A DNA stretch of 54,205 nt, the filler included, from Dirinaria sp. TL-2023a (Eukaryota), in NCBI GenBank assembly GCA_051941275.1. It is 3 parts of 3 records of this genome, joined end to end, with 100 filler letters (N's around TTAATTAATTAA, not from the genome) between each part and the next. Parts side by side here need not be neighbours in the genome. Positions count along the whole stretch, not along the records: positions 36,217 to 54,205 come from JAVEBF010000406.1; 2 more parts are not named here. One strand, 5' to 3'. The notes under the pieces are model-generated. The model saw only the letters and a program-made list of their open reading frames with translations. It was not told the DNA's origin and searched no databases. The stretch's first letter is position 1, and every line of letters begins with the position of its first letter. The translations under genes were made by a program, and so were the position numbers. Of this stretch, positions 1 to 54,205 are shown one piece after another.

Positions 1-396
1 ATGCAGAACCCAATGTAATGCCGTCGTGCACCATTGTAGGGTTTGGATGCCCAAATCAGATCCTCCACATTTCTAGGGTTCCCTTCCAAAAGTGATATTT
101 CGTGTCGGCATGAGATGATCGTGCCGTTCTCCCTTTGTACGCCATCATCATGGCAACTACAACCGTATTCGCAAGCCCCACGATTTTGACAATGGGGAAT
201 CAGAAGGTAATCTTTTAATTTTGAGGTCACATTAGCCAGCAAGTAATCGAGAGCTCTAACTCTGAACATGGCCGGCCACATTCCATGTAGCTGAGAAATC
301 AACGAAGTCTGGTTGCTGCTATTTCACTGTTATGATGGACTATACAGATGTATTAGCACCCGGAGTCAGTATTCAGCTTACGCGCAGAAGCGGTCT

Positions 397-1330
397 TCAG
401 TCTACAGTTACATCTTCAATTCTCGCCCACTGATTTGTCTCCTTACCAGCCCACTTGGCCACTTCCTCCACTCCCTTTTGAATGTCATCCACTTCCTTCG
501 CGCTGACTCCTAACCTTCTGAAGCCTCGTAAGTGCCAGATTGTGGGCGCCCTCAACCCTTGACACATTATGGCCGTCAAGATTACCGCTTCAGCTTCAAC
601 CGCGGAAAGAACGCTGTGATCCGAAAGGTAGAGACCGTAGATGATGTTCTTCTCGATACATTCAAAGTCCGGCCGGTGGGAACCCCATGTGGCGAAGATA
701 GGGGCGAGGTCCTGGGCATAGATAGTTTGAAGGAAGGAAGTGCCCCGACCGGTAAGAACATCTGAAGGCGGTGGATCTTGCCTATGACCATGCGACAACA
801 GTCAGTCTCTATTGACTACCGATGACCGTGCGTTTTGAGACGCAGCAGTTGTTACATCAAAATAGAAGCACACGATGCAAGGAAGCGCATATAGCTAAAG
901 TATTCAGGAACTTAGTCGCACTTAAAAATCGTCCTTACCATTTTGCACTCAAGCTTTCTTCAAACCCAAGCCCTTCCTCTGCCTTGGCCAGTGAAGCCAC
1001 AGCCATGACGACGAGCGGGATGCCAACTAGTGTCCATTCTTTCATCAACACATCGCGCAATTGCTTCGAGACTTTTTCCTTCTCAGACTGCGTGTTCGGA
1101 CCTAGATGGCCGTTGATGTACGTAGAGAGGACCCCAAGCTGGTCGGGCTTGCCGCACGCCACTAAGGCCGACGCCTATCATTGATATGAGCTGAGACTTA
1201 GTTTCTGTAAAGAAATCTGGAACTCGAGAATAGTGAAAGACTTTACAGTGATTATGTACCAAATCCTTGGGCCGAGTGTAGTTGGCATTCGGCTCCGAAC
1301 TCTGTCGAAGACCGCCTGGATCGAGGCCAT
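397..1330 (-). CDS. AhpD/carboxymuconolactone-decarboxylase-like family protein (3 exons)
   Basis: ATG at 1330 (MASIQAVFDRVRSRMPTTLGPRIWYIIT), GTAAAG..TAG intron, exon 2 ASALVACGKPDQL...LRDVLMKEWTLVGIPLVV, intron, exon 3 RGTSFLQTIY...IYGLYLSDHSVLSAVEAEAVILTAIMCQGLRAPTIWHLRG. This resembles fungal AhpD-like proteins. Confidence 0.7.
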
Positions 1331-1372
1331 CACGGAAAGCAATGAGAGGTCGGGGGCAAGCCACGCCGGCTA

Positions 1373-1543
1373 CTCGCATTCATCTACTTTCACCTACCTT
1401 AAGGTAGGTACCTTCCGTTCTTGTGAGGGTTAGGGTTTACCCCCACCAAAATTCCTCCAACCCTAAGGTATCTACCTTACTTAGGGTTATGGGGCTCTTG
1501 GTGGGTCAACCCTAACCCTCCCAAGAAAGTAGGTGAATGCGAG
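1373..1543. mobile_element. MITE-like/fold-back element containing telomeric TTAGGG units
   Basis: 19-bp terminal inverted repeats with 18/19 match (CTCGCATTCATCTACTTTC 1373-1391; GAAAGTAGGTGAATGCGAG 1525-1543), an inner ~30-bp inverted repeat with GGGTTAGGGTT/AACCCTAACCC, and a central palindrome. Left flank TA, right flank CA. Confidence 0.65.
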
Positions 1544-2446
1544 CATCATTAGATAAACAAGCATTTAGAATCCACTCTTATCCACGAGTACATAATTTAG
1601 GGTAAGAGTAGGTGTTGGTCAACGAATGAGCATGCTTAGCCATAACTTTGACGAGTCGCGCATTGTAAGTTGGCTAGAAGGGATCTGATCCATTCGAAAT
1701 TCTCTGAAGTCTGTACTCCTGCGAGTACATGTACTAATTTCCGTTTGCTTGACCTTATTCCTTACAATCCTATTTCCATCGTTGGGATTATATCGCCTTA
1801 CGGCCACCAACCTGCATTCCTCGATTGATTACGAATAACACAAGAAGGTCAGAAGTTTCTGAGTCCCACCAAGAACCTAGTCCTTTCGAAGGGAGGGGTG
1901 GGTGGTGGGGTTGCAAGGGACTCCTTCCCCAAGCTCTGTACACTCTTACTACCAGAGACTTGAGTTGCAGAGTCACGATACATGGGAGAGTCGATCAAGC
2001 TTGGTCGGCATTTCCGAGATCAATTCGATAATTGTTCCGAGCTTTTTGAGAACGCTTTGATGATTTCACTTGCATTTTATTAAGAAGATTACAATCCTTC
2101 TCGACTATTATCGACTCGTGTCGCAAATCGGGTTATTTTCAATCGAATTTGAAGCTTTGAAAATCATCCAATAAAATATCACTGAAAACTTTGGATTCTT
2201 CTCTTATGCCCTTAGAACTTCTCTATGTCATCATCGTCTGTCGGATGGAAAGCGCCGGAGGGGGCCAAGCATTCCCAGGCCCAACGGATTACGCTAATTT
2301 CTTAAGCCTTACGGTACTTTAAAATATGAATGACATCAAGAACAGTCTCTCTACAGAATTGCATCAAGGGCCTTTTGGAAAATTACTGAGACCTCTGAAT
2401 CCAACGCTTACGGGTTGATTTAAACTGAACTTTCTAATAAACAAAA

Positions 2447-3642
2447 ATGTCGCTGCCAGTCATCAGATCAATCACTGAGAGCGCTGACCTGGAGAAGACG
2501 GTGCTGCCATACGTTTCTCAACTCGTCGACCTTCCCAATCAAGTTTTCCAATCGATTGGGAACTTCCAAGCTCTCAAATCACTTTATCTATCTACCAATC
2601 CACTTATCTCAGCCTTCGCCCTTTCACTTATTTTCTCTCCAATATTTTTCGTTGCTTCCGAAATTAACAAAAATTACTCTCAAGTCGACCGGTTCTGGAG
2701 CTTGCTGCCAACCTTTTACAATGCTCATTTCGTCCTCTACGTCCATGCATTAGGCTTGCCTACTGCGCGCCTTGATGCATTGCTTGCTGCTAGTGCCCTA
2801 TGGAGTGTGCGTTTCGCTGTGTTCGATATAACGCTCTTATTGACATTCCCAGACCAGATTAACCTTCAATTATTGGCGTAAAGGAGGTTACAAGATAGGC
2901 TCAGAGGACTACCGCTGGGAGATCCTCCGACAGTACATCAATCCTACACTCTTCTGCGCGTTCAACATTTCATTTATCTCTCTTGCGCAAAACGTGAGAT
3001 AGTCCCTGGTAAGAACTCACAAATTCTGAAAGGTAACATACATCTAGGTACTCTTGTTTAGCGTCTCTACGCCTACCTATCTCATGGTTTTGGCGGCTAC
3101 AAAATCCGAGAACCGGCTAGAGAGTGGAGACTTCGCCTTCTCATGCGCCATTGTAGCTTTCATTGCGCTCTCGTTCGTGGCAGACCAACAACAGTGGGGT
3201 AAGTTCAACTGCACAAATACAATACTTTGATTGACCTCTACCCTTAGATTTCCAGAACGCGAAGCATGAGTATCAAAAGACCGCCAAGTATCCGAAGCAA
3301 TATCACCGAGAAGACCTCGATCGAGGCTTCAACGTGGTCGGCCTCTGGTCGTTGAGCCGTCATCCTAACTTTGCAGCCGAGCAAGGTGTCTGGCTTACGC
3401 TCTATGCTTGGTCTTGTTATGTGACAAAGACATACTATAATTGGACCAGCATCGGTGCAGGAGCGTATTTGGTCTTATTCCAGGCTTCTACATGGTTTAC
3501 TGAAACCGTATCAGCAAAGAAGTACCCTGAATATAAAGAGTATCAAAAGCGGGTTGGCAAATTCATCCCGAGCCTTAACTCGAGATGGCAGAGTGACTAC
3601 AGTGATCAGCGCAGAAGCAAGGTTGCTGACAAGCAAGAGTGA
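2447..3642 (+). CDS. DUF1295 / steroid 5-alpha-reductase-like membrane protein (4 exons)
   Basis: Motifs NYSQVDRFWSLLP, RLTFNYWRKGGYKIGSEDYRW, ADQQQW and GLWSLSRHPNFAAEQ...KYPEYKEYQKRVGKFIP across three GT-AG introns. Confidence 0.88.
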
Positions 3643-4108
3643 AGGACTCTATGGAAGTTGGAGGTAATGAATCAGAGTACTAAAGAGTTGTACTCGTTAA
3701 TGGCAAAACAGTTCCACTAGTAGGGAGTAAACTCGCACTCAACCCCCTCTACCTTGAGAAAGATCTTCATGTAGGAGCGAGAGAATCATTAGAGAAGTTC
3801 ACGTAGCAGCTCCTTACCTGCTTGTGTGGCTGGCGGGTGGCAGCGCCGGGATATCTACAAGGCAGACAATGCACTAGGCATTATTAGGTAATGAGATGTA
3901 GACACTCCGTAAAGTACCTCATCTGAGTACTAAATGCTTATGTAAGCGAAGAAGAACTGCGTTCCACTTCACGCCACTCCACATACAAATTTCCATTCGT
4001 TGAGTGCGCAGTTCGCCTGACCCAGCTCTCCTGTTTTGGTGAGTGAGGTTAGACGTCCAGACTTGAACAGGCCTGGTGCGCCTAAATCAATCTTCGTCTG
4101 ATCCTATC

Positions 4109-6870
4109 ATGACCACACTTTTACGGCGTACAGGCAATCTCGCAAGATTTACGAGATTAGAGCCGGAGGCAAGGCCATACTTTCTATATCATTCCGCACA
4201 GAGACTTCCTCCGAGATCTCTTCCTTCAAGATCGCCACGAGTGCCTAATACTCGAATACGGACATATGCTGCCCTTAATAATGAGAATCCGAAGAAGCCG
4301 GGGGAGCAGCAGAATGATGCTTCTAAAGCCGCAGAGAGCAGTCCGGTAAAGGGGAGGAATAAGCGAGCTGGAAAAGCGGCGCCCGGTTTTGAGCAACTCT
4401 ACAGCGATGCAAGCGCTATGTCGTCGCCCGCCGTGGGGCAGAAGGACGGGCAACACTCTATACCTCCTTCGCCCGCGACCAGCCAGGCTGAGCGGGACGA
4501 TCTGGACGAGCTATTTTCAGTGATGAAGCGAGGGATGCCTACTTCGCAAGTGAAGCTGGCTGAGAAAGCATTTGAAGATATGAAACATTATGGAATCCCG
4601 CCAGAGGTCCGCGAAATTATAGATATCAAGAAAAATGGAAGTCTAGATCTTGCGACGATGGCAAAGCTTGTGAGGATTACAACCAAGTTTGTACGGCAAG
4701 CAGTCGAGCAACAAGTCGAGAAGGAGGCCGAACAAGGAAGCAAAACAGGAGCGGATGGGGATAATTACGAAGGCGGCAAAAAGAAGAAGAAGAAGAAGAA
4801 GGCGACCGAGGACTCGTCCAACATCAACTTCAGTAGTACTGATATGAAATTGGATACACAGACATTTCTCCTCACTGCTTTTGTGGCCTATATGTTCTAT
4901 CGCGTTGCCGTACCAGCTGAGAACAGCAAGGAGATCACATGGCAAGAGTTCCGGACGACCTTCTTTGACAAGGGATTAGTCGAGAAGCTGACGGTCGCCA
5001 ACCGAAGTCGCGTCCGAGTAAATTTGCATAGAGAGGCAGTCACCAGGATGTACCCCGAAAGCCCAGCTCAGCACGCCAACTTCCATTACTACTTCAGTAT
5101 CGGCTCAGTTGAGGCCTTTGAACGAAAACTAGATGACGCCCAGAACGAGCTTGGTATTCCGAGCGCTGAACGAATACCCGTGGCTTACGTCGAAGAGATG
5201 AATTGGGTAAACACCTTGGCGGGTCTTGCTCCTACACTGCTCTTATTCGGCTCGTTGGTATGGCTTTCAAGGCGCGCAGGGGGTGGAGCAAGTGGGCAAA
5301 GTGGTATTTTCGGTATTGGGAAGAGTAGGGCGAAGAGGTTCAACCATGAGACGGACGTCCAGACAAAGTTCAAGGATGTGGCAGGTATGGACGAAGCGAA
5401 ACAAGAGATCATGGAATTTGTAAGTTTTCTGAAAGAGCCCGGCCAATACCAGAGGCTAGGAGCCAAGATCCCTCGCGGTGCCATTTTATCTGGACCACCA
5501 GGCACCGGTAAGACTCTGCTTGCAAAGGCTACGGCAGGGGAATCTCAGGTGCCATTCTTTAGCGTCAGCGGCTCTGAATTCGTCGAGATGTTTGTAGGGG
5601 TGGGACCCTCGAGGGTGAGAGACCTCTTTGCAAACGCTAGAAAGAACACCCCCTGTATCATTTTCATTGACGAGATTGATGCCATCGGAAAATCTCGAGG
5701 AAAAGGGAACTTCAGCGGTGGTAACGACGAACGAGAAAGCACCCTGAATCAGATCTTGACTGAGATGGACGGATTCAACACCTCAGAGCAGGTTGTCGTA
5801 CTTGCAGGCACCAACAGACCCGACGTACTTGACAAGGCTCTTCTCCGCCCTGGCCGTTTCGACCGACATATCGCCATTGACCGTCCTACCATGGAAGGAC
5901 GCAAACAAATCTTCAATGTACACCTTGGCAAGATTGTCACAGACGAGAACATGGACTGGCTGACTGGCCGCCTCTCTGCCCTTACGCCGGGCTTCTCGGG
6001 TGCAGATATTGCCAATTGCGTCAACGAAGCTGCTCTCATTGGTAAGACCGGATGCGTTGCAATTCCCGCCATTTGCTAATATTCGCCTCAGCCGCCCGGA
6101 CATCCGCTGACAAAGTTGTGATGAAACACTTCGAACAAGCCATCGAGCGCGTCATTGGCGGCCTGGAGAAAAAATCTCTCGTTCTCAACCCAGAAGAAAA
6201 ACGCACAGTCGCGTACCACGAAGCCGGCCACGCCATCTGCGGCTGGTTCTTCAAATATGCCGATCCCCTTTTGAAAGTTAGCATCATTCCTCGCGGCCAA
6301 GGGGCGTTAGGCTACGCTCAATTGCTCCCGACCGGCGATGTCTACCTTATGAACGTCAACCAGCTAATGGATCGCATGGCGATGACGCTTGGAGGACGAG
6401 TCAGCGAGGAGCTGCATTTTGAGACCGTCACCTCCGGCGCGAGCGATGACTTCAACAAAGTCACACGGATGGCCACTTCGATGGTCACGAAATGGGGCAT
6501 GTCGTCCAAAATCGGGTATCTGTATTTCGAGGAAGAGGACCAAAAACTACACAAGCCCTTCTCGGAGGAAACAGCACGAAACATCGACCACGAGGTGCGC
6601 CGCATCGTCGACGAAGCCTATAAGCAGTGCCGAGATTTGCTTACGGAGAAGAAGAAGGAGGTCGGGATTGTGGCGGAGGAGTTGCTGAGTAAAGAGGTGC
6701 TGGGCAGAGAAGATATGATCCGCCTTTTGGGCAAGAGGCCATGGGAGGAGAATAAGGAGTTCACAAAGTACTTCGATAAAGAGACTAAAAGTGCGCCGCC
6801 GCCACCGCCGAATGAGAGTTTGGGGGCGCCGCACGGTGGAGATGTTCCTGTCCCAGGGCCATCAATGTGA
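4109..6870 (+). CDS. AFG3: Mitochondrial m-AAA protease (Afg3/Yta12, FtsH family)
   Basis: Arg-rich N-terminal presequence, two TM segments, Walker A GPPGTGKT, Walker [22 protein letters not shown] and zinc motif HEAGH. One intron at about 6042-6090. Confidence 0.95.
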
Positions 6871-7623
6871 GCAGGTGATGGATATATAGGGCAGGAAATA
6901 TTGCTAGGACCATATCTGACCAATGTTGAAGATAGGCTTAACCGACGGGCAGGGCAGAGACGAGGCCCGAGCAGTATCAGAACAGATATGGCATGAACAT
7001 AGACAGCGAAGATTTCGTGGTTAGGAGTGTGCTATATTTCTATGGTGGTAAGGCCACCCATAACCTGGGCTTTGTTAGTATTAGGTTTCAGGGATGAGCA
7101 ACCAGGCGCGCATCATCAGACAAACAAAAGACGTTCAATCGCCTCTCGTATCTAGCTCTTATGAAATGAGAGAACTCGTCATGATGTGAAGTTTGAGGGA
7201 TTTGCTCGCCCCGTAAACAGTCTTAAATTTGAAATTTACTAGCTCGAACTCATTGCATTATTTCTCGAGGGAGGTAAGATCTTACGATCGTTGACTCCCT
7301 TTATTTTCACAAAAGCGCCCTAGAAAAAAATCAATGCAAGCAAACATTTCTGCCGTCAACATCAAACTATGTCTTTGTCCTGCCCGAGTGTTTGTGAGTG
7401 CAGCACGCCCCAACTTTATACATATGTAATCTACAACGCTAGTATGACCTTTTTGTGTACTTTGGTGGTCCGTTGAAAGTCCTTGACAAACATTAGATCA
7501 CAGAGACCGATCGGAGCTCAAGAATTCATTTTGCATGATAAGTAGGGCGGTCAGGGCGTTTTGACTTTCGTGGCTAAAAAGTTGCCGTAGAAAAGCTACT
7601 CAACGACGACCATCCGACTTCTG

Positions 7624-10600
7624 CTATCGTTGCTGCTGCTGCTGCTGCTGCTGCCCGTCAGCGCTGAACGAGGGATAGCCCATGTCTGCCCAATCCCACT
7701 CCAGAGTCATGGGCATTTGCCACAAGTCTTGCGGAACGAAGGGCTGCTGGAAACTCTCGGTATTGAACGGCGTACCCGCAGATGCGCCGAATGGCTGTTG
7801 TATATCACCACTGTCCGGAAAATGTTGCTGCATGCCACTCCCTGGATTGAACATATTAGCAAAGTCGCTGCCGGATGGCGTTGAGAAGTCCAGTGGTAGT
7901 GGCACGTCTCCGTTGACAGGCATTGAAGGCGGGGAAAAGCCGTTCAAAGAAGGATTGAACGGCTGAGAACTCAGATCATTACTAGTGAAGCTTGATGTGA
8001 ATATGTTCGTTGGCGGTGTTGGCGCACTATCGGGAACCGGTGTCAGTGGCGCTGCTCGTTTTTGTGGTAGTTGGGGCTGCTGGTTCTGCGTTGGCGGGTT
8101 CGGGTCCTCGGACACTGAATTCCTAGTGCTCTTTCTCTTTCTTCGGGAGCTCTCCTTGTCGCTTTTCTCAAGGACGACCTTGGCGATACGCTCGAACTCT
8201 GAGCATACGCCTAGCATGCGCCTGACGCCACCTTTGGTACCCCGTTCTTCAACTACGCTAAGACTTGAGAGGAAGTTTACAACTTGATTCATCAGCTTCA
8301 CGTCAGAGCGGGCGCGAGCTTCTTGTGGATTCTGCAGGATGTTCGCGAATAGTGTGACAAGCGAGGAAACAGGAAAGTATAGTATCAACCTATGCCAAGT
8401 CAGTGGGTATCCAGCTCACTATCACTTCGCAACTCACCAGACGCAAGAGAAGTCACGGTGCGGAATGTATTTAATAAGATTTATCGAAGCACGTGCAGCC
8501 GTGACACACAATGCAGCCGACATAAAAACCCTTGGGTTTAGAGGCCTTGCATTTAATCCTTGAATGGCGTAATTCGAAAGGCGGTTCGACCAGTACCCGT
8601 GATGGACTGACATACGATGTATGGTTGTAAGACAATTGTAATACGCGAAGTGAAGGACTACGATATGAAGGATCAACGGTGTGTGCGATGCTTTGATCTC
8701 GTGCTCTGGTCGGAAGTCGAGGGGGATCGAGTCTTTCCACTCCTCCAATTGCTTATCAAGCTCACCAATGGTGTTGAGGAGAGCACCGTCGGATTGCTTT
8801 GAAGCTTTTGTAGAATAGAGTTGCTTGTAAACTCTGCTTTCGATAATGGCGAAGGTACACATGAGCCTGAACATGTTGACCTTGCCTTTTCCATCTGCGA
8901 GTGGAATGTTGCCAATGTTGTCTATCGGGTCTTCGGTCGGCAGCTCTACATTCATATCATCATCGTCCTGCGCTGGTGGTCGGCCTGAGCGTAGGCATAT
9001 ACTACCGTTCTTTAGCTATAATCCGACATTCAGCGCTCAGTAAGCTTACTTACTCTTTGTCCAGGATGTAAGCGATCCAGAACACCCTCTTCCTTTGTTC
9101 GAGCTCGACAGGGTTAAGATTGAAGCCTGATCCGCGCTTATGGAGACCTATGCTATGGGAAAGGCGAAGAGCTGCGGACACCAGGAAGAACGATGGTTGA
9201 GGGTTTGGTGAGCCGAGGAGAAACATGGCCTGAAACTCACATGTCAGTCTAGCACCTTCAGGAAGTCAACGGGTTTGGAAATACCATCCCTAGCAGAGCC
9301 TGGACGCTGAGTAGATCCGTATTGCGCATGGTGAGCTCCGTAAGAACACCCATTGCATTTTTAAGGAAGGCCCATGCCTTGTTATCCTCTCCTTGCGGTA
9401 CGATATTACTCATGACCCTCAGTCTGTGTGCTATTGCTAGCGCTACATTGAGGCTAGCCCACCAGCCAGAGCCCTCGTATGGGTCCTTTGTATAGTGCTT
9501 GTTGACAAGATGCATGAAGGTTGGTTCGTGGAAGAGAGGAAACATGCAGTTAAAATTTTCGAAAAAGTCCTTGAGCAAGGACAAGGCCTCGTCTCGAGGC
9601 GGTAGAGGCATGTATGTACGTCTTACAAACATATCACTGAAAATCTCTGGTTTCCAGTACACCCATTTGTTGTCGTCCACAGCTGCCATGGCGATCATTT
9701 CTTGGAAAGAGCTGTCGCCGGTTTTCTCATTGACCCACTGTATGCCCTTGGGCGAAAATATGGAGAAGCCTGAGGAAGACCCTACAAGAAATTAGCCCAT
9801 GGAGGACAGGAAATTTATCGATCCCACCAATATATCTCGTTTCGCCACAATTGTTCGTTACAAGCGAGCACATCATATCGGAAAGTGCTTCGACTTCCTC
9901 TTCCCTAGCCTTCTCTTTGTCTTTGCCATTTTGGGCCTCATTATCTTTGTCCACTTCCGTGTCCACTTCCTTGACCGCTGCTGGTGACGTTACGGAGCTC
10001 CTTGGGGTAGTAGAGTGACCGGTTCGAGGTGTATCACGTTGCAATTCGGATGATGGCCGTGCAAGCGTGCCGGTGCTGTCGGACTCGGGAGGGGATTTCG
10101 AGGGCGTCCCGGCGTGGCTTCGTCGGTGGCTCTGATCCGCAAGCCTCTTCTCTAAGGTTCCCAAGTCTGTCCTATCCCCGTCTTCATCATTCAGCAGGCC
10201 AGAGAGCTTGAGTAAGGATTCCATTCGACCAAGCCGATTCTCTAAACCTTCAATGTACTTGGCCCTAAAGCGGGCATTAGAAAAATTGACGTAGAGCTTG
10301 AGCCTGTAGGTTCATACCCCTTGGGAGGATTTCGCTTCTTCTCCACTTGTGTGAATATGCATTCGGTTTTGTAATTGATGCAGTGAGAGCATGCTGGCAG
10401 CTTGCCATCGCATTTTATCTTTTTCTTTCTGCACATATCGCAAGCCTGTCGCGGCAACGTTAAAGCCCCTCTTTTCACGAGGAAACAGAAGTCCTTTACC
10501 CTTGCAATTCTCCTTCTCTTGGCATCATTGCTATCATCCGCGCCGCCTCCGTTGTCCACGTCGTCCTGGAAGAACTGGCCGACAGAAAAGCTCTCCATCA

Positions 10601-10709
10601 TAGGCGACGTATCTTGGTCATTGCTGCCGAAGAATTGGTGAGATGGAGGGATGTTTACTGGAGGTATCGCAAAACCGTTTCCATTTTGTCGAGACTGAAA
10701 CGAATCCAT
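7624..10709 (-). CDS. atrR: Zn2Cys6 transcription factor with fungal TF middle-homology domain, AtrR-like
   Basis: [29 protein letters not shown] binuclear cluster, followed by [24 protein letters not shown] and C-terminal [14 protein letters not shown]. These match Aspergillus AtrR as I recall it. Multi-exon, with a C-terminal polyQ. Confidence 0.82.
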
Positions 10710-11217
10710 TCTATACGATACAGGAATGCCTGAACTAATATTGAAGTTCGGAGTATTGCCCAAAACGTTGAGCGTGGATGGCTAAGATGCGCAGAGTAGG
10801 CAGTGACTAGTGAAAGCCGGGTTCTGGGCTAGTGGCTTTTCGTATGGAAGGCTGGAACATACATGTGTGCAGTAGCTGGGGAAGAGTAAGCACGGGGACG
10901 TTCCAGCCTATTGGTAAGCACCGTTCAACGTTCATGATGTAGGCTGCAAGATTATTTCATACTGCCGCGGTAAGATAACGCCAGAGGATGGAGGAACTTA
11001 TCCCCGGGATCACGTCCGAGAGACATAGCCCTACATAAATGAAGCAAATGTCTGTCTGATTGGGTACATTAGCGAGCTTAGGTAAGCCTATTCAAGACTC
11101 GAGACGGAGCAAATGATAAGTATCTTTAGCCGTCCTCCGTCTGAGAAGTCTACAGGTTAAAGTAACTTGCACATGTGAGTCCTAGAAGTGTGATGGTGGG
11201 TGGCAATATTAAGATTG

Positions 11218-12605
11218 ATGTTTTCGGGCAGGGCGCCCCTCACCGCGGCCGAAATTGTAGAGCATCCTCTATTCAAGACCGTGATATGGGATTTGAAACC
11301 GACGGTAAAGGGCGATGTCTTGGTTGGGTCAGCAAGAGGCTGCCCCTGCCGGATTGCATACGAGATCCACGGGACTGGGACGCATTATCTGGTGGTATGC
11401 TGTTGTCCCGGCGCATCCCAGCGCATCCTTCCTGCTATGTCCCGTCGGCGATCTTGTCTTCCAACCTGGGAACAGCCAAACCCGGTCACATTCATAAATC
11501 TTGATCTATCATCATAGTGGAAGACGATTGTCTCATTGATACTGCTTCCATTAAAAAAAATAAAAAAAAAACAAAAAAACCGCACTGAGACTGACGTAAT
11601 CCTCAGTGGATAATGGGTCTGGGTACCTTCAAAACAGGATGGCAACGGCAGACCAAATACTTTGGGCACGACCGTGGGTCGAGATATTCGTGCTTGATAT
11701 TCGACAACCGGGGAATGGGCGAATCCGATAAGCCGCTTGGGCGATACTCTACATCCCAATTGGCCAGAGATGCTCTAGAATTACTTGATCATCTTCAGTG
11801 GACCGGCCAACGACAACTGCATATCACTGGTGTATCTATGGGTGGTATGACTGCACAAGAACTGGTGCGTTGAGAGCGAATTGTCTCTGCGAATGTTTTT
11901 GTGCATAGTAAGTAGGCCTAAAAGACTGCTAGGGACTCATGATCCCAGATAGGATAGCATCCCTATCTCTCGTATCGACAGCAGCCCGCTTAGTGAATAC
12001 AGTGGTATGTATGGACCTTTCTCTATGTCGCTTGGTCTTCTCATAGCATTGATTCGTGGGCAGGGATATTTCGAGAATTTGAGAAATCGGATCAACATGT
12101 TGTAAGTACCGAAAGTCTTCAACGCTAGACCACGAGCACTAACCGAAACAGCATACCCCGAGCGATTGACGTCCAATTAGCTGACATCAAAGCTCGCATC
12201 TTCAGCAAAACCTGGCTTGATGAACCTGATGCTGATGGCGGATTCCCCACGAATGGTGACAGATTTGCAGCTCAGGAGTTAAACAAGCGGCAAGACACCA
12301 ACGGGTTTACGCGAAAAGGCTTCCTCTGCCAGGCCCTTGCTGCAGGCTGGCATTACAAGAGTCCGCAGCAGTTGAAGATATTGGGGGACGTTATAGGACG
12401 AAGGAGGATACAGGTTCTGCATGGCACCGTCGATAACATGATAACCGTACCCCATGCTGAAGTTCTTGCAAAGGAGCTTACTGGAGAGGGACAAGAAGTG
12501 AAGAAGACAATCTTTGAAGGGCGAGGCCATGTGCTGTTTTGGGAGGAAGAAGAAGAGTTTCGGAAATTAATCGTCGCTTTGATTGATAAAACAAGTACAC
12601 AGTAG
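11218..12605 (+). CDS. Alpha/beta-fold hydrolase (5 exons)
   Basis: Motifs IAYEIHGTG, WIMGLG, FDNRGMGESDKP, nucleophile elbow GVSMGG, HGTVDNMI and GRGH. GT-AG introns. Confidence 0.88.
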
Positions 12606-14456
12606 AATACAAGTATCGCTGGCGGTTTTCTCATTGTCTAAGCTTCAAATACTAATGGTATTCGCCCTTACAGCGAGCTCCAATTGCCATAACCTTCACT
12701 AGATATGGTGCTGGCTGCTCATTTTGCTGGTGGACATCGCGAGTCAGTTGCAGTTATGCTCATCCACTTCAAGAAAATAAGATTTGAAGACAGGCATTCA
12801 AGTACTAAGCGGCTGACTATTGGTAGACAAGAAATATTGATGGAGCAGCGCGGTAGTAGTATCGATGGCATCGAATACTGAAGTCGTCGAGGTGATGAGA
12901 GCGAACTACTAGTCCAAGTCTGAGTTGATGCTGACGCAGAGCTTCTACTGAAGGGAGAAGCAGTTGAAAGTAAGGCAAAGTGCCGCCTTGAACCAAAAGG
13001 CTGCGGAGTATTCGGCGTTCGTAGATGCCAGCTCTGGACAGATGCTGCTGAGATACGAGGATACATGATACTACCGGCGGCCACCTGAGCTACGACTAGT
13101 ACCATGCTACCGGATGCTAAGATGCATGCACACTTTCGTTAAAGATATAGCGAGCTGAAGTACTTATAAGTCACCTTTGGAAAAACACAAGTTGCCTTTA
13201 TAGATCTCAGTTTCGTTTCGGATTGGGTTGCCGCTAGATGTCCAGTAATCCTGGCCAGAGCCTTGAAATGAGCCAAGCTTTTGACAATGTCCCAGATATG
13301 TCATTGATGAGTTCTGACGTCTTGCTATAGCCAAGGTTATGAGATGAGAATGTACGCCTGCCTGAGAGTCTAATCACATCGTCAGTAAATTGCGTTCAGC
13401 ATACACGCAATTGGACAATGTATGGATTGACTTTGTGGTTTCTCTGAGGTCCTTCGATTCTACATATTTCGATAAGGTCAGGACACACATCCTCTGCAAC
13501 TCAAACACCCAAATGACATGAGTTCTGTAAGGGAGGTCTCGCACTTAGAAATGATGAAGCGGTGACAATGAAATACCTGAAAGTTAAATTTTGAGACTTG
13601 AACGGTCAAGAATGGCGCAAGCAATACGCAGTCTGGGTCTAGAGGTATTCGTACATCGGTCTCGGAAGCCTCAAACGCCTCGCTAATAACAAATAAAAGA
13701 GTCAACATTGTGGCAAAATGCTACTCTTCACGTCTTCTCTAAGAATTCTTTGGCTTCATTGACCTTCGTAGCCAGATAGGGACTGCCCCCCCGGTCAGGA
13801 TGGTTTAACAGCATTAACTGTCTGTGATTTTTCCTTATCTTCTCTTTCGTTAATGTGCGCTCACTGCAAATGCAGGTCAGCTTGGTCTGGTTCCATAGGA
13901 CGGGGTTTGGCTACTTACTTCAACTGCAATATCAATGCAGCTTCCCTCCTGTTCATCCTCGGCTCAAAGCCTCCCTTGTAATATGCCTTCAGCGCTGCTG
14001 CGCCTGCCGTTCCTGCTTTGTATTTTCTAAAGGCCACCAAGCCGGCTCTACCCTGAATCCAAGCCTTAGTAGGGGATCAAAACATCACGCAAGGCACCGG
14101 AGGAATATACAAAGAAGGCTGCAGCGGCCACCCCTATCCCTACCGCAAGGACTGCCGTCATACCTGACTCGGGCTTTTCGGAGGTGGACTGCTCTAATCT
14201 TTGGTGTGAGCGTGCTAACAGGATTCTGTGTAGAGTGAATAGCGAAGCGAAAACAACTCTGTCTGAGAGTAAGGTACTGCAGAAGCCTCAACAGTCTCGG
14301 CGGCGGCGGCGGCGGCGAACACTAAAAAGCTCCGCCAGACCCTTGTTCCTGTTCTCGCTAAGCATCCACTAGCGGCTTTTTCGATTCACTTCCTTAAGAT
14401 TCAATGCTTCTGGAAATCGTTTTCTGCAACCTAACCTTCATATCTCTGTTGAAACA

Positions 14457-15214
14457 ATGAGGTATGCTATCGCGTGGCATACTGGAGAATACGATCTAAT
14501 ATTCTACGCAGGGTCGAGACATGTTATTTCTGTTCTCAACCTTGTTATCCGTCCAAAGGTCACTATCGACAGCCCTCCACCTAAAGTCAATGCTGACACC
14601 AAGGAGGTATAACTTTCGTCAGGAACGATGCCAAAGTCTTCAGATTCTGCAGGAGTAAATGCCATAAGAATGTTTGGACTTTTGCCGACTCCCAATCACT
14701 CACATATGCTGATTCCTATATTAGTTCAAGATGAAGCGCAACCCACGCAAGGTGGGCTCCAGCGCCCAGTTCTCTGGCCATCAACAAACTAAGTTTCGCA
14801 TAGCTCGAATGGACAAAATCGTTCCGCAAATCCGCTGGCAAAGAAATGGTTGTCGACAGCACCCTCACCTTTGCCGCCCGACGCAACGTACCAATCCGCT
14901 ACAACCGTGACACTGTCACGACTACGCTCAAAGCTATGGAACGGGTTTCAGAGATTCGGGCCAAGAGGGAGAGAGTCTTTTACAAGAATCGTATGGCCGG
15001 GAACAAGGAGAGGGAGAAAGCAGCAAACCGGAAATTGGTCGCTGAGAACCAACATTTGCTGCCGAGAGTCCGAACCTCGGAGGAGATGGAAGATTTGGTC
15101 GAGGAGCCTTTTGCTGAAGATCTCTCTCTGAGAGAGCCAAACCAAAAGTTGAAGCGAAAGAAGAAACAACGATTGCTTGTGGATGGCGGAGTAGAGGAGA
15201 TGGATATTGGATAA
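14457..15214 (+). CDS. RLP24: Ribosome biogenesis protein Rlp24 (L24e family, 5 exons)
   Basis: Spliced translation [18 protein letters not shown](G)[65 protein letters not shown]. Confidence 0.95.
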
Positions 15215-15308
15215 GACCGTTGTAAGATATAACGTGTAAGAGCAAGGGCGTTCGGCCGGAAACATCACGTATCACAAGAGATTGTTATGATTCATCTTGC
15301 TTTTGCGT

Positions 15309-15823
15309 TTATGGATCGCCCAGCTTCTCGCTTCCCAAATGGGCCTTTTCGGGCATTTTCATCTCCTTACCAACCTCTTCAACCGTCTGTGTGGGAATCC
15401 TTTCTTGGGCTTCGCTCAAGCGCCTTTCCGCGTTTGACTTCCTTCTTTCAACATCTCCACTGACAAAATTACCGGCACCGCCCCTTCCTATGTGGCCCCC
15501 TTCTGGGACCTGAGTTTGTTTGACGGAAGTAGACAGGTCATGAGGGATCGTAGCTGCGTTGGTGAGAGATGTAGATTGGTAATTGCCGGCACCACCTCGT
15601 CCCTGGTGCGTATAGCTGGGTTGAATAGCTTTCGTGCTGTTTGTAGGCGTGCTTTGGGCAGCTTCTTGAGCTTCGACATCCTGAGTAACTGTAAGTAGCG
15701 GCGATAGGAGGCAGGCTGCTTTCAGACCTCGTTGATACGTTTAGCTGCTTCATCTATGTCTTGCGGGCTGTAATAGTTGCCAGCCCCTCCCCTGCCCACT
15801 TTACGGTACATATCTGAGGCCAT
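15309..15823 (-). CDS. Small GRGGAGN-repeat protein (DUF3602-like), apparent 1-nt frameshift near 15446
   Basis: MASDMYRKVGRGGAGNYY..., an intron, then two more GRGGAGN repeats. The tail EVGKEMKMPEKAHLG lies in a shifted frame. As written the frame stops at about 15415. Confidence 0.75.
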
Positions 15824-18009
15824 TTGCCCAGGTAATGTACAGTACTTTGACTTGCAGCTCGTTGAACCTAAGGTACTAAGCATGCAGTCAATCTTTGCTC
15901 CTGCGAGTTTATAAGGCCAACGCGGGAGACATCACATGTCTAGCGCCTGCAGATCCGGCTTGCTACTTGCTAGCGTGATTAAATATTCATTTACATTCGG
16001 TAAGGTACAATACGAGTACTGTACCTCTGGACTTACTAGGTACATGATAAGGTAAGTAAGATGAGGAACGAGGGTAGACTCGGGAAAGTGCTGCAGGTAG
16101 GCATGAAGGATAAATAAATAAATTCATTATTCTGATCCCTACAAAAAGCGATCAATATATTTAGTTGAAGGTGCAAGTGACGAAATGCTGCCAAAATGAC
16201 TCCCACATCTGGTGATTGCGTGATCATAAACACTCCATCATCTACGACTTCGCCCTTCGCTAGCGGTTCCCTTGCAATGGAACCCGCAGATCCAACATTA
16301 AGGAATCGGGGGAGTAAAGCCGACTCTAGCGTAGAGAACGCTTCGCAGTTGATGGCGTCCATTTCGATGTTTATAGAGATTGATCTCGTTAGTCTTCCCT
16401 CAGTAATATTCGTCTATGCTTTCGCCTCAACGTAGATGACTTAGAATCCCTTATCCATCGAAATCTTTTACTAGATGCTGAGTGATTCACCTGCTCAGAT
16501 CCGCTCACGCGATCCGACTTTGCGAAGAGAATGGCAACAATATATGATGAGCGATCTGAATGATTTGCTTCAGGACAATGGTGCGAGATGATCCTTCTCT
16601 AAAATACCTGAAGCTACCGATTGACACGCATGTCCGATTGACTCTAGGAAATATGTTAGAAGACTGCAATTGGACCAGCAAAGGCTGAGACTGACAAGCA
16701 CGCTTCGGAAAATCTCAGGACTGCTTTGCAAAGCTCTAGAACATGTGTCCGCCTCGGTGCGAAGTATAAAGTACGGCAACTTACAATTTTTTCAATATAT
16801 TTCGGCTTTTCAATGTGTACGGAGTTGCGCTCGACCAGCTTGACGAATATTGGTGGATAAATGGCCGCGGACGTTCACTGCTCGAGACCATCCGCTATGA
16901 GTATCGTGAAGCGTAGCAAAGCTAGCTGAATTAGCCAAATGCTATGCTCGAGTCGCATTTGCAACCGTTTGGAGCTATAGGATAGACCGAGCTATTCAAC
17001 CATATTGCTATGTCGATTTGTACGTGGATACGTAAGAGCTTGAACCTTACCAACATATAGAATTTCGGCGCTGTAAACTGCAAAGGTAATTTCTTCAATT
17101 CGATACGCCGTGTCGTTACCTCGACAAATCGCGCTCACCACGAGCCATCGGAAGAAAGGCCCGAAGCATGGGAACGCAGATTTGTTCGGACTCCAATATG
17201 AATATGGCAAAAAAGGTTTTTAGCCATTGACTTGCACTGCTTGCCTTATTCAATTAAATATAGGCGAGGGAGTGGCTTTTCAGATTTGAGAGCCGTTCAG
17301 ATACTCAGCCGAATCACAGCGCACGTAGCTTGAAGTGTTCCCCACCAATCCCAGGCCAAAAGTACATGTAGTCAGCTGTCCAACCATGGCCCCACGGGCC
17401 AATTGCAGGCTAAAGGCCGCGGTGGCGGGCGATGGCGTATGCCTTGCATTGGATAAAGGCGCCATCAATTATGCCATTTTCACTTTCGCGCCATTTGTGA
17501 TCGCGATCTCCGATTAGTTAGTTGGAACTCGTGGGTCAGAAGACCTTCACTTTCATGGAGGGCAACTCCCCGATGGACAGGGATACCGAAGGTGATAATG
17601 GCCCAAGCAGATACTCAACCAGATTGTTACATCCTGCCGAGTAGTCAAAGGACCAAGTGAGAAAGGAGAACAATGGACGAGGTTGCCATCCTATTATTGC
17701 TTTCATTGCTAGCAAGTAGCAGTGCCTGGATTTGAGTTTGGCAGGTCGAAACCCGCCTCCACTCTTACCTTCGCACCGGGTGCTCCGGATAAGGGGGAAT
17801 TTGTGGTTGGCGATCATGCAAGCCTGCGCTTTCGAGCGAGGGCAAGGGGGGCGGGTGCTTGTGCCTGGATCAAGCCCACAGACCCCAGCGCCATTTGGCG
17901 CCATCGCAGAGACCTCGAACCACATTTCCCTGCAGTTGCCAACGCAATATTTTCAGGTACAGGAAACGTGTGCAGGCGGGAAGGATGCGCGAATTGGGGC
18001 CCTGGGGGG

Positions 18010-18109
18010 NNNNNNNNNNNNNNNNNNNNNNNNNNNNNNNNNNNNNNNNNNNNTTAATTAATTAANNNNNNNNNNNNNNNNNNNNNNNNNNNNNNNNNNN
18101 NNNNNNNNN
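18010..18109. other. Artificial contig-join spacer
   Basis: 44 N + TTAATTAATTAA (stops in all six frames) + 44 N, exactly 100 nt. Confidence 0.97.
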
Positions 18110-18259
18110 AAACATATCTTAGCTTGATAAAAACATAAGCCCCATTGATTTTTTTTTTTAAAAAAAGAGCTTCGTTCGTTCAGTAGCAAATGAATCCGAT
18201 CCGCAAACTCCTGTTTTTTCCCCATGTCTGTAACCTGCCACAGTAAATCCATTTAGGCC

Positions 18260-21200
18260 TCACTCTCTCTCCTTCCCCCCACCACCAGCATCCGCCACCC
18301 CTGCTCCATCCCAAGTTAACCGCGCGAACTTGTCCATCAGCAAATCCCTCAACGCCCCGCCGTCGCTGCACAGCTCGGTCATCTCCAGCGCCTTCCCCGC
18401 CCACCGCCGACACGCGGCGTCCTGGGAGGCGCAGTAGAAATCGACTGCGCGGTTGAAGGCCGTGGTGGCGAGGTACTCGAGTTCTTCGGGGGGATAAGGG
18501 TGGGGGGTCTAGAGAATTTGTATTCCGTAAGCTTGGTGGGGGGTTTTTGGGTTTTTTTCGGAGGGGGGAGGGTGGAAAAGGGACGTACGGCTTTCGCAGT
18601 CGTTGCGTTGATTATCACTTGTGTGAGGAGGTGTTCTGATATTTCTGGAGAGGATGAGGAGGATGAGGTGAGGGATAGAGAGAAGAGACAGCGGATCCAG
18701 CGCGAGAGGTGCGCGATGTTGGTGGTGGTGTGCGAGAGGGGCCATGTTGCGTGTATGATTTGCTTGAGTTTTTTTTTCGTGAGCGTGGGAGCTTTCTTTC
18801 GCGGGGGCAGGCAGGCATGGAGAATTGGGAATTTTTACCTGCAAGGTTGCGATTTGGACTGTGGGGCGGTTTTTGGTCAGTCAGTATTGGCTTGGTTGAG
18901 GGTTGGTGGTTTTTTCCCACCCCCTTCCTTACCTTCGGTAGGCGCTTCGCAGGAAAGCACAATGTCCGCCATGATGGCATAGATCTTTGGGTCGGGGTTT
19001 GCTTCGCAATCCTTTTTTCCCTACATCAGTCTCTGGTTTGCTTCGGGGATTTCGATTGCTGTGCAACTATGGCACCTTACCTTGATTAGAGGCTCAAAAC
19101 TCTCCCAAGCTTTCAGCCGCGCTGCTGCCTCGAAATCGTAGGCCAGAAGACTATTGTGTTTGCGCGAGAGGTCTTCTTTCGCTCCGCCTTCGAGTCGCTC
19201 GAGCTGTTCTTGCAGCCGTTTTCGGAAGTCGTTGGCGGCTTTGCGCACATTCAGGTAATGTTGAAGCTTCGGCGTGTCAGTTCTTTCCATCCATGAGCTT
19301 TGGCTAGTATGAGCTAGCTTACCTGCGACTCGATGTTATCCTCGTCTCGCGCAATAACGATGAGCAGCGAAGCACAAAGGAAGTCGCAGAAGAGCCGTCG
19401 CAATGACAAATCAGCCACAACCTCTGGATCCATGTCTGTAGGGTATAAGTCCATGAACTTCACTGTGTTAGTATTCATCTGAGTCAGGAAGCAGCGCCAT
19501 CACCTTCAAGCAGGCTGACACCAAGCGCAATGTTTCTTGAGGATTCCAATCTGAACAGACTCGTAGAGCAAGGTTGTAGGAATTTCGGGAAAACCAGTCG
19601 AGCTCGGCCAAGGAGAAGAGCTCGTCCTTGGAGTCACGACGCGACGTCTTAGCTTGCTTGGCCGCTGGCTTTGAGTCAGCAGGTTGGAGGCCATTTTACA
19701 TTGGCTGCAAACACTGACCTCCATCGAACAGTTTACATAAACCTTCCATACTGTGCTGACTTTCGGGAGGCGCGTTGTCAAGCTCCTGTATGAGCATCCT
19801 TGCGGTGCAACTGAACGTGTAAGGATCTTGCGCGCAACAAGGTGAAGATGCAGTACCGTAGTAAAGCAGGGAGATGGACGCCGCTAGGGGCACCATAATC
19901 GTATTTGTCAAGCACTCTCTGCATGGAAGCAATACTTTGAGCTCGGTTGCCCGCACGTTGAGCCTCCAGAACGCAGGCGTACAGCAGCGTCGCATCTTTG
20001 GTGGACGTACGGCAAATTGTATCGAGACACTGAGTTGCTTCAAAAATCAGTGCTTGCACAAACGGATGAGGATGAGCCATATACCCAACTCGACATCTTG
20101 ACATCTGAGTGCGATTTTGTACAGTAGATACTGTGTTGATGGGTGCTTCTGGTTCGTGCCCGACATCTCAAGGTAGACATCCCTCGCACGCTGAGGATCG
20201 GACCCACCTAGAGCACAGAGAATTAACTTCCTGCATGCTATCAGTCTCATGCGTATAAAGCGCTGGGGGCAAATTACCTTTGCAGCTTCCCTGTATTGAG
20301 CGTTCCTGAGTTGGAGAAGATTGGGTGCAAAGAAAGGCGGCACCAACTTTGGGCAGCATCGTATTGCTCTTGGTTGTAGCTGGTATCGATGCGTTTACAC
20401 ATGAGCTATGTGGAAATTAGCCCGTCTCATTGTGAAGGTACTCTAACCGCATTGTCAAGGCGTACGATTTGTGCTGCGTGTGTGGCAGAGGGGCTTATCG
20501 CTCTTCCGATGTTGCCTTGTAGGGTCTCTAGAAAGTCACTCAGCAGGCCGAATGTGTCTGTGAGCTCCGCCGACGTTGTACAGTTCCATATGAGCGTGAT
20601 CAATGTCTTCTCCAGCCATTGGTACTCTTCCACCCCGGCCAATCGTTCGATTGCAAGAGTGACGAGGACCATATGTGCCATGCGTGCGTTTCGGGTACGC
20701 AGCTTGTGGATGTGATGTAGGGCTGTCTTGACGTTGGAATCTGTGAGGTGCACAGTACGGACAATCTTCTGGAGAACGTCGCAATAGTCTTGGGCCGGAT
20801 ATACTGGGTCCAGCGAATACAGATCCAGCCTGAGCAGCGAGACTGCTAGTCTATCGCCATGCTCGAGCTCAAGCTCTCCCAAAATGTTCCAGGCTTTTGC
20901 GATATGTTCTTGGCCTCCAAGGCTTATCAAGGCTTTTATCAATGAATGCATAACGCTGACTTGCAGCTCTGATGAGTCGCTACTCAACTCTTCGAGATCT
21001 TGACTTGAGAGCACTTCCTGGGCTCTCGCTAGCCATTTGGTGGCCTCTGCAGGTCGCGATTTGTTGATCTGGTCCCTTCCAATCTCATAATACAGGTCTG
21101 CGATGCTTTCGGCGGTAGAAGGGTCTTTTTCAGTAGAGTCAAGGTACACTTTAGGAACCATCAGCTCAGCCAAGTCCAAACGATCTTGCCGCCATGCCTA

Positions 21201-21994
21201 AGAAGGTATCAACGAGATTTTCCTTTCGTCAGAGTTAGCAACCTACCAAGGTTATGCGTAGAACGAAGTACTCCTGGGATAAATGACGGCTGTGATGCAA
21301 TTGCTCTTCATTGCCACGCTTTTCAGAACCGGCCAAGCGTGCTTCGTAGATAGCTGCTCTCTCGATAACTCGCTCCGCCAAACTCAGTTGCCGCTGTTCT
21401 ATCGTCCGTATCAGCCATAGAACGCCATCATTCGCTCGGCAACATCACACCCAGGCATTGTTTCGTGGTCCTCAAGGCTGACTTCAACACTCGGATGTCA
21501 TCTGAAGTACACTTTTAGTCTGGGTAGTCCTACGGCGGCTTGAAGAGTGGCTGGCCCACTTGCAACAGAGCCTTGCGATGATCTTTGCGCGCAATCGAGA
21601 AGTAGGCAAGCGAGGACACGCACTGTGCTCCTCAGTCACAGCCGCAAGGTAAGACAGCGGAACAGCAAACCAAGACAGATTGACTCTGTTGTCGCTTGAC
21701 TTCCATGTTTGAGCTTAGAAGCAAGATTCCAGAGCCTCGTCCCGCGAGCGTCTAAGTCATGTATGCGGTCGACCACACCAGCGCCTTGTAGTAAGAGAAC
21801 TCTATCACACTGCTTGTATAGTGCAACGACGGGGGTAGACGATAGATCATTGGATCGCAAGGTCTTCTCGAGGTCCGCAGCGAAAGCTGCAACAGATGAG
21901 TCGGACTTGCTGTACGCATGGGCCAAGATCGGTACCCACCAACGACGCTCTTGACTTTGTCCTCCCTCTCACGACGATGGAGATCAGGTCCCAT
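18260..21994 (-). CDS. SPO22: Meiotic TPR protein Spo22/Zip4 (multi-exon; 3' part in error-rich sequence)
   Basis: N-terminal LDARGTRLWNLAS, IADLYYEIGRDQI..ATKWLARA, ATHAAQ, ARKLILCAL, LYACVLEAQ, LAYDFEAAARLKAW, LSRWIRCLF and C-terminal YPPEELEYLATTAFNRAVDFY, all typical of fungal Spo22. Confidence 0.82.
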
Positions 21995-22402
21995 CGACCT
22001 CACTCCAGTGAAGGGACGGTCTTGAGCTGGCACTTGATCTTTCAGGCGGAAAATTGAGTGCAGGTGAGCATCGCGATCGAGATGAGAGGATTGTGAGGAT
22101 GTGAGGGACTCGTGTATTTCTTGGCGTAATGCTGGCCTATTGCAGGCATCGTCAGAGCTGGACCACATGGAAGAGAAGAATTACAACCGAATCTGACATT
22201 AGCAGGCTCTGCAAAGTATGCACAAAGCGAGGTATCTTATGACAACAGGAGAGGTATTGCTACAGAAGACCATGCACGCCGTCTTACACTTCTCACTTAA
22301 GGTGCCGCATACGCCGCCCATTACTGGTGAACTCTGCCCAACCAACCCCCATAGCGATACACCGAAGACGTATCCAAGCAACTCGGCTCCTAAGAAGGCC
22401 TG

Positions 22403-24404
22403 CTACGCTTCTGAGGCAAGAAGTTTCCTACGATGAGAGCGGGGCTAAGGTCGCGTTAGCAAGTGTCCAGAGACCGTCGTTTCAACTATCTCACATGTTA
22501 TGCGAGTCTCTTCGTATAGTGAACGAGAAGCAACAATGGATTTCCGGATCTTTCGAAGCGAGGTTCGGGTTCTTTAATGAACAGCTTGTCAACATAGCCT
22601 TCTGTGTCGTATCGAAAGCAATGGCTCCGAACTTCTCCCAATAGCTGACGAGATGAGCTTCAACAATGATCTCGTGCAATGCGAGTTTCCCCTACAAGCA
22701 TGTCAGCAGGTGGCTTACACTTTACCTTTGCGTGTTTTATCATACATCTCTAAGCTGCTCGATTGGTACATGGATCAGCTCCGCCATCTCCCGGTTGCCG
22801 CGGAAGATCTCGCCTGTTCGCCGCCAGCAGCAGGCGGGGACGGCCATGCTCGCGAACACTCGATCGTATTCCATGAGACTTCGTTCGAACCACATCTCGA
22901 CGAGAACGAGCTCGATATCGGTCAAGGACTTCATGCGCTCCCGAAATTTGGGTCTAAATTTATCAATTTGCCGAGCGATCTTCTGCCGCGACGCGGGCTG
23001 CATATGCTGGTCCATGTATTGGTCCAACCGTGCATAACCATTGATGTAATTAAACGGCCTCAGTAAACCTGCATCATACTTGGCCTTTAGCACCTTAGTC
23101 ATGCGTTCCTCGGGTGTGTCGTTCCCGGAGGGGTCCGCGGCGGTCATATAGTACGCTTCCTTGGCTTTCTCCGTCATGGTGCGTGCCGTGCGCGATTCTT
23201 TCGTGCCTGACGCGGATTTCGTAGCTTCGTCCGTCAGTCGTCCCTGGGCTTGGGCAAGGTTGTCTCGACCACTACCATTCGTGCTGGCCGCAACAGTGTC
23301 GATCAGGCTCGGATCAGAGTAAAGGCCTTGGACATCGTCCCCGGAATAGAGTCCCCGTTCGTCGAGCAAGCTTGTACTTAGAAAATCGTTCAGTAAATTG
23401 TATTCGTTCGTGACCTCAGGAGCATTAAACATATATGATGGGTGATAATTGTGCATATCGTGGAACTGGTGTTGTCCCCCGAGACTCCAATCGCCGTAGC
23501 CGAAAGCTTCGAATTGGTTAGCATTATGTAAATCGGTGTGACCGAGGAAAACGATCTTACACTGCTGGCCTTGGGCTGCTGCGAATGGACTCTGAGCTCC
23601 CAAGACTGGAGACGACGAAGGCAGCTGCTCAGCAGGGTCTGCCTGCGTAGTCGCAGGCAAAGCCGAAGGGCTCAAGTCCAGCCCAGGTCCTTGCAGGAGC
23701 TGCCGCTGCTGCTGCTGCTGCTGCTGCTCAGCTTCCTCTTGCTCCGTCGAGCGGAACAAGGCGTTCTCCGGGTTGCCCTCCTGCTTGGCGGACCTTTCGC
23801 CGTCCCCAACCACGTTGTCGCGTTCGAGCTTGGTCGCTTTGGCGGGCTCGCGCGGCTCGTCGTGGCACAAATGGCCAATACTTCGCTTGACACATCGGGC
23901 ACATGGTCGATCCTGTAGGCCAATGAGTTTTGCGCCCCCCAACTTCAGTCAGGTCGGGGGCAGATCCAGATGGTTTATCAGGCACCGATCCAATCAGAGC
24001 TCTTACCAGGTCGCATGTCATATGCTGTCATTGGCGCAAAATTAGCCATGAGGGTCAGCCTCTCGTATTCACGTGTTTTATTTTTCTGCCACACACTCTC
24101 TTTCGAAACGCAAAACGGGAGGGCAATGCTGTGTAGCATTGGGAGCGGAAGGACTATGCTGGGAGCGCAACTAAGGTGGCTCACCGAACGCCGGCAGTAG
24201 ATACATGCTACAGGAATTTTTTGCGGAGGTGTCAGCGCGTGATCCGGGGGTAGGGGGGACTGGGGAGAGTAGGGTGTCTGGAAGAATGTGTGGATCCTGG
24301 GGAGATCCTACGACCGTACCGTGGTTGACCTTACGTCGCTTCCTAGGGCTCACTTGATCGCCTGTGGCCGGAACTTGGGCCGGCGTGCTTCGTTCGGAAC
24401 CCAT
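22403..24404 (-). CDS. acuM: Zn2Cys6/PAS gluconeogenesis and alternative-oxidase regulator AcuM (Rds2/AOD-2 family)
   Basis: Spliced RKRRKVNHACIYCRRSHMTCDLDRPCARCVKRSIGHLCHDEPRE, YYMTAADP, GLLRPFNY, SMAVPACCWRRTGEIFRGN, YWEKFGAIAFD and CCFSFTIRRD..PALIVGNFLP. Confidence 0.9.
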
Positions 24405-25419
24405 GGCATTGCGTGGTGGGATTACCTGATTCGGTCCCCTATCGATTCTGGGCCTGTTGCCTCACAAGAGCGGATTGGGAGAAGCTTGGGAAGTGGGTAA
24501 AAAGTCTAACAGTCCAATGAATTGAGTTTCGCCGTCGGAAGCGCACTACGGCTCGATGCATGGGGGAGGGGGTGCTGCATTATTCCCAACGACGTGCCGC
24601 TACGGAGTCAGGTAAGCAGGTGAGGTAAGGTATGGCACCGTATGGTTACGATGGTATGGGAGAAAAAAGGGCACGATTCTTTTCCAGGAATCCAGGATCC
24701 TTCTGCCTGAAGACGTGCACGACCTGACTGGTCAAGACGGTCAACCTTACTTTCGCATCCCATAATCTTGCAGATCATCAATAGGCTAATGTGGCTACGG
24801 GCACCCTAACGCCCTTACATCCACCCTTTACTGCTTGTCGTTCTTTGCATTGAACACTCCACAAACAGGTTAAAAAACAAGATCTACTATGCAACACGGG
24901 TCCAATCGTGACTCGTTCACAAGCCTTTTGGTTCCTCGCTGCGGCGCAAACATGATTTTCCCTCTGCCCTCCAACCCCCAATTCTTATCAAGCAAGGGAT
25001 GACGGCTAACTTCGACAGCCTTCTTTTAGAACCGTTGGCGCTAATGCGTCGTCAGCGTCTCCATGCGCACCATCGTAGCTTTACGGCCTATGGAAGATGG
25101 CGCTTCATCCGAGCGGTCAATTGCTCAAAGTCCAGACCTGGCTGTAAAGATTATGACAGAGGAGGCGTCGCTGCTAATCTCAGCCACTGTGACGTCTCAA
25201 TTTAATGACACCAGCGCGCTCGCTGCTGAAGGGGGAAGACTGGAGTTCTAGAGCGCTTGTGAGAGTAAAGATCGAGATCGTACGATTGCTGATGCAATCA
25301 TTCTGCTTGTACCATCTAAATGGACCCAAGTGTCAGACCAAGAGTCAAAACTGAACACTCGCGACTCATTGGCCAGAGCCACAAATCTAGAAGCTGTAAT
25401 TGCATGATCGATCTGACTT

Positions 25420-26147
25420 TCAATCATCCCTACTCTTGGAAGAGGGGTGCGTCATGGTGGAATCAGGCTCTACGACTGTACGCGTCCTCTTCTCGCTCTT
25501 CAACGCGGTGATTAATTCCTTGACAGACAGCAAGCGAGATTGTAAGTCCCGCTATGGTTGGTCAGCGCAGTCAAGATCATTTCCAGTCTGGGATACGAAC
25601 ATTTGTTGTGCAGAGAGTATCGTAGTCGAAGTCAGCAGTCTGCGTCTTGGGAGGGAATGGCATGCGTGTGATGCGCTTCTCCAACCTACGGAGACCCGGT
25701 CAGCATGCACGAAGTGCTGCCGGTCTTCTCGACCGCGTCGGGACTCACACTCTGACGTTCACTAACGTGTTCTCTCCTTCGTCAGCTGTTCTTGCCCGCT
25801 TGTGGCCGATGGGTTTTTTTACCCGATCGCAGGAGCTCATTGATCTTCTCTTGCGAAGGTCGGTCCAAAATTCTCCATTTCGCTTGGATTGTATCTTGGG
25901 ACACGTATATGACATCCCGATGTAAATACGGCGTCGGCAAAGCATTTGGGCCATCTGTCAACTCATGAGCGACATAGTAGGTAAGTACGGTGAGAGCAAC
26001 TCTACCGGGTTCGATGTGTGGCTTTCTAGCGGATGCGTCTTGTGTAGTCTCCGAAGGCTTTCGAACGGATCCGATCTGGTTTTTGCGACTGCGTCGTGCA
26101 TGTTGAATGGCGCCTCGAGTTTGGATTGGTCCCTGTTCCAGATCCAT
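25420..26147 (-). CDS. CENP-Q/Okp1/Fta7-like kinetochore protein, apparently frameshifted and short (possible pseudogene)
   Basis: Segments PYLHRDVIYVSQDTIQAKWRILD..EKINELLRS and LEKRITRMPFPPKTQTADFDYDTL..RDLQSRL resemble fungal Fta7/CENP-Q. The frame breaks at 25814-25824. Confidence 0.6.
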
Positions 26148-27445
26148 ACTGCCTAATCCTGACCTAGAACTTTTTTGGTTGTGCGCTTTAAATCGAGGCG
26201 AGCGCTCCGATTCCGAGCGGTGCTTTGTGAAGTGTGGGGTGAATACAACGTTCTACGACAAAGGTTCGAAAGTGGAATCTAGGCATGCATTGATACCTAG
26301 TACCAAAGCTTTTGCTGTCGTCTGTGATCACACTTGCAAAGTGCTGGTATGCTCATGGATTATTATTGAGACACAGCGAACGCGTAGGACGAAGGCGCGT
26401 AGTCACGTGATGATGCTAGCCGCTTATCTAAGACGAGATAAGAAGAGTGACAGGCCAGGGGGTTTGTTTAGGTTAAGCCCGCATTATTTTTCCTTGGCGC
26501 CCAGTATTGCACTAAAGTAAGGACTACCTTACCTTAGTAAGATGAAGGACGGGAGGACGGGTATGGTACCTAGTAGTAGTAAACCAGATGAGCAGGCGCA
26601 TCTTTCCACACGATGATGAATTCCAGCAAGTACTTTAGTAGGTGATAATGATAATGATACTAACACCATCCACCCACCAAATACAGCAACTAGATTAGGT
26701 ACCTTCGATCCCAATGCTTACATTACCTGAAGATATAATGCGGGTCGTCCCTGTTGCTGGTCTCTTGCTTGGTCTCGGGCACTTGCTCTACTTACTCACG
26801 GACGCTCTGACTCTCCTTTGGAAGCGACAACTGCTTATGTCGCATAGTTGTGGAGCACGATGCAAAATCAGCGCAAATCGAAAAAAGACTCAAAATCTAT
26901 CCCGGTTCCTGCACATTATGCATAAGCGGACTGCTGTGTCCTGCACTCCCATACAAACCTTGAGCGATGTCGATCTTCACGAATCTACCTGACGCGGAGC
27001 TAGTGGAGACTTCCTGATGCATGAGAACAGCGGCGATATTTCAACACCAAATGCATCGTTCTGCGAAGTGGAAGTACATGCGCGGAGATGCAACCAAATT
27101 TCGACGTAATCTCGAGCGGTGCCTGGCGGGATCGCAAGGCCGAGATCATCAGCCACCGCGGTGTATCCAGAGTTTTGACCTCATCTCTTCCCTTTGTTCG
27201 TTTAGTGGTGAGATATTGCGCAGAGGAATGTTAGTTGTCAATTCCTCATCATAATAATCCTACATTGGCGGACAAGTCCAGCGCAACTGTAGAAAGCTCC
27301 ATAGGCTCACAGCAACTGCTCATTCGTCGAATGCAGACAATGAGCGTAGCACAAAGGCTCCTTGACTCTCAGCTCTTCCTTTGCGCCTCCCAATCGCATC
27401 TGATTAAAGTCTCTCTTGAGGTCGTCATTGAGCAGAAACCAATGC

Positions 27446-29980
27446 TCATATGGGGAAGTCTCCCACCGTGTGCATTTCGTCGGTCGCTGCGGTAGCCCCG
27501 TAGACATGCAACGGGATTGTCACATCAAACGTCTCGCATGGCATGGATTGAATACCGGCCCTAATGATGCCTCTTTCGTCTTGCGCTATATCTTCTAGAA
27601 AATCCTCAAGGCCGCTGTGGGTCTCTTCCTTGCTTTTCAATCGACGGGTAACGAATTCAAAACGTAATCGCCATGCCAGACTGATTCCAGATGTAAGAAA
27701 TTCAGGAGTTGAGTTTATTGGTATCACAGGTGAGAAGAAACTTCTCTGTGAGAAAAGCGTGGAGTCGAAATGTGAAGCATGGACCCGGCGCGTAACTCGT
27801 AAAATGCTTGCCTTCGACCGCAAAGCAATGGTGGGGTCAACGCTCTCCGAAGACTCAAGCGTAGCGTGCAAGGAGTAGCAAGGTATATCGGAATCTTCGA
27901 ACGACACGACAACTGGTACTGTCTCGCCCAGGCGAAATGAGGGCCGGGCAAGCAGGACAGCAGCGATGCGATCACCGCCACGGGTGATCTCAAAACGGTT
28001 TGTGCTCTGTTTACTCGAGCCTGCAAGATTAGACTTCAATATTGCAAGATCGATCGCTTCTTTCATGGATTTAGGTTGTTCGGAAGTTGGGGTGAGCGAC
28101 CTCTCACCATTTTCTGACGGCGAGAGAAGATCGATTCCAGAACTCTGACGCTGCCTTTCTAGCATAGACTCAACATAAGAGAGGAAATTTTGGGATGATG
28201 AATTTCGTCTTCGAGTCGTAAATGATTTATCTGTAAGAACTTCGCGGGCCTGTGAGCTCTCAACGGCGGCGGTGCGCGCTTCGTCTTTCAGAATGATATG
28301 CGGAGACATCAGGTCGTGGCCAAGCGTATCACCATGTGCTTTTAAATATCAGTAGTTGCATTAAATGGAAGTACGTTAAACGTACCATTTACACCAGCCA
28401 ATACACGAAATGGAATGTCTACATGTTGAATGTTGTGCTTATGGGACATTTTTGCTGCTCGTTGAGAGCCAACCACAAGGCTATAAGCAACCTTCATTGC
28501 TCTGCCCTTGTGGGTTGGAGGGATCCCCATGGGCAATCGGTGCCTGTAGGTGTAGCTCTTACTTTCACCAGGCCGCAGTTGTAAGTCGACAAAGAGAATA
28601 GACTGTGGAGTTGAAAGGATGGGTATCGACTTGGCGTTGCTGCTGGAGGTTTTCTCCTTGATGGTGCTTAACTCTCCACCTCCAAGAAACCCTCCAAACG
28701 ATTCCCCTATATTCCCCCATCCTGAGAAACTAAACAGCCCACTATCCCGTTTGGCAGTTTCGGCCCTCACTACACCTCCCCCGCCCTGGTCGCCTATGAT
28801 ACCCTTCCTTTTCACTTCTTCAAAGGGACTTTGGTTGATAAGGGATGAGTCAAGAGTGAAGGACCCTATGATATGGCCATAGCCCATCATCAATACTTCC
28901 GGCTGTGGAAACCTTTTGTTGGGGCTGAGCGAGGACATTTGCCAGCTCTGTGGAGGCGGCAAAGGCCGACGGGCTCTGTCATGGCCGATGTAATCTGATG
29001 CCAAGGTCTCCGACGAGTGATTACTCATTGAGTAGAATTCGCCACTACTCTTGGGCGTGCCATTGACACTTGACTCCGAAAGTACACATGTGGCAGGATT
29101 GATATCACCAAGTTTACCACTAGCGTCGTTATGACGCGGACCGGCCGATTTCGACAAGAATTCAATATTCAACCCTTCTCGATGCTCTTCAATGAAAGAC
29201 GGCACATTGGGGAGTCTATGATCATGGGATATGGAGTACGAGGGCCGTCGCGAGCCTTTGGGCGTCTGACCGGCCGAACTTCCACCAGACCGTACCAAGG
29301 GAGGGACATCCGCATGTGGACGGGGACTGGCAGTTCCTGTTGAGCTCGACGTTCGGAGCAAAGGTGAAGGGAAGGTAGAGGCGCGAGTACTGGCGGTAGC
29401 TGGAGCGCAACCATCAGCCATGCATATATCTAGCATTGCCGCCTCGCTTACCAGGTATAGATTCATTGACCCTCACACCACCTCGTCGTGGCAACAGCTG
29501 TAGGCTGGCAGCCCGAGCATGCCCTGGGCCATTTGGCCGGGAGGCTGAAGCGACGCTATCCTGCGTCTGCCGGCTACGATATGGATCGTTTGTGAGGGAA
29601 ACAATCGATATGGACCTCCTATGTTTTCCCTGGTGGTTACCATGTTCAACAGATGCCGCTTGGTTAAGGCTTGTGGTGGAATTTTGCCGGGTACCAACTG
29701 GCGAGGTCAATGACAGAGCTGGCGTAAGTGCTTTAAAAGCTTCCTGGGAAAAGGAGCTATTCCGAGTGTGCCCTATCGACTTGCTGGTACCTTGCAGCGG
29801 TAATGATTCTTTCCAACGTTCACGCCCTGAGCCTTGGCTGCGAAAATGAGAGCTTGGTGAGAGCGACTGCTGAGTCTGCTGCACATGCGCAACATTTCTG
29901 AACGTGATCACGCATTCCAAATCCTCGCCTGCGAATATAGTAGAGCTTTTCCATTGCACGGAAACCCGAATGTCAGACAT
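27446..29980 (-). CDS. RGP1: Rgp1, subunit of the Ric1-Rgp1 Rab6/Ypt6 GEF
   Basis: Motifs STIFAGEDLECVITF, LMMGYGHIIGSFTLD, PILSTPQSILFVDL, LPMGIPPTHKGRA, RLGETV and WRLRFEFVT. Three exons. Confidence 0.9.
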
Positions 29981-30399
29981 CTTGCAGAGGCTAGGAACAA
30001 AGTGTCTTCCCTCGTCCAGAAAACCATCGTGAGGGCTAGGACTTGCTGCTCGAAGCTGTTGTGCTCATATGACTTCTCCATAGAGCCGTGATAGCATGGA
30101 TACCAATGTACAACGACAACACCCAACGCTATTCATAAGAGCCATTGTGAATTTGGTAGTCAAAGAGGGAAGGCAGGCATATCAAAAATATCGAGAATGG
30201 AACTTTTCATTGTTTGGGGCTTCGGCTGTTCTCCGGAGGGCACGCCCAGATACCCGTACTAGGAGGCTAGATACTGGGGAACACGCAGCAGAGCAAGGGT
30301 TCAAGTTGTCGAGACAAGCATGGTCCTCTCAGATAATGCTGATATATATTATGTCAACAAGAACCATCTAAATAGTATGACTCTGCTAATAATATCGCA

Positions 30400-31494
30400 T
30401 CACAAGATTCTACTGGACAATGATACACTTGTGCGGGCTACAGAAGAAGCGTCCAATGCACTTGAGCGCTGCTCTTCTGTGGCAAGCCGATTCTGGCTAT
30501 CATCGCGAAGTCTCTGCTTGTGCAAAGGAATCTGATCTCTCCCAATGCCCTTTTGCCTCCACTTTTTGGGCGGTTTGATTCCTGATTCGGCCTTCTGACT
30601 CCAAATCACCGCCCCTCGTCTATCCCACCTCTGCCGGCGGCTTGCCTCTTCTGTTTCGGTTGGCTTCCATTTACTCTTCAAGATTCTGCGAATTGCTTCT
30701 GGGGATACTTCAAACTGCTCGGCCAATACCGAAGTTGTGTACTTGGCAGGGTATTGAACGTGTAGTGCGCGGATACCGTCGAGGGCATCAGGTGAAAGCC
30801 TTTTTCGTGGAGTCCACCCGGCTTGCCCAAATTTTTTGGCCAAAGCTTGCTTCTGTATCTGCCAGTCTTCTCTCTTGTGTTCGTCCCCAGCGGCTGCTTT
30901 CACTTTCCTAAGGCCCTCAGTAGAGCGGGGCAAACCATCTTTCTTGATACTATATCGTGTGCTACGCTTTTCAACGGTGTTTCCGCGATCACTTCGAACG
31001 CTGTTCATGTCGGTCGAACCTATAGAACTATACAAATTGCTTTTCCGATCCTGCTGCGCAATCTGTGGAGTGGCTGGCCTTAGGAGGGATATTTGCGGAT
31101 CCAGATCTCCGCATTCAAATTGACGAAGGCCAAGTCCTTCACCTTTGCCAGTCCGACCAGAAAGCTCTTGACTCCAGGATGTCCTCAGAACGCCAACAGA
31201 TTGAGATTCAGATTTCTTCGATGTTTGTATGGAACGCCCAGCGTGAGTGAATGGGAGGAATTTATCATCGTTTGTCCCTCTTTCAAGTTGATTATCCATG
31301 TACAAAGGATTGTTATGATGTTGTAGAGAACGATTGAAGAGTGAAGCTGGAGCGGAGTGAAAGGGGCGAGATATTCGGGACCTTAGTTTAGAAGAATGCA
31401 GTTGCTTTCTTCTTAGGAGGTTGCGCTCGAACAATGTGCTATTGAAAGCTCGTAGAGCTCTGAGCACACATGAGGGACAGAGCATGTGCGCCAT
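30400..31494 (-). CDS. RRG9: Mitochondrial Rrg9/neugrin family protein
   Basis: Single ORF containing [52 protein letters not shown]. Confidence 0.92.
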
Positions 31495-32737
31495 AAGGAA
31501 GAGATCTCTATGGTAGAGATAGCGCTTGAAGGTGACCAGCTTGGAGTATCAGTACTTTGTTCTACGAGAGAAAATTTCATTTCGAGGATACTGTAACCGA
31601 GGGGACGGAAATCTGCCGCGGTGCCAAGCTTTTAACCCACGCTCCCTCGGCTCCCACCGTGCCATCCGAGCGGCCCCTGATCGTCAATTGCAGAACCTTT
31701 TAGCCGAACTCGGAAAAGGCGAATTTCCAGTTTATCTGCATAAGGTAGAGAATTGCACCCGACAGGAGATGTAGAGACCTTGTACTGTAATAACTTCTGC
31801 AGATAACACCCCAGAAGCTGTTGCCCATGATTTCGATCTTGTGCATGTTCCTAAGTCACCAAAGGGTGATTGACCCTCAACTCGTTGGCTTGATCTCATC
31901 GCTCGTCGTCACGACAGAGAGAGCGAGCTGACGTTCCTTAAAGAAGGCTGCTTCAACCTCTAATAGGGCACTCTCTACCGGCATCGCCTTCGCAGTGAAC
32001 ACGAAGAAATAGAGTCTTCTCAAAGAAGCTGATTGTGTCTACCCCAAGGCCTAGAGTACGCAGCCAATTTCGGCACCTCATTCAAGAAGTCGCGTAGGGA
32101 AAGACCAACGATCTCTACTCTACCCTATATTGTGAGCCTTGGCTCTGGATCTTATTTTCATTCAGAGCGAAGGAGATATCGAAGAAGAGAAGAAGTACAT
32201 TTAGCGGATAGAGGAAAAAAGGAAGTCGAGCTTACGGATGCTCCTAAATTCGCCAGGACTTAAATACGTACTTATATAATAAGTAGGTTGAGTCAATTCC
32301 CGGGCAGAAAATCTCTCATCCGGGGAAACCAGCAGCTACTCGTAGTAAATGCCGTTTACATTGCAATTCAAGACTCGGTGTAGGTATGTATAAGGTACTT
32401 ATCGATTCATTCTCTACCGAGGCGTGGGTGTTTCCACGTGACTTCTGCATCCATGTCATCATCGTTTTGCCACACCGCGAATCACAGTACAGATAAATAA
32501 GGTGGTGACCAACTACCTTATGTCGTCCTGGATAGTCAGAGCAAGTTGACGTCGGCCAAAACCTACTGAACAATTTTCAGCATCCATCTAGGTCAATTTA
32601 TTGTGATACTACCATGATCGATCAGTATCGCTTCCCACAAGCGCTTCCGAGGTATTGTATTCAAGTATCAGTGATACTTTAGGAATATCTCACTCCCTCT
32701 CCTCAGCTTCAATTTCACTCCTTACTTTACATTCCTC

Positions 32738-34367
32738 ATGGTGTGGCCTAATCCGCTCAGAAGAGCGGATAAGAACTCCCGCACATGCTGGGGATATTCA
32801 TTCCAACTGACTGACACACATCCTACCCCTGAACACATGCGTCCGTTGAAGTACTCTTACGATAAGCTGGGAGAGAAAGCATTGAAGCGTCTAAACTCCA
32901 TTTCCGGTCATTCGGATTCCCTAGATGCTCCCAAACTTCCAGGCGGGCGTAAAGGAAGCCAGGGTGACAGGTCCGCAACATATCAATCCGCTGAGGACAA
33001 TTCCAATGCTAAAGCAGAGGGAGACTGGTACATTATGCTTCGTGAGAATGCGGGCAATGATGCGGTACTCTATGAGCTATGGACAGAAGTCCAGACAGTA
33101 CCCCACTGGGTTGACTGGGCCCAAGTCGCCCGCGGACAAGACGTCTTCTACAGATATTGTGGGCCCGCTTTTACTGGCTTGGCCTACCAATCTCTACTCG
33201 GCGGCATGGTAAGGATTCCGGAACATGTGACATCGGTATGATACTCTGGTCTGATAAGATTGGACAGGGCGCAAACAGAGTAGTGGAAGTCCTTGCGAGA
33301 ACAGTCAATGCCTCCCGCAACCGTATTAACATTGCTTCATGGTTGACGCTTTAGTTAGGGCGGATTTTCTACACGAGTTGCGAGACGCCGTCTGTTCGAG
33401 ACTACGCAACTAATCCTTCAGGTGACTCAGTCACTTCATTCTATTCAACCTGGGGGCGCAGGCCATGCTTCAGCCGTTCGAGTCCGCTTGTTGCACGCTG
33501 CAGTTCGCCAAAAGATTATGAAGATGGCTCATGAAAAACCTGATTATTTTGATGTGGACCGTTTCGGTGTACCCATTAATGATTTGGATTGTATTGGGAC
33601 CATTGCCACCTTTTCCGTTTTCCTGATCTGGTTGAGCCTTCCTCGTCAAGGAATATATGTGTCGCAGCAAGAAGCGGCCGATTATATGCATCTATGGCGA
33701 TACGTGGCCTATCTTATGGGAACGCCCACCGAGTATTTTGAAACGCCACAGAAATCCAGGCGAGTCATGGAGGCCTTAATGCTTTACGAAGTTAACCCTT
33801 CAGAAACCTCAAGAGCTCTCGCGAGTAATGTGGTCAGCTGCCTAACGGATCAGCCGCCAGCTTACCTGTCAAGGCACTTTATCGAAGTCAGTAGCCGATG
33901 GCTCAACGGTAACGAGCTTTGTGATGAACTTGGGCTCGGCAATCCAGGTATGTATTACTGGGCTCTGATGGCGGGTCAATGCTTGTTTTTTATGGTGGTG
34001 TGCTACACTTATCGCCTTATTCCGTACCTTGATCGAAGAAAGATAGAGGTATGTCTCATTTCTGCTTAGGAACTTGTGTATGCTCATGTTTAGCTTGCAG
34101 GCTCTGCGAAGAATATGTTGGGCTGTTGTCGTTGAAAGTAAAACTGGGCTTGGAGGAGAGACTGCCTTCGAATTCAAATACATACCAGACTTCTCTAAGA
34201 AAACCCATGAGGAAGCTCCTGAAACCAGTGGATCGAAGCGATCAGGAGTAGAAAAGAGGAATCTACAAGCCTTCATGATAGCCTGCTGTCTCCTCATCTC
34301 TGCCACATATGCTGGTATGAGGATTTTCCGGTATACATACGTGTGGTGCTCCAGAGCTATCACTTAG
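32738..34367 (+). CDS. ER-bound oxygenase, MpaB/Lcp (rubber oxygenase)-like, DUF2236
   Basis: Motifs WVDWAQVARGQDVFYRY, VLARTGGFSTRVARRRLFETTQ, VRVRLLHAAVR, GVPINDLD and WRYVAYLMG, plus C-terminal TM segments. Four exons. Confidence 0.85.
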
Positions 34368-35769
34368 CTAGTCCGTCAGGTAAGATGGCAAGTGTGCTTA
34401 ATATGTTGATGGAAATGTTTTCTCTTCTTCTCATTACCAAGCTGCGAAACACCTGCCTTTGAACTCAGATCATTGCGAAACTCATCAATGCATCAGAAGT
34501 ACTTTGCAGTGTGGGTCTTGGTGTTGAGCATGGTCTAAGTTGAACGACCGACCAATGCTTGCCTAAATAAAGCTGTCAAACTATCCGACTGTCCGACCGG
34601 CCGACTGTGAGAACTCGTTGATTTTTTTTCATGCGGATGGGAGATGCGAATAACGAAATGTATCATTGCAGCTTTGGAAATAACCTGTTCGTATTCTTTG
34701 TGTTCTCATTTGAGTACGGTTTGCAATGATGAGAGATTCCTTTCTGAAACTGGGTTGCAAAAATCGCGTCTCCAAAGGGCCTATGGGCTTGGAGTACCTA
34801 GGCTCGTTCTCACCTTTACATGTGAAGAGCAACCAATTCCTGATGAGCTCTTCTATACCCGCGTCCTCTTCGCTGCCTGAGAAACACGACTGCTGAATTT
34901 CTCAGACCTGGAGAGTACGCTGTTTGGAAGTCCCAGCTGCGAATACGGACGACAGCAACTAGGATGCGATATCATCTTCGCCGGACAAAAAGCTTGGATC
35001 GGAGAACTTTCAGTACTTTGTAGCGATTCGTGGTAGCTCGCGCTCGCAGAGGTACACGACTTGATCTCAAAACAGTCAAAAAGCATGAGGCCTTACTGTG
35101 GAACAGAGAAAACCGTCCTCATACTTGCTTAAAGTGTTGCAGTGCTCGTAGAGAAATAGCAACTGGAAGCAAATTGAAGCTGAGATATTTTCAATATCGC
35201 ACAACCGGAGGCTTTTCTCCCGCAGACTCGAAAGCTAACACACTAATCAAACTGGGGTATGCAGAACCGCGATTGTATCATCCGCTGATGCGAAAATTAT
35301 GCAGTCGAGGTGGAGCCGGGTCGATAGGGTGAGGCTGAGGCGAGTTGCTAAGGTCCAAGGGTCTTTGGATTGTTGTTGCGGATGAGGTCTGCCTTATTGA
35401 ATGCAATTCCCGTTGTATACTGGCTGGCGCTGATGAGTACTGCACGCGATTTCTTTTGGGCATATTGCCCTTTAAATCAACTTACCGTAATACACTGTCG
35501 GGCTGTGTCATACTCTGGCCGAGACCCCGCATAGCTGACGTGCCTGCCGAGCCTGTGATCATACGATATTAAGGTATACCTCGGTCGATTACGGTTACGC
35601 AAAGATTTCTCAATCCACCAAGCCTACATGTACCTTGCCTGCCTCTGCTCAGGAAAGAAACTCCGATTAAAGACACAGATTTCCCCATGAGAGAAGTCAC
35701 CCTCCTTTCTGCCAACTGGATATCCAGCATAGCAACACTACCCTCAAATTCCTTTTCTCTCGCCCTCTT

Positions 35770-36079
35770 CAGTAGCGTCCCCCTGCGTATCTCTCAGCTA
35801 CCGATCGGCGCCCTGCCCTAGCACCAACCTGACGACCTCCCCCCTTTCACAGTGCTGGCCATCTATACGGACCGCTCAACGGCAGCGAAGTCGAATCCAC
35901 TTTGTTTCACATCCGCTGCTATCGGTAAACCGACAGAGCACATCCGTCCTTCCCTTTCTGGCCGCGACGTGTAGGGCGTCGCTCTTCTTGCCCGTCGCCT
36001 CGGTACATATCAGCATGTCAGCGATGCTAAGCGATGCGCCGCACTCCGCCGCGGCCCCGGAGAAGAGATACAAGTGCAC
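35770..36079 (-). pseudogene. Degenerate ankyrin-repeat gene fragment
   Basis: DALHVAARKGRTDVL and EVVRLVLGQGADR*LRDTQG match the ankyrin consensus, with an in-frame stop and frameshifts. It abuts the contig end. Confidence 0.55.
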
Positions 36080-36116
36080 ATAGAGCCTCTCAAGTTCGGG
36101 TTGGCTCAGTGGGAGA

Positions 36117-36216
36117 NNNNNNNNNNNNNNNNNNNNNNNNNNNNNNNNNNNNNNNNNNNNTTAATTAATTAANNNNNNNNNNNNNNNNNNNNNNNNNNNN
36201 NNNNNNNNNNNNNNNN
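36117..36216. other. Artificial contig-join spacer
   Basis: 44 N + TTAATTAATTAA + 44 N. Confidence 0.97.
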
Positions 36217-37222
36217 TTATGGGACTGGCATTGGCTGCCATTTTCAGCGATTGTCGTGGTCATACTTGGAGCATGGCAAGTCTATCGGAATCGTCAGTAG
36301 CACTTCCGTTGTCGCCGCACTTCGCATCTGTCTGACGGTATTAGCAGAGGTCAAGAAAACACTTAATCCGGATGTCTACCAGGAATTTCCCCTCAAACAA
36401 AAGACAGAAATATCACACAATGTCGCAATGTAAGTTCTTGAATGATCTGGTTCCAGTTGGCTTTTCCTTACAATCAGCAGCTATCGCTTTGGCCTTCCCA
36501 GTTCCACAAACATACTCGGTCTGCCAATTGGCCAACACATGTCAGTGGCTGCTACCATACAGGGTCAACCCAAGGAAGTTGTCCGCTCTTACACACCCAT
36601 CTCTTCGGACGAGGATCAAGGCTACTTTGACCTCCTCATCAAATCATATCCTACAGGCAACATCTCCAAGCACGTGGCTACGTTGAAGATCGGACAGACC
36701 CTAAAGGTCAAAGGCCCCAAAGGTGCCATGGTGTACACTCCAGGACTTGTAAGGCATTTCGGGATGATCGCTGGGGGTACAGGAATCACGCCTATGCTAC
36801 AGATTATAAGAGCGATTATTCGGGGAAGGCCGAGGAATGGGGGAAAAGATACAACGCAAGTGGATTTGATATTCGCGAATGTCAACGTTGAGGACATATT
36901 ACTTAAGGACGATTTGGACAAGCTAGCAGCGGAGGATGAGGGATTTCGAGTGTACTATGTGCTCAACAACCCTCCAGAGAAATGGGATGGCGGTGTAGGC
37001 TTTTGTACACCAGAGATGATCAAGGTGATTGGAGTCTCGATGCTTGAAGCTACAGCACTAATCATGATTCAGGAGCGTCTGCCTCCGCCCGCGAAGGACA
37101 TTAAAATTCTTATTTGCGGTCCCCCGCCTATGGTCAGCGCTATGAAGAAGGCGACCGATTCTCTAGGCTACGAAAAGCCCAAGCCAGTCAGCAAGCTGGT
37201 TGACCAGGTATTCTGCTTCTAG
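36217..37222 (+). CDS. CBR1: NADH-cytochrome b5 reductase (5' end missing at contig edge)
   Basis: N-terminal [17 protein letters not shown], then [47 protein letters not shown] and a C-terminal VFCF. Confidence 0.93.
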
Positions 37223-37517
37223 TGCCAATCGATCTATTGGGCGATGGGAGCGAAGACGGCCAAGCTTAATGTATGTACCCACCGTCTCTCGGCATTGGTT
37301 ATGTAAGGTAGATGAACTTTTTTAGCGTTAAGGCGCAATATGGACATTCAACTGCCCAACTCCAATTTGCTGTGAAGGGTGCAACTGGATCCGCTCCCGG
37401 GCCGATTCTCTGCCTGCAATTTGTAATTGGTGTGGACCACGTATCCCCACCGCAGCGGCAAGGCCACACTTGGTGAATTTCAGAATCCACAGGGCGTATC
37501 TCAACCTTTCCACCTCA

Positions 37518-38103
37518 TCACCGATACAGCACCTTTTGTCCTCCTCTTTTTTCCATCTTCTTTTGCCTGTTGCTCGTAGCACTTCCGTTGGTACTTTTCC
37601 CCTCGCCTTGTTGGCCTGTCATCCCGGCCAGACCCTGCCTCATTCCTCCAAATGTCGTCCATGCCAACCAAACACTGTAGAGTGGGATCGCACTCCATGC
37701 CCACCATGCCTTATTTCCAAAGACAGCGGCGACAAATATACAGCCCCAAGACCAGTATAGCACATCCCACAGGTATTCCGTCAAGCCCTTCGCTTCGAGG
37801 TCTTCCCCCGATCGCTTGACTTCTCCGTTGGGCGCGATTGAGGGGCGGCCAATCTTTTCTAGCCAAAACTCAATGGCAAGAGCTGGCGATGATAGCAAGA
37901 AGTAGAGGAGAATGGTATTCCTGGTGCAGGACGAGCGAAAGAGGAGGAAGCGTGAAAGGGCGAAGATTAAATTAACTCCTAGAGCGATGAGATGTGTGCG
38001 CTTTAATATTGCGCTGTTGCGCGCTGCCTGCTGTTTTGCAGCTTTCTAAGCCGACAGTCAGCGGCTATCATCAAATGCCAGTAAATGGACAGACCTGCGC
38101 CAT
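37518..38103 (-). CDS. SND2: SRP-independent targeting protein Snd2/TMEM208 (DUF788)
   Basis: MAQ|KAAKQQAARN (short first exon), GEDLEAKGLTEYLWDVLY, and basic tail RQKKMEKRGGQKVLYR. Confidence 0.88.
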
Positions 38104-38693
38104 CGTCGCCTTGAGCTTTGCAAAGAATTGCTTATCGATCAACCAAGACTTCGATTTTGGACTTGGCTTCCTACTAAGGCTTGCGGTTGCTCGAGGAGCC
38201 GGCCGGAAGCAATCGGCCCGAGCACATCGGGATTACCCAAAACATCACGGTGCACGATCATGAGCGAGATGCATGTTTCACAAAGTATCAGTGTACATTC
38301 AACATTCGTTCACACAGCTTCTTTCTAGCTATCTACATTGCATACCAGTGTTATTTCATGACGAATATAGTGATCCGACAGGAAGCTCGTCACTCCGTCA
38401 AATCTAACACCGACTGCCAGCATCAAGCCGAACAGAGGTCATCCTGTGCTGCATTTGAAAAGTAGCAAGAGGAAGTAGCGCCTGCTTTATGGGGAAGATT
38501 ATGGATACGGCCGCTGCCAACAGCTCATAGCTCATTCAAAGTCCTTCAGACAGTTAGATCAAAAATCTCATGAGCCGGCCTCTGGATACCTCTTTTACTG
38601 CATTTTAAGCGCCTCACCCCTACCTCACCATCCTGATTGCCTTGCTTCTTGGTTACAAGGGCCGGCACACTACCTATCTCCATTGATTATACG

Positions 38694-41374
38694 ATGCCAT
38701 CGCCAACGAACCCACACATTGCCAGTCAACTGCGCCAGCTAATCTACTATCACCTGGATTGCGATCTGCCCAAAAACTCTCTAGCCTTTGCGGAACGACT
38801 ACGCGGATACGAACCGAAGTCTTCAGAAGCTGCATACTTGGAAGGACTCTGCTATTATCGGCTGGGACAGCTAAACGCGGCCTACCATTCTACAAAGTTA
38901 CAGGGCACAAGAGGAACTCACTTGGGGTGCTCCTACATCTTCGGGCAGGCTTGCTTAGGTCTCGGACGATACGCCGAGGGTATTACAGCAACAGAGAAGA
39001 GCAAGCATATTTGGGTGTCACGAAGTAATTGGAGTAAGTGGAATTTGGGGAAAGCCTGGGAGGATTGGGAAGACGTGCAAAAGACTGACGGGAGTTTGTA
39101 GACAAGCACACCGAGGTACGAAGACAGCAATTACCTGACGCTGCAGCTCTGTATTGCTTGCAAGGGAAATTATGGCACGCCTTCCAAGACACAAACAAGG
39201 CTATCGATTGCTATGCAGAGGCATTGAAGCTCAACCCATTCATGTGGGATGCCTTCCTTGGGCTGTGCGACTTAGGTATGCATCTTACCTTCCTTACAGC
39301 CAATATTGCTCACAGACGATAGGGGTAAATCTACGAGTAAATCAAATCTTTAAGATGACCCCGGAAATGACCTCTGCCCTCTCTTCAACACCCACAGATG
39401 AAAACTCGTCAAGTCTTCCAGAGGTTCTGCCCCTGTCGGATAGTGTCTCGCAATCCAACAGCTTTGATAATTCACAAAATCAGCCGCCTGTGAATAATGA
39501 CCCCTTCAGCATATCGAAGAATAGAATCAACGGCGATATTCGCCCTAATGCTGGAAGCTCCGCGCTCTTTGAGAAATTAAATGGAAGCAGAAGCGTCGTT
39601 ACACCAGTAGGCGTGGCCGGCAATTATCCCACACTCGATACTCCAACCGGACTGGGTGGAGCACCTGTCACGGAGATACACCCTAACAGAGACGCTGGCG
39701 GAGTCACTGCTGTATCTATCGCTGCAGAACCGCCACATGCGCCCTTGCGAAAAGCTCGAACATTGCAGGGTATAGGCGTGGAGTTTGGTGCAGAGGCACC
39801 TCCAAAAATGAGGTCCAATACTATACGGTCTAAGTCGCGGAACAGCAACAGGGATACCGAAGAGACGGACAGTACTAGTCAATTGAGTAGGACTTCGACG
39901 ACTAGCAATGGCGTAGGCGGGCACAAACGGACAATATCTGGCCAAGCGCCGCAGTCAAGCTCAGCAAACGCACTATCGACTACCAGCAGTGTGAATACGA
40001 CAGATGTATTGGCCGCTCCTCAAAGAAGGAGTACGCGTCTCATCAATCAATTTAGCGGCCGGTTTGCCTCGTCTACTGCAAACCTGGGTGCTAAAGAGGG
40101 AAGGGAAGTGAAGAAAGTCAAGGCTACTGGGACCAAGGGACGTAGCGCCAATGCGTTCAACGTTGGGAGGGTTGTCAGTGGGAATCGGAAACACGGAGAA
40201 ATGATGGACGTTGACCGCAAAGAAGCGAAACCTGCATCAAATACTTCCATTACATCCAGAAACCCGAAACCAGCGGTCAATGACAGAATCAAGGAGTTTG
40301 AGAGTCTCCAAGGGCTTCTGGATCTCTTTACACGCATCGGTAGTGGTTACTTTGCTCTCTGCCATTATCAGTGTAGCGAAGCTTTGCAGCTATTCAACTC
40401 CATACCACAAGGACAACGGGATACACCCTGGGTCCTAGCACAAATAGGTCGCACCCTTTACGAGCAAACCTCTTATGCTGAGGCCGAGAAATATTTCACC
40501 CGCATAAAAACCATGGCACCCGCGCGTCTTGAAGATATGGAAGTTTATTCCACGGTCCTCTGGCATCTGAAGAACGAGATCGACCTAGCCTTCCTGTCCC
40601 ATGAAATCGTCGAACTCGACCACAATTCTCCTCAAGCTTGGTGTGCAGTTGGCAACTCTTTCTCCCTCCAACGTGACCATGACCAAGCTCTCAAATGCTT
40701 CAAACGCGCCACACAGTTGAACCCCAGTTTTGCTTACGCTTTCACGCTGCAAGGGCATGAACATGTGGCCAATGAAGAATACGACAAAGCTCTTGCTGCG
40801 TTCCGAGCTGCTGTTGCTGCCGATAAAAGACACTATAATGCCTGGTACGGCTTGGGGAGTGTCTTTGAAAAACAAGGCAAATATACTTTTGCTGAGCGGC
40901 ACTACCGCGCCGCCTTAGCTATCAATCCTACTAACGCAGTGCTGATCTGCTGCATCGGCGTCGTGTACGAGAAGATGAAGAACCCTAAAGCGGCACTCAT
41001 TCAATACTCCAAGTCGTGCGACCTCGCGCCGAAAAGCGCCCTGACGCGTTTCAAGAAGGCGAGGGTCCTAGTGACGCTGCAAGAACCGCACTTGGCGTTG
41101 GAAGAATTGAAGGTGTTGATGGATATTGCGCCGGATGAGGCGAACGTGCACTTTCTGCTCGGCAGGGTCTACAGAGCGCTGAGGCAAAAGGCAAGCGCGA
41201 TAAAGCATTTCACGACCTCATTGAACCTGGATCCGAAGGTGGGTACTCGGCCTTGTGGAGTCGCAGTGCAACGTGCTAACAATGACCCTGCAGGCTTCAC
41301 ACTACATCAAAGAAGCGATGGAGCAAATGGAAGATGAAGACGAAGATGACGACCCTGATGGCATGGTTGCATGA
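38694..41374 (+). CDS. CDC27: Anaphase-promoting complex TPR subunit Cdc27/BimA/Nuc2
   Basis: LRQLIYYHLD..AFAERL, LNPFMWDAF, a long low-complexity linker, C-terminal TPRs (MEVYSTVLWHLK, SPQAWCAVGNSFSLQRDH, RHYNAWYGLG) and an acidic tail. Four exons. Confidence 0.95.
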
Positions 41375-41779
41375 GGCCGGTGCAAAGGCAGAGAGTACTT
41401 TCGGCAGGCGTGGACTTGGTTTTGAGTGTTTGCCCAGCACAGCGTGACATAGCTTTGGCGTTGGAATCTCTGGCATTTCATAGCAAAGGTGATGCATCGG
41501 GGGTTCAAAGGTTGAGCCTGACGTTGAAAGACCGTGTCGGGGTCATGAAGGAATTTGTACTATACAAAAAGACATCCAGCCCGAGAGAAGCTCCTTATCT
41601 TCAGACTCGACTGACCACGGCCTCGTGATGGAGATTGAGGGCTCTTGGGATATTCTGCCTCCCATCCCAAGGCTAATGATCGACGGTAAGACAGGACCTA
41701 TTACTGTACTTATTACATGTACTTTTGACATTTGGTTGAGCTGGACCAGTAATCCTTTACCAAGACCTGTGTCCGTACT

Positions 41780-41819
41780 CGTACCCGAGGTAATTCCGTA
41801 CCCGAGGTAATTCCGTACC
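41780..41819. repeat. 17-bp tandem duplication upstream of SLC1
   Basis: CGTACCCGAGGTAATTC occurs twice, followed by a partial CGTACC. Confidence 0.9.
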
Positions 41820-42092
41820 TTGGGATCCTCATCCCACAGAAGATCAACCCGCGCAGAAAATGCCCTTGTGATGCCCCCCCCTTCAATATCAAGAAGTCCA
41901 CACCCAAGTCACCACTCTTGTCATGCTCGTTTTCCAATATTCACATGCGATCATGATCATACGGCCGCCTTGATTGCTCGATATTTTCGAAAACCCTTTC
42001 CTCGCCCTCCTCCAACCCTCCTCTCGATTCACTGCTCCGCGCCTTAACTTTCAACCAGACACTCATCAGTCTCATCTATCGCCCAATCCACA

Positions 42093-43174
42093 ATGAACTT
42101 TATCCTGCTCTACCTCCTCCGCCTAGTTCTCGCCTATGTCACGGCAACCATCACCCTCTTCCTCCTCTCCGCCCTATCCCTCGCCCTCCCCTACACCTCC
42201 TTCTTCGCACGTCTCCTCTCCTCCTACCTCTCTCTCGTTGTTTGCGCTACCTATGGCGTGCTTGCTTCTATTTTGCTACGGGTTGCGGGCTACCATCGCA
42301 TCTCACAATACGTCACCGCAAGAAGCTTCAAATGGGTCATGTACTTCAGCACAGGCGTCGTCTTTGATATCGTGGAGGGAGTAGAGCATCTCAACACCCG
42401 TCCCTGCGTCATCATTGGTAACCATCAATCCGAACTTGATGTCCTGCTCCTGGGAACGATATTCCCGCCATACTGCTCCGTGACTGCAAAATCCTCCCTC
42501 AAGCTCGTACCCTTTCTGGGCTGGTTCATGGCGCTTAGTGGTACTGTGTTTATTGACCGCTCGAACCGAACCGATGCGCTCAAAGCATTCGAGGGTGCCG
42601 CGGAAGAGATGAAGAGGGAGCGGCAGAGCGTGTTTATTTTTCCAGAGGGCACGAGAAGCTATGCCCGCCGGCCAGAGATGGGCGCATTCAAGAAAGGCGC
42701 GTTTCATCTCGCAGTCAAGGCCGGCGTGCCGGTGGTGCCGATGGTGTGCAGTAACTACTGGGGAGTGCTAGGGGCGAAGGAATGGAGGTTTCGAGCCGGG
42801 AGAATCCCGGTCAAAGGTAAAAAGTCACCTCGTTTTCCAGGTCGTTTTGTTGGGTTATATTAGCCCTTTTCTTCTTGCCTTTGGAAGTTGGTAGCAGCCT
42901 CCGTCGCGGCTCCCAAAATGCAAAGAAAGCCCAATATCAAGCTGATCAGAGATTGCCTCGATTAACTTCTTAAGCAGTTCTTCCACCTATACCAACGGTG
43001 GGCCTAACACCTGCCGACGTCGAAGAATTAACCCGTACCACACGCGACGCCATGCTCCGTGAGCTCGAGACACTAACTGCCAGTCCGTTGGGCCAGAAAG
43101 CGGCGAAGGCGGCAGCTGTGCAACCCGGCGAGGAGGATTTGGCACGACTGGCTACCACTATGAAGACGCCATGA
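42093..43174 (+). CDS. SLC1: 1-acyl-sn-glycerol-3-phosphate acyltransferase
   Basis: Acyltransferase motifs NHQSELD, FIDR, FPEGTRS and FKKGAF. Intron at about 42817-42977; last exon VLPPIPT. Confidence 0.95.
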
Positions 43175-46100
43175 TGACGACTAGGGGAAAGGAGAAAAGC
43201 ACAAGCATAGGCAGAAAAAATACGCCGCGCGCACCGTCGGAAGTGAATCATTAGGCCTACTGCCAGGTCATTTGTACATATACGGATGGATCAGAGAAAA
43301 AAAGAGCTAATCTGTACCTCATATCGTCCAGGAAAAGCCACGCAAAGCTGCAACGTCCTTCGTCCCTACGACTTGAAAGGAGGAAAAGATGTAACGGAAA
43401 CAGATGAAAATATCAAGGACGGCAGTCCAATGGGATATCGACCCTGATTACACAGCAGAGGGAAGGACGAGTCCGCACTAATATGAGTGTACGACACAGA
43501 ATCCCCAATGCTTCTACTTTTCTACCTTACTCGTAGGTAGTGGGGTACATTTTCATCCCCAACACAGATCTAAGATCGGGCGACATATTCTTAATGCCCT
43601 TGATCTTGGCTTTCTAACACGAGCAATTCTGCCACCTCTACTAAGGAATATTTACAATTCCATCTCACAACAAAGCAAAGCTAAGGAACAAGACTCAGCC
43701 TACCTAATCATGCTATCTTATTCGCGCAATATCGTTAGTATCATGAGCATAAAATACAATCATCAAAAACCAATCGAAATGAACGAGGTTTCATTATTGT
43801 TTCATCTGCGTGTGAAGTTAATCCGATACTAGGCCTACCTTGAGAAGGAAGAAGAAAAGGTCCCACTGCCGCCACATTATTCTGTTCTAATGGCACACCA
43901 CCCGGCCTGCTAAATACTCATTTTTCGCGTGATAATGCATCTCGACATCTCTGATGCCTCGCATCTAAGTATGTTCATTTCTCTGCTCTGACAGAATGCG
44001 GTTCAAGCAACGACGGTTTCAAGAGGTGGCGATGAACTGATTCATCACGAACGTGTCACCTTCAAATAGGCAAACCGCTAAAGGAGGTTAAAGAGGCTTA
44101 AAAAAATTTGAGAGAGATATTGATAGATGAAAGTAATAAGTGAGGAGTATAGTGTGGCAGCAAAGTGAATGTGATGCGGCAGTAGAGTAGAGTGTGGCGG
44201 CAGTGAGATCCCAAAAAGGGGGGGCAAAAGGAGAGAGAGAGAGAGAATTCGACTGGCTAGCTGGGGTGGCCCCTCTCTCGTACCGGAGTGCTGATACTAA
44301 TTTGTAGGTTCTGAGTGCAGGAGGCAGGTAATTGAGTCTGATTGATTTGAGTTCTATCTTGGTGAACGCCAGAGCTACTCACCAAAATTGCCTGCAAGAG
44401 ATTCCCGATCATCTAAACAAATTGAATTTCGTTGAAATTCGATGCTATGCCGCACTTCTAGAGTGCTTTAAGCGCACAGTTCATATAATGTCCATTCCAG
44501 TGCTCAAAAATTGAGACTGAGGACTATTGGTGAATACTTTCCTAGTCTGAGACCTGGATACTTTTGCATCTAGTGACCTATATAAGGTGTTCGGGCTTTA
44601 ATACTTTATCAGAGGTTTCAATGAGGTTTGTAGATTTATCTTGAGCGTTGTCCGGCCCTCAGACTAAAAGACATTGAGGATTCCATCTCTCAAAACTTCC
44701 ACTACTATATATGCTTGCCACCTCTAAGGAAGAATAGGAAGCTGGTGGTTCTATCATATTCGTCGGATTCAGTTCTTTGCCCTGTACTCTTCAATCTATC
44801 TATATACAATGAATCCCCTCTTCTGCATTTCGAGTATTTATTTTCTTTGAAGTTCTTTACTCAAAATTCTCAATCTTCATTTTCGAGGCTACAGGAGCTA
44901 GCCAGAATAATCCCGAAGTCGAGCAGAGGCAGCTCGATCGATGATTCATTCTCTCAATCTTATACTATCGTGGATAATCTTGATAACCCTCTTACAACTT
45001 CTTTTCATCTATCAGTTTCTTCAGAAAAACTTCGAGCAAAGGAATCTAACATCGCTCTCCAGCAGCATTCACATTCCCGCGACCCTCTTCCGTAACTCGA
45101 TTCTTCAGACTATTGAGCGTTCAAAGTACGCAAGAACCCTTCAGCCACAATGTGATACTTCCTTCTATATTCTATCAAGCATACCATATACCCACTCTTG
45201 CTCTGTGCTCATACCGATCCTTCTGACAGAGAAAAGAAGAAGTAAACTGCAATACTGATTCTATTAAAACAGACACTGCCAGACGTGCTACCATGCGGTG
45301 CGATCCGCCTGCAATCCAGAACCTGCAAGCTGGCGGCCTACTGGGAAACGATACACAGGTGTGGAAGGTATTTTGTCTCTATTTGGGAACACGGACTACT
45401 CACTCTAGTAGCTGCAAATCTATAAGTCCCATGGAGGTACGGCGCGGCTGGAATTTTGTATAATTATTGAATTAAGAACGCAGGGGAGAAAGATTTTCGG
45501 TGCTCGCCGGTGCTGGTCCTCAAACATTGTCGTCAATTCAGTTCCACGGGACGAGAAACTGTACGTGATACGACGATGAGGTTCGCCAACTCATTGCACT
45601 GGAGCTTTATGGAATTCGAAAGAAATCGCTACAAACCGTGCAAGAATTGATTTTAACACTAGCATTCCCCATGCCAGGGCGCTATCATCCCAGGGACATT
45701 GATTAAGCCCATCCTTGTAGACAGCACTATCAAAAATGTCTTCGACCACTGAAATTCTAACCGACGGGAAGATCTCGATTGACTAAATTGAAAACATCAC
45801 TATGGATTAGAAAAAGAGCATCGACTTGGTTCTCGAACTTCAGCCGTTCGCTTCTCGCCCTAGAGGCAATTGCTCGACCGAGAGGCGTTGAGAAGCTAGC
45901 TACTGGAAATGCAGGGTGCAACAACAGCTCTAACTTTCGCTTTAAGACGGAAATGGGAATCCGTGATCCAAAGCTTGGAGATGCTTACTGGTGATATGCC
46001 GGAAGACTAAAATTCTGCGAAGAAATGAGGGCTGACCAGCTCTTGTTAGCAAAATGCGGTAACGAGGCTATGAGAGTTATATTTGATGAAGCTGAACTGG

Positions 46101-48199
46101 ATAAGAGTATGTTGAAATCAGAAGAAGACAAGCGCGAACTTTTTAGAGCCGTAAATGGCATCTTATGGTCGAAAACAACTGAAAAGAAGTTTTCGGAGGG
46201 TGACTTTTGCATTGTCCCGGTTTCGAATGAGAACACAGAAGGGGACGAAGATTCATGCTTGACAGAGATCATCAAATGTGGACAGACTAAAAAAACCAAT
46301 CGCAGCAGAGACGTATGTTTCATCGGCAGACCCACTAAAGCAGAAGACATGCTTTGAATTTTCGTTCAGGGCGGGATTCTGCGAGAATAATATCAGCAGA
46401 TCGACATCGATAATAGTTATTCGAATGTTCTGATGAATCAGGCTCAGACACAAATATTCGATGTCAGGTTAAGATGATATCATTTCTTATGTGCTCACTC
46501 GACGGCTCAAGCTTTTGAATAGCAGCTCTTCTAGCGACTTCTTCAGCTTCCATGGTCTATTGAAAGTTCGAAACATTATACATGTTTGGACCTTGGCAGC
46601 TCGATGGAGACTATGCACCAAGCGGAAGTATGATAATTGTGAACACAATATCACGAATTATATCAACAAGATCTGGTTAACATGAATGAAATCACCTTTT
46701 ACTCGTTTTCTGAGGATCTATTCTGACTCTCAGAAGTGAAGATTCAAACATGTTTTGAAGGATCGTGTTTATCCTGCTAGTAAGTACTTTAAGTTGAGAA
46801 AGTCGTCGCGATTCGAGGACCAGAGAATGGGTTCAAGATAATATTCGAGTAATGACGGTTTTATGCGAGTCAGTTATATGTCCAGACTTCCAATCTGTCC
46901 ATTCACAGATGTGAAAGAGTCAAAGAGAGATTTAATTGATCTCGTATGACATCTTTACTACTATCTATATTCGCGATTTTGGAAATAATTTCTCATCGAC
47001 GCTGAATTTCCCCATTTTGGCGGTTTATTGGCAACGTAAGTTGTTTGACGCCGAGGAAACTTCTTTTACGTTTGCGGCAGAAGAGCTGCTGCACTGAAGT
47101 GACAGCAATACCATCACTACAGTGAATTTTCTGAAGCATGCTGTGATGAACAAGTGGCTGATCAAGGATTTTTCTTCTTTCAATGGTCTACTAATAGCTC
47201 TTAAAAGCTGCTTCGGGCAAGTTCTGGTTCGACCTCTTGACGAGATTCGACAGAAGATGGAGTCTTTGAAGAAGGACTTCTACGACAGCCAGGTCTCGAT
47301 GAAGGTGGGGAAAATGATGAAGGGGAGTAAAATCCCGGCTATGAAAATGAAATTGCTTCAGTATGGCCCGGAGTTCTCAATGATGTTTGTGTTGTCAGAT
47401 TGCTTGGGGCAGAAGAGAAGGGACAAGCGCCAGGAGACGGTAGCGGTCTCCTCGACAACACCCGATGCCTGCATGTTCGAAAAGGAGAAAGCTGCGGCCA
47501 GCATTTCCTACATACTGGTATACCAGTAGCTACACCATCTCCATCTTGCCTTGCCTTTAATCTCATAGCCATTCATATTTCTATTTGTTAAACCAGCTAT
47601 AGTCTCGCTATACTTCATAAAACTTGGAAAGTCTCAATATCATATCACGAACACGCACGACATACTAATACGCCAAGGACGAGAGTGTCTGCTCTGCATA
47701 CATGTAGATATCTCTTCTGAGCTAACGAAGAAGCAGCGCGCCAATCCTCGAATGATCGAATTCGATTAAGGGCTGAAAAAGTATTTTGTTAACGTCACGT
47801 ACCCCTTTCGGTTGGTAGTTATGGATTGCATACGGCCCCTGACGACGACGACTAGTAGTGACTAGTATATACTCTATTATGTGGACTACTTCTCTCGATG
47901 CTTGGTCTCCTATGCTATAAGCACTGATATAAAGAGGATGTCATGAGGTGCCTGGAGCGGATCTTCACAGACTGGCGACAGCCAAAAGCAATTTACTGCG
48001 ACAGAGGTCAGCATCTCCCAAATGATGAACTAGAATTCTGAGTCAGCGAGCACGCGATCAGCCTCAACTCCTCTGGAGTATGTAAAAGTACGTGTATCGC
48101 AGAGGTCTCGAGTAGACTACTGGAGGATGTAGTCAGAAAAGACCCAATATGCACATCCATTGTAACGCTAAAATCGCAAAGAAGAACATGAGCCGAGAT

Positions 48200-51100
48200 G
48201 ATCGAGAATTATACAATGAGTAAAAATCAAGATTTTTTCGTAAATGACTTTTGTTGAGAGACTGTGAATCCTTCGAGAGAAAAGCGAATACGAGCGGCGC
48301 ATGGAACTTATGAGAAGTTCGACCTACTGGGTCTGTATTTCAAAAGACTTAAATCCGTCGATTGCCTTTCCCTGCGCGTCTGGTGGAGCCTCAATCGAAG
48401 ATGCTCGATTGAGCACGGACGCGAGTTAGTTCCACTTCAATCTTCTTGAGAGCAATTGACTGATTGTGATGAGCAGACTCTTTGAAAGTTCGAAGATGAA
48501 ATCTTGTGATTGAACGAACCGCGTCGAAGCGAGCAGTTGATTCGACGTGTACGATGAAAATATAATCAGCAAGTTGAGGGGCTGGCGATCAGAATGCACT
48601 GAGACTGTCTTTTAGACGGTGTATCTTGGTTCGTAACTCGCGGATTACCAGTGCCTCCACCTCTTCCAGTTGAAGATGCTCACATGCCTGATTGAGCATG
48701 CACTCGAGTGAATTTCGCTCTGCGCTTTGGAAATAAATGGCTGATCTTGGTGCAAACACTCTCTTCTATTATCACTGAGAAAACCATATAGTTTTCTTAT
48801 GGGCATTTGAACGTTGTTGGGGGCTTCTAATGCTTTATTTTATCCTCTGCCATGCGTCCATAGGTAGTCTCTCACATCCATTTCCTCTCACTTGCAAAAC
48901 CCACACAGAGAATGCTCAAACCTGGATTTCTTGCCGCAGCTCTTTCCCAGTTCGGGAGGCACGAAGACCTGACTTCAGATACTTCATGGGTTTTCAAGAC
49001 TACATGCGGAACGGCAGAGACGTGTTGAGACAGTCAGATTTGATGAATGGGCGCTCAGCAGATGTCTAATATGATTTCAAGTCTACAGCTTACGAAAGGT
49101 AAGCGCTGGCTCAAGATTCGGACTCATCGAGAGCAGTAAAAGCTCTTTTTATGGTCCCATTTATCAAAGATCCAAAACTCTCGATCGCATCGATATTTTC
49201 AAGACCATCGAAGAGCAGAGTAAAAAAAGTAAAGCTGGGTCGCACTATCAGGTATCGGTGGAGTTGGATGAGCAGTCAAGGAGCAAAGTAAACGCATCAA
49301 TACACAAGAAAGACTTTGAAGTCTTTTTTCGAGACAAATGAAGAAGGTTAGAGAGACGATTTACGAATACAATCAGTTTCAACGAAATAAGTTCATGATA
49401 AGCATGAATATGGTCGACATCATTGCAAGAGTAAGAGAAACTTCGGATCCTCTTGATACTCAGAAGCAGAACGGAGAGGACGCCCATCGGCGAAGAGCGA
49501 GATCAGGACTCAGAGCTTACGGCAGGATAATTCATACATCAAAGCTCAAAGAAGAAACACATTCGCAAATGCGTGGCCAATATTAGAGCTAAGCATCAAG
49601 GAATCAGCGGCGAAAAACCCTCTACTTCTCTACTGATTGATTACTAATTGATGACGAGTTGCTGGAGTTAATCTCATGGAAAAGCTCGAGAGCATCAATC
49701 TCGCTGAGTACGTATAGTCATCAGAGGGTATTCTTTATAAAGAACACGAGTACTTGACCAACAAAAAGGATAAAGACGCCAACTATTTATGCTCAGATGG
49801 AGTGCCTATATCAATGCTGTATTCGGACGAGGTTGACTAATTGCAAGTAAGGATAGTTAAGATCTTGTCAACGCTAAAGAGAAATTAATTGAGAGAGATT
49901 TATATTTTCAAAAGTCTGCGATGCCGGAAACAAAGACGTTTAAGCTGTTGAGCGCTTCGAAGAAGAAAATGAAGACCAATTTCTAAATCGACACAGATTT
50001 CAATTTTTAAGTTGCCTTCACGTCTGCATCAATTGGCGTCAAAAAAACAAAATGAATTAATGATTCCACTGAGACCTCCACGGAGAAAGTCGTACTGCGT
50101 TTCGAACAAAAGATCAATCACATACATCTGCAGAGACTAAACATCCGCTGATAAGTGAGAGGAGCTAGCTCGTCACCACAAGACGGATTTCGAGAGAATT
50201 CCACTCGATTCAGAAGAGTTCTGCGTGCGACTTTATCGTCAGGAATCATCCAGATAAATCTCTTCATTGCATCCAAACATCATCAAAATGGCTCCTTTCT
50301 TGCGCAATAAGTAACCTAGCATCCAGAAAATGGCACATCTGACGTTATATTGCACCCCAACGCCAACGAATTGCTCCAAGTGGACGAGCAGGAGTTTCTT
50401 CTCGTCTACCCCATGCTGAGCGAGATGCGATACGGCGTCTTCGTCGACAGATAATTGCGCTAATTGCTGGGTACTTTGCCCTGTTCGATCTTAACATCAC
50501 GCATCCACAAGAGTTGCAGGCGATGCTTGTCCAGGTATGCTTATTCTTATTCGTACGAACCACTCCGCGAGCTCTGACCTTAAACGGTGCAACGGACGAG
50601 CAGTTGAGTTTATTTCATTGATACGTTCCATGATTGGTTCAATTCTGTCAATTCTGAGAATTAAGATACTTCTCGTTTCAATATTTTAGAGCGAATCTAG
50701 ACAAAGAGTCTCTAGCGAAAGTTTTAATTTTGACGGACATAGAAGAGGATTTGAAGAGCGATACGAAAAAATTCCACTTTGAAGAAGTCTTATTTGCTGA
50801 TAAGAGTGCCGCGATTGCTCTCCAAAACCCTCTTCAAATCTCTCATGTGTTTGCTCGAAATTTATTTATTCACATGGTTCGTCAATATCGAATCGATCGA
50901 GAGAAAAAGCCGAAGTCTCTTGATCAGGGACTTGGACTTTTTAACAATGTTTAAACTCAGTCGATCTCGACTTCTGTGTCACAATCTCGAGATGTCTTAC
51001 TGAATAATTCTTTTGTAATCTTTTGTTCTCTTAAACACTTGGGACGTTTCGAGTGATTGTTAACAACATTCCACTCTCAAACGAACGCACAGACAGAACG

Positions 51101-51860
51101 GCGAAACCAAAATTTGGAACATCATCTTCGTTGCTTTATCAACTTTTATCATACAGACTACAAGAGTATCTTGGACTTAGCAAAGCTCACTGATATTTCA
51201 GTTGAGAGTTCGATAAGCTCAACAACAAATTCCAATACAAGAAAACAACAAGAATCGCAATATACAATCTAGCGTTGGAAAATCAAATATTATACTACAT
51301 GATCAAAGATTTCTTTTCATCATCACTCGATGAATATTTTCAATTAATCGATTTTCAATATAAGTCGCTGAGAGCAAAATTGAAAAAACGCAACACTTTA
51401 ACAAACTCAACACAAGAGTATTTGTATTATACATTCGAAATATTCGAATTGATTTTGTTGAATGATAACGATATCCTCGCATCGATGAAAATAATATGCT
51501 GCGAGAAAATTTCAAAGTACAAAATGACTTTGATAAGTTAAGTACGTCAATATAATAAATCTTATCGAAGAGTTTTTGAAGTTGATTGAAAAAACCTCTT
51601 CTACAGATCACAAAATCTCTCAGCATCGAAAGAATTCTCATACTTACATCGAAATTGTTACAGTTATCTCGATTCTCGACGCTCTCAAGATTTATTTGTC
51701 TGTCTCTCTTTTCACGCTATAATGTGCTTCTGTTCACGAAACAGCCTTAGAGTTATTGATAATTTAGTCATCTGACCGACAACAAGCAGGATATGTTCAT
51801 TTCTCTCGAGCAGAAAATTTGTATTCTAAATTCGCCACTAAGACCACTGCGTTGACATAG
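48200..51860 (+). mobile_element. Heavily mutated Ty3/Gypsy LTR-retrotransposon relic (boundaries approximate)
   Basis: Integrase core TFHSQTNAQTERRNQNLEHHLRCFIN at about 51057-51140 (consensus AFHPQTDGQTERxNQxLExYLR). Weak protease-like LIDD..AGVNLM at about 49645-49680. Many stops, AT-rich. Confidence 0.65.
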
Positions 51861-51862
51861 AG

Positions 51863-51891
51863 ACTCCCATAAGTGCAAACTCCCATAAGTG
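51863..51891. repeat. Direct repeat ACTCCCATAAGTG x2 (16-bp period)
   Basis: Copies start at 51863 and 51879. Confidence 0.85.
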
Positions 51892-54205
51892 TAATTTGTC
51901 TAGCAAATAATTAAATTACGCTTTAGTTCTTGACTTTATCCTCGGATCATCTCTGCACTTCCAGAACTCATCAGAATCAAATAATCAAAAGGCTAGGGAG
52001 AAATAAGAGACTTATCAGTTCAGAGAAGGTGAAAGATCTGACGAAGATCAATGAAACCATTGATTCGAAAGATGACACATCTTAATAAATGCAGTCAGTC
52101 ATTTTTCTGTCATTATGAAATAGAAAGAAAGTGATAGAAGTTAAAAGTGGGTCTGCATTCTATCGGAAACAAATTTTCTATCAATAATTCTATTGGATAT
52201 CATATTCGCTAACAAGATATCATAGATTATCACTTTTTTCTCTTCAAAAACTTCTGTCAAATATTTCACCAAGAGAGAGAAAGCTGTCGTTCGAAAGATG
52301 ATTTCACATTTTCGAATCCTGCGAACAGTTTTCAGGTTTAGCGAAATAACAAGTAATGTTGATCCCCACAAGAATGGCTGAAATTCACAGATCGATGTCG
52401 CAAACGCAGAAACGATATTTGATTCCTCGATGTTGGAATCTTGTTCTCAAGACCTAAATGGAGGTTACATCTCCAGCGAAGGAGCAGATCTCACGACGAC
52501 TTTTAAACTTTGATCACTACGAGTATCCCTCCAGGGGAAGCTGTTCACTGAATATCACAAAAAAAATAATCCTTCTGTCGTTTCAGCCATGTCTACCCCT
52601 GAGAAGGATATCGGGAAGAAGAGATCTGTGGCGGTATCGAACATAGCGATGTCCGAAGCCCTAGCTATGTCGTTCTAATTGTGTTTCCACTTGAGGAAAG
52701 TATGATAAGAAGAGATCTGCGGGAAACTTCAAAAGAGAAGATTCCGAGAGTTTTCAGAGAAAACATAATTCTCGTCTCATTAGAAACGTCTCCCTCGCTT
52801 CGGTCCCCCAGTCGTGTTACCATACTTGAAAGAAGTCGGACATGAAATCAGCTTCGATCTAAGATGGTTTCTTAAATCGCCAAAGAGAAAACTAATGCTG
52901 AGTCAAGAAGATAATAAAAATATCAATTTTGCCTACTACAAAGGAAAACCCACCATCTACATTCATTATTCCCGAAGTCACCCGAGATCATTACAAAAAT
53001 AACTATGATCGTATACTCGCCACTTTCACAAATGTTATTAATAGTAATACTATTCGTGGGTAGTAAAATTATCATGATTTTTTTCAATCGAAGGTTCGTT
53101 GAAGTGAAGAACGACTCAATATTTTTCCTTTTCTACACCTTTTAGGTCAATTTACCTGCTTAACTTAGCAATGGATTCATACCTAGACACTATACTCGAC
53201 CAGGAGAAGCAGAATTAAAGAAGTGAAGAGAAAGCGATGGCGACATTAAAGATGGATCGCCCGCTCAAACGGATCAATCAACTCGAATCTGAAGCTGATC
53301 ATGTATCATCGCGAGCGACGAGAAACTGGGCTGCGCTAAGACTCAGTCGACTCTGATCTCACAAGTTTTTCTTACCACTTAGTCTCCTTTCTGAATGAGA
53401 TGTATAAAGAGTCGGAAATCTTCATTAAATGAATTTTCAAAAGCAATGCTACAATCTACTATTCCAATCCCGACTTACTCTAAACTCTTCACCATTAGCA
53501 GATATCCTCCTTTTCGAAGAATAGTACAGCATCAGGGGCATCCTGAAGAATCCCTACGCAGATATACCAACCGCATAACTCACTTCTAAGTCATGTCCAT
53601 CAGAACACATGCATCGAAACGCTCACACATAAGAAAGCGAGGAAAATGTATAAGACAGCAACCATCGACTTGCACCTCATTTCTAAAAGTATAGACGACT
53701 TCCTATTCTAACTGACAAGACTAGAATAGCTATGCAGCGACGAAAGACTAAAGATCCTTTCAAACAACAAAAACGAGTCCGATATCAGCGACAAAAAAAC
53801 CGCAAATTCCCTGAAAGACAAAAAAAAAAAAGTTCGACGAAAAAAACCAAAAAATATCATATAAAATAATCATCAAAACTCAACACCCCCTCTAATCCAC
53901 CTCAGCACCAACCAACAAATGTCGTCTCCTAAACCACACTCCGTGACCATACCAATATGTAAACCCGCATCCTCAACACCCCCAACAACATTTCTTAGAT
54001 AGGTTGACCAAAACGGTCTAGCTTGACTAGACTAGTCACCTCAACACCTCTAAGGGTAAATAGTGCCCACAAATGCTTTTCCATAGACTTTAGACAATGC
54101 ATGCTACATACACATACCAAATAGGTGCAATTGACCCGTTGGCCATATAAATCTGACACAATACCACTCCAAACCAACCTCCCCTTAAAACATCTCGCTT
54201 ACTAT

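What the first reader, a model, noticed from the sequence alone, without database searches (positions are those of the whole stretch)
48200..53800. Repeat relics show CpC->TpC hypermutation rather than canonical CpA RIP
Seen: in 51301-51720 (420 nt) I count 10 TCGA, 2 CC and 0 GG, while CA/TG and CG dinucleotides remain common. In the integrase motif, HPQ reads HSQ (CCT->TCT) and TD reads TN (ACG GAC->ACG AAC); both are the 5' C of a CC mutated on one strand or the other. TCGA is what CCGG becomes when hit on both strands. Known: Neurospora-type RIP (RID-dependent) targets CpA and enriches TpA, methyl-CpG decay depletes CG, and APOBEC3G-type editing hits the 3' C of CC. None of these fits. Inference: a repeat-directed genome-defence mutator with CpC specificity, possibly a divergent RID/Masc1 or DIM-2 pathway, which standard RIP indices would miss.
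Basis: partly seen in the sequence, partly recalled or inferred. Interest (0 to 1): 0.72.

Follow-up and report, generated by a model that had tools for sequence, protein, structure and literature searches.

The report
CC-targeted repeat mutation in lichen fungus
A lichen-forming fungus disables its jumping genes by turning the first C of CC pairs into T, a target that differs from the CA target known for this kind of fungal genome defence and that the standard tests for it miss.

Summary
The counts are exact, but strong CC/GG loss covers only about 50,500-52,300, a Gypsy integrase relic and its flank. These old relics have no close copy, so the proof comes from other repeats of the genome, a lichen fungus. 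Against two Gypsy copies with open frames, C>T hits CpC at 423/792 and 438/981 sites, CpA 6-7%, CpT 9-12%, CpG 1-5%. It acts on both strands and on a DNA transposon too. The target is narrower than first read: C-C-D. Isolated CCC becomes CTC 102 times, TCC or TTC 16 times. Unselected DNA is spared (0/400 windows); 0/55 saturated windows pass the usual RIP indices. A RID-type methyltransferase is present (3' part unassembled) with clade-specific changes beside the active site; no DIM-2 was found. Best reading: RID-dependent RIP with a new target (about 0.6); the mutator itself about 0.95. I found no CpC-dominant RIP in print, but did not see Clutterbuck 2011. The scan noted this before on other pieces of this genome.

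The parts
51278..51745 (.). Near-saturated core: three CC/GG-free runs of 198, 120 and 150 bases; CC o/e 0.09, 10 TCGA, 0 CCGG. The element it derives from is not identified.
   Evidence: no Pfam match in six frames
50961..51191 (+). Broken Ty3/Gypsy integrase C-terminal piece; motif reads HSQTN where open-frame copies read HPQTD
   Evidence: tblastn E 6e-11 to 2e-9 against Gypsy polyproteins; domain order RT-RNaseH-integrase of the references; codons
50500..52300 (.). Block of clear CC/GG depletion (o/e 0.50, GC 35%, 22 TCGA, 0 CCGG, TpA/ApT 0.64)
48200..50499 (.). Weakly depleted patchwork of old unidentified relics (CC o/e 0.68); pieces 49124-49277 and 50332-50542 each have one 73-81% identical paralogue elsewhere
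52301..53800 (.).
53958..54158 (.). 201-bp solo LTR (TG...CA, 5-bp target-site duplication) with 11 copies fetched at 86-92% identity; keeps its CC (o/e 1.29) and serves as a short-repeat control

Best explanation
A RIP-type genome defence whose target has moved from CpA to the 5' C of C-C-D (D = A, G or T). SHOWN: repeated DNA of both transposon classes gathers C>T on both strands of the duplex, with rates CCD >> CCC, CT > CA >> CG. Base -1 does not matter, nor does which of A, G or T stands at +2, nor codon position. It runs to near saturation, destroys Pro, Gly and Trp codons and leaves TGA stops. Unselected DNA and a 201-bp repeat are spared. INFERRED: repeats are recognised by homology before meiosis; the RID-family enzyme methylates or directly deaminates the flipped C; this lineage's RID reads +1 C and rejects +2 C; clade-specific residues beside motifs IV and VI may be part of that shift. 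The window's relic is an old product of this process.
For: Against two Gypsy copies with open frames: 657 C>T/G>A against 92 reverse and 42 transversions (26 alignments), and 640/207/198 (24 alignments). CC 423/792 and 438/981; CA 72/1083 and 61/1057; CG 9/769 and 31/673; CT 152/1257 and 104/1117. Counted by distinct reference site: CCD 222/240, 164/256 and 22/23; CG 3/287, 15/228 and 1/36. One ungapped 1,324-bp pair: 95 of 96 differences are C>T (34) or G>A (61); CCD 81/140, CCC 4/34, CA 3/196, CG 2/100, CT 5/161. Isolated CC gives TC 565, CC 394, CT 41, TT 41 of 1,065; isolated CCC gives CTC 102, CCC 81, TTC 11, TCC 5 of 226. DDE_1 DNA transposon: CCD 19/19, 12/22 and 25/29. CC has the highest rate in 442 of 473 copy pairs with at least 10 transitions. 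RID-type gene with intact PCQ and the EQT motif VI (PMC6709928 passages). CpA and CpT signatures go with RID in ascomycetes (PMC4352252 passages). The short repeat escapes: CC 7/216 and 23/256.
Against: No experiment ties RID to the mutations. The 3' part of RID (target-recognition domain, motifs IX-X) was not found in the assembly, so the gene is not shown to be whole. No clustering of C>T versus G>A along copies (548 switches, null 554.6 +/- 15.9, p = 0.36). In the adjacent pair of L067 all 95 changes lie in one copy, whereas homology-triggered RIP should hit both; a collapsed or chimeric contig could explain this. Pooled alignments share ancestry and reference sites. The D>P change in the catalytic loop also occurs in 7 of 117 other lichen RIDs. 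The window's own relics give only weak direct evidence.
Confidence: 0.6

Rival explanations
1. A chromatin-guided methylate-and-mutate process, possibly mitotic. A DIM-2-like enzyme lost in an assembly gap, or RID or DNMT5 steered by heterochromatin, marks C-C-D in silenced regions without pairing of copies.
For: Zymoseptoria Dim2 drives CA>TA in repeats during mitosis and spares methylated CG (PMC8016269 passages); CpG is spared here too. One-sided mutation of the adjacent pair in L067. No strand clustering. The assembly has 3,105 contigs and even RID is cut.
Against: No DIM-2 by PF00145 (2 matches: RID-like and DNMT5-like), by BAH (5 matches at 4 loci, which I read as RSC1/2-, SNT2-, BAH-PHD- and ORC1-like) or by a motif scan (0 exact of 15 matches; the 10 read lay in no methyltransferase-like frame). 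Known Dim2 mutations are at CA. Unmutated stretches lie directly beside saturated ones (250-bp profiles).
Confidence: 0.28
2. A two-step reading: the 3' C of C-C-D is methylated first (by DNMT5 at CG or by another enzyme), and a deaminase or the methyltransferase acts on the C just 5' of it.
For: CCC is mutated at the middle C, so the base after the second C matters. A DNMT5-like gene is present (the name DNMT5 is my reading of its motifs). A relic from another metagenome has lost every CCG (0) but keeps CCA 46 and CCT 54.
Against: Here CCA, CCG and CCT are hit alike (196/320, 118/207, 293/538), which a CG-specific DNMT5 cannot explain. No deaminase was looked for.
Confidence: 0.08
3. APOBEC-like editing of retroelement cDNA, UV dipyrimidine damage, specimen damage or assembly error, or ordinary CpA RIP seen through double hits.
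For: Lichens are exposed to UV (general knowledge). CpC>TpT double mutations are reported in Monilinia under CpA RIP (PMC8959702 passage).
Against: Both strands of one copy are hit, and so is a DNA transposon. The 3' C and tandem CC>TT are rare (41 and 41 of 1,065). No 5' T preference (239/388 against 182/337 and 186/340). CA rate 6-7%, TpA not enriched. The effect is confined to repeats.
Confidence: 0.03

Closest known systems
Repeat-induced point mutation of Neurospora crassa, RID pathway
   Same: Directional C:G>T:A excess in repeats of both transposon classes, saturation, escape of a short repeat, RID-family gene with EQT motif VI.
   Different: Target C-C-D instead of CpA; order CC >> CT > CA >> CG; TpA does not rise, and relics stay near 35% GC with CG o/e about 1.9; no DIM-2 found; timing and RID dependence untested.
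CpT/CpA RIP of Magnaporthe, Botrytis and Sclerotinia; CpG signatures of Tuber and Pucciniomycotina (TpCpG)
   Same: The RIP context varies between lineages (PMC4352252 and PMC3318451 passages); Pucciniomycotina show that a target can be a trinucleotide.
   Different: PMC4352252 lists CpA, CpT and CpG only (0 mentions of CpC); here CpG is the least mutated context and the extra specificity lies at +2, not -1.
Mitotic Dim2-dependent mutator of Zymoseptoria tritici
   Same: Mutates repeats and spares CG (PMC8016269 passages).
   Different: Over 98% of its transitions are at CA and it needs dim2, which was not found here.
RIP in other lichen fungi (Cladonia rangiformis, Xanthoria)
   Same: Same class of fungi; repeats are mutated (PMC12542154 and bioRxiv 10.1101/2025.11.25.690456 passages).
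   Different: Called by very low GC (peak near 16%) or by standard RIP-region tools; Cladonia has RID and DIM-2; neither text mentions CpC.

Membership tests
RIP (Pezizomycotina) | Large directional excess of C:G>T:A transitions among repeat copies | tested here: met
   657:92:42 and 640:207:198; 95 of 96 differences
RIP (Pezizomycotina) | Confined to repeated DNA | tested here: met
   CC o/e below 0.3 in 0/400 windows of 20 unselected 10-kb stretches and 1/73 windows of 20 small contigs, against 55/100 windows of RT loci; genic and intergenic DNA were not separated
RIP (Pezizomycotina) | Acts on any repeat class, on both strands of the duplex | tested here: met
   Gypsy internal regions, LTRs and a DDE_1 transposon; C>T and G>A within one copy
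RIP (Pezizomycotina) | Length threshold (about 400 bp for linked repeats; PMC3318451 passage) | tested here: inconclusive
   The 201-bp solo LTR escapes; LTRs of about 350 bp are hit in some copies; an old 350-bp family shows CC about 32% against 9-18% for the other contexts; age is a confounder
RIP (Pezizomycotina) | RID/Masc1-family methyltransferase with PCQ and EQT motifs | tested here: met
   5' part through motif VIII on C1379; 3' part not found
RIP (Pezizomycotina) | Premeiotic timing, triggered by homology, dependent on RID | not testable with these tools
   Needs crosses or mutants; the one-sided adjacent pair in L067 is unexplained
RIP (Pezizomycotina) | Mutations of one round cluster on one strand (recalled) | tested here: inconclusive
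   No clustering, p = 0.36; many rounds would erase it
Canonical CpA RIP | CpA preference, TpA enrichment, positive product and substrate indices | tested here: not met
   CA 72/1083 and 61/1057; 0/55 saturated windows and 3/1,295 of all own-genome windows pass (thresholds 1.1 and 0.75 recalled)
DIM-2-dependent mutator | dim-2 gene present | tested here: inconclusive
   Not found by three searches, but the assembly is fragmented
APOBEC3G-type editing | 3' C of CC, one strand, retroelement cDNA (recalled) | tested here: not met
   CC>CT 41 against CC>TC 565; both strands; DNA transposon
UV signature | CC>TT tandems and TC>TT across the genome (recalled) | tested here: not met
   TT 41 of 1,065; no 5' T bias; confined to repeats

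The most novel reading that the evidence does not exclude
A RID enzyme that has changed its target from CpA to C-C-D through a few residues beside the active site, and that works without DIM-2. It would be a natural specificity variant that lets one test whether RID itself chooses and mutates the cytosine, and it would mean that CpA-based surveys misfile a set of fungi as lacking RIP.
Probability: 0.35. Interest if true: 0.85.

Novelty: new variant of a known kind. Interest (0 to 1): 0.7.

Why it matters
A 2025 survey of 1,239 fungal genomes concludes that RIP-like defences share a preference for CpA (PMC12543289 passage). This genome is a clear counter-example that the usual indices score as negative. 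No enzyme activity data were available for RID or Masc1 as of PMC8016269 (passage). A lineage with another target, a RID with clade-specific active-site residues and no detected DIM-2 offers a swap experiment on what sets the RIP context. The C-C-D target removes Pro, Gly and Trp codons and makes TGA stops while GC stays moderate, so such relics are easily taken for ordinary intergenic DNA.

Tried and rejected
Close copies of the window's relic: only two short paralogues of 49000-52200, so no family alignment at these coordinates. Six-frame Pfam scan of 45500-54205: 0 families in 6 frames. Strand-clustering test: negative. 3' part of RID: not found with a relative's whole protein or with its C-terminal part (one weak 32% hit, not followed). 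DIM-2: not found. Public sequencing runs for L066: none was listed, so no read-level check was made. A possible second integrase-like relic near 47780-48150 was seen by eye but had no tblastn or Pfam support. The old LINE-like pair L077/L079 is too diverged to read (158:124:102). The RID tree is the quick one; the careful search did not finish. Earlier notes on look-alike stretches in other genomes: none. UV, cDNA editing, CpG decay and CpA RIP were rejected on the counts above.
Full report
SETTING. The window is three contigs of G000 (27.7 Mb, 3,105 contigs) joined by N runs; the finding lies on C406, which ends with the window. Positions 1-43,000 hold ordinary fungal genes (m-AAA protease, SPO22, Rgp1, a TPR protein). 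The genome's RID-like protein is identical to one that its source labels Dirinaria, and the named relatives are Physcia, Heterodermia, Usnea and Teloschistales. I therefore read the organism as a lichen-forming Lecanoromycete; the order Caliciales is recalled.

OBSERVATION. The depletion is uneven: CC o/e is 0.95 in 1-43,000, 0.68 in 48200-50499, 0.50 in 50500-52300, 0.09 in 51278-51745 and 0.84 in 52301-53800. A Gypsy integrase piece lies at 50961-51191 and reads HSQTN where open-frame copies read HPQTD. The rest is unidentified. Three pieces near or in the span have one diverged paralogue each and give only a weak spectrum.

MUTATION SPECTRUM. I took 30 of 33 RT matches, the copies of two Gypsy elements with open 1,313- and 1,315-aa frames (30 loci each, of 40 and 65 matches), 7 integrase loci and 5 DDE_1 loci, and compared copies pairwise with the open-frame copies. 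Kept were alignments of at least 100 bases and 80% identity, with duplicates removed: 26 of 44 and 24 of 100. C>T plus G>A numbered 657 against 92 reverse changes and 42 transversions, and 640 against 207 and 198. By 3' neighbour: CC 423/792 and 438/981, CT 152/1257 and 104/1117, CA 72/1083 and 61/1057, CG 9/769 and 31/673. These totals include a few alignments in which the reference itself is the mutated side. One search dropped those and counted each reference site once (43 alignments): CCD 222/240, 164/256 and 22/23; CCC 18/63, 16/57 and 0/3; CT 92/342, 36/360 and 13/59; CA 46/297, 45/394 and 3/49; CG 3/287, 15/228 and 1/36. The cleanest single pair is ungapped over 1,324 bases: 34 C>T, 61 G>A and 1 transversion, with CCD 81/140, CCC 4/34, CA 3/196, CG 2/100 and CT 5/161. 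Among all own-genome copy pairs with at least 10 transitions, CC has the highest rate in 442 of 473; in 17 of the other 31 no CC was left, and there CT usually leads.

THE TARGET IS C-C-D. Isolated CC ends as TC 565, CC 394, CT 41 and TT 41 of 1,065; isolated CCC ends as CTC 102, CCC 81, TTC 11 and TCC 5 of 226 (42 alignments). If both Cs that precede a C were hit alike, CTC would equal TCC plus TTC. The counts are 102 and 16 (p = 2e-16); by distinct site, 44 of 68 show only CTC and 6 only TCC or TTC (p = 3e-8). Bases -1, -2 and +3 do not matter, nor does the identity of D, and codon positions 1, 2 and 3 give CC 97/141, 79/120 and 65/103, so selection does not shape the pattern. Stops in eight RT relics are 11 TGA, 2 TAG and 2 TAA, as expected when TGG loses its last G.

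WHERE IT ACTS. CC o/e is below 0.3 in 55 of 100 500-bp windows of RT loci, in 0 of 400 windows from 20 unselected 10-kb stretches (2 are below 0.5, both in one TCGA-rich patch) and in 1 of 73 windows from 20 small contigs. Genic and intergenic DNA were not separated. A DDE_1 DNA transposon shows CCD 19/19, 12/22 and 25/29, which rules out cDNA editing. The 201-bp solo LTR at 53958-54158 escapes. None of the 55 saturated windows passes the usual product and substrate indices; 3 of 1,295 own-genome windows do, all near the thresholds, which are recalled.

ENZYMES. PF00145 finds two genes. One is RID-type, with PCQ and the EQT triad that marks Masc1/RID; it is cut by the contig end after motif VIII and its 3' part was not found. 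The other I read as DNMT5. DIM-2 was not found by three searches (with 44, 48 with 50); in a fragmented assembly this is not proof of loss. In a quick tree of the best 120 of 461 hits, this RID forms a clade with three unnamed proteins (SH-aLRT 96). The clade has SG for RR just after EQT (R in 102 and 114 of 117 others), I for F at 788 (F in 115 of 117) and P for D five residues after the catalytic Cys (D in 103, P in 7 of 117). That last position aligns with Ile86 of M.HhaI (numbering recalled) and, counting from the recalled catalytic C710, matches DNMT3A I715 / DNMT3B N656, whose swap shifts CpG versus CpH specificity about two-fold (PMC7335073 passages). This is a lead only: two Variospora RIDs share the P, and no mutation spectrum is known for the other hosts.

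MECHANISM. Shown: a repeat-limited, two-stranded C>T mutator with C-C-D specificity (about 0.95). Inferred: homology-triggered premeiotic RIP by RID (0.6). Against it stand the missing strand clustering (p = 0.36) and the adjacent pair in L067, mutated on one side only. The main rival is a chromatin-guided, possibly mitotic mutator like that of Zymoseptoria Dim2 (0.28).

ELSEWHERE. One of 80 Gypsy loci from public metagenomes (L236, host unknown) has CC o/e 0.33 and CG o/e 1.8, with CCG 0, CCA 46 and CCT 54, mild CA loss, and stops not dominated by TGA. It looks like a related but not identical signature in another organism; no close copy was at hand to confirm its direction.

LITERATURE. Searches listed no paper whose title, abstract start or the passages I read report CpC-dominant RIP; most listed papers were seen only as listings. 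Read as passages: PMC4352252 (CpA, CpT, CpG; no mention of CpC), PMC3318451, PMC8959702 (CpC>TpT double hits under CpA RIP), PMC2621366, PMC5555474, PMC5602860, PMC12542154, bioRxiv 10.1101/2025.11.25.690456, PMC13535494, PMC6709928, PMC8016269, PMC7335073 and PMC11315935 (DIM-2 context preference left open). PMC12543289: abstract, introduction and passages; its k-mer tables S13-S14 were not opened and may bear on novelty. Clutterbuck 2011 was not seen; others cite it for wide variation in context, so a CpC case there is not excluded. The scan has noted the same process on other pieces of this genome (51 notes fit the word CpC); my counts were made independently, the first before that look-up.

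VERDICT. Real, repeat-directed and not canonical: a new variant of RIP-like defence. The window is a modest example of a strong genome-wide signal. Interest 0.7.

Noticed in passing
window 53958-54158: 201-bp solo LTR with TG...CA ends and a 5-bp target-site duplication; 11 copies fetched at 86-92% identity; not CpC-mutated.
   Followed up: yes
window 43850-44210: About 350-bp interspersed repeat with some 30 matches at 71-80% identity; CC transitions about 32% against 9-18% for other contexts, many transversions; class not identified.
   Followed up: partly
window 45926-46282: Broken copy of an unknown gene, 66-70% identical in protein to a 338-aa open frame on C293 (L046) that has no Pfam match; one TGA where the paralogue has Trp.
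   Followed up: partly
window 47780-48150: By eye a second, frameshifted integrase-core-like relic; no tblastn or Pfam support.
   Followed up: partly
L067 1-1324 and 5886-7209: Adjacent partial duplicate of a Gypsy 3' end in which all 95 transitions lie in one copy; internal part CCD 68/98, LTR 13/42. Tandem insertion or assembly chimera.
   Followed up: partly
L236 1-5735: Gypsy relic from another public metagenome with no CCG left and reduced CCA and CCT: a related signature in an unknown host.
   Followed up: partly
L016 3001-3500: One window with a CpA-type look (CA o/e 0.59, TA o/e 1.40, CC 1.09) in this genome; possibly an older or foreign CpA-RIP relic.
   Followed up: no
L157 2900-4100: TCGA-rich, partly CC-depleted patch (o/e 0.33-0.48) inside an unselected stretch of a large contig; unidentified.
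   Followed up: no
L068 62-2662 (-): RID-type gene cut at the contig end after motif VIII, at what looks like an intron; clade-specific residues after motif VI.
   Followed up: partly
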